Shown piece by piece: positions 1 to 64,000 of a DNA stretch of 64,000 nucleotides. The position numbers and the translations under genes were made by a program. The notes under the pieces were generated by a model that saw nothing but the letters and a program-made list of their open reading frames with translations, made no database searches and was not told where the DNA came from. Source of the stretch: Camelus ferus (lineage: Eukaryota); contig NC_045696.1 of assembly GCF_009834535.1 (NCBI RefSeq), forward strand, positions 26,352,001-26,416,000, in the 5' to 3' direction. Every line of letters begins with the position of its first letter. Positions within the stretch are counted from its first letter, which is position 1.

Positions 1-879
1 TACCTAGCAATTAATAGGTAACCGTTTTCAAGTAAAAGAATATATGAATGATTGATGTTATAAACTGCTAACTTTACTTAAGGAGAAAAAATGTAATACT
101 TCCTTTTATTCCTGTGCATATAAAATAGTCAATTGTGAGTTACGTTTGATATTTGTTAAGGTAAAGCACTATGAATTAAATTAGAAGTTCCATTACTTTA
201 TGCACTTTTATTTTAAGCTGCTTGGAGTTCTTGCTTTGTAAGGGTATATTTTTTTTTACTGCTGTACACTTATCTGCATGCCTACTTCAGCAAAATTTAG
301 TAGAATGCTTCAAGTTACTGTTACATTGATGCTTATGCTAAGAGGAAAATGGAGGGATGAGCTGTGTTCTTTGGCATGAAAAGTTTGTGATTTGAATATA
401 TCTCATTCTTCATTTGGCTTTGCAAAATTGAAGTTAACAGCTTGAACTTGCAGTAATTTAAGTGGTAATTATTTTAAACAAATACACAATCTTCTCAAAT
501 TTATTGGTTAATAACCTTTCTGCATTTATTTTAAAGTTTAGCTTCAACTGCCAAGAAATGTGTTTAAATCAAAGAAATCTTGATAATTGTGTTAGAAGAA
601 AATGAATAGATGTATGTATGCATAAATGGATGGATGGGTGGATGAATAAATGAATTTAGTACATAGCTTTTTTAATACACTAAGAGATGTTTTAACAAGT
701 TTTCAGTTTGACATAGCTTTATAAATGGTCCATCTAACTTCAAAAGCTTTCTTAATATACTGGCTTGACATTGTTGGCATTTGATATATATTAATCCAAA
801 CTCATATAACATTTCCCCCCATTGGTTGAAACATTCACAAGCATTATTGTTATGTAATATTTTCTTATATGAGAGCAAA

Positions 880-1095
880 TATAGTAAATAGAACTTTGGT
901 TTCCCAATCTGAATTTCTGTTCTGCCATTTCTGAGCAGTATTTCCTTTGTAATTTATTCAAGATCCCTAATCCTCAGCCACTTCCTCAATAAAATGGAGA
1001 GAAAAACCCTGACTTGTCAAAACTGCTGTGGAATGAATTAAGTTCAAGATTGATCACACGTGTGAAAACATTTTGTATGCCAACGTTGGTTAACA
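880..1095 (+). mobile_element. MIR remnant
   Basis: ttctgccatttctgagc...cctcagccacttcctcaataaaatggag...ctgtggaatgaattaag. Confidence 0.45.
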
Positions 1096-4059
1096 TATTC
1101 CTAGTTTCTGAGACATACATTACTTCACATTTCAATATTTTCAAAATATACTGTGGCTTACAATCGATTTGAACATAAACTACAAACATTTTTTCTTGAA
1201 ACACAATTGTTAAATTGTGCGTTTTAAAATTGATGCTGTTAAAAAATTAGGAAATATATTATCATTTTTAATCTTCATTTTTTGTATTTGTAAGAATTCA
1301 TATTAATGATAACTTTACATATCAATTATATGACATCTAAAATTAAGACATGAGTGGGAAAGAATAAGGTAATAACTTCAAATTAACAGGAAAATCACAT
1401 TTAAATTATAGATCTTTATATACAGAAACTTTATGTCGATAAACCATGACCACTTGATTTATATTATTTCACAAGTTCCTGGAACATAGAACAATATATT
1501 AATAATTTCCAATATATTAAAAGTCATGAATAAAAATACATTGAATAGAAGATATGATGTACACAGAGTACTGAGATGTATTTGTCACCTACAAGGCACT
1601 TCAAAGTTACTTCTTTTTTTATTCTTGTTTAAAATGATTTCTTAAATTCCCATTGGACTGGAACTAAAGAATAGATTCTTGACACACTATACTTTATTCT
1701 GGGAAAGTCTGTCATTTCATAAATCTATCTTGAATGACTTATGACAGTGTTCAGAAGTATGAAGAACTATACTTGAAACTTGACAACTACTATTAATTTG
1801 GGAAACTGAATGTTGGATATGATTTTACTGGATCACCAAAGAAGAGACTAATAATGGTATTAGCCTGCTTTTCTTTGCATTAACTTTTTACATCAATTTA
1901 ATTCAGAAATCATATAAATGCTAATTGTTATTGTAAGGTCAGAAGATACAAATCAAGTAAATTATGAATTTAATATTCATATAACAGAAAACTACATTTA
2001 TATTAATATTAAAATGTTTCAACTTTAAAGCTCTTAGCAATAGCATAAAGGGTATTCTACAACGTAGAAACCACAGAAAGGGAGAAAGTCCATCTTTTAG
2101 TTCTAGTATAAGTTAGGTGAAAAAATATATACAAAATATATAAAATTTAGAGAAAATTCAGGGGTTGGTTCCTGTCTGAAGCTTTTAAAAGAAAATGAGA
2201 ACTATATGCAGATTCTGGAATACTTAACAGTTTCGGAAACCAATCACTACATTACACACCATTAAATACCATGCATACCACAAACTGCATAGTGTGTGGA
2301 AAGCCCATTTAGAAATCATTATAATCTCCCAAGCTGTCTGACTCTTATAAACTGAATTTGATATAAGAATTGAAACTCTATGCAATTTACAGTTGGAATG
2401 AACACCTTCCAGCCTGTACTTTTGAGAGTATAAGAAAAACTCTTGATTTTGACGATCCTCAGTGTGGGAAGTTTTACTGAAAGCAAACAGTCAGAAACTT
2501 GCCAGTGGAGGAAAGTATTCTCCAGATTTCACTCCCTTATGTGCAATGTCATCAACATCTCAAAAAAAGCCCTTGAATCTAACTTCCTTAGGTGCTTTTT
2601 ACCACAAAATCTAGACAAATGTCACTTTGATCATTAAAAATCCACCAGCCCTTCCTGTGGTTTTGACTTTTTGCTGTTCCAAAAGCACTTTTAATATGAG
2701 AAGCAAAAGTACACCCTAGGACATAGTTAAGTCTGAATGCTGAACTATTCATTTGTTTATTTGGAAAACTCTTCTGATGAGGGAACTGACAGAAGAAAAG
2801 AGTCTAAATAGGGGTAAATATCTTGCTTCCTATACCCATCTGTCTTACTTTCTATTGGAAGTCTTTTCCAAGCTTAAAAATAAAAAAGAACATCTATTTT
2901 GGAGATGGGCAACACATTTTTTTCCTAGCAGCAATTCAAAACATGATGAGTAATTTGGAAGAGAACTGTCAAAACTGCCAGCCGCCTTGCCTGTGAAGCT
3001 GAGCCCTGCTCCGTTTTGTGTCGTGTATACCATATGCTAGATGCTGATTGCCTCCAGTGTGGAAACTGAGAGCTGAGTATGTCAGGTGAAACTTGTTTAA
3101 AATGTCAAAAACAAAATTGACGATATACGTCTTTATGGCAACTTCGAATTATTTAGTGACTCAAAAGTATGTTTCTTTTGATAGAATATAATTGGCCACA
3201 CAAGAGTGTGTAAGTATTGAGAAATATATATGGTTTTGGCAAAATTCCCATCTATTATTATTATTATTAATATTATCATTATTATTTTAGAGAAGCAGCC
3301 ACTATTCTATACAGAAATCTATAGGGACATTTTTTCAATCTCTTCACTGTTTAAACACAAAAAGTAATATATCCTCATTTTAGAAACTTCTGTTTTGAGT
3401 TGAAGGGGAGTTTTGTTATAACATACTCTGAAGCATTTTACTGGGGCCACCAAAAAAGTCCAATAAAAAGTGAGTGATTGAAAAAATTCATTCAGGGAAA
3501 ATTATAAATCAGATGTAACATTAAAATAATGCAACTGGTATTTTCAACACCCCCCACTTCCACCCCACCTTGAAATCTGGAAAATTTAATGTGCTGGATA
3601 TAATTTAACCTAATATTGGAAATATTCCAGTTTTTTTAAATCAGAAAATATGTAGATATTATATATGAATCCTTTTATGTTGAGACCCACTTTTCTGCAA
3701 AAGGAGTCCTAGATGTATCTTGGAAAGAAACCTATACTTTTAGTCTCTGCAGCCTTTCTTCTTTGGGCAAGCTGTTACCCCCATGACCCAAGGTGATCAT
3801 CTCCCTCCTAGGAGCCCTTAGTTTCCTGCACCTGGCACTAATTAGCTACTTTATGCGGAGTCCCATTTAATTTTTATTAAGTATCACGTTTTTCATTGCC
3901 CCATATGTTTTGATTAAGTAGTAGGTTAAAAAATACATTCTATTTTGTCTTGTATATTCTATCAGAGTTTCCATAATGTGAAATGTTTAAAATATCTTAT
4001 GCTAATGCTAATTTTTAAAGTGAAAAACAAGTACTAGTTACTTATCATGCTTGGCTGGT

Positions 4060-4800
4060 TTCGGTCACTGACTTGATTCTTTTGGAAGGGCCTTGTATAT
4101 TTGGCAATGTCTATACATTGCCTCTAATTTGAAGGGTAGGTATAAAATTATTGTCATACTTTCTTCTTCTCAGACTTTGGTGAAAATGTTTTATTTTCTT
4201 GGTATTGAGTGGTACTATGGTGAAGTCTGAGACTTACAGAGCCATTTCATCCTCAGCTAGGATGCTCTTCCCAGTGTAGTCCCTTCTTCCATAAATTTGC
4301 TGGGTTATACCTTGGGCCTGATCACCCTGTGTCTAATATTCCTAGAACAAAACAAGCCCCTTGAATCTGCAGGTTCATGCTTTAATTTACTCTATTTCAA
4401 AAATGATTTCTTCTGTTTTATCTCTAAATATTTTTTCTGACTTACTTATTTTCTTCAAATATATCAGTTATATTGGCTTTCTTTTGACTCAATTCCATAT
4501 TCATTATAGAATTCTTCTCTATAACAACTTTGAAATCATCATTTGTTCATATTGTATGATTTCTTAATGCCTATTTATCACCTTCCTAACTTTTTCAATT
4601 GCAGTTACCTCTTCTTGTTTCTAAACTGTATTTTTTAATTTAGCTTAATTTCTTGTTCATTTCCTTGATAAACGAATAAAGCATTCTTCTTCTCCACTTG
4701 TTTTTAGCCCCTTTACCTCTTTTTGCGTTTTTGTTTGTTTCTTTTTTAAAGAGAGGTCTTGTATATAGTTTTATTTAGACTATGGACAACTATTTATTCT
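4060..4800 (-). mobile_element. Highly decayed ancient L1/HAL1-like fragment
   Basis: T-rich tract with gccccttgaatctgcaggttcatgc...atttcttctgttttatctctaaata, a motif typical of old L1 in reverse. Confidence 0.4.
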
Positions 4801-5226
4801 AAAGTATTTCTGTAGCCCCTCGGTTATTCTGGAAAGACATAAATGCTTTATCTCCCTTTAATTAATTGATTATGTTCTTTACTTATTTAATTATGTTATT
4901 AATTAAATAGATAATTAGTTAATATACAGTTTGTTTTATTTTGTTTTGTGTAGATCCTGTTTAGTCCCTGTATGATTATTAACCATAGTTAACTGCTGAA
5001 AACTAGGGCTTGCCTGTTTGGAGAAGAGAAAATGAAAAGTATCAGGATATTCAGTAACCTTTATTTAGACTCTTGTCTTGAATATTTTATCCAAAAAAAT
5101 GCTGTTTTCTTCTCAGTACTCCAGTGATTCTAGTAACACAAAGCAAGCCACTTTATATTACAAACTGTGAAAACCTCTTCATCTTCTTTCATTACTTCTT
5201 GCTTCATAATGAAGATGGGTTTTAGG

Positions 5227-5835
5227 TGTACTAGTTTTCTACTGTTGCATAACAAATTACCACAAGTTGAACAACTTAAACAGCACCCACTTATTAGGCC
5301 ACAGTTCTGTAGATCAAAAATCCAAACAGGCTCAATTGAGTCCTCTGCTCACAGATTTAGCACCTCACAGGCCAAATCAAGATGTTGATCAGGCTGAGCA
5401 CTTCTCTGGAGACTCTCCAAAAGAATCTGCTTCAAAATTCATCCAAGTTGTTGGCAAAATTAATTTCTTTGTGGTTGTAGGATTGAAGTCCCCATTTCCT
5501 TGCTGGCTGCCAGCCAGGGGTTGCTCACAGTTCACTTGCCAGCCGTTGCACATGGCTGCCACAGCCTTCAAAATCACCAGTGATGCCTTGAATCCTTCAA
5601 GTGCTTTCCTCTGTGTCTCTCTGACTTCCTATTCTGCTATCAAGAGGGAGAAAATTCTCTGTTTGAAAGATCTTAAATGATTAGGTTGGGCTCACCTGAT
5701 ACTCTCCCTGTCTTAAGGTCAACTGATTAGTAACCTTAATTACATCTACAAAATCTCTTTTGTCACATAACTAACATAATCATGAGAGTAACTACAGGAA
5801 GTGAAGGGCATGGGGCCACCTTAAAATTCTGTCAT
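5227..5835 (-). mobile_element. MaLR solo LTR (MLT1 family)
   Basis: tgtactagttttctactgttgcataacaaattaccacaa...cacagttctgtagatca...aagaatctgcttcaaaattcatcc are recognisable reverse-strand MLT1 motifs. Subfamily not determined. Confidence 0.8.
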
Positions 5836-8800
5836 CCCGAGTAGGCTTGAAATTTTCTTTCCTTCAGTACCTTCTCTCCTGAATTGTGAATTTTAGCTGG
5901 TTATCTACAAAGTTGTGTCTCATATTTCCCAAGTCTCTTTCTTGACTCTAGATCTCCTTCATCCCAGCAAAAGATCATGGAAGGGCTCTCACAATGTTGA
6001 CAGATAATTTTTGTGAAGTTAGTATTGATAGAGGATTGTGGATTGAGGCTAGTTGGGTACCACCATGCATCCTCATTTTCCTCCAGATTTGACTATATCT
6101 GGCAGGGGTGCTTCACAATTTGTGGTTTGGGCTATGGTAGTTTTTCCATATTATTCATTTCTTTTGTTGAGTTCAATAGAGGAAAGTGGAGCAATGAGCC
6201 TTTATTCCATTATATTAGCCCCCCCCCAAAAAAAACCTCTTACATATGCATTAATTTTGGAGTTTACCTAAACGAAAATAAAATAAACACTAAATATGTT
6301 AACTTAGTAGTTAAATGTAAAGTACTGTAAGTATCAAATATCACAATAATGTAAATATTTGGGCCAGAAACAGTATCATGAGATTAATATTAAGAGATTT
6401 CACTGGCTATTGCTGGAAAGACATAGCATGAACATTTTAGTCATACCTTCCAAGAAAGTCAAAATTTTTACTTTTATGAATTATTGTAATTTGTAGACAG
6501 AAAGAAATATCATGATATGTATAATATATACTGTAAAATATACATTATGATATCATTACACCTAAATATTATATGCATGACATTTGAATTACTGCGCTAG
6601 TTATTTAAACATTAAGCATATTAAATGTCACTCAAGGGAATAGTACATAATCAGATTCATTAAAAATGTATAAGCTACCAAATTAAATTAAATTTTGAGT
6701 TAAAATATGTCTGAATGCCTTTTTAAATCTCTCATGGCAAACATTGCTTCCAGATTTATTGAGGATATTATTTTCATCTGCCTTACAAAACAGTTAGCTC
6801 TTTGTCAGTAAATACATTGTTGTATTTATCTTTCTGCTGCCTTTAGGTCTAGCATAACACTTACATGTGGTAGGGGCACGCCAAATGTTGGTGCAGTTAA
6901 TTGATACACACATATGCATACACAGGTAATACTTGCTGAGAAAATGTTTATGCAAGCAGCTTTATATAGTGCTATAAAAAGATTAAGCAACATTCATGGT
7001 AACAGGCCAATCACATAGACCCCATTCTGCTAGTAGGAGATAAAATACAACAAAAAGAAGGCACTAATGAGTTAGGATGGTGCCTTACTAAGCGTGTAAT
7101 TAATGTTATTAAGAAACACTGCAGTTGCATATTAAAATTCCGTTAACTAAGCAGCCCTTCAGCAACAGTACATTTGTTCCTTGGTTGCAAGTCCCCCCTG
7201 CCTTTTTTTTCTGATTGGCATCTTCATGCAATCTTTTTCTAAAAATGAGATAATGGGATGTGATCAGCCTTCGTGGTTTAGCTAGAGTGCTGACATGACA
7301 GTTCTGGCAAGTTGACAGGTTAAGTGAGTGAAAATGGATGTCTTGTCTCACCATTTACATGAAGAGCCATTTTTAAGCTCTAGTTTTCTTTCGTCACCTC
7401 CACACTTACAACCTCTTCTACTTACAATATGAGAAGTCTAATTTTCCCAGTTAGGATCTGGAGAGGACATTTTTCACCACTTCTTGAACTACTTTTCTTC
7501 TACTTGTGAAAATGAGATTTTTTTAAGAATAATAAATATTGTCTCATTTGTTTTTAAGTTAATAGTGTTTTCTTTGAAAATTAACAGTCCTTTAAAGAAA
7601 ACAAAATTTTATTATTTTATTTTAGTATTTTAGTCAAAAAAACAGGTAGAAAAGCCAAGCTACAATAGGTAAAGGACAGAAGAATATGTGAAAATGTGAT
7701 TTATTATTCAAAATTTGTTTAAATTTAAATTTTTTCTTCATTTATAACTTGTAGAATTTAAAAGTTCCACAAAATTTGCATGTTGAATTTCAGAATAATT
7801 TCCTATAGTACCATGCTTTCCTGTACTTAACTATATTTAAGTGCAAATCTATTTTAATAACCTGAAATATAATAAAGTTTAAAATGATCTATAAGCATAT
7901 CCAACTTAGTTACTTTTGAGTCAACTATTACATTTAATGCAATATAGAAATACTTAATATTATTAGAGGATTAAATTGGACTGCTAAAGCCAGTAAAGAC
8001 CTTTTACATAAAAAAAATACGTGGTTTCACCAACATAATCCTTCAGTTTAACAAGCAGACTTTCAGGTTTTTGAAAGGTTGGAGTGAAGCCAGGTGATGG
8101 TTATGGTGCTTTGGCGCTGTCTGGAAAATGTCTATCTCTAACATAATGCATGTGTTTTTCCCTCTGTGAGGAACAACCTCTCACCCTTACTTTCTTACCT
8201 ACGTAATCTCAAAAGAACAAATCAATCTTTCGCTTTCTCTTTTTCTCTTTCAATGCTTTCCCCAACTGTTGGAGACAGACTGAGTCAAGTTACTCTCATA
8301 ATGGTGGGACATCCTGTATTACAACATTTTTCATGCTCATCATGTTGTATCATGCTTGATTGTTTTCATGTGAGTTTCCTCTGGTAGGTGGTAAGTTCCA
8401 GAGAACAGAAATCTTAGTACCCTCAGACCCTGACACAAAATAAAACCCATAAATGTTTGCTTAAAATAATTAAATACTATTATGAATTAAAGAGCCAACA
8501 AACATCTGAATTCATTTCTAGTACAGGTTTATCACTGGGGTGTTCTCCAGTAACGTGCTGTCTTAAAAAATGTTAAGGTCAAGTACAAAATGGCTATCTG
8601 CATTTAGCTGTTTATTGTAGCACTGTTTTCATATGCTTGCCTATAAGATCCAAATGTGCCAGGTACTTTGAACCAAATGAATTTACCCTTTTTTATCTAT
8701 CTACTCTAGACAGTTGTAGAATTACTCATTTTGATATTTACATTGTTCCTTCTCAAGGAGAAGCACATTATGTGTGATTATGAATTAAATAACATGGTTT

Positions 8801-11800
8801 TAACCACTATCCCAAAACATACACATACATTTTTGTGTGTATGTCACACTGTCCACCAAAACTCAGTACCTTTGACCCTTGTTGTAACTGCTTTTCTGGT
8901 TACTATCAATGTCAACTTAGGTCACTTATATTCTTTTATAACTGTATTTTATAACATATTTGGCTATCTTCGTGGCCTACTTTAGTCATCAGATTTTGAA
9001 TAACCATGAGTTATTTTTAGAGTTTTAGATATCATATGAATCTTCAAAAATGAGTCTTCCACAATCAATAAATTCCATAAGAGTGGTTTAAAAATGTACA
9101 GAGTGTAGCTGCATAATTGGAACACATCTTTACTCACACAGGGATTGAATGCAGTTTGCACATGTGAGGCTTCTCATAGGTGGAGAGTAGATAAAGTCTA
9201 AACAGATGAAGAGTCTCAGGACTGAGTGTAATTATAGTAAACTTACTTTTTGACCACTAACTTCACTTTCCATGTTTATGAAAACAGTAAACCATTTATT
9301 AGTTTTCCTTTTTCAGTATGACTTTCAGAAGCATGTATAAAGTATATATAGAGACTATCAATTATTATTTTTAGATTATTATCAAAAAATATAGATACTG
9401 GTTTTTATCATGGAATAAGAATTTTTAATATTAGCTAGAAGTAAGGTACTGACTGAGAAAGAAAACCATCACTACTCTAGAAAAGTTATTGCCCTGGACT
9501 CAGTGAGAAAATGGTTAATTGGAAAGGTAGGTAATTTAGCAATTTGATCACTTACATACCTTGAAAATAGTGACAAATGAATAAAATGTGATTAAGTGGG
9601 GTTTATAAAAATGATCATTTTAAATTCTATATCCCTAAATTATATTTTTCATTATAAATGCATTGCTTCCTCTGAGATGAATTATGTGTTCATAAGCTTC
9701 AAGTCAAATATTTTTATGATATTATACATTTCCAATATTATTAACAGAAATTCCTTTGAAATCAAGTCAAGTGTTAAATAGTAAAAATTAAATAGAATTA
9801 AATAGGTTGAAAAAACAATCATTTATCAATTAGAAGCCCACCTGTTCTGATTACTGAGTAAACATTCATCTCTTAGTCCTGCTCTACATTGCATTTTAAT
9901 GAAATGGGTACTTGCTATTTCTTGTTGGTGGGGGTAAGCCTATTAACCAAATTTTTTTGCAGGAACTTCTAGAACTGATTGTTATACAATACTTACATTT
10001 TTTCTAGGTTGTTTTTGTCACTCTGCAATGGTGGCTACTCAGGCAGACTCTTTAAGATATAAATTTTAATTTGGTATAAGGGGTATTCTCTACACGAGGG
10101 CATATCAGAATCAGAAGATTTTTTCCAAACATATTTTCTTTGACTTCTCCCCATCCAAATGACTGTAATAGTGAGTTACTGTCACTGGTAGAATTGCATC
10201 ATACCCTTTAGGTACAATGAGATGGAAAAAAAATTGGGGTATTTGCTTTATCAATAATTTTTTTTTTTTATTTTCTATTCCAAATCACTCACTTAGTGTT
10301 TTCTATTTGGGGACTTACTAGGCAAAATAAAGATATCATTTCGTTGCAAAATAAGCCCATAATGGAGAGCTTATAATGGAACAGAAGAATCAAGGCACAC
10401 AGACAGGGAGTAAAAATAGAGAAGCAAGACTATACAGGCAAGGGCACGTACTTTAAAGTGGAAGGAACACAAAAAAGTACAAGGTTAGAATCTGTTCAGG
10501 TTAATTGTTGTTGACAAGGTGAATCAAAGGGTAATAGCTATCAAAATGGGTTAACCACTGGAACAAGCAAATACATATGCAAGTGATTGAAAGTAGACTT
10601 GTCTGCTGAAATGCTGGCTCTGGTTTGAGAACAGGTGAGCTTCAGGTTGGTAAGACCTTGGGCCAGCCTGATGGAAGACAAAATGCTACACAGAGAATAA
10701 TTTGCCAGCATTGCAGTGACAAGCAGTAGAAAAGGCACTGTAGGTTTTTGAATAAAGAATGACTTGAAATAAATATACTTGAGAAAGGTTGTATTTCCAG
10801 GTAGTTCAGAAAGAGCAAGATTATAGGTTTTATCTACTTTAAAAACAAAAACAATTATTTAGGAAAAACATGCTATGATTTTAACAGTATTATATACCAT
10901 ATTGGAAATCATAGCATGTAATGCTTACCCTTCTGTTTGGTAACAGACATGACAAATTCTAAGTTAGCATATAGTTTGAAGTGAGCCATATGTGTTTAAG
11001 AGGTCCAGCCATCAGATGGATCAGAAGTCAAACCTGTCTTCCTACCTATCCATTTAATCTTTAAAAACCTGTGTACCCTTTATCAGATTTACTTTACTAG
11101 CCTTTACAGCATCATGATAGTAGTTAAGATATAAGGCTCTTGGAATATTAAATGAGATAGTTCCTGTGGATGGTTTAACACATCTCCTGGAGCTTAATAA
11201 GCACTCAATTAATTTTAATTATTGTTGTGATATTAAGCAGTTTGTGATTCAGCAAATCTTTAAAACAAGGAAATGTTGCAAGCGTGTGCTTTTCAAATAT
11301 GTTTATAGGATATATAATTTAAAAGGAAAAAATATTGAGTAGCAAAAAACATTTTATACTTGAGTTTAAGATAGAAAATTCATAATCTTTATCATTACAG
11401 AATAAGAAGCTTATTCACTCAGCCGCAAAATTGTACCCAAAGAAAGAGCTGCTGAGTATGCCTGTAGCCACCCTGTCACATAGTAATGTATGCAACTGCT
11501 TCATGACTGTCTCCATGTTCGTGCCTGACACAGAAAGTCATATTTTCCTGTAAAGACAACTCTGAACATGATGTGATTAACCTTTCGGGTGTCCCTTCCC
11601 CTCATCTCTAAGCCCACCCCATGGACAGCCAATGTTTCCTCCTTGTGTTCTGCCATCTGATTTCCATATCACCCCTCACTCACACCAGCGGGCATTAGCA
11701 TAACAGAGCTGTAGCGTGACTTTGATTGAAGCCAGCTTGGGCTGAATGCAGTATCAAAGCATAATTTAGCAGAAATCAAATCTAATTTACTGTGCATTGT

Positions 11801-13289
11801 ATTTAAATTCGCGAAAACACAGCTTCAAGTAAACAGTACCAGACCTCTAATCTTAACTGACCTTTTTATATTTGGATCTACCCCTCTAGAGTTCACACAA
11901 CATACTTTTCTTATAGAGCTGTTGTTTTTAACGTGTACATGTGTAATGAACATTGAATTGTGTCCCTCTGTTTTCTTCATCTCATTTCTTGTTATAACTG
12001 AAGCAATAAGGTGTAATCACTTAACAGATTAAACAAGTAGGTTATTACACCATAGTTATAAAAGATTTGTCTAAATGCTTTGGGTTTTAGAGAAGATATA
12101 AACATGTATTTTATAGTCTTCTGTCTTAGAAATATATAAGAGAATTGCCATTTCTGTAACTAGCGTATTCTTCTGGAGTTCATAACTCAAACTCTCTAAT
12201 TCACATTGGGTGTAAATGTGTTTTGAATTGTCATCTTGAGGACCTAATTATGGGTTTTTTTTTATATTTTATATAGAAAATTCATTTTGTGTATAGCACG
12301 CTTTGTGCCATTGTGCTGTGTTGATAAAATGCCACCTCTCTGCCTACTCCCTCCCATTGTTGCCATCAGCCAAGTACTGTCTTTTCAAACCATTTTCACT
12401 GCCACCTGGCAGAAATACTGAAACTGTGAAGTGTTATCAGAAGAATTATTGATGCAGTTTTTCATTTAAAACCTCAAAAATAAATTCTTTCAACTGATAC
12501 CCCTTCACAGAAAGTGACAATAGAGATCTTGGATGGAGAAATAGAGCCTACAGAAGCAAAAGTGATGGATGCGATTTGTTTTAGTGGTTCAACTTCAGGC
12601 GCCAATAGGAAAGGGTGTACATTTTCAGAGACTTGGACACTTTTCACATCTTTTACTTTGTTAAATATTTTAGTATCTTTAGATTTTTTTAATTTTAAAA
12701 ATGAAAAGGGGATTCCAGTTCCAACAAGATCAGTGTGACTTAAGTTCTGGTGACAAGAAACTATTTGGTACATTAGAAATAAAGTGTATTTACAACATGG
12801 AATAAAAGTACAATATAAATAAACATCATATTAAATGATATCTCAGCCTGAATAACACAAATGCTGATAGCATTTTGTTAGTAGTCTTTAAAAATTCAGT
12901 ACTGGGTTAAAAACTCAAGAAACTTTGATTTCCTGGTCTGTTGATTACAGTATTGGTGTTAAATATTACACTGTGATATTGTGAAATTTCCTTGTCCTAT
13001 AAGAGTGCTTATGAACGATTATATTTAGGTGCTACTATGAACATATGAATTCTCAACTGAATTTCCTGTCCCAGATTGCTAAGATTTTTCAGCCTCTTAT
13101 CTGCCCTTTCTCTTTTAGAAAGAACATTATTTGTAAAACAGAAATCTTATTAGATCTTTTTTGCATAAACATCTTTGACTGGGTCTCCCTTCTCTCTTAG
13201 GCAAAATTTAATCTCCTTTAGCATAAATTATCTTGCCCTACCTATATCACTTCTGCATCCCTGATTTTATTTTCAAAACCATATACATC

Positions 13290-13626
13290 CTCCAAACACA
13301 TCCTTTTCCACATGTCTCTGGCTGTGTCTGCTTCTCTCTGTCCCAGGTGACCACACTCCTCTTCATCTAATGAACTCTTACTTGAGCGTCAAAACACAAT
13401 TCAAATGTAGCCATCTCCTGGCAACCTTCCTCTTCTTTCCTCATCATTTGGTGTAATTTGCTGCTCTTCCATGCTTTTTCCCTCAATGCCCTGCTATATT
13501 CGTTTTTATTTATTTATTTACTTGGAAGTCTCTGCCATAAGCCATGAACAGTTTTTTATTTTGTTTTCATCCCCTGTACCAAGCAGAATGTCTCATAATT
13601 TGTAGCCAATCAATATCTTGAATGAA
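13290..13626 (+). mobile_element. LINE-2 3' fragment
   Basis: Pyrimidine-rich body, catcccctgtaccaagcagaatgtct, ending in caatatcttgaatgaat. Confidence 0.55.
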
Positions 13627-13838
13627 TATCTTTTCCAAAAAGTGGATGGATAGATGTGGTCATTTGCTAGTCTTTACCTTGGGGATTATGCTTTAGCAGC
13701 TGTGTTAAAATCGTAGGATCTGGATTCCAGAAGCATTTCGCAAAATCAGTTATCTACCAAAAATGTTTTTGAAAGCTTAAAAAAATCAAATTCAAAAAGT
13801 CTGTAGTTAAAATTAAAGTATAGATGGTAATTTTACTG

Positions 13839-13871
13839 AGATAGATCAGATGATAGATAGATAGATGATAG
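13839..13871. repeat. Imperfect (GATA)n microsatellite
   Basis: agatagatcagatgatagatagatagatgatag. Confidence 0.8.
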
Positions 13872-15399
13872 GTAAACAGGAATCATAATGTGCTTAAAAC
13901 TATAAAGTAGGTTTTCATTGCTTTCATTTGATGTTTCACCTGATTCTAATCATGTATTTTATCAGTTATTACATTTTAAAAATTGTATAAAGAAGGACTT
14001 TATAGTGCATATGGAGCTCTAAATTTTTACTAACTAGTTTTACTAACTAGTTATGAGAGCCAATTCAAATTCTTTCTAGTCCAAAGCAGTACAAATGAAC
14101 TAATAAGCTGAATATGTGATTTTTGTCAAACACTGTTAACTGATTTTTATTATATTGACTTTTTAAAAACTTTTTTATAATGAGATTCAAGCTAAGTTAC
14201 TCAATACTACTTATCTACTTAGTGTCCATGTTGGCACTAAACTTCTCTTTCATAGAATCACTAGGGATTAAGAAATATACATTGAGTTTTAAATTTGTAT
14301 TAATATACACAATTTTTCTTGGATATTACAGATGATAAAGACCAATCAAGTATTTTTTGGTAGGAATATCTGGTGGTCACTACAGTGTTTTACTGTAATT
14401 CTGTAACATTGATTTAAACTATCATTCTTATTAGAAAACATGGAACAAAAATCGGTGTATCTGATGATTCAATGGAATGGTGTAGAAATAACAAGACCGT
14501 AAGAAGCAAGTAATCTCCTGCAAATACAGGGCAACATAAGCCACATTCCTTTCAAATAGATCCATAAATTTGAGCTCTCCATCCTGTTAAACTGAGTCTT
14601 CTGTTATCTATAGTTATAGAAGAAAATTTCACTTAGTTGGTTTATTCCTTTTATCCCTGGAGTATATGTTGAATGTGTTGAATTAGGAGACAGTGTAATA
14701 GGACACCAAAAAATAAGCCAGTACAAATCTCAGTGAATTTTTTGAAAAAATGCTTCTACTGTTGCTATGCCAGTATTCTTCTAAGAATGAATAATTGGCT
14801 GTATGTTTGAGGCTACCCTACATTTACTCTGCTCTTGGACCTGCAGTTATGTAATCTTGAAGGACTGAAAGAATTCTGGGTAAAGGCTTTACTGAGTGGT
14901 GCTTATAGTTAAAATTCTTCAGGGTTCAAATTTTAGGGTTGTGGCTATGTATGCCAGGTCCTAAAAATTAGAGTTCATTTTAAAGTCTTTTTCTTGGTCT
15001 TAAGTTTTCCAGCATAAGCAAGGAGTTACAGTAGAAACAGATGATTAGAAAAGTCATGAATAAACATGCTGTTTTCTCTTCAATAGGAATGGGTTTGGTA
15101 TGGAGAAGATGTCCCTGTGGAAACTTCCATTTACACTGTCTAATGTTTTTCACTTTCTTCTTTCTCTTTATAATTAGCCCCAAATTTAATTGGGACTTTC
15201 TTAGCATTTAACCCTACCCCCCTTTTTTTCCTATTGGACTTACTTGTACCTAGGTCTCATTATTTTTGCCAACACCATTTTACTAGTCTTCCAATCACAT
15301 TCCCTACTTAATTGACTAATTTGTCTCCCTTAAATTATTGACTGATTTGAATATATACACAACATTCATTAGTGGGTTAAAGCTTCCACAATTTTTGCT

Positions 15400-15985
15400 T
15401 TGCATTTATCACTCCTCAGCTTAGAAACAGAATAAAATCCTCAGTTTGGCTTCTCAGGATCTTCTAAGACTGGATCCAAATCTATCTTTTGTAGCCAGTA
15501 GTGTTTACACAGCAGGGACCCTCCATTCCTGCAGGATTATACACTGTTCACTAGATGTGTTCTTGCTTCTTGGGCTTTGCTCAGTTAGCTCATTGCTTGG
15601 AATGTGTTCATTTTTTTTACTTCTCTAAATGCTACCATTTCTTAAAACTTCCCTAATGTTCATTTCTTGCAAAAAGCCTTTCACAGCTACCATAACACCA
15701 AGGAGTCCCTCTCTCTGGAAGTCCTATCCCATGTAAGTTATAGGCTGTATTATAACTTAAGTGCTGCTCCTCTGTGCTTGAGAGGGCTTCTGTCACGAAC
15801 TTACCACAGTCTTACAGAACAGTTGTTTTTGTTTTGCTGTTGTTGTTGTCATCACCATTGTGTTTTGTATTTTCTGTTCTTCCTGGCTGCAGGGTATAAG
15901 CTTTTTATCTGTGCATCTTTAGTGCCCAGTAGGGGAACATGATAATTGCCTGACTAATGCTTATTTACCTAAATGAAATGAATTA
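15400..15985 (+). mobile_element. LINE-2 3' fragment
   Basis: aataaaatcctcagtttggcttctcagg...gggctttgctca...ttggaatgtgtt, ending in aatgcttatttacctaaatgaaatgaat. Confidence 0.55.
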
Positions 15986-16588
15986 AATAGAATCAACCAC
16001 TTTCATACATTTCTTTATATTGTTAATTATCTTCGTATGTAATTCCCATGTCTTCAATTCTTTGATGTTTTCAACACTTCAACTCTTCAAGTCCAGAAAA
16101 CAAGCACTTTAAGAATAGGGATCATGTTTTATGCCTTCTGGTGTACCTGCGCCTAGTACAACGTCTTGCAGATATTATAAGAACAATCAGTGTGTGTCAC
16201 TAGATTGATTTCACAGGAAGGCGATATTTGAGTAATGAAGTGATTCTTTTTTGTCTTTATTCACAACACAATACCATATCGGGAAATGTTTTTATTAAAA
16301 ATTTTAGAAAATCATTAAAAATCCATTTTCCTATGCAAATATATGGGCTACGGGATTTACAGTGTATAACATTTAAAATGCGTGTATTAATAATGTACTT
16401 CCTTTTTCACATTTAATAGAGCGCTCTTTTCCTTTCCCCACTGTGTTTTGAGAAATGCTTAAAAATAAATCAGAAACTGTAGCCTCTGCCTGGCACTGAA
16501 CAATCCACCTAGTAGCAGATCTTCTTTTTGATATATCTTTCTTTGTCAACAGTTTATATTTACACATTTTCTTTCCTTTAAATTATAG

Positions 16589-16713
16589 CTCCTCCACAGT
16601 TTGTGGTTAGGCCAAGAGATCAGATTGTTGCTCAAGGTCGAACAGTGACATTTCCCTGTGAAACTAAAGGAAACCCGCAGCCAGCTGTGTTTTGGCAAAA
16701 AGAAGGCAGCCAG
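16589..16713 (+). CDS. ROBO2: ROBO2 exon (~7), N-terminal half of Ig4: (A)[41 protein letters not shown]
   Basis: Acceptor ctttcctttaaattatag, donor CAG|gtgagt, 125 nt, phase 1 to 0. Ig C and W residues present. Translated by hand; absent from the ORF track. Confidence 0.97.
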
Positions 16714-19147
16714 GTGAGTGAGAGTCTTGACCACTTTTCTGAAATCTGTGAACTTCCCCATCTCTGATGGTCCTCAAAGATTTCCTTGCCTCTCTAGTTA
16801 TCAACATTGAATTTATTTTATGTCTGAAAGAGAGACTTAATTCTAAAATAAGTGTGAATCAGATATTCTAATATTCTTTTTTTCTAGTGTTAATTTTCTA
16901 AAATCATCATCTCACGTAGAATAGATACAATGCAGTGTAACTAAATTATCTGAAAAAGTCTAACCTGTTGCTGTTTAAAATCTCTTTAACAGAAAGGTAA
17001 GTTTGCTTTCTCACATTGCTCTACATTAAGATAATTAAGTGAGTTAGTATATAAAGCACTTAGAACACCCTGGGCATATGTAAAATAGTCAAAAATATTT
17101 CCATTATTAATTAGTCTAGAACCCAATTTCAACTTCCTTCCATAGACAAACAGTATAAATACCTTTTCTTTATCATTAATCCAAAAATGCTTCCTTTTAA
17201 GAGGAGAAATATTTTCTTCCATCATCCTTTCTGCATTCCCTCAGAGTGAGGTTATACAGGAAATAATACGTTACATACCAGATAGAACCGACACTTACCT
17301 TGTCTTGGCTGTGTGCTGGTTTGTCCTCTCAGGGCCCTCTCCGGGCAGCACAACCTCTCAGACTCTGCTAAAAAAGCAAATTGGGTACCATACTTTTCTC
17401 AGGTACAGCTTGGTCCAAACTTGGACAAGCACAGGCCTCCAGGTTCTGAAGCAGTGAGAGGAATTTCCAGCTTAAACCAGATCAAAAATTGAATTCTTTA
17501 TCTAAGAATGTATCTGTGCATTTCTGAGGGACCTAGAGATGTTTTTGTTCTAGACTTTCCAGAACCACCCCCGAAGAAGCATGTAGTTCTCGGGAAGAGG
17601 CCTGCTGGCGCTCCTCCTTGGCACCCTCTGTTGCTAGTCCACGTTCTGGAAGAATTTCCCAGGCGAAAAATGGGAACAGCAATTAAAAACCTCAGACAAT
17701 CTGAAAACTTCACCAGAGATTAAAATGCTTTCTACTAAATTAAGAGAACCTGTTGATCAAAACCTGTGTATGATTATTTGGGTAGAGAGGCATCAAGAAG
17801 TTCCCCTCGGCCATCATCTTTAATTGTTGTGCGTTCCTATACAGTTCTGTACCACCCTAAGCTAGCAGTTATATAACATCTCAGTATGGATGGGCTAATT
17901 ACCTTATTCCCTTCCTCGATGTTCCTTGTTGGATTCACTTCCCCTGTGATTTGTGGGATGTAAAGATAGTGATGGGAAAGATAAGGTAAAGTTCTGGCCA
18001 CTGCCTTATCCTACATCAGGACTGTTCCAGAACTTACTTGCCATCTTGTTTAGTCATTCAAAACTATAAAATAGATTTCTACTCGTAAGAGTTTCTTGAT
18101 TCTTCACTTAAAATTGCTTTCAGATTAAAAATGCTAAAGTGAGTGTAAAGAAACATGATACAGTTATAACACACTTGAACATACTCCCAACCCACATACA
18201 TAACCTGAAAAAGGAAAGAATTCTAAAGCCATTTTCCCTCCTTATGATTGTACAACCTTATAGCACAATTTAATGCACTGAAACTCATTTTCTTAATCTA
18301 AAATATGAGGCTAATACATTTTACTCCATGTAAGTTATGAAGATGACATGATTAAGTGAGTTTCTATGTAAAAGTGCTTTACACATTGTAAAGGTTAGAA
18401 ATGGGGAAAATGCAGAATGCACTTGCTTTCCCTTGTGTCCTGGCTGAAGTGGCAAGTTTGTGCTTCTGGTCGGGCTAGGGCTGCCAGGGCCAGAGATGTC
18501 CCTCTGCCTGAGCACAGAGGCTCGCTCGCTCAGCACTGCTCTGGTCACCTCCGTCCCCAGCCACACACAATGCTGAGAAGGCTGGAGGGCATGAACCTGG
18601 AGAGCCCTGGTAGCTCGGCAAGATTCTTCCTCCTGCCTGTAGTTCCTCCCCTCCACCCAGTCTGGGAGCTGTGAGGTCCAAGAAGTTTCTCCCTCAAACC
18701 ACAGACAGCATAATTATGCAAAGATGTTATTTATTTATAAATGATACAAATATAATTATGTAAGTAATTTGGTTGTTGCATATTTACACTTTAAAATACA
18801 AGTGTTGCATCAAATCCCATTCTAACATATCTTATCATATAGATAAAGCTACGTTGCATGTAAATCACATGTCCTAAAATAGCTCCAGGTTTATATATGC
18901 TATTGCATAAAATGTGTATTGGTCTTGTGGCCCAATAAACATGATTTTTAAAGATGCTACGTTGTGTTTTAATGGCTTTTAAACAAGGAATGTTCAAATA
19001 GCATTAAAGCCTTTTTTTTTTTCCTGTTATTTGACAAAATGGCAGATAATTCCAGAGATACTAATCTCTGGGAAGATTAGGTAATTTGATTTGATTATAA
19101 TCTTAGGTCTGGTTTTCTTTTCTTCACCTATCTCCCTCACATCAGAC

Positions 19148-19264
19148 AGAGGAAGAGAAGGAGGGAGAGAGGAAGAGAAGGAGGGAGAGAGGAAGGGAAG
19201 GAGAGAGGAAGAGAAGGAGGGAGAGAGGAAGGGAGGGAGAGAGGGAGGGAAGGAAGGAGAGGGA
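19148..19264. repeat. 117-nt pure purine tract built on a 20-bp GAGAGGAAGAGAAGGAGGGA unit
   Basis: Only A and G from 19148 to 19264. Explains the low-complexity ORF 19027..19287. Confidence 0.95.
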
Positions 19265-20979
19265 TAGGAGACTGTGAGTGAGAACAAAAGAGAAATGCTT
19301 GAGCAAATTGTAAATTTTCAAATCATGAATTGGGATATTAGGAAAAATAAATTGGTCTTACTGTCTGCAGTATCCAATTTTTACCATGATCTATGACTGT
19401 TCATCAGTAGAGAGAGTTAAGAGCCTGGACTTAATGGTCCATATTCCTCAATATGTGCTGATAATGCCAATTAGCACTAATAGGATACAGGCACTTCAAG
19501 GCAAGAAGAGCTCTGTGGAATTCCTGGGTTTTGCTTGTAATCCATTTTCTTTTGCCTGTGTCATACAAGCAGGGAATAAAGATGATGGGTTAACCTCAAT
19601 CATATGCCGTTTTCCATGTCAACGAATCATTTAGAAGGTGGACTGATAATACATTGTAGAGGAAGAGATCCCAGAGAGAATTAAGCCCATCTGATGTATT
19701 AGCGCTATGTAAATTAGTATTCTAATGGCTAATTGTAGGAAAGTGCACACTTTGAGTTATTGTATCATTTTCAAGTGGCTTTAAAATTTAGACCCTTCTC
19801 TTTAAGATGGTTTATTTCAGTAATATATTTGGATTCCACGGGAGAATTAGCTTGTTCTCAAATTGTGCTTCATATGTATGAAAAAGTCTAGACTTATATA
19901 TACTAATACAAATTTTATAGGGGGGGGCAATAGAATTTTGAAATTATATTCCTGACATGCTAGCAAACATCACTTCTTTTAGAAAGCATTTAATAACATG
20001 GTAATGTTTATGTAAAGTGGGCTTATAGTGTCCCACTTGAATCTAATAAAGTGGACATCCATCATGTTGCAATAAAGAGAAGAGCTTCTAATTAAAGTAG
20101 GACATCATTCTCAGGATTAAAGTCATTTGGTGTAATTGAAAAGTGTTAATACGCTATTTTATCCTCTTGCATTGGTATTACTTCAAGGGTAAAAACATTT
20201 TAAGGTGAAAATGTGTCTTATGCCTTTAATTGAATGTTATTACCTCCTGATTGTAACCTATTGAAACTGTTTAATTACAAACCTGGAAAATTAATTACTA
20301 TATTGAGAAACAGATCCCAGAGGGTTATAATGTTCTTTTTTTGTAAGTAAATACAACATAAAAATTGATATATCCTTATTTGTAATCCAACTTGGAAGCA
20401 TATCTCAATATGATTTATTATACACGAATGTTTTTCTTAATCGAACAACAGTAAAGCAACATAGGTCATCCAACTGAATGTTATTGCACTCCTACAAGAA
20501 CTTGCAAAATTTTGTGATTAGGCTACATGTATGTAATATGAGATATATATAGTAAACTAATGCATTTTTTTAATTTTAAAAGGGTAATAATATGAAATTT
20601 TTTATCAAATGCATACTTCAGAAACATCTCACATCTTTTTATTTTCAGTGATTCGGTTAATCTTGCTTAGATGGTAGCACTTCTACCTAGCTCCTTGCCT
20701 GTTACAACCTGCAGAAATCTCACAGCAGAAGTAGATTCAGCTGTCTCGGTGGCAGTGTCAGTTACACACACTTTTGAACATCTTTAGGAGAAATTCTGTT
20801 AATTACATAAAGTATGCAAAATGATCAGCAGAAAATATATTTTGCATTCTTTAGTAATATGCGGTTTACAAAACATAGTTAATGTTACATTCCAGATTCT
20901 CAAACATCTCATGAGTTGAGTCAGACAAGCATTATCATGCTTATTTTACAGATGAGGAAACCATATTTCAAAAATATTT

Positions 20980-21213
20980 GGAGGGGTGGATATAGCTCAG
21001 TAGTAGAGTACGTGCTTAGCACACACAAGGTTCTGGGTTCAATCCCCAGTACCTCCATTAAAAATAAATATATATGGTTCCTATACGACTGAAGTATTGT
21101 GCTGTACACCAGAAATTGACACAACATTGTAAACTGACTATACTTCAGTAAAAATATATTAAAATAAATATATAAATAAGCCTAATTACCCACCCACCTC
21201 TGAAAAAAAAAAA
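20980..21213 (+). mobile_element. tRNA-derived SINE (camelid Vic-1-like), interrupted by a short L1 3' fragment
   Basis: A-box TAGCTCAGTAG, B-box GGTTCAATCC, A tail at 21203-21213. Clearly homologous to the copy at 22374. Confidence 0.85.
21075..21160 (+). mobile_element. 5'-truncated LINE-1 3' UTR end (86 bp) with a 14-bp target site duplication
   Basis: gctgtacaccagaaattgacacaacattgtaaactgactatacttca resembles laurasiatherian L1 3' termini. Flanked by AAAATAAATATATA at 21061-21074 and 21161-21174. Confidence 0.75.
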
Positions 21214-21514
21214 TTCAGTAACTCGCTGAAAGTCAGGGAGAGAGTGAAAGATTAAGATAAAGACCTAGGTGTTTTTGGATGATTGTTCCTTCAACAAGAG
21301 CACACTCACTTCTCAGTGTACAGTATTTGCCCATGATTTAGAAAAACTTTCCCAGTGAAACTCATTGTGTGGCATTTAAACATTTCAATACTATATTTTT
21401 AAATCTATGTATTTTCTTCTTTCAACCACGTTTCTACAACTGTGATAGCTGTTGTTAATATAATTTTCCTTCTGGGTGGGAAAAGAATATTGATAAAATT
21501 ATTTGTTTCCATAG

Positions 21515-21686
21515 AACCTGCTCTTCCCAAACCAACCCCAACAGCCCAACAGTAGATGTTCTGTGTCACCAACGGGGGACCTTACAATTACCAACATTCA
21601 GCGATCCGACGCGGGTTACTATATCTGCCAGGCCCTAACCGTGGCAGGAAGCATTTTAGCAAAAGCTCAACTGGAAGTTACCGACG
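21515..21686 (+). CDS. ROBO2: ROBO2 exon (~8), C-terminal half of Ig4: [57 protein letters not shown]
   Basis: Acceptor tttgtttccatag, donor ACG|gtgaga, 172 nt, phase 0 to 1. D-x-G-x-Y-x-C Ig motif. Confidence 0.97.
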
Positions 21687-22373
21687 GTGAGATATTTTTA
21701 GATTTGTTTTAGGAAAATATTGATTTTTATTTCAAGATTCATAAAAACCACATGAAATTTCTGATTTGTTAGTTACATCATTTAAATTAATGCTTATCTT
21801 CTAAGTTTGAATCTAGGTAAAATAATGTTTTTAATGGTTTCTAATTCTCCCTAATTTAATACCATTTACTTTCTCAGAGAACATATAATACAACCTATTT
21901 TATTCTTAAAAGTATAGTAATGAGTTATATAGAAATGTCATCTATATATTTTGATTTAATCTTATGGTGACATGATTGCTTCTAATGAATGGCAATAATT
22001 TTATTTTACTAGAGGACAAAAATGTCATCTTTAATATTATCAGTGGAAACAGAGATGAGTTTTTAGTTAGCTAATGACATTACGATATCCTATGGCTTTA
22101 TAATTACACATTCACTAAGTTAAATTAATTAAATACCTTCCAAATTATAAAGATGCTAAAATTATTCTTTTATTTGTACGTATGTACTACAAATCTCTAC
22201 TGAAGCACCTGATTCATAGTGAAAGTTGAAGAAGGTGTAGGGCTCTTCATAATCTGACTTTTTTCCCAAGAGCTTATTTATCATAATTGATAAGTAAGAA
22301 GTTTCAGATATTCAGTGAACCTCTGAGCTTGAACTTAAGCCATATCCTTTGACATCTTAAGTTAAAAATTCTT

Positions 22374-22539
22374 GGAGGAGGATATAGCCCAGTGGTTAGA
22401 GTTCATGCTTAGCATGCATAAGGTCCTGGGTTCAATCCCCAGTACCTCCATTAAAATAACTGACTAAATAAACAAACCTAATTACCTCCTCCCTGCCCTC
22501 ACCAAAAGAGGCAAAAAAACAAACAAAAAAAAAATCAAC
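22374..22539 (+). mobile_element. tRNA-derived SINE (camelid Vic-1-like), full length with target site duplication
   Basis: A-box TAGCCCAGTGG, B-box GGTTCAATCC, A-rich tail. Direct repeat AAAAATTCT at 22364-22372 and 22540-22548. Confidence 0.88.
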
Positions 22540-25500
22540 AAAAATTCTCCTGCTCTTTTATATTTGTGAGATTTGTGGGGTAAAGTGTTTTTCCTCTGGA
22601 CGCTGGCTTCTGAGATAAAAGAGCTTTGGGCTGTGACCTCTCTGATTCTGTTCTTTCTCTGCTGAGCTTTCATACAATTCAAATTTACATGTAGATTAAA
22701 AGGTCATTTAAAATTAATAGAAAGGCCATATTTTTTAATGTCTGTCCATAGTATTGCCTGATTCAGCGCCATGTCAGGAATGGGAATAAATAGAACAGAC
22801 AAACATTAGCTACGGGGACATTGAGTCGTTAATGGCCACACCTGCTGATGCTGCAGAGCTTTACTGCTATGGGACTGGAAGAAGGCAGGTTCAAGGGGAA
22901 TAGTGCTGAGAAATTCTTCTTTAGATGGGCAAGATCTTTGATCCTTTGTACCTCCATGTTTCTTAAAAGAAATAAAATATAATTATTAATCTTTTTTTCA
23001 GTTCCTGTGTTTTCTTCTACTAGAAAAAAAGTGTCTAGGTACATATACTTGGAAAATAAGATATTCTGGCCAATGCCTGTTTTATTCTGTGCTACTATGA
23101 AACATTCCAAATATTTTGCTTAAGCACTGTGCTATAATCTGGCTGCTTAGAGTATTTTACAAGAGACAGACTTTTTAAAATGTTTCTAAATGAAGTTGTT
23201 ATGAAAAAGGCAAACCATATTTGTAGAAAGCAACATTGATGGATTAGAAGAGCCAGTGGGTGTGACTGATACGGTTCATGAAACAGGTGGATATTCGAAA
23301 CTATGACTGATACAATAAAAAGGAAAACTTGTTTGGAGAACTTAAGTTTGTTGATGATGTAATCTCACAAACCACTAGTAATTCTAGCTTTGTTTCTGGA
23401 GTCAAATTTAAAAGAGTGATAAAGAAATTTAAATCAGTTGGCTGAGATGGCTCGGAACACTTTGTTACAACTGGCTTGAATATTAATTTCTACATTGATT
23501 TTTACTTAAGAAAGCAATCACAAAGTCAAGATCCTTTTGCAAGAACGCTGAATAGAGGTTATAGAGTTATTGATTTTGACAATAAAGAAATCTGACTTCA
23601 AGACCTACACACACAGACACACAAACACACATACACATTATTATAAATAACTCTAAATGTTAACTTGCCACATTGGCCAATGACTTCAGCTTCTATTCAT
23701 AGTTTTGAATTTTTCAGGTTGGTTAACAGTTTAATAATATGTAAGACATCATTTTCATTTTGAACATTTTTTGATATGATCCAGGGCAATTTAGAGCCAA
23801 ATAAAATTCCAGTGCAGAATGAAAACTTATGTCATGTTCAGAAAAAACATCTTTAGCAATGTTTCTGTTGTTACATTTTTGCACTTAGACTCCTTTCTTG
23901 GGAATATTTTTAACTCAAGGGCTCATATAAGATGAGATTGTTAATGGTGGTGAAAGATGCTGTTAAGTGATAATTTTACTGGTTAAAGATAGAGCTAAGA
24001 TGCTTTAACACTTGAATTTCAAAATATCCCCTTCAAAGGCCTTCGTATTAATTCACTAACACTTTTCTTCATTTCTTTTCTTCTACTCTTCTTTTTCTCT
24101 CAGAAAGTTAGAAAATTGTATGAAAATTCTGATTAGATCCAATAGAATCTAAAAGGACTGGAGAGAAGAAATGGATTTATATCTTATATTGACAATAAAT
24201 GTCACATCATGATCTTATATGAATGGTTTATTGAGGATTTATAATGCATAGTTAGAGAAAACCATGGAATTGTTCACAGATCACTGGAAACCCTAAATGT
24301 TCATTTAACCTTTGACCTTAGTGTCATGGAAACTTGTGGTCATCTTTCACCCATAACATCCTTGAAACTGAAAATTCTTTCAGGCCAGGAGATTTTCAAT
24401 TACTTTATTGATCAAATTCATTTAAAAGATGATGAGCTACTCATTTGGACAGTAAAAAAGAAAAAAAAAAAAAAGAAAACTAACCAGATGTCCATTGTCT
24501 ATATGTAATGATTTCAGGGATATGACAATAAAAGCAGGTTACAAGAATTCACTTGAATTCCATAGAGATATTTAATTTAAAACAGAGAAGTAACATTATT
24601 TAAAATTTATTAAATAGTTTCTACTCTGGTAATGCAGGCCCATTTTTCTCACTGAATTTAAAATTATCCATAATATTTTGGAAATTGGACTTCTGTTTTT
24701 GACTCATGAAGAAAATTAATTTAATGAAACTTTCAAGTTGAATACCTATTTGCATACCTATTGCTAGATGTGTCAGAATTGGTACAATATTGCATTTTCA
24801 CATTCTCTGAAGGTTATTTGACTTACTTCTAAAATGAAGAACTTGATAAAGAAAATTGGTGAATTAAATGACTCTAAGTTTTTGTAAAGGATACACAAAG
24901 AATATTTTTCCTTAGGTTTTTATAAGGTTTTCTACATATGTACACCCACATTTTAATACATATTTTGATGTAGTATGTTTAGATTGATTCGAAGTCCAGT
25001 CTATCTTGACACACAGAAGACATATATCATAATCCTTTTTAAAATCAAATTTGGTTGGCTTTCTCATGGTAGGCTCTAAAAGGGCTGTTTAGTTTAATTT
25101 TTTCCCCAAAACTGTGAATTCTAGTAATAAAAATGTACACAGATTGAGAAATAGACAGTCATATAAACTAGTATTTATGGTAGACTAAGGAAATTATAGC
25201 ATTAAAAAGCAAAAAATATTTTTATTATGTACACTGCAGTGCAAGTTGACTTTCTTGAGAAAAGACACCTCTTCACAGTTGCTCAGCAATAACTCCACCA
25301 TTTTTTCTTCTTGTGGAAGCTATACACATATATATTTTAATATTTTATATATATAATAAAGAGCATATTTGGATAATTAACCAAAATCTATGCAAAGTTT
25401 ATAAAATTTCTCTTAAGAAATACTTCTTTGGACCTGGACATGTCAGTTTCATTATCAGGTGGTCTTCTAATGAATTGTAGGTGAAAACTTGCCTCCAATT

Positions 25501-25842
25501 GATTCCATACTTTCATTACCCATTTAAATAATACTATACATTCTGATACACTTCCTAAATCATTATATAATACTTCTAAAGGCACTGATTACACTGCTAC
25601 AAATCAATATTTGATTAAAACAACACAGTGAACTAAGTTTATGAAATTATGGAAAATTTACTCAGTTGAACAAAGGAATTGATATATGTATATATATAAG
25701 CACAGATTTTTCATGAAAACCCCATTTTTGTCATGTCATAAATATAGTCTTAACTAGATTGTATTTTTTGCTTAATTGTATAGATGAATTAAATCATATC
25801 ATCCAAATTATATTACTATAATCTAGAGTTCAATGTCACAAT

Positions 25843-25896
25843 TTATATATAGTCTATATATTTTATATTTATATATATTTATATTTATATATATAG
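25843..25896. repeat. (TA)-rich low-complexity tract
   Basis: ttatatatagtctatatattttatatttatatatatttatatttatatatatag. Confidence 0.8.
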
Positions 25897-26432
25897 TCTA
25901 AGATTTTAACATCAGCAAAGATATTATGGTCTATATAAATGCAGCATGCAATTGTTGCTGTGAAGGTAAAATTATATATTACACACATATTTATAATAGA
26001 AGCAAAAGTGAAAATTGATTCTACTCATGTGATATTCCACAGGCTTTATTAAATATGCATAGGAGAGGTAAAATGACCATTTCATGAATGATTTCCACAA
26101 GCTCTCCACGTTTTAATTTTAATACGATTAAGCCTTTCAGTAATACTAAGTCTTTCCAAGATGTCAGAATTTATCTCATCATCATCTTAACTATAGGCAA
26201 CTCAAAGTAAGTTATAAGTAATAGTATGGCCTCACTACAATATGTGTAGATGTATGTGTAGTATAGATAGATAATAGATATACAATGGATATAGAATATA
26301 GAGAAAAAATTATGCATAATATGTATGACTTTGGGGCTTTAATCTTATTTTTGATATAAGACTACCGATGATATAAAGACTACTGAATTTCATAAAAGTT
26401 AAAATATCCTGAAAATAATCCTTGTCCTTTAG

Positions 26433-26638
26433 TTTTGACAGATAGACCTCCACCTATAATTCTACAAGGCCCAGCTAACCAAACGCTAGCAGTAGATGGT
26501 ACAGCATTACTGAAGTGTAAAGCTACTGGGGACCCACTTCCTGTAATTAGCTGGTTAAAGGAGGGATTTACTTTTCTGGGTAGAGATCCAAGAGCAACTA
26601 TACAAGAACAAGGAACCTTGCAGATTAAGAATTTACGG
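26433..26638 (+). CDS. ROBO2: ROBO2 exon (~9), Ig5: (V)LTDRPPPIILQGPANQTLAVDGTALLKCKATGDPLPVISWLKEGFTFLGRDPRATIQEQGTLQIKNLR
   Basis: Acceptor ccttgtcctttag, donor CGG|gtaagt, 206 nt, phase 1 to 0. Overlaps ORF 26435..26716. Confidence 0.97.
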
Positions 26639-27287
26639 GTAAGTTATGTTGGACTTGTATTTGGATCTTCATCTCAATGTAGGTATGTGCTGCCTGAGGG
26701 AAAAACTGGGTTGTGATGTTAAAATCTTACATTCCTGCATATTTGCTGTACCTTTTATTATAAGCTATGTTGTTTCTTATTTTACTAATGACAAATTGAG
26801 ATTAGAAGGAAGTTCATTGTCCTTATGTTAATCATAAGTTTATAGCAGATTTAGAAACTTTTTTGCCCCTTCACTCTAATCCATATGTATGCAATTGATG
26901 AAACTAAAAAGGTTAAATGCATGAAGTTAATAATAGTGATAGTATATTTAAAATAATTTGGAAGTGATGAATGCTCCTGATTTACTCTCATGAGCAAAGG
27001 AAGTTCACAAAGAAATGTGGATAAATTGACTCAGCTAAATAGTTATATGGAAAATAACCTAGAGATGAGGCTGATAAATACATAGCAAGCAGGTTTGACT
27101 AGCTGGTAGAGAATCTTATATTTCAGGTTAAGTTGCTGTGAAGTTTAGATTGAAACCTGTGAACAAGAACAAGACATTGCTAGTCTTACAACAGGAGATG
27201 ACATTACAGAAAATGACCATTCCTGCCAACTTAAGAAGTTAGACTTGCTTCAGGAGCAACTCAAACTAAATGTTTATTTCTGAATAT

Positions 27288-27825
27288 TGTACTACCTGTC
27301 TACTGCTGTGTAGCAGTTTTAGAAAACGCTTAGAGGTTCAAAGCAACACACATTTTTATCTCATATTTTCTGTTGGGGTTAGGAACCTGGGCATGGCTTA
27401 GCAGGGCCTTTTGTTTCAGGGTCTCACAAAGCTACAATCAGAGTTGTAGTCTCATCTGAAGATTGGCTGGGGACAGATTTGCTTCCAAAGGACATGACTG
27501 TTAGCAGAATTCGGTTCCTTACGGCTGTCAGACTGGTGATCTCAGCTTGCTTGCTGATGGCTGAAGGCTGCCTTCAGTTCCTTGCCATATGAATATTCCC
27601 AGTGTGATTGCTTGCTTCCTCAGAGTCAACAAGGAAGAGAGTTTCCTGGCAAGATAGGCATTAGACTCCTATATAACATAATCACAAATGTGACATCTTG
27701 TCCCCCTTGCCATATTCTATTGGCCAGAAGTAAGTCAGCAAGTCCCCCATATACTCAAGGTGAGGGATTACATAAGGTGTGAGTACCAGAAGGATGTTCT
27801 CATGGAGGCCACTTGCTCTCCACAA
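27288..27825 (-). mobile_element. MaLR solo LTR (MLT1 family)
   Basis: Same motif order as 5227-5835 (tctactgctgtgtagca...gatttgcttccaa...ttgccatattctattggccagaagtaagtca). Confidence 0.75.
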
Positions 27826-30800
27826 GTATATTCAATTCATTCAACCAAATATAGAAAACCTCCTCTCAATGTAGCAAGTACATGCTAAAGCCCAAGAGTA
27901 TGTCAGATTAGTCACAAGATTGGGAATGAAAGCCAGAATTAGGATGCTTGATATAATAGTGCATGGAGAACAATTGATTGAAAATAATTCAGTGGAAGAA
28001 CAATTAGTAGAATCTGGAATCTAGGAACACATTGGGAACCAAGATGTTAAAAACAAACAAATAAAAAGGTGCTGAATTTTCCCAGAAGCCAGAAGAGGAA
28101 GATAAAATATTTTTACTACCTATATTTTCAAATGATCACAATGGGGAGTGTTCTTTTCTTACAATGTAAATTATTTAATAATTACATGTTCATCTGGTGT
28201 GTAGACTACAGATACATAACAAAAAGGAAGACTGACTGCTTTTGCTGTGCGCGTGCACACACACACACATACACACATTCAAATCTTTACTCTGTTAATA
28301 TAGTGAAAGTATATCATTTTTTCATTTTAATTTTGACACAGGCATTAATTATTGCTCTAAACAAAGTAAAGTAATACGAATTTTTATGCTGTCTTTTTAT
28401 TGATTGTAAATTAATTGCTAATCTTCTTTGAACAAAATGGGAGTTATTAAAAAATTAACGCCACCTCTTCTTGAGTAAACAATTTAACTTCTCTCTGTGA
28501 GCTAAAGGCAGACTTGGGCCATGGAGGTTAATGCATTTCCACTGTACTGCTGAATTAAAGAGTGTGCTTGAATAGTTAAGATCCCCAGTAGTGTTTGAAA
28601 GAAGCAATTAAAGGTGGGCGCTTGATGATGTCAAACAAACTTTGAGCCCTCTGTCAGGATTCTGAGTTGTCTTTCTGAGATGCAAGCTCCTGGGGGCTTG
28701 TCTGCAGCCAAGTACACAAGGAGAAAATAGGTGATGGAGTGTGCCAGCACGTTAGTCTCTTTTTCAAAACCCTTGGTTAAGGATAAAAGGAGAAGGATGG
28801 AAAAGATATGGAGTGCTCATGACCAGAAGAGATGTAATTTAAAGTTAAAGGTATAAAAATGAATGTGGTGATGACGATGATGAGAGTGTGAGCTTTAGCA
28901 ATGATATTTAGGCATTTGATACTGCTTTTCATAAACTCCAAAATGGAAACATTGTTATTTTTCTGTCAGATGACTGACTTTAATGGGAAATAAAATGTTT
29001 TACAGTACTTCGTTGGTACAGTCAAGATAGGGTTTCTCTAGGTCTTACTCCTTTGTGTCTCACTTTCTTTCCCAGTACTTAATGCAAAGAGGGAAAGACA
29101 GTGTGATGAACGCTGTGTTCTCATAGTCCAGGTAATTGGTAACTGAATCTGTTTCTTTTGAGAAGTAGAATATTCCAATACTCATTAAAACATACCTACC
29201 ACAGCCAATATCAGCCTTGTATCTCCACACAATGACAAAGAGATGCAGTTAAGAAGCATTACCTACATATTCTTCTTTTAGCATCTGCACATAATAATAA
29301 GTGCTACATTTTAGTTCAACAGCCATAATAAAATGCAAATTCTTTACTCTTTCACAGACCATATTCAAATGAACATCCCATTAAAATCCAACCTCGGCTC
29401 ATTATATTTAGTTTGTGAGTGATGCTTCTTAAATGCAGAGATTTCTAATGACTATAATGCGTGCACAGCCACATTTAAAAAATGGCTCTTTCTACAATGG
29501 CTATCCCCCATCATCCCTCTGTATAATAGAAGACAATTGTACAGAGATAATATGGCAAAGAATGACGTGCCAGAGCAATTTGAAACTTAAGGTAAAATAC
29601 ATAATGACATTTAAAATCAATTAAAGTGGTGGAACGGCAGTAACATCCAGGCACTAATGATTTACCCGAGAATCAATTGTGGAAGGTTGAGTCATCAATA
29701 CACTTACATTTTGAACCCGGCAGATACTATATTCCATGAACTCCCATATTTCATCAACAATTAGATTCATGTTCATCACAGAATTTTAATTCTACATCTT
29801 CTGCTTTGTTTTATTCTGTTTGGTCATCAGTTTCTCTTCCCAGTCTCACTTTTCCTTCACCCCTCATCTAACGTGAATGAATGTTGTTTACAGTGTAAGC
29901 CAGTGGGGCTCAACCACAGGGAGGATTTTTGATTTACATCTTACTGATCTTGCGGTTGTTGTCAAGGTATAATCACAGAGTCAGTTTTGTGCCTTTGACA
30001 TCTAAAAAAGGAGAGCCTTGATTAGATTATCAACTATTTCTCGAAGTATTTTGCAGCTCTCCAGTGAGTAATGAAAACATTTTAAGTAATCAACAAATGA
30101 CAAATTTAAGTATGCTTTCATAAGAGTTATATATTAGATTAGATCAATGACCTCTTTCAGCTCTAAATTACAATGATTCCATAGGTATTGTTTTTTTTTT
30201 TTGTCTTTAATGATGCAATTTCATACCATTCACTGTTACACTGCTACAGTTTTAATATAACTGAATATACCCATTAAAAGGAAAGATTTAGTTTTCCTTT
30301 AAAAAAACTTTTTTCTTCACTTTTTTCCATGTCTCTAAAAATAAAGGAATGGTTGCCCCCCTGTTACCTCAGTGCTTGTTTACTCCTGGGTGCATTTTAT
30401 TGTTTGAAATATAGTTTATTGACGACAGACAGGACAACTGCATTACTGATCTCTGAATGTTTACAGGATTCTAAAAAATTCTGTCCTGGGTTGACCACAT
30501 CTAACTCTGACTCAGTGAAGCCCCAACATAAACTGGAGTTAAAAGATAAGAAAGAGTATTGCTGTGGAGGCAAGAAAGAAAAAAAAACCTAAATTTTACC
30601 AAACAAATAGCATTTAGTTATAAAAATATAATAAAAATCTCTGAATCACTATTATGCATTATGTGAGTTTATTTTAATATTTTATGTGTACATGTAATTG
30701 ACTTTAATGTATACTTTGGAAGGCTGATACATCACATTTTAGAAATCAAATATTGCCTTGTTAAGATTGATTAATTATTCTACAAATTAATTAAAACAAT

Positions 30801-30828
30801 TTAATTCTCTCCCTCCTATGCACACTAG

Positions 30829-30910
30829 ATTTCTGACACTGGCACTTACACTTGTGTGGCCACAAGTTCAAGTGGGGAGACTTCCTGGAGTGCTGTGCTG
30901 GATGTGACAG
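30829..30910 (+). CDS. ROBO2: ROBO2 exon (~10), end of Ig5: ISDTGTYTCVATSSSGETSWSAVLDVT
   Basis: Acceptor ctccctcctatgcacactag, donor CAG|gtgaat, 82 nt, phase 0 to 1. DTGTYTC motif. Confidence 0.96.
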
Positions 30911-31349
30911 GTGAATTCTTTATGAATTATTATTACTATAGAAGAAATGTTGAGCCAATTTGAGTGATTAGCTCATTATCAAATAACAAGTTAAGGAGAG
31001 ATCAAGATTTTAATTCATTGAATGTAAAAACTAGGCTTTATGCCACTTTTTAATTTCAATACCACTTTGGTCTATAGCATTGCATATATGAAATTTAATA
31101 CATTTGTCCTTGATAACCTTGTTATTTTATTTCTCTGTCTAGTGAACAAACACTTCAGTGATTATATGTGAAAGTAAATATTTACTAGTATGTAAGGAAA
31201 AGCAAGTATTCACTTAGATACTTTTGACTCATGAAAATGAATTGTTTACTGTCTAGTACAAATTCTTTAATAGACTGTTTTCCCTCTCATAAGCATTATT
31301 GTCAGCTTTTGCAATCAGAAATGAAGCTTTTTCTGTTTGTCCTCTATAG

Positions 31350-31512
31350 AGTCTGGAGCAACAATCAGTAAAAATTATGATTTAAATGACCTGCCTGGAC
31401 CACCATCCAAACCACAGGTCACAGATGTTACTAAGAACAGTGTCACCTTGTCCTGGCAACCAGGTACCCCTGGAACCCTCCCAGCAAGTGCATATATCAT
31501 TGAGGCTTTCAG
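31350..31512 (+). CDS. ROBO2: ROBO2 exon (~11), linker and start of FN3-1: (E)SGATISKNYDLNDLPGPPSKPQVTDVTKNSVTLSWQPGTPGTLPASAYIIEAF
   Basis: Acceptor ttctgtttgtcctctatag, donor CAG|gtatgg, 163 nt, phase 1 to 2. Overlaps ORF 31337..31555. Confidence 0.97.
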
Positions 31513-33120
31513 GTATGGGACAGTTCCTTTTTTCTCCATTGGGTTTTTGCTTTAGCTCCTTTATCCTAAAATCTCAAGTGAGCTATTGTACTGTTTTATT
31601 TTAAAGACACTTTTAATCAGTGCATTTTAAGAATATATCTTTTATATCTGACTTTATTCAAGGTTCGACTTTAGCTGTATTTTTCATTCATGACTTAATT
31701 ATAAGGTTAAATATGTATTACCCATGCCTAAGTCTGTAGGGATGTATTTATGACATAATCGCTTGGCTCTTTCCTTTACCCTGACCATTGGGATTTAAGA
31801 TGAGAATTTTGGCTTTACACTAAGCAGAAAGCAATTTAAATTAGGCACAGGCACTTTTTAAGTTATGCAACATTTATTGAGGCATGGAACCTTGGAAATT
31901 TGCTTGCTAATAATTAGAGCGGAATTTAAAATAATTCCAATATTTTTATGCTATATATTTGAATACATATATTGGCTATGCCTAAGAGAAAATTAAAAAC
32001 TGCAAGTAAGGGATTGATTACATGTACTTGTGACTGCTGAACAGAAAAGACAGGTCCAATTGTTATTTGAAAGTATTGCCATCAATTTAAGGATATAGAC
32101 TATAAATTGGCAAATACCATTATAAAATTGTCTTATGAGAATTTGATGAAATAGATATACAAATAGGAAAATGTAGCTTTATTGTCAGTTTCAATGTTTC
32201 TGTTTGCCATTATAAATATAGTGATAACTGTTCTTTTTAAGCATTAGGACAAATCATCACTTTTATTTTAGGCTTCCCTGATTTAATAAAGTTAATGACC
32301 AATGCATAGTTTTCAAATTTCAAAGTAGTATTTTTTCCTATAATTTTCATGCTTTGATGCGTAAGGACTTCTGAAAAATAAGCAGGCAGCCCTAAAAAAA
32401 ATCACATTGTCTCCTCATTCTAAACAAAAGCAGCATTTGACCTTAGACAAAATGTTACAAACTGGCAACCTATCTGTAAATGGCTGTTAAGGGGGTCCAC
32501 ACATAAGAGTCAGAGATATTTCACCGTTCTGAGATGAGAAATCACAATGCTGTGTAATGTACAATTTTATTAAAACTGTGACCGAGGGAAAATATTCATT
32601 ACATGCTTCCTTTCTTCTTTTACAGATATGTAGTTTTAGAAGGCTCTATTATAATATTGCATGTGGAATTGATGCAAAAGAAAACACAGCTTGTAACAGG
32701 AAAATGTATTGGCATAACTTACTCTGTAGTCCATTTATTCTTTCTACAGGTTAATTCTTTTCAAGGTATATATATACATTTACGAGGACCATATTTATTG
32801 TATAAACTTGATGTTGTGATCTTGGCCTCTGTTCCTTTTACAGGTATTCATTTAGTGGGCTGCTGTGCTTTAGCAAAGGGCTATCACATCTCCTGGGCTG
32901 AGTTTAATTTTGTTGTGCATGGCACTTCCGTTAGGTGGGCTCGGCTTTGTTGTTGAATAAACTGAAACCATCCAAATGTTTCATTTATTGGGCTGAACAC
33001 TTCAAGCGTTGTGTGTGTGTGTGTTTAATTTTCAGCCATTAACCTTTGTCATTGATACCCAACTCCATTTCCAAGATCCTTATGACTGCTCTTTAAATGA
33101 AATTTCTGTTCATGTTTCAG

Positions 33121-33287
33121 CCAATCGGTGAGCAATAGCTGGCAAACAGTGGCAAACCATGTAAAGACCACCCTCTATACAGTGAGAGGACTGCGGCCCA
33201 ATACAATTTATTTATTCATGGTCAGAGCAATCAACCCCCAAGGTCTCAGCGACCCAAGTGCTATGTCAGATCCTGTGCGCACACAAG
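33121..33287 (+). CDS. ROBO2: ROBO2 exon (~12), FN3-1: (S)QSVSNSWQTVANHVKTTLYTVRGLRPNTIYLFMVRAINPQGLSDPSAMSDPVRTQ
   Basis: Acceptor ctgttcatgtttcag, donor AAG|gtaatt, 167 nt, phase 2 to 1. L-x-P-x-T-x-Y FN3 tyrosine corner. Confidence 0.97.
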
Positions 33288-33706
33288 GTAATTTCAATAG
33301 CTGTAAACAAGACTGGCTCTAGAAGGAGGCATTAAATAGATCTTTAAGGACAAAGGAATTGTAGGACATAAGATAAATGCGTCCGCATTGCTCATTATAA
33401 TGTTTCGACTGACCTGATCTAGTGAGAGAGAAGAGAACTTGCTGTTCACCTTGTTGAGTATGTCGCCTTTCTGGAGCTATTTAGGGTCTACTTAGTAACA
33501 AAAAAGGAAGAAAATAAGTGGGAACAATTACACAGTAAACGTGGATCAACTAAGTTAGGGCTTTGCACTATTTCAAAGGGAGGAAAAATGTTTCTTCTTC
33601 TTTGAAATTAATTATACAATAGCAAAAAGTAATCTTTAATGGATAAGATGCCCAGTTAGAGATATCAAAATTACTACCTGCGGTTCAGGAGTTGTGTTTT
33701 TATAGT

Positions 33707-33876
33707 GCTATGGGGCTCAAGGTGTGGTTCCCACAGAAGCAGCATCTGCATCACCTGGGACCACATTAGAAATGCAAGTTCTCAGGCCCTAACTCGGAAG
33801 CTCTCAGCTGCAGCCCAGCAGTCTGTTACAGTGCCCTCCAGGGAATGCTGATGCTCAGGTTTGACAAGCATCGCTA
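33707..33876. mobile_element. MER5A-like hAT non-autonomous DNA transposon
   Basis: ctcaaggtgtggttccc...gcagcatctgcatcacctggga...ttagaaatgcaagttctcaggccc...ccctccagggaatgctgatgc...tttgacaagcatcg. Confidence 0.8.
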
Positions 33877-36421
33877 CAGTGTATTTTATTAAACCACATG
33901 TTTAAAGGAAAAGTTTGTTTCAGAAAGCAGTAAATCAAGCTTGCTTTCAGAGGTATGCAGTTCTTTTGACTAACTAAAAAAAAACTCCACTCAGAATATT
34001 ATCATATAAGTTTTAAATGGAAGATTTCTAATCTCATCTTTAGTAGCCTGTCTCTTCAAACTAAGTCCAGGGGTTAATATGGAATGTTGAATTATAATTT
34101 CCCTTCTTACTGGTAGAGGAGAAGAATGAATAAAATAGAAATGGTGGCTTTATTATTTGTTAAAACTTACTTCCCACAGGGTTCTTAAGAAAGGGTTAAT
34201 TATTTCTTATTTGTAAGGCTTTGAACAAGATATAATTCAAAGTAGTATTTTTATGCTATGAAAAGCACCATACAGCCATAAAATATATTATAATTACAAT
34301 GTAGTTCTGTGATAGTAACTAGCATGCTATTATAACAGAGAAGGGTGCCTTAAAGGAATCAAGTCAAATAAAGTCACCACGTGATTTTGCAACGTTGCTG
34401 ACATGATGACAGTCAAGGGAGGAGGGGATGCCACTTTGCTATTGTTCTCTGAGCAGTAATGTGATTAATTTTCCATGATGATAAAGGGCCTGTAGGTAAA
34501 GAACCTGTCTCAAGAGAAAGAAAAAGTACAACAGGGAATTTGAAGATCTGAAATGGGTTCTGTTTTACCTTGCCTGGATCCAGTTGCGTTTAGTGCATCT
34601 GAATTTAATGAGTAAATTAAATTATTGAACTTGAAAAGGAAGAGGTGTGTGATTTTAAGTCAAGAAATTGTAGTACCCAGATCCTTTCCACCTGTATAGA
34701 TAGAGAGAGTTTTTGTGCGGAGCTGCTACGGCAGGTGGGGAGATCACAGTGGGAGGACTTGGGTGTGATTAAATCCCATGACCTTCCTAATCTCTCAGTA
34801 ACAGTGCCAGTCACTAAATCTTGACTCCTAATATAACTTCTTGGTGAAAAGGTCAAAAAAGATTAATGAAAAGTTGTTTGTGATTTGGCTTGTGCCAGTC
34901 GAGAGACTATATAGAGTGGAAGACTTATGTTCTCTTAACAGATATTTAATAGGAAAACTCATGTTTTGTGTCTGAACGTCAGAATCATTTTTGACATGAC
35001 ACTTTCAGCAGCTTTGTGTTCTGCAAAGCACTTCTTTGCAAAGAACAGTGTGCTGTGTGAGGTCTTATTTTTCAAAGATATTACATATTATAGGATTTAG
35101 AAATTTCTTATTTTAGTAAGGCAGCAAATATTTGTACCATCAACATTACAGTAGACCATAGATGTACCAGCAGATTGATATTATTCATATAATATTAATA
35201 TATATACATATATATGTATGTTTTCTAAGTCAAGTAAAACTCCACTGTTCACGCTAATGATGAAAAAAACGTGGAACTAGAAAAGATTAACAAAATGCGG
35301 TTTCCAGTTATTTGTGTCCCAGTTTAAGTTAGTGCTCCCAATTTAAGTTATGGCTGTAGTTTAAGTGAGATGTGCACTTAAAAATATTTTTGCGAGTGTG
35401 GCATTGTGGCTCGAGAAAATAGGATAAAACAAGATTAAGAAAATAAATCATTTTAAATTGGACTTCCTTCCTTAAATAAGGTGATTGAAGAAAAAAATAT
35501 CAATATTGCAGTGTACCAGTTAAAGAAATTGATTTGAGTATGTGTGAAATTGTTTTTGATATCAGTTTGATGGACTTGGATGTCTATAATTTATCTTTTT
35601 TTTTTTTTCCTTAATGGGTACATAGAATCTAAACCATTGTATGGAAAACAGAGTAGTATTTAGGTAAATGGTGAATAGCGGGGCAGACCAGTATATGGCT
35701 GAGTATATCATTCTCAGCATCACAGTTCTTCTCCCTCCCACCTCCCCACCATCACTTCCAAAACGCAGCTGCATTATTTTTTGTTAGATATTGGAGAACT
35801 GTTCAGAACTTACTACATAGAACATTTTATCAGTCTTTTAAATTGGTCAGTCAAAAATATTTTTGTGAATTTGGGAGGATTCTTCCCCTTCTTACCCTCA
35901 CTTTGTTTACCTTTAGTAACATAATTCACTTCCCAGTCCGCCTGATTGCTTTCCCTTCCACACTCCCAGACTGAAATAGGTCAAGGAGGAGGAACACACA
36001 CCCTACAAATTGGGGAAAGGGATTGAACAAATTCCTAAACAGCAATTTTCAGGTCTGGCCCCATTAACTGCTTAGGAGAGTCCTTCAATATGCCAACATT
36101 CATAGAAAACTGAGGTTTCTAAAGAAATCTTACAGCACATACTTTATTCTTTAAGAAGAAATAATAGATCTTTTACAATTATATACTGAAGTTAGAATGA
36201 GGAATTGCAAACACTCTTATTAGTATTATTTTAGTGAAGATAAATATCACCTCTCAAATTATATCCTAGTATATGGTAAAGACCATGTATTTTAATGCTG
36301 TTCATCACAAAGGGTTTTTTATTGTTGCTGCTGTATTTCTAATGGCATAATACTGGCTTATATAATATATATTGGAATTTCACTATGAACTTTTAAAAAT
36401 TGGGACTGGTTATCCCTGTAG

Positions 36422-36543
36422 ATATCAGCCCACCAGCACAAGGAGTGGACCACAGACAAGTACAGAAAGAACTAGGAGACGTCATTGTTCGCCTTCACAC
36501 TCCGGTCGTACTGACTCCCACCACTGTTCAAGTCACGTGGACG
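36422..36543 (+). CDS. ROBO2: ROBO2 exon (~13), start of FN3-2: (D)ISPPAQGVDHRQVQKELGDVIVRLHTPVVLTPTTVQVTWT
   Basis: Acceptor ttatccctgtag, donor ACG|gtaagt, 122 nt, phase 1 to 0. The ORF track reads this region in the wrong frame. Confidence 0.96.
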
Positions 36544-36774
36544 GTAAGTTTTTAAAAATAATCTTAATGCTAGTCTCTTTTATTCATTTAAGAAAACAAA
36601 CTAAAAAGGAAAAGGCAAATAAACTAACCAAAAAAAAATAGTAGTAAAATCCTCACCATTTAAAATCAAGGTGTCATCAATGGCAAAAAAGGAAAAAAAA
36701 TTAAAAGATAAAAGAGTATGTACATAGAGTAAAAGTAGATAGCAGTATAAACATAATATGTTCTGTCTTATGAA

Positions 36775-37760
36775 CTTTTAAACCACCCTATTAATATATA
36801 ATTAACAAACCAGAGTTAAAGTGTACAACTCAATATTTTTTGGTATCTTTGCAGTTGTGCAATCACCAGAATCTGATTTTAGAACATCATCCCAAGATGA
36901 ATCCTTTTCCCCATTAGCAGTCACTCCACCGTTCCTCCTACGTTAGCCCTTTGCAACCACTAATCTGCTGTCTGTATAAATTTACCTATTTCTTTCATAT
37001 GAATGAAATCATGTACTATGTGACCTTTCGTGTCTGGCTTCTTTCACTCAGCTTGATGTTTTTGAGGTCCATCCATGTTGCAGCATTTATCAGTACTTTG
37101 TTCCACAGTATAGATATATCACATACATCTGTTTATCCATTTATCAGCTGATTCATCTGTGAGTTCTTTCCACTTTGAGCTATGATGAATGATGGTGCGA
37201 TGAACACTTGTGTACAAGTCGACATATATTTTCATATCTCTTGGCATATACTTAGGAATTGTTGAATTAAGCTCTCTGTTTAGCATTTGGATAAACTGCC
37301 AAAATGTTTTCCAAAGTGTTTTCACAATCTTATGCTTCCACCAGCAGTATTTGAAGATTTCAATTTCTTCCAATCCTTGCCAGTTTCTCCCACATCCTCA
37401 CCAATATTTACCATCCTCTTTTTGATTATTGCCATTCTAGTGGATATGCAGTGGTATATCACTGTGGTTTTGATTTGCATTTTTAATGACTAATGAATTT
37501 TGACTCTTTCATGTGCTTCTTGAACATTTGGATATTTTCTTTAGAGAAATGTCTTTTTAAAATCTTCTCATTTTTAAATTGAGTTGTTTGTCTTCTTAGC
37601 ATAGTCTTTTGTAAGAGTTCTTTATATATCAGATACAAATTCTTTATCAGATACACAATTTGTAAATACTTTCTACCAGTCTGTGGGATGTTTTGTACTT
37701 TCTTAAGGATGTCATCTGAAACACAAAAATATTCTAATTTTGATGAAGTTTTCTTCTGAA
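36775..37760 (-). mobile_element. LINE-1 3' portion (L1M-type; 3' UTR and ORF2 end), degenerate
   Basis: gtctggcttctttcactcagc...atccatgttgcagc...gtggtatatcactgtggttttgatttgcattt. ORF 37119..37373 (-) has ORF2-like CWW..K.V..LWKT.W residues. Confidence 0.9.
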
Positions 37761-40679
37761 TTTAAATTAATCATCTTTACATTCTTTTAGCTGAACCTCC
37801 TCCATGCAGTACCAAGCAAAAATATATAATTTTAAAAATTTTGCATATGTAGTAAAAAAATTAATATGTTTTAAGAAATAAATTGATATTTTAATATATG
37901 CTAAGAATGTTCAATTCCATGCATTATTAAATATCAACCTGCCAATGTTATTTCAGAATGCAAAATGTTTTCACCTCATGATAGCCACTGCAGTGAAAAC
38001 AATAAATAGCATAAAAATAGCCATATTTCTCATATTAGAGACTATTAACCCTTGTACATGGGTTTGTGTCTATGTGTGTGTCTGTGTTTTGTGAAAAGCC
38101 TGATAATGGTCTTCCTTGTGCATAATACCAGGTAGTGTCAACTTCTCATTTCTTGCCTGAGACTTCTCTATTATAGCCTCTGAAAATCCTAAGGAAATAT
38201 ATCGGGATAATAAAAACTCTCTCTATATGTGGTAGATCATGTGTACTGTACAGGTAATGGTCACTTGAGTTAGTGATATCTAGAAGAATTTCACTTTAAC
38301 TACATTGGCAAGAAAGTGTGTATAATTATGTCTCTGTTATTGTTGTTGACGGTATTGTTCTTGTGGTAGGAGAAGAATGACTGTAAGTCAAAAACAATGG
38401 ATTTTTTCCCCCACTTAGTGTCCAAATTTTTTAAGGAAATAACTATTTCATCCATTTCCATCAATTCCTTTAACCCGGAAGTTGAGAAAAGAAAACTGAT
38501 TATTTTTTATTAGTTCTTAATTATGTTTGAAATACAAAACACAGTGAAGAAAATTATGTCAGTATCCTTTTAATAATAAATCCATTGAAAAAATTCAGTT
38601 CAACAAGCATTTTTTGAGGCCCAATTTTTTACTAGATGTGGAGGAATGCTATATAAAGAGACAGAAATCTACTTGAGAAAAATGTGGAAATTTTTAATGA
38701 TGGTACACAGAAAGTAAGAGCCATAGCTGACATATACACATCTTACAAACAAAGATCAATCAAAGAGGAAGTGAGTAGTTCTATCCTCAGGTATCAGAAA
38801 CCGAATTACCACTTACCTACATCTATATGCGGAAATATGGAGGCATGACTGTATTAGAACAGTAGAAACTAAATTAACATTTAAGGCTGTTTAGTTCAAA
38901 TCTATAATTATATAAAATGAACAATGCAGACAGGTTGAGCAATGTTCCCACATCTAATTATAGGTAAAGATAGGATTAGAATTTACTTAATCTAAATCTG
39001 CTTTTTGTGTTTTTCACTTTAAACATAAACTGTAGACAAATATTAGTTCAAAGAAATGCCTTTTAATAGTTGAATTTCAACATATGATCCTGGAGTTAGC
39101 CTGTGAGTACAAAACTGGATAATGCTTTAACAAAAATAAAACTAAATTTATAATGTTTTAAGGGTAATTATGATTATCTAAGATGACATTGTTTCTAATT
39201 TTATTTTGGATATAATTTCACATAGACAGATTCTGTTTTCTGCATAGAATGGTTTCTATTCTTCTGCTCCCATGAAGGGAACATAATGACCTCATCATTT
39301 TTCCAGTGGCAGAGGAAGCGTATTATCTGCCATGCCTCTTCCATCTTTCTGTAGCTTTGGTGAGATACAAAACTAACAAAGCCAAGGAAGTGGTTATATT
39401 TTTTAATAACAGATTTTCCGTCGTTCTCAATTGAAAAAGTCTTCTCTGCTTTGTTATGAGTTTTGAAGAGGCTTCTTTTTTAAGCTGCTTCTAAATGTGG
39501 GAATTATTTGGGTAAGAATCGAAGTCATTATGTTTATGAAGTTAATCACTCTTAAAGTCACAGAGTTTGAAAGAATAAATCAAATCAAATCAAAATTGCA
39601 GGTCAGTAGTCTGGGAGTTCTTCCAAGAGAAGGACCTTGTCATATTCATCTCTATATCCCAAGAAATTTGTCATTACTGATTTGCATAGCTCTCTCCCTC
39701 ATGAACTTGACTTTGGTAAGTCTGAAGTTCATGCTTTCGTTTCTGTTTTTTCAGAGCAGAGCATTTATTATGAACTACTTTTTCAATAACTGTCTGTTGA
39801 ATGATCAAATCAAGTTGTTTTCATACATTTTAATTTTTTTTTACTCTTAAAAAAGAAAGTGTTCAATTGTATCACAAATTTCCCGTGAATTTGTAGTTAC
39901 ACGTGCTATAAATATGAATGTATTTGAGAGATAAATTTAGTGAAATAAAGTTAGGCTAGAGGTTTGATCCGTTGCCAAAGAAATTATAACTAAATATTTT
40001 ATGTTTGTGTCTTATTTTCAGCTTACCAAATGTATATGTTCTTTAAGTTCTCACATTGTTAGTATTTGAGTTACAAACACGTTGATGTTTGAGGGAAGAA
40101 ATACATTCCCTGCCTATGTATTTAGACTGGGGACCAGATGATGTGGTTTGTCAGGAGTTGGCAGGATTCTGTTACCAGACACATAGGACATTTAGATGGG
40201 CAAGACCATCCTCCTGGCCCACAGTCTAATCTTGAAGCATCAGTAGTTAGCAAAGGCTGCTTTCTCAAAATGACTGCTCTTGTGAGGGTAGGCAAAAATG
40301 ATGAAAATGATTGTTTCATGAAGAAAATAGCAATGAATCTCTTATTTTAAAATGATTATTCTAATCTGTGTGTGTGTGTGTGTTCTGTTTTTATTAAAGG
40401 ACAGAAGGAATGACAGGCCCCTTGCCCCTTAAACATCACAGCTACTGGTATTTCAGAACTTAGTTAAATACAGATCAGTTCCTTAGCAGCCTAAGCCCAC
40501 CAAAGAAAACTCACTTTGAATTTTCAGTATAGATGGAAATTTTTTTAATTGAAAAGATAGATATTGAGCATCTCAGTTTTAAACCTTTTAATGAAAGTGC
40601 TGATTGAGGACCACATACCAGCCCCCTTGTTTAGCATCTTCCTTACTTAACAGTGGTGCTTTATCATTGCGCATCTCTA

Positions 40680-40850
40680 AGACTTGCAGAGTGCTTTAAA
40701 CAATGTTGATCATTTAATTGCTTCTGTGCCCTTGTAATATGGACATTATTTGAGCAAACTGAGTAAACTGAGGCTCAGAAAGTTTAAAAGGCTAAGCCTC
40801 AACTGAGACTTTACAACTTGAAGACAAACTCTCTTCATTCCATGTTTTGC
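40680..40850 (-). mobile_element. MIR remnant
   Basis: gtgcttta...catttaatt...gagtaaactgaggctcagaaagtttaa. Confidence 0.55.
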
Positions 40851-42699
40851 TTAAGACAACCATTTTTTTAATTCCAGAAAATACCAATTTTTTTCAAATT
40901 CTATAAACCCATAGATTTGTAGCCAGACTCTGATTATAATCAACTCTAAAAGAAAATCCTCTTTCTTGTAATCAGAATGTTAATAACACTAGTGACAAGC
41001 ACATGGTTCAACTTGAAAGTGACCACTTGTCAAAATACGCTCCCAATCAGTGGTGTAGAACACATGTCCACCAAAGGCCCGCCAATTTTTTTTAAAGGTG
41101 ACATGCAGCACTTTTATTTTTGCTTCCACCTATAACAACAAATTTCCTCCTGGAAAGAATGTATAGCAACCATTCAAGATCAAGTTAAACTATTTAGCTA
41201 TTAAGTTGGCCATTAGAACATACTGGTTGAAGGGAGTATATGCTGAAGTGAGCAAAGCAATGTTGTGTAGTAAACATTAGCTTCATAAAGTCCCTAAAAC
41301 ACTTAATTAATGAAAACCAAACATGGATAAAACCAATTTACCCTGATTTACAGACTCCCTTCATCTGGAAACAGCTGCTTAATGTTCTCCTTAAAAACAC
41401 AGCTTGCTTCTTTCAGTATTAACAAGCTATTATTGTGAGTTATGTCTTTCTTTCAGTATATAAATTCACTTAAAACGAAGGCAGAGAAGTTTATAAAATG
41501 CAAGCTTAATGTTGTTTTAACATACGCTGCAAGGATTTTTTTGAACATTGACAGCTTTGATGAAAGGCATCTCTCTTTGGCTCTCATAAATTTAGCTTTT
41601 TGCTTTTTCCTTGTTTTATAATGTCAGAAACAACTTCTACTTTCCAAAAATATATATACTTTGGTACAGACACAAAATGGTAGCATGAGTGAGGATTCAG
41701 AGATCATAAGCTTTGGTATCAGAAATGAGCTTACTTTTCTTTGACATAAACTCATACAAGTGTAGCACTGATTCCACAAATCTTTGATGGTTAGAAAGCT
41801 GTCAGGTGGGTGAAGGAATTGTTACTTGTTGAGACTGATCTGTGAAACTGGAATTAGCTATACTTAGAACACACATGCTCATGCTCACCAATTGTATGGG
41901 TTTTGCTAGCTTGGACATTCCAAATACCAAAAAAAAAAAAAAAAAGTTGCCTTTGTTCCACTGTATTTTGATTGAAGTCCTGTATTTTTAAATTTTCTGC
42001 CTTCACTTAAAAAATATTTTTAAATTCTGCAACTAATGAAGAAATGCTAGAAGTTAATACATGAAAGAATACCTTCTATTTATTATGTGTTAACAGTTAG
42101 ATAAAGACTTTTTTTAAAAGCTGAAATAACCATTTCTATCATCACCTTCTTTATTTCCTCTCTCCTCAGTCTTCCTAAAATGAGGTTATTCCATCTCTTC
42201 TCCATTGAATTTTACACTTTATTTGACAGTGAAATATGTCAAGTTAAAGGCTTCTTAGAATATGGCTATTAAACTATAGTATGTAGAATATTAATTGCAG
42301 AAGGTGCTGTGATATTATATTTAAGTCAAGCATTTCTAGAAAATGACAAGCATTAAAAATATTTAAAAAGCTAACAGTCCTTTTGTCCCTGAAATGAAAC
42401 AATGGCAAAACTCCAATAAAGATTGTTTAATGACTGTAAAAAGAGAACTTGTTTTTTGATATTTTCTGATATTTTGATACTCATTTTCTTCAAAAATGTC
42501 AGATTTTTATTAAAAACAGCTGCTTATCCTCTGTACTTCAGATGAATGAAAGGATCGAGACAGTTGTTAAATTGTGCCAGTAAGTAGGACTGTGGGAGGA
42601 GCAAGAAGTTGGGAAATTAATAGAAATGTCATCTGTTTAATATGTGTTAATGGGTATAAGTTTTCATACGCATTTAATACAGGCTCAAGCTCCACAATT

Positions 42700-43090
42700 C
42701 AGAGTCCCTCTCATATGCTTCCTTCAGCCACAGGCATTTTATACATGCTGTTCATACTCTTCTTCCCTTGGATAAATCCTACTTTCCTTGCAGATTTCAG
42801 CACTTCTTAGGGAAACCTCCCCACTTCTTGATTCAGTCAATTTCCTCTCCACTCCAGGCTTTCTTAGCTCCTAGTACATCTCATTCATAATAATGGCATA
42901 TGTTTATTTGTTGTGAATGGAACTGGCCCATAGTTTGAGTGATCATTAGAAAACTGCCACCCTTCACCTGAACTTTAAGTACCATGAGGCCAGGGACTGA
43001 TTCTACTTTCATTCTCCATTTTTATCCTCAGAGTTTAGCAGAATAACTGGCACCTATTAGTAGGTGAAGGTATTAGTTTGAGTGAGTGAA
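42700..43090 (+). mobile_element. LINE-2 3' fragment
   Basis: ccatgaggccagggact...tttagcagaataactggcacctattagtaggtg...tttgagtgagtgaa. Confidence 0.6.
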
Positions 43091-43565
43091 GGTATTGGTG
43101 AGTGAACAAGGGATGAGAATGGAGACTCATGACAAATAACACACTGCATATAAAACCACAAACATGAAAATTGTTAAATACCAAAAAAAAAGAACAAACA
43201 GATGAGCAAGAATGCAATGAAGCTAGAAAAAATGGCAAGTTTAGGCCTTTACAAGCCTTTGTAGTAATCCAAAGAATTTGTACTAATCCAAAGAATTTGA
43301 GTAATTAAGTATCTTAGACACTATGAAGTATTTTAAACAGGAGAGAGGGTTGTTCCACTCTTCATGTTGGAAATCACTTAGGAGCAATGTGAGCTTAAAA
43401 CTGGAAGAGGATATTAGAAGCAGGGAGATGAATTAGAAAGCCATGGCATCATTCAGATGATAGTTCATGAGGACTGAAACAGGGACAAAAGAAATGAGAA
43501 CAGTTCCACTGTGACATTGGAAATACTTCCATCTGGTTTCAAAAGCTTTTTGCCATGTTTTTCAG

Positions 43566-43797
43566 GTTGATCGCCAACCCCAGTTTATTCAAGGCTACCG
43601 AGTGATGTACCGTCAGACTTCAGGCCTGCAGGCGATGTCAACGTGGCAGAATTTAGACGCCAAAGTCCCAACTGAGCGCAGTGCTGTCTTAGTCAATCTG
43701 AAAAAGGGGGTGACTTATGAAATTAAAGTTCGGCCATATTTTAACGAGTTCCAAGGAATGGATAGTGACGCTAAAACAGTTCGTACTACTGAAGAAG
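43566..43797 (+). CDS. ROBO2: ROBO2 exon (~14), FN3-2: VDRQPQFIQGYRVMYRQTSGLQAMSTWQNLDAKVPTERSAVLVNLKKGVTYEIKVRPYFNEFQGMDSDAKTVRTTEE
   Basis: Acceptor gccatgtttttcag, donor AAG|gtcagt, 232 nt, phase 0 to 1. Overlaps ORF 43602..43817. Confidence 0.97.
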
Positions 43798-46024
43798 GTC
43801 AGTTTTCAGATTTCTAACATAAACCAAACTGAAGTCATAAAGAAATCAATTTCCATTGACATTCTAGTTTATCATCTTCCTTAGAAGAGTAGCAAGAGAG
43901 AATCTAAAACTCAGTACAGAAAGTGTCATTTTCTCCTTTTATGCTAAGAACTCCACAGAATCTAACAACTCAAAAAAATGACATTCAGGTAATGAATTTC
44001 TCTTATGAAAACATTTGCTTCAAATCTTGCTTATCAGTGCACTGGAATTTGATTATAACATTTTCCCATTTTTTTTAACATGGGTTTAGTGCATTTGGCT
44101 TCATTAAAAGATAGGCTAATGGAAACTCAAGAACACAGGCGGTTCCTTGTCACTCCTCTGTTTTTGGTGTAGTAAAGAATGACATTTTCTTTTATAAGCT
44201 TTTTTCCCTATGGGTTCTGCCTGTCTAATTCATAGTTTCTAATCTGGAAGATCACTTGCACATTTGCATTAGCATTATTCTTAGTGATATTCCCTCTCCC
44301 TCTCCCCTTTGTAACTTTTCTTGCCTGCAGATACTTTAAAGTCAGTCTGTGATGGACATGAAATTAATATAGGTCTCAACCAGTCCATTTTCTAGTGTCT
44401 CCTTCACTAAACTAGAGGTTTATAATAAATGGTATCGTCAATGTACAAAAAAATCAGATAAGTATAATAAATTCCTCCTTTTCTGCTTTTCTACTAATTT
44501 TATGTATGTACACTGTTCCAGTAAAAAGCCTTTTTTTCTAAACATATTGTATATAAATAAATGTAAGAGCAGCCTTAAGAAAATGCATGTAGATTGTTCA
44601 TGCTAACATAGATGTTCATGTTTGACCAAAGAGCTTTTTAATTATACACACCTTACAATAAGCAACACAGTGGAATGTTACCTTCACGTTGGTTTACAGT
44701 GTGATACATTGACATGGGCAGAAATGCATATTTTTAAAGGCATCATTAATCTACTTTCAGGATTTATAAAGGAAAAAATTACTAAAAATTAATAATAGTA
44801 TCTTTATCCACCGTTGAATTTTACTCTATGTTGAAAATGTGTAGAACTAATGAGTGGGGTGGGTAAATTTAATACAGAATGCTACGTTTGAAGCATACTT
44901 CCAAAAATCAATTTCACTGCAGTTAGACTTTTCCTCTAGATTAGAAACTTGTCACCATTCGGTATACCTTCATCTCTGATTCCTGTGGCCTCTGAAGGGA
45001 ACAAAGGGAACTCAGCTGGGCTGTGTCTGGGAACGATGAGTGGGTTCTTTCACATCTGTATCTGGGATAATTGACCTGTCGGGAAACAGGCCTGGTGTTC
45101 TCACCAAGCCAGCAGTAAGGCAAATGGGAAAGCACTTTTCAAAAGTGCTGCTTTTCAGTGAAGTCTACTTAATAACTACACAACTGGTAGTTAAACAGTT
45201 GGGTTTATGTCATTGTGCCATATCTTGGAGCAACGTTATCACAGAGGAATAATAAAGAACAGTATTGTGGTGATGTGTCTGTGTGTGTTTTATACGCAAT
45301 GCAAGTATGACCGTACTTCAGTGAAATATGTCACGACAGATTTGCCAAACACGGGAAACTTTGCTGATAGGCTTTTAAAATATCTTTTATGACTGAGTGT
45401 ATTCATTTTCAAAGAACTAAACTGTAAAGTTATGAAAGCTTATATATGAAACTATTTCATACCACAAAATTAATTGAATTTTTTTAATTGTTAGTGCTTT
45501 GATTTTCCTTTATCAGCCTTTGGTTTAAACTCAGATATTCACTGAAATGGATAAGTTTTTCTGCAAAATTAGTGCAGCTTAGCCCTCAGATACACTGGGT
45601 AGGAGATGTTGCAGTCCAAAGTCATGAATTTTTTCTTACTCATCTTTTCTCAGCACAATTATAATTACTTATAGGAGAAACCATAAAAGAAGAGAACTGT
45701 AGGAAATTAAAATCTGCCCATTTCACATTTGACCCAACATGAACTGTTTTCATTTATATCTTCAGAGTTCCTTGCCCATCAATGTAAAATAAGTTTTAAA
45801 TCTTAAATTATGGGTCAATTTGTAACAGTCAGTTATTTTTCTCAGTATGAAAACAGAAGTGTCTTGTTTCTGTGTTGGTGAGATTTATAGCCATGTTGCT
45901 ATTTTTATGTATTAAACACAAACCAGAACAAAACAAAAAGATTGTCAGTAATGCTACCACTCAGAGATAATGACTGATAAAATTCTGGAATGCAGGAGAA
46001 TATTTTTGATAGTGATGTGAGTTT

Positions 46025-46072
46025 TTGTTGTTGTTGTTGTTGTTGTTTTGGTTTGGTTTTTGGTTGGTTGTT
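46025..46072. repeat. (TTG)n microsatellite decaying into (TTGG)/(TTTGG)
   Basis: ttgttgttgttgttgttgttgttttggtttggtttttggttggttg. Source of the poly-Q in ORF 45905..46111. Confidence 0.9.
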
Positions 46073-46084
46073 TTTCCATAAAGG

Positions 46085-46310
46085 GAGCCTATTAGAGTCA
46101 AAAGAATCCAAGTTCTAGAATCTGGGTTCAAATTCTCCCTGATTGTTTGTCTTAAATAAGTCTTTTGCAGTAGCCTTCTGTTTTCTTACCTGTAAAACTG
46201 AGATAAGAGTTGTTTTTATTTCCTGAGGTTATTGTGAGAATTAAATCTGACATTCAGTTCAGGGCATATAGGAAACACTCATTAGAATGTTAGCTGTTAA
46301 GTTTATTAAT
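46085..46310 (+). mobile_element. MIR SINE
   Basis: ctgggttcaaattc...ttttcttacctgtaaaactgagataa...gaggttattgtgagaattaaat...aatgttagctgtt follows the MIR consensus. Confidence 0.75.
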
Positions 46311-46527
46311 GAGGACATGTTACCATAGCTTGGAATTTGCTTTAAATCTAACCATTATATTTAAAGGATTAAAAAAATAAAAACTCATTGTTGAATACTA
46401 TCTGCAAATTCAGAACTACTGGAAACCAGAACCTCTTGTATCTTGTCTTTATGTTCATATTTTGTAAGGAGCATTAATGCACACCAAGATTTACAGTTTG
46501 TGTTTATTCTAATCACTTCCTCCACAG

Positions 46528-46652
46528 CCCCAAGTGCCCCTCCACAATCTGTCACTGTCCTGACAGTCGGAAGCCACAATAGCACAAGTATTAGTGTTTC
46601 CTGGGATCCTCCTCCACCAGATCATCAGAATGGAATTATCCAAGAATACAAG
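46528..46652 (+). CDS. ROBO2: ROBO2 exon (~15), start of FN3-3: (A)[41 protein letters not shown]
   Basis: Acceptor ctaatcacttcctccacag, donor AAG|gtaggg, 125 nt, phase 1 to 0. Confidence 0.97.
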
Positions 46653-48928
46653 GTAGGGCCTGGATGAAGAAGGAAGGTCCACAGATGACAGTTCCCAGAG
46701 AAGTCTCAGGGTCACATGGATGAAGAACATTTCTAGTGGCTCCCTTATTAACTTGAGTGTAAATTAATTTTTTATATCTTTGTGCAACACGTAAAGAGAC
46801 AAATGCATATATCCTACCTCCAGGGTCACAGATAACTCAGACTCAGTTGGACAAGTAAACCATAACAATGCAGTGGGGTTTTTTTTGAATAATGTGATTG
46901 CAGAACTTCAAAGATTTAGAGAGATGAGGTACAAGGTAGATAGTGAAGCCCTGTCCCAGAAAATGCCTTTATCTTTTTTACTAGATTTCTGTGTAATGGG
47001 CCTTAGAGCAGCTGTTTTTAAACCGTATTCTCATAAAACAATGCTTCAAGGCTTTAAAGAGTTGGGATGGGAATATAAGGGTGGGCGTACCAGCTTCCAC
47101 TCCAGGTCTGCTTTGATCATGTTATTGAGGTTCTGTAAAATATTTCACTTGAAAAAAGAGAGCCATTGAGAATACAAATTTTGAAAAACTCTCGTGTTTC
47201 AACTGATGAATTTATTGCTGTTGAGAAGCAATATATATCCAGTTTCTTCGCCATCATTTGAGAGACATCTTTTAAGAGACATAAGGTGTCTAACTTTGAG
47301 AAGTAAAATTCTGATTAACTGTGATGTGACTGGACAACATGGGAGAGTAAAACACCTCATTTAAACCTTGTAAAAATTTAAAACTATGGCTTTTTGCTAT
47401 TGATAAGTATTTATAGAATTCTGACAATAACAAACTAAGTACATCTATTAGAAGAGAAAACTAGACCCCACCTTACCCCAGAAATTCCTAGTTGGTATGT
47501 GAAATTAAGCCAAATCATTTCACTCAAAACATTGTTATTTCTAAGAAAAATAAAGATTCATTTAAAATAGAATTTTCTTAAGTTAATGGCTAAGTTACTG
47601 AAGCAAATAGACTAAATTTGCAAGAGCATTTTAAAAAATTATCCCCATCACATTATAAAGAAATGTGAATAAGAAAATAAGAATAAGTGTATTTATAATA
47701 GCATAATTATATATGTTCTGAAATTTTGTAAGTGTTAGGATACGTTGTTTTAAAAGCAAAAAAGTTATCTACCCTGGGGTGTGTGTGTTTTAATGAAGTT
47801 AGGATTTTACTTTTGTGTCATTTAGGGTTACATATCCTGAACTTCCATTTATTTAAATACTGATCTTTTTTACAACATGGTAATTATTTTGTAAGTTGTA
47901 AATTTCTTAGTCATACGAGATTTATACATTTATTAAAAATGTGTATATTTTGTGAGGGCTGAATATTCCTTCATTAGAAACTTAAGCTTCATAAATTAAA
48001 TAAAAGAAATCTACAATTCAAAACTGTTATTTTCAAGAAAAAATTTTAGGAAGTTAACCTGTTTCAGAAACAAGTCTTGTGTGTTCCTACTTATGTGTCC
48101 CCATGTAGACTGCAAATACTGTATAATATTATACAAGTAAGTATACACAGTAGAATTTTTATAACACATTTTACAGCAAGAGATTTCCATATCCCAGAAG
48201 AAAGTGTAACTTAAAATATGAATCTTATTTGAAGTAAAAGCCTAGCATTCCTCACATTAGTGTTTAAAGACTTCTCACCACTTTGTTCTCATGCATGTGT
48301 ATGTGTGTAGATATGTTTGATCAATATTAAGATTTATTACTGTCAATGTAAATATTGCCTTTAATTTTGTCTTAGTCAATACCTGTAACTTAAGTCAATT
48401 AATCTTGTTAACTACTTATATGTAAGTTAATATTTTCCTAAATGAAATATAAATTACTTAGATGTGCATCTATATACTTTGGATACTAAGTTCATAATCA
48501 CCATATTTTTAATAGATTACATGTATAATAAATCTTGATAAGTAAATTAAGCAGAGGAATTTTATGTATTTTAATCTATACCTGAATGCTGTGTGCAACC
48601 AAGGACCACTTTCCAGACTTAGCAGAGATGTTAAGGGAATCATTGTACTATGAATATTTAGTGTTGATTGTAAAATATAAAGGAACACTGCATAGTTTTA
48701 GCTTCTTATTGTTCTTCCTTTAATACACAAATACACACATATCTATATCTATACATTATATTATATATAAATGATAGAAATTAAGTCTTAGAAAGTGTCA
48801 TTTACAAATACTTCAATAAGCCTAGAAAATAGATTGTTCACTACTAAAAAATTTAATCAATTATAATGATCTAATTACCAGAAAGGATAATTTTATATTC
48901 TTTTGTTATTCATTTTACGTTTGTATAG

Positions 48929-49100
48929 ATCTGGTGTCTGGGGAATGAAACGCGATTCCACATCAACAAAACTGTAGATGCAGCCATTCGATCCGTAATA
49001 ATTGGTGGATTATTCCCAGGTATTCAGTACCGGGTAGAGGTTGCAGCTAGTACCAGTGCAGGTGTTGGAGTCAAGAGTGAGCCCCAGCCGATAATAGTTG
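48929..49100 (+). CDS. ROBO2: ROBO2 exon (~16), FN3-3: [57 protein letters not shown]
   Basis: Acceptor ttttacgtttgtatag, donor TTG|gtgagt, 172 nt, phase 0 to 1. Translated by hand; absent from the ORF track. Confidence 0.97.
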
Positions 49101-49539
49101 GTGAGTACCAATCTGTATGGTCTGTGCTTTAGAGTCAGTCAACTGGTAACAAGGTAGATTGTTTTTTTGAACCTGCATCCCAACAATGGATAGGTGAGAA
49201 TGAGTGCTAAGATGTGTACATCACATAAGCAAATAGGTTAACTAGCATTTCTAACAAAAAATGTTTAGCAATTGCTCGTGGTCTTAAAATTTCCACCAAC
49301 TTCTTAAAATCATAGTAGTCATTAAGAATTTAAATGCTGAAAGTTGGTTTGAAAATTATTTTTAATCAATAGTTTCATTTGTAATTTTGATGCCATTGAA
49401 ATATAATAGGAAATGAGGCAGTTACTGAAGAAAGCACATGATGTTTCAAATCTATATGCTTCCTCTTAGCCAGAAAAATGTCAAAAATTAACCAGAAACA
49501 GGCCAGAAGAAACTTTGTAATCCAAATATACTATCCCAA

Positions 49540-50790
49540 AGAAGAAATCTCTCTTAAATCTACTATCATCATTACAGAAAATTGCTGCCTATCACTGTTA
49601 TGTTTGACATTTCTTGAAATATATATATATATATGGAATCATATAGAATATAATATTTTGTGTCTGGCTTCTTTCACTAGACATAATGTTTTTGAGATTC
49701 ACCCATATATGTATTATGCAATTTGTATGTTTTATTTCTGAACAGTATTCATTTGTGTGAATGTATCATATTTTTGTCTCTGCTTTTTCCTTGAGAGAAT
49801 TTTTTTTTGAGGACATATGTTTTTATTTCTTTTGAAGAAATACCTAGAAGTGGAATTTCTGAGTAATAGCACTAATGTAGTTTGACTTTATAAGAAACGC
49901 TATTTTTTTCAAATTGCATAATTTTACATTTTCACTAGGAAAGAATATGACTTGCAATTTTTCTGCACTGTAACATTTGATGTTGCTATCTGTAATTTTA
50001 GCCATTCCAGTGAGTGTAAGAATACCTCATTATTGCTTTAACTTCAATTTTTCTTTGCTAACTAATGATATTGAGCAACTTTGCATGTGCTTATTGGCCA
50101 TTCACATACTTTCTTTTGTGAATTTCCAAGTCTTTGCTTTTTTCAAAATGGTATCTTTGTCTCTTGTTACTGATTAAGAGGAGTCATTTGTACATTTTTG
50201 ATGTAAATTCTCTGCCATACATTGTATTGCAAATATTTTTTCCTAATCTCTATCTTTCCTATTCATTTTCTTAATAGTGTCTTTTGGTGAACAGAAGTTT
50301 TAAATTTAAGTGATCTACAATTTGTCAAATTTTTCTTTCATGTTTAGTACTTTCTAAGAAACTGTGTCCTACCACTTCTGGATAGCAAGGATATTTTCTT
50401 CCAGAAGCTTTATAATTCTAGGTTTTATGGTTAGGTCTATAATTTATCTCAAAGTAATTGCATGTGGTTTGAGGGTTGAGGCTTACTTATTTCCACATGT
50501 ATGTCAAAATGCATAGGCATCATTCATTGAAAAAATGTTCCTTTCCCCAATTAACTATATATGTGTGGGTGCATTCCTCGATTCCTTATGTTGTTCCACT
50601 TAGTTATTTGTCTATCCATACGCCAAACCAGACTGTCTTGATTACTATAGCTTATAAAAAGTCTTGAAAACAGGTAATGTTGAGTACTCCATCATTTTCT
50701 TCTGCAAAATTGTTTTGGCTATTCCAGACCTTTTGCTTTTCCATATACTTTTCAAATCAGCTTGTCAGTTTCTACAAAATTATGTTGGAA
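49540..50790 (-). mobile_element. LINE-1 3' portion, degenerate
   Basis: ggaatcatatag...tgtctggcttctttcact...actaatgatattgagcaactttgcatgtgcttattggccattc...gtcttgattactatagctt. Confidence 0.88.
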
Positions 50791-50799
50791 TTGTGACAG

Positions 50800-52500
50800 T
50801 TGTTGTCTTTTAATTGAAGTGTTTATTATTTTTAATGTGATTATTGATGGGCTTAGAAAAACCTTTCTTCTGTGTATTTTTTTACCTGCTTATATTTGTA
50901 CTTTCCTAATTTCCTGACTTCCTTTGGATGAATTAAATAGTGTTCTGTATTGCATTTTTATGTTCACTATCGTATTACTAAGTATACTTCTTTTTTGTCA
51001 TGATTACTCTAGGATTAGCCTATAAAATAAGAATCTTAGAATAGATAGTTTCATTTTCCTTCCATTCAATCTTTTTGCTATTGTTATACTTTTTATTTCT
51101 ACTCATGCAGTAAAAACCCAATATGCAAACATTAAAGTGTTACTTTAAACAATCAGATATCTTTCATATAAATTAAAACTAAGAAAAAATATTTTATGTA
51201 ACTCATCTTTATCTGATATTTTGTTTCATTCAACCCCTTCAGTATCCCTGAGTTCCTCTATCTCTTTAACTTAGGAATGCCGTTCAGCCATGTTTGGATT
51301 CCCTTTCAGTGCATCCCATTTTACAAATTGTCTCCAGATTGAAAACTTTGAATATAATAAGATTCCCCTTGTTCGTTTTCCTTTTCTCATAGTCCTGCTT
51401 TGTTTCACGTATTTTGCCTAGTTTTTTGCTTGTTTATGATGGGATCACATGTCTCATTCCTGTTATTTCTTCATGGGCAGAAGTGGAAGTATCCCGTGAA
51501 TTACCCAGTCCATATAATACATCTTCTGTTCTAGAATGCCCATTTATTTTCTTTTACATTTTCCATTTCCCTCTGGAATTTTCCTTTTGTTCATTCACTA
51601 TGACTCTATTAATTTAAGTTCATGAACATATCATAATAGCTGCTTTAAAGTCTTTTTCTCCTAATTACAACATCTGTGTCATCTCATGGTCTATTTCTAT
51701 TGATTACTTTTCCTCTTGATCTTGGGTCATTTTTTCCTCATTGTTCTTGTTGTCATTGTTATTGTTTTGCTTGTTTTTGCATCCTGGTAATTTTGTACCA
51801 TATACTGGACGTTGTACATGACTTACTATACAAATTTGTGATCTTCCAAAAAGTGTTGGTTTTTGTTCTAGAGGACTGTTTATGTTTCGACCTTATTCTT
51901 AAGATAAAACCTCATTTGATCTTTACTCCTAAGACATGACACTCCTGAACTTTTAGTGAAAAGCTTAATATGTTTATCTAGTCATGGAATTTAAACTTCG
52001 GACACAGACTTCTCCGCAGTAGACATCAGCTGAAAAATCTGTTCAGCTTTTTTTAGCCTTTTACCTTTTGATTTTTACGAGATCCTTGAAATCTTCTTTC
52101 TGCCTTCACATTTCAGGGTTAACCCTAGGACTTGAGGGAGAATTTATACACAGATTTGAGAGCATCACTCTCTAGTAGCTCCCAGTTTCACAAGTTTCTC
52201 CTTTAATTTTTAGTCACCCTGGCAGCTCTGAACGCTATCCTCTGACATCTCCTATCAATGAGATTGAAATGTTCTCTTGGGTTCTAGGTCCCTAGCACTA
52301 CAATGGAGTGAGCTCTCTAAGGGGAGAGAAAGCCTCATAAATGCAGATTTCTTTTCTTGTGTGGTTTTGTTCTTCAAGAGGCAAATCCCTTTAGTTCTCC
52401 CTGCTTTTATTTGTTTGTCAGTGTCTTTATTTTTTTAAATATTCTTCCTAGAGTTTACATATTCTAAAAATTCTTGTCCAGAGTTTGATACAAGCAAATG
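50800..52500 (-). mobile_element. Fragmented ancient LINE-1 remnants
   Basis: T-rich sequence with old-L1 motifs such as catatcataatagctgctttaaagtctttttctcctaattacaacatctgtgtcatc. Internal boundaries unclear. Confidence 0.5.
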
Positions 52501-55009
52501 TGCCATTCCCATTCTTTTCTGTTTATTTTCTGAAATGATGCACACAGAGCCTACTGCCAATTTCTGGGAAATTGTTTCTTACTGCAAATTATTTACTGTA
52601 TTTGAAGCGAGTTAACACTCAGTCTTAATGTTAACAATATTTGGACTCTCCAAGTATTCTTTGTTTTATATATTAAAAGCATTAAAAAAGTTATAGTATT
52701 AACTTTTCTTTAAATTGCCTTCCCTTTCTTAATTAGTCATACAGACTGAATTAATTTTTAACCTGAGGGAAACCTACAATCTTGCCCTTCTGAGATTTTC
52801 TAAAATAAATTGGAATAAGAAAGAAATACAAGTACACTCAAAAGGATTTAACTGATATATATATCTCATATATATTATATCATAATAATGAGTGTATATA
52901 TATGTGTGTGTGTATATATATATATACTTATTTTTATTTCTATATATTTTCTAAATAATATTTAGACCATTTATGCTATTTAGAAATAAGCCATTAATTT
53001 TTCACTTAAAAAAACCTATAAATGAAAAATGTTTAAAAGGTATAGTTTTCTATGAGAACTCCTAGAAAGGTAAATACAGCTTTTTCCCCCACTGTCTCTC
53101 TAGCATATGTATGAAATAGATTGACTGAATATAATTTTTCTAAATCAAAGATCAGTAAGATTACCAAATATTTATACTTCCCTTTCATGTTTCCTTTTTC
53201 ATTTCTATTATCTTAGGCAATAAATATAACTCTCAAACATGGGAAACTTGGTTTGTTTTGGTTTCAGTTTTAGTATTGGTTTTGATTGGTAGTGACTACC
53301 TCACAATATTTGGGGGATTGATTGCATTTGGAGGCAAGTAAAAAAAATTGTAAGAATACCATTTCCCTAAGCTCATATCATGACAGTTAAGAAATGAGCA
53401 GTCGTACGGTAACTTAAAATAATAAAAAAAGTTAATTTAGACTATTTTAAATCAAATGGAAAGTTTTGCTTACTTCTTGTATCATTTTAAAAAGACTAAG
53501 TGTTGACATGGATACAAATACCTCTTCATTTGTTTATATATCATACAGCTTTTCAGATTTTTCTATGAAATAAAAAATAATCCAGTAAGTAATATTTCTA
53601 TCTCCTATTCATGTCATTCAAATACACAATGTCCAAGACATAATCAAAAACAAGTAGAACTGTACCACTTGAAATAAACACACACGTACACATAAGCACA
53701 GTTCATCCTGGAAAAGTCTGTTTGTCCTCGAGAGATTTATTTCTTTTTAATGTCTACTGCTGTACTGAAGAAGCCTTTAATTGTTTCTTTAATTACGCCT
53801 GCATATCTACCTTAACATCTTGTCTGATAACCTTACTACACAACTGTTTTTCCTTAGTTGAAAATTGATTTAGTGATTGCTGATCTCCTCTTCTCTTTCA
53901 CTTTATTCTTTCCCTGTTGTCTGTTCAGTCCTGGAAACAGCACTTGAAGTGACTCAAGCTCTCCTTCATTTCCTTTTGCTTTAATTAAATCATGTATTGG
54001 CATTTGTTGTAATTTATGGCTGATAATTTTAGATTTGTCTTATGCCAGACCATGTACTGTTTCATCTGTTCCTTCTCTGTTTAGTTTTTATTCCAGAAAG
54101 TTACATTAAGGGACCATTCATTAAAATATTGTATAAACATCATAAACAGCCTTACACAGGCTTAAAAGTAGTAGTATTCTTTTGTCGGAAGTTTCCACTG
54201 ATAAGATAACTTTTCCATCAAAATGTCCGTAATTCTTTATTGCTGCAATTACACACATGCATAAATGCAACCAAATACATTTACGTATGTAAGCATCAAA
54301 CAGCAAGTCATATAACAAACATACGTTGACTTAAAATTCTCAGTAAGTTTGCTTAATAACATACCTGTTGTTTCTTTAATCATGTGGCCAGTTCACACTT
54401 ACCTTACATAGTTGGTAATATTTGAAACAGCTGCAAATTTTCACAGTAATAGGTACAATCGAATCTGATGTGTCTAATTAATTTTTAGTCCAACAAATTA
54501 GTTTTGTTCTTTGTTACTCTCCAATGGGAGAAAGACATTATATTTCATTATATTTTTTTTGTCTGTAAGAACAGTGGTGCGTTCACAGGTCACACACATC
54601 CCTTGTCTGTGCTTTAATTAGTCCAAATGACAACATTGTTTTAAAAATACTAGCAGCATAAGAAATAGTAATACACCTTGGGTTTCATAAATATTCCACT
54701 GTGTTAAATATGAATTTTATACACCTTTTGCACAGACAGATTTCCTTTTCTTTGTGCTATAAGGTGTTTTCTTTTTAGTAACTACTAGTATTTAGGACAG
54801 TCACCAGATATGTGTATGTCTCATATTGAAAATATGAGCTCATTGTAAATACATTTTTGACTATGTTTGTATGTATAATAATAATAATATGTTTGTATGT
54901 ATAATAAGAACAGATAGATTAGGAAAACAAATCAGGTTTACTACACAGGGGATGCTAGTTTTTAAATCTGATATTTAACATGGAATACATTTCAGGAAAG
55001 GAATATTAA

Positions 55010-55420
55010 TATGTATAAAAAATACCAGCAGCTGTAACAAAACAAGCAGGCATTCTGATTGGCTTAAATGTTTCCTTTTTTGTTCATAGCTCAGTCTAAA
55101 ATGGGTCAGCAGTAATGGAGGCCAGGGTTTCTACTCCATAAAGTTTTTAGGGAAGTTGGATCCTTCCAGTCAATAGATCTACCATCTCTTAGTGGATCAG
55201 CATTCTCCAACAGATACCTAGTTTCTACCCAACATTTAGGAAAGAGAGAGTGTGATGTCCTGTCACAGCGGTGTATGGGTCAGGTCCAGAGGTAGTATGC
55301 ATCTATCTGCCTGCCCACCCCTGGCCAATATCCAGTCACTTTGTTGCACTCAACTACAAGGGAGGCTAGGAAATATAGGCTAACTTTCTGCCTTGGAAAT
55401 TGGAGAAACCATGGTAAACA
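55010..55420 (-). mobile_element. Old MaLR LTR remnant (MLT1J/K/L-like)
   Basis: gctgtaacaaa...ggcttaaa...ggccaatatccagtcac...aactacaagggaggctaggaaat motifs. Confidence 0.6.
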
Positions 55421-56767
55421 AGACACCTGTTGTTTGTAGGACTCGCTTATCTAGGTAATTTACAACTTATATTCCTGGGATTACTGAGTGGCTCTTAAAG
55501 TAACTCCTAGCCTTAAGTGGGCCATACTTTTGAGTCACAAATTCCTGGTTTCCTATTAACTACTTTGCATACATCATCTCAATTAACCTTCCCAAATGTA
55601 TGAAATAGTACTGTTGCCAACTAACAGAAACAGGGATTTAAAAAGATTAAGTGTCCTACATAAGCTCACTGCTTACTTAGCCAGTAAGTGGCAGAGATGA
55701 TATGCAAATGTGGAACTTCAAAGCCTTGCTCTTTCTAATCTATTACAGTACCATGATAACTAATACAATGAAAGTCACACATTCCTTTGATGTGATATGC
55801 TAAAATTTGCCATTTATATTTTGCTTACAATTTATTTTTAAAGTCTTTGACTAGCCACTAAAACTCATCATGATATTGACGTAAGAAATCACTTAATTCT
55901 CCATGTCTGAATTTATTAATCTGTTAAATAAACATCTAAATCCTTGCTCTTCAATGATATGATTCCTTGAGTTTTAAACCTGTTAAAAAAATGTGGATTG
56001 AGACTTTCTTTATTGTCTCAAGTCTAAATTGTCAAAAACATGACTACTTCTAGAATTATCTTACTCCACATTTAAATGTATGTTTTTGTTATATAGACCT
56101 TAGAACTAATTTTAACTTGTTTGGATCCAACATCCACTTGGGTTTTCAAATTAGTTTCAAATTCTTTAAGGGTATATACAAGTTTTATCTTTTGGTGACA
56201 TTTTAACTATAGATATTAATATCTATAAAAAGGTGTTTACATAATTATTATAGTTTTATATAGTATTTTAATACCATCCAGAAAATTAAAGAATGTTTGA
56301 TCAAAATAAATTCTCTGGTAGAATATTAAGGGCAATATTTTTGTGGATCATTAACATTTGCATTCAGGCAGTGCTAAAGGGAAAGGTAATTTGCAAATAC
56401 CTTGTGTTACATGTTGTAGATGCTTTTCCTTCATGAGAATTATTTTACAAAATGTTTTACATAGCTAAAGAAGAGTTACTGTTATTTCAGCTCACAGCCC
56501 TTGTTTTAGTACTGATTTGTGAGGTGGTAAATCAAGAAGTGATTCTGAATCTGTCCACAGCAAAACAAAACACACAGGAGCAATGTTCTGAATCACACTT
56601 CAAACTCATAATTTGATTATTCTTTTGAAACTTATAAAATATGCTTATCAATAAATTGTGACAAGATCAGGACAGAACAAAGATTACCTACTTCAAGAAA
56701 CTCTCTAATCTTCTCTGCCTTTGGCACATGAGGTATGTATTTTTGTGTTTATTTTTGCCTTAATATT

Positions 56768-56774
56768 TACTAAC
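56768..56774 (+). promoter_or_regulatory. Consensus branch point TACTAAC of the transmembrane exon
   Basis: TACTAAC with the branch A at 56773, 21 nt before the exon start, then a pyrimidine tract and CAG. Confidence 0.8.
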
Positions 56775-56793
56775 ACTATTGTTTCTTCCACAG

Positions 56794-56976
56794 GGGGACG
56801 AAATGAGGTTGTCATCACTGAAAACAATAACAGCATAACTGAGCAAATCACTGATGTTGTGAAGCAACCAGCCTTCATAGCTGGCATTGGTGGTGCCTGC
56901 TGGGTAATTCTGATGGGTTTTAGCATCTGGTTGTACTGGCGGAGAAAGAAGAGAAAGGGACTCAGTAATTACGCTG
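56794..56976 (+). CDS. ROBO2: ROBO2 exon (~17), stalk and transmembrane helix (~56871-56939): (G)[60 protein letters not shown]
   Basis: Acceptor gtttcttccacag, donor CTG|gtaaga, 183 nt, phase 1 to 1. A hydrophobic 23-mer is followed by basic RRKKRK. Confidence 0.97.
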
Positions 56977-57243
56977 GTAAGAGGCTATTTTCAGCTAAAG
57001 AAATGTCTTATCTTTAGGAATATACAAAATACAAGGGAAGGAATGGAATGGAATGATGAATGAGTGAATGAATGGATGTTTGGGGCTTGATTTAAACAAT
57101 TATAAACAATATGCTTTAATGCATTGCTCTTTGCTGTATCACATTATGACCATAAGGCAATCTTTTTGCTTATATCTCCAATGAAGTATAAGAAGAGTGC
57201 ATGCTGATAAAGTGCTTAGCCATTTTTCCCAACTGTTTCCTCA

Positions 57244-57291
57244 ACACACACAAACACACACACATACACACACACTCACACACTCACACAC
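57244..57291. repeat. Interrupted (CA)n microsatellite
   Basis: acacacacaaacacacacacatacacacacactcacacactcacacac. Confidence 0.9.
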
Positions 57292-58455
57292 TTTGCATGC
57301 TAGGAAACCATTGTGTGAAAAGTGGATTTAAGCAAGAACATTCCTAAAATGCTCTGAAAAAAAGAAAAGATTTGATATTTAGGGTTTTATTCTAATAATT
57401 TATGATACAAATTACAGTAGGAAATGTGTCTCAGATGGAAAATATACCAACAAGCAAAAAAAAAAAAAAAAAACTCACCAGAATTAATAAGACTGACAAG
57501 ACATGAATTTACTAGTCACTTAAATAGGATGTCTATTTCAAAGTAACCGATCAGTGTTTTAGAGGAAAAGGAGAAGCAAAAGAAGCAGAAAAAGAAGCTG
57601 CTACATGTTTTACTTGTTTGCAAAAATGTTTTCTTCTTAGAACCCATAATAGGAACTTGAAGGATGTCCAAAATTGTGGCTTTCAAGTACTTCCCAGGTA
57701 TAGAGAAAGAGAGAAAATTGTCAAATCAGTGATTGAAAAATGAACTCAAAACTGAAGCTATGCTCAATTACAATTTAAATTGCAATGCATTTTAAGAATT
57801 TTCTCTAATAACAATGATCATACAAAGAAATTGTCTCACAATATTTCACATTTTCTAGAATCTGCAAGGGAACAATTTTAACTTACCATTGTCCTACAAA
57901 TATTTTACAATTTTTGAGACATTTTATTCAGTCATCTGTTTCTAATTTTAACTTTGTAAGAAGTATAAATGTCTTAAGTGATTTTTTGACAGAGGCTTCA
58001 TTGCTTATTAAGCTTACCGGCTGATGTAGCTTTTAGGCTTGTAAGCTTCTGAGAATGTCTAGTGTAAAATGAAAGGAATTAACACCCACTTGGTTGTCTT
58101 GCTTGTTATTTGACAGTATTTAAATATGATCATTTGACTATCACATTGTGGCTCCTGTCTCTCTGTCTTGTGAAAATACAGTTTATTAGTTACTGGTTAG
58201 AATAAATTCCCAGGACTGGAGAAAGCAATGTAGTGTTTCCATTGAAAAGGGGCTTCCATGCTTTGTGACTTGCTATTGCTCTGCCATTCTCATTTCTCAT
58301 TGGCTACTGATGCCTGCTGCCTTACACTTTGTCATCCGGGTGCTGTGTCACCTACCAGTGAGGGATTCTTCCCGGAACGTGTTGCTGGACAGTAACTGCC
58401 GAGTGTCAGAGTCTTGCAAGTTAATGATGCTTTAACCTAACCTCTTGTTTTGCAG

Positions 58456-58484
58456 TCCTGTCCTCTACTTTCATCCCCCTAAAG
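58456..58484 (+). other. ROBO2: Candidate 29-nt frameshifting (fossil or poison) microexon of ROBO2
   Basis: tttaacctaac branch motifs, ctcttgttttgcag acceptor, AAG|gtatag donor. Reads VLSSTFIPLK in frame with the TM exon, similar to the recalled ROBO1 VPSFTFTPT exon. Confidence 0.55.
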
Positions 58485-61400
58485 GTATAGTCCATCAACC
58501 TGTCTAGTCAATCACTATGTTCCATTTCATCTCTGTGACACACTCATGTAAATCATATAAAAAATAAGAGACCTGATTTAATTCAAGGACTATTTTGTGT
58601 TAATCTCTTTGCTTGACTTTAGTGAAAGTAATGAAAAGCTGACCATGCTAGTCACTTCAGTCAGTGCAAAGTTCTAAGATACCACATTTGTAGTGGTGTA
58701 CTTTTACCCTCCATACCTTTCCATTCTCTCACTCCTTCGAATTAGCATAGCTCTTGTAATTAGTTGGCTTGTGTTTTTAGTAAAAAATATATCACACAGC
58801 CTTCTTTTTCTTCTTTTTATTTTAAAACAGCAGTTCTTTACAAAACCTGTGATTTAATTTGAAAATAGCTATAGGTCTTTGAGCTTGACAAGAATAATAC
58901 ATTTCCTATGATCATTTCTCATTGTGATTGATACCCATCTGCTTGTAGAAGAACTGCTAACTCAGAAGTGCTGTGCCCTTCAAATATTTTGGAATAAGGC
59001 CAAGCCAGAGAGCAGCCTTTCTAAACCTTTATACTTAATTGATAGATGGCTGACTCTCAGAATGGCTTCACCTTCAGCTAATAATTTGCCTTCCAGCAAC
59101 TGCTGTTCAACTCTAGGTGAGAAGCAACTGAAAATCCAAACCACCAGGACTTACCATTGTATATTTGATTTGGTGATATTGTCTACATATTTCACTTCAT
59201 AAATATCCTACCCTCCACCTTTTAAAATTTTTATATTCTTGTCTTTATACAACTTAGAGGATATGAGCATTTTAAATAGGAATGATTGGTGTAGTATGTA
59301 TTGGCCATATGTTTAAATTTCTGACATTTCATGCGTGAGCTAATGATCCATTTTGAGAGCACAGAGATTCTGTACAGGGCTATTTTTCCCAGAATTGTTT
59401 CATGAAAATTTTAGAGAAAATATTCTATGTGTACTGGTTCTGTTTATATTTTAGTTTCCATAAAAATTTCTCTGAGAATCTTATACTTTAACAAGTAACG
59501 AAAAACTGAACTCAGTAAAGTTAAAGCAATGTGATTTTACTCACAAAAATGAAAAGTCTAATATTTCCACTTTTTACTACATGGTAATATCTATATAATC
59601 TCAAAATGTTATTATTGATCTATGATAACAATAATCTTTTTTTTTCAAATAAACAAAAGTCTACTTTGGGATCAGTATTTAAATTAATTTGTACCAAAAG
59701 ATGCCTTCATTTATGTCAAACCCCAAGTGTGATCTTTGAATTATACTTAAACATCTGATGCATTTTATATGTATGAAGAAACATACATTGTATTAATGCT
59801 AGACTGATCCAAAGTAGAATTGTAAAGCAGGCAAAATTTCATTTCATCATTTTCTTTTTCCTGCTTCATTCCAAGTCTTCTTAACCACCATAGGTAGATT
59901 TGAACCACCAAAGGGAAGATTTTAACTAGTGGGAAGATATAGAAATACCTTGCAGGGTACAGACTCCAACTCCCAGCAGGATGCCTTTCATTCACTCTAT
60001 TTAGGCAAAAAATTACACACTGACTTTTACTGTGGCTGGTCCCCGTAATGTGGAAAATTATATTTGACTGCTTAGAAGAAAGGTTAAAAAAAAAATGCTA
60101 CTCAGTGCTGATATTTTTTTAATGTGTCAGAGGATTTAACATATTTATCAAAGAACACTAGTGGATTAACACCTCAGATTGTAAAAGCAACTATCAAGAA
60201 TCAAATGTAAACTTACACACTTAAATGATCTGAGAGAATTTGGCCTGAATGTGTTTTGCTTCTTTACACAGCAGAAAATGGAGATTTCCCTAAGGCAAAG
60301 TTATACACTAACTTCCTATTCACTTTTTTTCTATTTCTTCTTTATTTAAATTCTTCAGACACAAACACGCACCACAAGTTTGCACGTGGCTCAGAGAAGG
60401 GCAGCTGGGACGAGAAAGGTATCCTTATAGCTCATATTCTACGTGAAATCATTTTATCCTTTTCCAGAGCAACATGCAATGTTATTTATTTTAATCCTCA
60501 CTGAGCACTAACAGTCTGTTTGTCACTATTTGGGGTTCCTGACTGCCAGAATTCACTACCTGAGTAGTTAAAGGGTGAAACAGAATTGCAAAGGCATTTG
60601 GGCAGAAGATACAGGAAATACTAGGTGATTTTTGAATGGAGAGTGAATGTTTCATCATATGTGTAACAGTGTTTGTGAACAGAAAAATGAGCAACATGTT
60701 TGAATAAGAGCCATGCAGCTTTCATGAGGCGTCTGTAGATTGTGTTATAATCTTCTCGAAGGCCACATGACTCTTCAAACTCATGCTGTTCGTATTTCTG
60801 TTCATAATTTTTTAAGTCATCATCTTTTTAATGAAAGTAAACATATTTTCACTTTTAAAGGGATGACTTCTATTTTATGAACATTGCTTCTGAGGATAAC
60901 AGATATCATTCAACTCAGTGAATATAAATAATTTAACGAGTGAGCAAATTATGAGATACCAAACACTTCATTGCATGCGTTTTAAACCATTGGTGAAATT
61001 ATTGGACAAAACTACCCTAAGACAACTAAAAGATTTGATGGAATTTTTATACTCTGATTATCTAGGCTTGAGTTAATGCGTATTAAAAGAGGATTAATCT
61101 ACATTCATATTTGAGAAATAGCTTATCAGGAAAGGGAATGAGGCTTGGCTGGCAACATTAAAGTTTCCATTTGGAGTAGGAAAATGTGGCTTACTAGAGA
61201 TAGGCACTCTGAAAGCTTCCTTACCTCAAAATGTCAATTTACCACATAGTTTTGTTTCTCTTCCCCCTCAATTCTAGCAGGCATGAGATTAGGATTAATC
61301 CTGTCAGATAATATTAGAGGTACTTTGTGTATGATATGAACTTGCAAAATCTCTTTACCTTACGTTTTTCATAAATATTGCAATAAATTCAAAATATTTA

Positions 61401-62349
61401 ATGCAGTTCTAAAACATTTAAGATGGTGTCTGTAGAGCTTTTTGGAAATTTTAGCACTAGTTGGTTCTTAATTTTAGATGCTAGCAGAAATCCCTGGTAA
61501 AGATTCCCATTTTTTTCAAATTTCATTCTGCTAAGCACAAAGTTTACTACATTATGATTATCAAAACTGTGACCAGAGCAAGATTGTCCAAGCACCTCCC
61601 TCCCATCCTCTTGCTTTCAGCTTTAAGGTAGTTCAGCATCTCAAATGAGAGCTACTTTAAAACAGCTTCCAAGTTGCTGGGGCATTTATTTTTATGTTTT
61701 TCACTCTCTGTGCACACACACAAAAATGCTGATCAAAACACCAAATGTGACATCTATTTTAGGCATTCTTATTGCTTATCCTTATTTCTAGTCTGCTTTT
61801 AATCTCATAGCCTAATACAACTCAGTTATTTTTGTTGTACTTTTCAGAATGGAATAAATCTGAAAGTTTTGGAGCATGAGGAGAAAAGGAAACTTGAAAA
61901 AGAGTCCTCTTTTTTTCCCCTTGCTTTAAAAGACAACTAAATCAACCTTATTATGTAAGAGTATTGGGCTTTTTTGCTGTTTTTATTTTTTTCCTCCTGA
62001 TAGAAACATACACAATTGAAAATTACCATATATATCAAAGTGTGTCTATGGGCCATTTTAAGTCAATTATGTACTTACATAACAACTCCATATTTTTGCC
62101 TTTGTATGGTTGATATGCAGAGATACAAAGATAAATACCTTTTTTGTAACATTTTGACAATCTGTTAGCACTCTAGAACCATTTGAAAATATTTTTATGA
62201 TTTGGAATACAAATAGAAAATGGATGTTTCTTAAATGTTTTAAAATGTAAAATTCTTTTATTCACAACGTTTAATTCTCAATTGGTAAATATGGACCATG
62301 TCAGAGTATATACTCTTCACACATCTGCAAATTAACCTTGATGAATGAT

Positions 62350-63150
62350 TTTTTTTCCAAGTTGTTACATTACATAAAATTTGCTATCTTGACCATTTTT
62401 AAGTGTACAAGTTCAGTGGCCTTGAATACATTCATAATGTTGTGCAAACATCACCACCACCCATCTCCATAAATGTTTTCATCTTCAAAAACTGAACCCA
62501 GTAAACAGTAATTCCCCACTCCCCACTTCTCCCAGCCCCTCAGAACCTGCAGTCTACTTTCTGTCTCTATGATTTTGACTACTCTGAGTGCTTCATATAA
62601 GTGAACTCATACAATATTCTTGTGATTTGCTTATTTCATTTAGCATAATGTGCTCAAGGTACATCCAAGTTTTAGCATATGTCAGATTCCCTTAACTTTT
62701 TAAGGCTGAATAATATTCCATTGTTATCTGTATTCTACACTTTGCTTATCTATTCATCCATCAATGGATGCCTGGTTTGCTTCTACATTTTAGCTACTAT
62801 GAACAATGTTACTATGAACATTGGTGTACAAATATCTCTTCAAGATCCTGCTTTCAATTCCTTTGGGTATATACCCAGAAGTAGTGTTACTAGATCTTAT
62901 GGCAATTCTATTTTTAATTTTTTGAGAGCCAACATACTGTTTTCCACTATGGCTGCACTATTTTACATTCCACCAACAGTGCACAAGAATTTCAATTTCT
63001 CCACATTCTCACTAATGCTTATTTTATGTTTCTTTTATTGTAAGTAGCCAACCTCAGAGTTGTGAGGTGGCATCTCACTGTAGTTTTGATTTGCATTTCC
63101 CTAAAGATTACTGATGTTAAGCACCTTTTCACATTCTTATTAGCCATCTG
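62350..63150 (-). mobile_element. LINE-1 3' portion (L1MB-like)
   Basis: catttttaagtgtacaagttcagtgg...taaggctgaataatattccattg...tttgggtatatacccagaagt...cattccaccaacagtgcacaag. TGAATGAT at 62342-62349 and 63149-63156 may be the target site duplication. Confidence 0.92.
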
Positions 63151-64000
63151 AATGATACCTTTTGGGTAAGATTTTGAGTGTTGCATCGTAATACTTTAAA
63201 ATTTACAGTTTATGAAAAATTTACAATTGGTCAGTACAGAAAAGCTAAATACAACTTAATTTCTGTGTCTGTGCTTCAGTTGTCCTCTTTTTCTCTAAAA
63301 TTATTTATTGCTTTGACAGTAACAGAAAATTTGGTGAGGCAAAAAGAGCATCTGATACAGGGAGAAATGCTTAGCTGCTGCCCACTTATCTCCTAAACTG
63401 CACATTTGGAGGTGTAGCCAATCAGTGCCTGCTTATTTGCATATTTGCAGTGATACTCACATTATCTTAGCTCTCTTTTAGCAGACTAAAACAATCACGT
63501 GATAATCCATTAAAAAAAAACACATAACTAGAAAGTCACATAAGATGGAAAGTTAATTAGCTATACTATTTTCACATTTTTGTATTTTTGTTCCTCCAAA
63601 TCAGACCTTTATTTAATACCACCAGTGCTCAGTTTTTTTAAAATAATTGTTTCAGATCAATTTGTTATTGTTATTATTGTCAAAAGGAGTTATTAAAGGG
63701 ACCCAAGTTGGTGTGGGCACACTGCTGATTCTTGATTCCCAGCACTTCAGTGAGTTGGTCAGGAAGCAGATTAGTGATCATTATTCTTTTGATTTCTCCA
63801 AAGAGCTGTCCATAACCAGTCCTGGGTAGGTGTGAAGGTTATGGCAGGACTGTTTTATAATTCACTTGAGAAATTACTTAAAAAATTGATAAGGCAGTGT
63901 ACTTTAGGTGCCAGCAAGATGTTTCTGAAAGCACTGCCTCATGAATTCCTAATAGACACTTGAATTATGATCATATTGTGTAATTACAGTGTCATAAGAG

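Follow-up and report, generated by a model that had tools for sequence, protein, structure and literature searches.

Neural microexons under SRRM4 or NOVA control are at most about 27 to 30 nt long and have UGC near the acceptor and/or flanking YCAY clusters; a YCAY cluster and an acceptor-adjacent TGC are both features of regulated neural exons. Many poison exons are ultraconserved, and under the NMD rule a transcript is degraded if translation stops prematurely and a later exon junction lies more than about 50 nt past the stop. Isoforms of zebrafish and rat Robo2 were reportedly the subject of a 2006 paper. Splice isoforms of ROBO1 and ROBO2 alter axon repulsion, as stated for exon 6b and for Robo2 exon 21 in the accessible part of PMC6687390. 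According to the same part of that source, microexon 6b is a tiny, NOVA-regulated alternative exon common to both paralogues; it lies in the extracellular Ig3-Ig4 linker, is repressed by NOVA, preserves the frame, and is conserved in mammals. In two other papers (PMC12871342 and PMC7821500), the only mention is of the 6b microexon paper. A different site is occupied by the exon numbered 18 in the table of mouse RT-PCR primers in PMC6687390, an exon that corresponds to the 27-nt juxtamembrane alternative exon of ROBO1, encoding VPSFTFTPT. In that table the alternative exons are 6b, 18, and 21 for Robo1 and only 6b, 21, 24b, and 26 for Robo2. The family also holds a precedent for control by NMD, ROBO3.2, which belongs to the same receptor family as ROBO2 (PMC13542418, as far as its accessible part goes).

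Here, we analyzed a 64,000-nt stretch of the Camelus ferus genome (the window), in which the ROBO2 intron after the TM exon contains a 29-nt segment related to the ROBO1 juxtamembrane microexon. The segment differs from microexon 6b in being juxtamembrane. As in poison exons, the premature stop that its hypothetical inclusion would bring into the message lies well upstream of later junctions.

Anatomy of the segment and its intron

The intron after the ROBO2 TM exon is 8411 nt long, and the AG...GT segment begins 1479 nt into it (Table 1). Identity of the TM exon to a ground-squirrel ROBO2 record (P0278) is 100% over 61 residues. The elements listed in the original prediction (TM exon, branch motifs, acceptor, 29-mer, gtatag, and the reading VLSSTFIPLK) are all present, the last being the translation of the phase-1 G joined to the 29-mer. 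Candidate branch adenines lie at 58435 (-21) in TTTAAC and at 58440 (-16) in CCTAAC.

Table 1. Features of the ROBO2 juxtamembrane intron region (positions in the window)
Feature	Position	Strand	Detail or basis
ROBO2 TM exon	56794..56976	+	Ends ...GLSNYA plus one G (phase 1)
TM-exon donor gtaaga	starts 56977	+	
G+C-richer single-copy island	58230..58484	+	Ends at the remnant; 47.5% GC, 4 CpG
Two branch-point-like motifs, TTTAAC and CCTAAC	58431..58441	+	Putative; read from sequence
Pyrimidine tract and acceptor ctcttgttttgcag	58442..58455	+	TGC at -5..-3 adjoins AG
29-nt remnant of ROBO juxtamembrane microexon, TCCTGTCCTCTACTTTCATCCCCCTAAAG	58456..58484	+	Homology and frame analyses
Donor-like GTATAG	58485..58490	+	AAG/GTATAG, 6/9 consensus positions
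YCAY cluster	58485..58564	+	Motif count; 6 motifs in the 80 nt 3' of the donor

All of the splice signals are preserved, and in quality they do not fall below those of the functioning ROBO1 microexon or of the constitutive next ROBO2 exon. Pyrimidines occupy 13 of the 17 positions from -20 to -4 of the acceptor, the same count as in the ROBO1 microexon and inside the range of 9 to 15 found in nine real exons. The donor had been called weak in the original prediction; the argument built on that weakness loses force, as GTATA-type donors also serve the ROBO1 microexon of the same genome (CAG/GTATAT, 7/9 consensus positions) and the constitutive next ROBO2 exon (AAG/GTATAC, 6/9).

By themselves, these signals are no more than chance provides, whereas the sequence match described below is more than chance. 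The plus strand of the window contains 56 comparable pseudo-microexons (AG...GT segments of 3 to 30 nt whose pyrimidine tract and donor equal or exceed those of the segment), and the window's part of the intron accounts for 15 of these. Equally good splice signals are thus common in the window, and homology is what distinguishes the segment at 58456-58484.

Two features of the surrounding intron stand out from its background. YCAY motifs average 1.34 per 80 nt across the window, and six or more occur in 0.4% of 80-nt windows (six motifs are reached in 6 of 799 nonoverlapping windows, in a test chosen post hoc); the cluster behind the donor may be a NOVA-type site or a product of chance. The corresponding 80 nt 3' of the ROBO1 microexon contain no YCAY, against six after the ROBO2 segment. 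Upstream, the island closed by the segment contrasts with an intron mean of 33.1% GC and is equaled in GC content by 0.8% of 2345 intronic windows, which could be a mark of constraint. A repeat origin was rejected for the island because it occurs once in the genome.

Counterparts in ROBO1 and in non-mammal ROBO2

The ROBO1 exon cited in the original prediction exists in the same genome: it is 27 nt long (TCCCGTCTTTTACCTTCACACCAACAG), encodes VPSFTFTPT, and is flanked by the ROBO1 TM exon and the VTYQRGG exon. Like the ROBO2 segment, it occupies the first exon position after the TM exon and is entered in phase 1. Its first 22 nt have their single best match in the window at 58456, with 16 of 22 identical, and five of the first eight residues agree, as had been stated. 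A gapped alignment of the two loci spans the pyrimidine tract, which is comparable in the two, and the acceptor, through to the GGTATA donor found in both. This alignment, proposed as a check on the original prediction, scores 34 against a control mean of 15.7 (standard deviation, 2.2), and none of the controls (up to 2000 random ROBO1 pieces and 2000 shuffles) reaches 34. The two exons differ in that the ROBO1 exon is intact and in frame in this genome, whereas the ROBO2 copy shifts the frame. The preceding exons differ also, the ROBO1 TM exon gaining 12 extra nucleotides (GIRK) by way of a second, stacked donor. The intron sequences on either side of the exon showed no significant similarity between ROBO1 and ROBO2 (upstream, 0.077; downstream, 0.76) and therefore give no ground for a common regulatory element.

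A closer counterpart is found in ROBO2 itself. At the same junction, NYA-VQSFTFTPA-VTFQ is read in at least 126 of the ROBO2 records listed for non-mammals, which range from shark to birds, with frogs, lizards, turtles, and ray-finned fishes (teleosts and bichir) among the carriers. The insert was present in 6 of the 120 proteins of a first listing and in all 120 of a second (116 new, 4 already counted), each row being a cluster representative; at least 122 distinct sequences carry the peptide, which is invariant among the matches listed. The exon is alternative in non-mammals, because a single turtle has records both with the insert (P0025 and P0038) and without it (P0024 and P0030). The original prediction had made homology depend on an in-frame orthologous exon in some vertebrate ROBO2, and it survives because non-mammals have one. 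Its view of the segment as ROBO2's version of a juxtamembrane microexon already present in the ancestor, longer by 2 nt than the 27-nt form, is supported by matches beyond chance to both this ortholog and the ROBO1 exon.

The non-mammal 27-nt exon has its gene and junction in common with the segment, and the segment is its only match in the window. Back-translated as a degenerate pattern, VQSFTFT(P) matches once on the two strands (128 kb), at 58456, with 0.38 matches expected. With up to three mismatches allowed, 58456-58477 on the plus strand is still the only match in the window, and the next-best intron site has four. Of the 21 nucleotide positions specified by the back-translated VQSFTFTPA pattern, 15 are kept and 6 differ. 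At the protein level VLSSTFIPL retains five of nine residues and has four changed. The non-mammal exon preserves the frame and is protein invariant (at least 122 sequences), while the window copy shows Q>L, F>S, and T>I, a rearranged 3' end, and 2 extra nt, the comparison being with a back-translation only. As a member of the ROBO juxtamembrane microexons, the segment thus has the intron, strand, phase-1 entry, and above-chance similarity, but it has neither the 27-nt frame-preserving length nor the V-x-S-F-T-F-T-P-x motif, in which F4 and T7 are replaced.

In mammals the insert was absent from every mammal-named ROBO2 record among the matches listed and from the cluster members examined, consistent with the earlier statement that mammalian ROBO2 usually passes straight from NYA to VTFQ. 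A directly joined NYA-VTFQ was found in 95 of 120 matches listed (about 50 of them mammals by record name). The insert occurred in none of 30 junction-bearing members of the mammal clusters (41 members fetched) and in none of 19 marsupial ROBO2 records from eight species. No opossum appeared among the matches listed for the insert query, where an insert-bearing opossum would match at 100% identity. That protein records lack the insert is weak evidence: isoforms that break the frame are seldom reported by gene predictors, each listing covers at most 120 matches, and rows are cluster representatives. Metagenome scans with a merged ROBO1/ROBO2 pattern and with an exact 22-nt core returned no stretches, which says little because host DNA is rare there.

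Inclusion, decay, and possible use

The length of 29 nt, rather than 27, means that inclusion would shift the frame, as had been foreseen. A stop would then follow 19 codons past the TM exon, at nt 28 to 30 of the 43-nt next exon. Other splice sites nearby do not rescue the frame: none of 80 AG and GT combinations (8 by 10) gives an in-frame, stop-free insert. Further ROBO2 exons follow the 43-nt exon, which puts more than 50 nt between the stop and later junctions downstream of it, the arrangement expected of a poison exon; a transcript that included the segment is predicted to be NMD prone. Four RNA-Seq runs contain 0.16 to 0.42 of the sampled words, above what the TM exon alone could give, which points to pre-mRNA or DNA carry-over and is silent on junctions.

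We favor, with moderate confidence, the reading of 58456-58484 as a decayed relic of an ancient ROBO2 microexon, probably dead, and not a new regulatory switch. The ancestor of ROBO1 and ROBO2 would have had an alternative microexon just after the TM exon, which ROBO1 retains as 27 nt (VPSFTFTPT) and the ROBO2 of non-mammal jawed vertebrates as 27 nt (VQSFTFTPA). The copy in this mammal would have lost its coding role, being 29 nt long with four of nine residues changed and no frame-restoring AG or GT. Normal ROBO2 mRNA would pass from NYA to VTFQ, skipping the remnant. With the AG, the pyrimidine tract, and the GTATA-type donor still intact, it is conceivable that the remnant is included now and then; whenever it was, the result would be the early stop and an NMD-prone transcript, and we judge such inclusion to be unproductive noise, not a maintained function. 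The original prediction had kept a dead relic as its fallback, and this is the option favored by four differences in nine residues from an otherwise invariant peptide together with the 2-nt change in length. We infer both the skipping of the remnant in this species and the neutrality of its decay. Divergence of about 29% at the specified sites would be compatible with neutral decay since early mammals, although, with 21 such sites only, recent loss or partial constraint could match it equally well.

Several observations run against a relic: the intact splice signals, the YCAY cluster in the 0.4% tail, the TGC at the acceptor, and the GC island in the 0.8% tail.

The same observations enter into a reading that is possible but rather unlikely, namely a regulated poison microexon: mammals would have turned the old coding exon into a frame-shifting cassette whose inclusion, promoted by NOVA and/or SRRM4, would tune ROBO2 level through NMD. 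Its acceptor AG, pyrimidine tract, both branch motifs, and the GTATA donor are preserved, the stop falls in the 43-nt exon with ROBO2 exons further downstream, a YCAY cluster follows and a GC-rich single-copy island precedes it, and ROBO3.2 offers the family precedent cited above. Of the properties of SRRM4 or NOVA microexons, the segment has the size, the TGC near the acceptor, and flanking YCAY motifs (a post hoc comparison); it does not preserve the frame and its peptide has diverged, whereas such exons are frame preserving and highly conserved. Moreover, the exon body has drifted at an approximately neutral rate and is not ultraconserved, 56 pseudo-exons in the window have equal signals, and the motif tests were chosen post hoc. 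Neither a ROBO2 poison exon nor a description of the remnant, including by the peptide string SFTFTP, was found in the literature searched, in the parts of the sources that were accessible.

It is doubtful, though conceivable, that a mammalian gain of 2 nt re-purposed the microexon as a NOVA- or SRRM4-responsive frame-shifting switch, giving either NMD-lowered ROBO2 or a tail-less SLIT-binding receptor. Such a switch could act in axon guidance or in the developing kidney, at specific stages of either, in an exon that has been invariant for about 450 million years in other jawed vertebrates.

A tail-less decoy in particular, a stable protein composed of the full ectodomain, the TM helix, and a 31-residue stub (12 native and 19 new residues) that binds SLIT without signaling, is very unlikely. 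After inclusion the frame would continue for 19 codons beyond the TM exon before the stop, and the ectodomain and TM exons are intact. However, the last exon junction is a long way downstream of the stop, so that decay is expected and not translation; the 30 junction-bearing mammal cluster members have no insert after NYA, and the short human and ape records in those clusters end upstream of the TM exon.

An equally slight probability attaches to a fortuitous pseudo-exon, in which, within a long intron rich in A+T, one AG...GT pair would happen to resemble a ROBO microexon. The signals alone are unremarkable, 32 of 100 shuffles of the 128 kb contain a match to the degenerate pattern, and the flanks past the splice sites are without significant ROBO1 similarity. 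Yet the sole match falls in the right intron, strand, and phase, directly after an AG; simulated introns of the same length yield 0.0225 matches each, and none of nine simulated matches directly follows AG. Independently, no other site in the window matches the ROBO1 exon as well as the segment does, and every control falls short of the joint alignment.

Least probable of all is an assembly error, with a coding exon of 27 nt to which homopolymer miscalls (C5 and A3) added two bases: C5 and A3 runs do adjoin the extra length, and the large contigs suggest a homopolymer-error-prone long-read assembly, but deleting one C and one A yields an in-frame TAA, three of the first eight codons would still differ from a peptide invariant in at least 122 distinct sequences, six further runs (type unrecorded, not marked as RNA) contain 0.92 to 0.93 of the sampled words of the stretch (a stretch-wide sampling), and the insert is in no mammal record examined.

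Implications for ROBO2

The new elements are a ROBO2 counterpart of the ROBO1 juxtamembrane microexon, invariant from shark to birds among the matches listed; the absence of this counterpart from every examined mammal-named record; and a recognizable, frame-broken remnant that persists with intact splice signals in a mammalian intron. Should the remnant be no more than a relic, it would illustrate cleanly how a microexon can die in one lineage. It would also be a caution for exon predictors and for the clinical reading of ROBO2 variants deep in introns, since any change that strengthened the pseudo-exon would lead to a truncated receptor. Actual use of the remnant would instead amount to a new means of tuning ROBO2 dosage.

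The ROBO2 juxtamembrane junction across vertebrates

We searched protein records with the translation of the ROBO2 transmembrane (TM) exon and classed the junctions in the best 120 of 2267 matches. The TM exon end (NYA) was joined directly to the start of the next exon (VTFQ) in 95 of these records; 6 read NYA-VQSFTFTPA-VTFQ (two turtle species in three records, crane, swift, and Xenopus laevis), 15 continued past NYA with intron sequence, 3 skipped the next exons, and 1 duplicated the TM exon. A second search, centered on the insert, returned 1660 matches, and all of the best 120 contained it (116 new records plus 4 from the first search). These listed matches span frogs, lizards, turtles, birds, ray-finned fishes (teleosts and bichir), and a shark. 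The nine residues VQSFTFTPA did not vary in any insert-bearing record. The non-mammal exon is alternative, because one turtle has isoforms both including and omitting it. ROBO2 thus does have an in-frame microexon at the junction of the TM and next exons, of 27 nt judging from its nine residues, and the supposed counterpart of the ROBO1 exon does exist at the same junction in non-mammals. In the record pair P0104/P0002, a swift isoform has 15 extra residues between VQSFTFTPA and VTFQ, and a white-eye (Zosterops) record contains the TM exon twice; flaws in gene models or assembly probably account for both.

No mammal-named ROBO2 record among those examined has the insert. Judged by names, ~50 of the 95 direct records are mammalian (rodents, cetaceans, deer, rhinoceros, squirrel, and marsupials), and narwhal and camel are among the 3 records that skip the next exons. 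These protein rows are cluster representatives, the best 120 per search, and gene predictors seldom output frame-breaking isoforms. Among 41 cluster members fetched, 11 stop short of the junction and the remaining 30, which include rodents, apes and human, tree shrew, dolphins, yak, and muntjac, are all direct, as are 19/19 marsupial records from eight species, including isoforms of 1550 to 1577 residues. These records agree with the usual mammalian passage from NYA to VTFQ. An intact opossum insert would match the insert query at 100% identity; no opossum was found in the best 120 of 1660. In the 3 skipping records noted above (narwhal, finch, and camel; P0020, P0021, and P0060) NYA runs straight to DVLPPVPGQG, through either true exon skipping or gene-model gaps. 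For Robo2, the primer table of a mouse study (PMC6687390) covers exons 6b, 21, 24b, and 26, with no counterpart of Robo1 exon 18.

The camel segment and its likeness to both microexons

On its + strand, the window includes eleven ROBO2 exons, Ig4 through TM, with 91 to 100% identity to a ground-squirrel ROBO2 record. The next coding exon falls outside the window, and its window-equivalent position makes the intron after the TM exon 8411 nt long. The branch motifs, acceptor, 29-mer, and gtatag of the original prediction are all present, exactly as listed, 1479 nt into it. Elsewhere, in the intron that follows the Ig4 exon, positions 19085-19278 hold a purine-rich simple repeat with three open frames (translations are REGGREEGKERG-like).

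Features around the ROBO2 segment and the ROBO1 microexon (window positions; window-equivalent numbering continues past the window end)
Feature	Position	Strand	Details
ROBO2 TM exon	56794-56976	+	ends ...NYA plus one G (phase 1); donor gtaaga
Branch motifs TTTAAC, CCTAAC	before candidate acceptor		branch A at -21 and -16
Candidate acceptor ctcttgttttgcag	directly before 58456	+	
29-mer TCCTGTCCTCTACTTTCATCCCCCTAAAG	58456-58484	+	followed by gtatag
Next ROBO2 coding exon VTFQRGDGGLMSNG	window-equivalent 65388-65430 (L008:1388-1430, same genome), beyond window		43 nt
ROBO1 microexon ...gatttttcag/TCCCGTCTTTTACCTTCACACCAACAG/gtatat	between TM exon (...STYAGIRK) and VTYQRGG exon		27 nt; VPSFTFTPT

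ROBO1 lies in the same genome (2.09 Gb), ~0.85 Mb from the window on the same contig and opposite strand, and its microexon, cited in the original prediction, proved real. The first 22 nt of that exon have a single best window match, 16/22 at 58456 (+), with a maximum of 15 elsewhere. A local alignment of ROBO1 and ROBO2 spans the end of the pyrimidine tract and the exon up to GGTATA with one 2-nt gap, and its mismatches are, as had been proposed, mostly C/T. Its score is 34, whereas random ROBO1 pieces average 15.7 ± 2.2, and none of up to 2000 such pieces scored and 2000 shuffles reached 34. For the exon by itself the alignment is weaker (0.014), and neither flank by itself shows significant likeness (0.077 upstream, 0.76 downstream). 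At the ROBO1 TM exon end (~27258950-27258975, minus strand of the window's contig), GCAG/GTATCAGAAAAG/gtattt holds a pair of stacked GT donors separated by 12 nt, so that the GIRK residues would be optional; only the upstream-equivalent donor (GCTG/gtaaga) serves in ROBO2. The PMC6687390 primer table states that a mouse Robo1 "exon 18" amplicon "amplifies multiple isoforms," and, going by their sequences, we place its primers in the TM exon and the one after it.

For the non-mammal exon we compared a back-translation rather than orthologous DNA. Two metagenome scans, one with a merged ROBO1/ROBO2 pattern and one with a 22-nt exact core, gave 0 stretches, which carries little weight because host DNA is scarce in such collections. 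Allowing ≤3 mismatches to the first eight codons of VQSFTFTPA, the only match on both strands of the whole window is 58456-58477 (+), with 0.38 expected; the next-best site in the intron has 4 mismatches. Chance resemblance has in its favor that 32/100 shuffles contained at least one match somewhere. Against it, 400 intron lengths simulated with a first-order Markov model held 9 matches (0.0225 per intron), 0 directly after AG, and we consider chance very improbable. The full 27-nt pattern found no match at 3 mismatches, because the 3′ end of the copy is altered. Together with the ROBO1 match, the single hit makes it very likely that the segment is homologous to the ROBO microexon, as the ROBO2 copy of the ancestral exon originally envisaged.

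Splice signals, decay, and predicted effect of inclusion

We scored splice signals by pyrimidines at -20..-4 and matches to MAG/GTRAGT. The candidate has 13 and 6, similar to the 13 and 7 of the ROBO1 microexon, and nine real exons span 9 to 15 and 6 to 9. These signals alone prove nothing and are not beyond chance, since 56 AG...GT segments of 3 to 30 nt on the window + strand, 15 of them in the part of the intron present, score at least as high. The donor had been called weak, which is not much of an argument against use, since its GTATA type also serves the ROBO1 microexon (CAG/GTATAT) and the next ROBO2 exon, which is constitutive (AAG/GTATAC). GTATA-type donors recur in the TM-adjacent part of both genes, and the 43-nt next exon has a 15/17 pyrimidine tract.

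The copy is 29 nt long, against 27 nt in the microexon, and retains 15/21 specified nucleotide positions (hand count). With the phase-1 G it translates as VLSSTFIPLK, keeping 5/9 residues of VQSFTFTPA (the changes are Q>L, F>S, and T>I, and the end is rearranged). No in-frame, stop-free insert was found among 8 AG × 10 GT sites around it. Inclusion would give ...NYA-VLSSTFIPLK and then nine out-of-frame residues, with a stop at nt 28-30 of the next exon, 19 codons past the TM exon, in keeping with the frame shift foreseen. A premature stop upstream of later exons usually predicts nonsense-mediated decay (NMD), and with further exons downstream inclusion is predicted to cause it.

Remnant or maintained exon

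The changed residues and frame shift favor a nonfunctional remnant, which we regard as the probable state of the copy. At general substitution rates, neutral drift from early therian mammals onward would produce roughly the divergence seen (~29% of specified sites, and an indel), with a wide interval from 21 sites, and chance retention of the AG and GT dinucleotides through so long a period is not improbable.

A maintained poison exon is a doubtful second reading. The 80 nt that follow the donor-like GT (58485-58564) contain six YCAY motifs (window mean, 1.34), a count reached in 0.4% of 80-nt windows overall and in 6/799 non-overlapping ones; the equivalent place downstream of the ROBO1 microexon, in contrast, has 0. 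TGC adjoins the acceptor. A single-copy stretch ending at the remnant (58230-58484) has 47.5% GC and 4 CpG against an intron mean of 33.1%, a GC level that 0.8% of 2345 intronic windows attain, and may be a conserved noncoding element. These features sit awkwardly with the plain dead relic that the original prediction allowed for; they could be old regulatory traces, present constraint, or post hoc coincidence. The GC-rich stretch also overlaps an open frame of 81 codons (58190-58432), which runs in a different reading frame. A decoy protein and an assembly error are each most unlikely.

A 2006 paper reportedly describes zebrafish and rat Robo2 isoforms with an alternative exon that may be the present microexon. 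The exons of the two genes fit a microexon older than the ROBO1/ROBO2 split. Its peptide is frozen in all the other jawed vertebrates sampled and here has 4/9 residues changed and is frame-shifted, so that coding constraint on the camel copy is gone.
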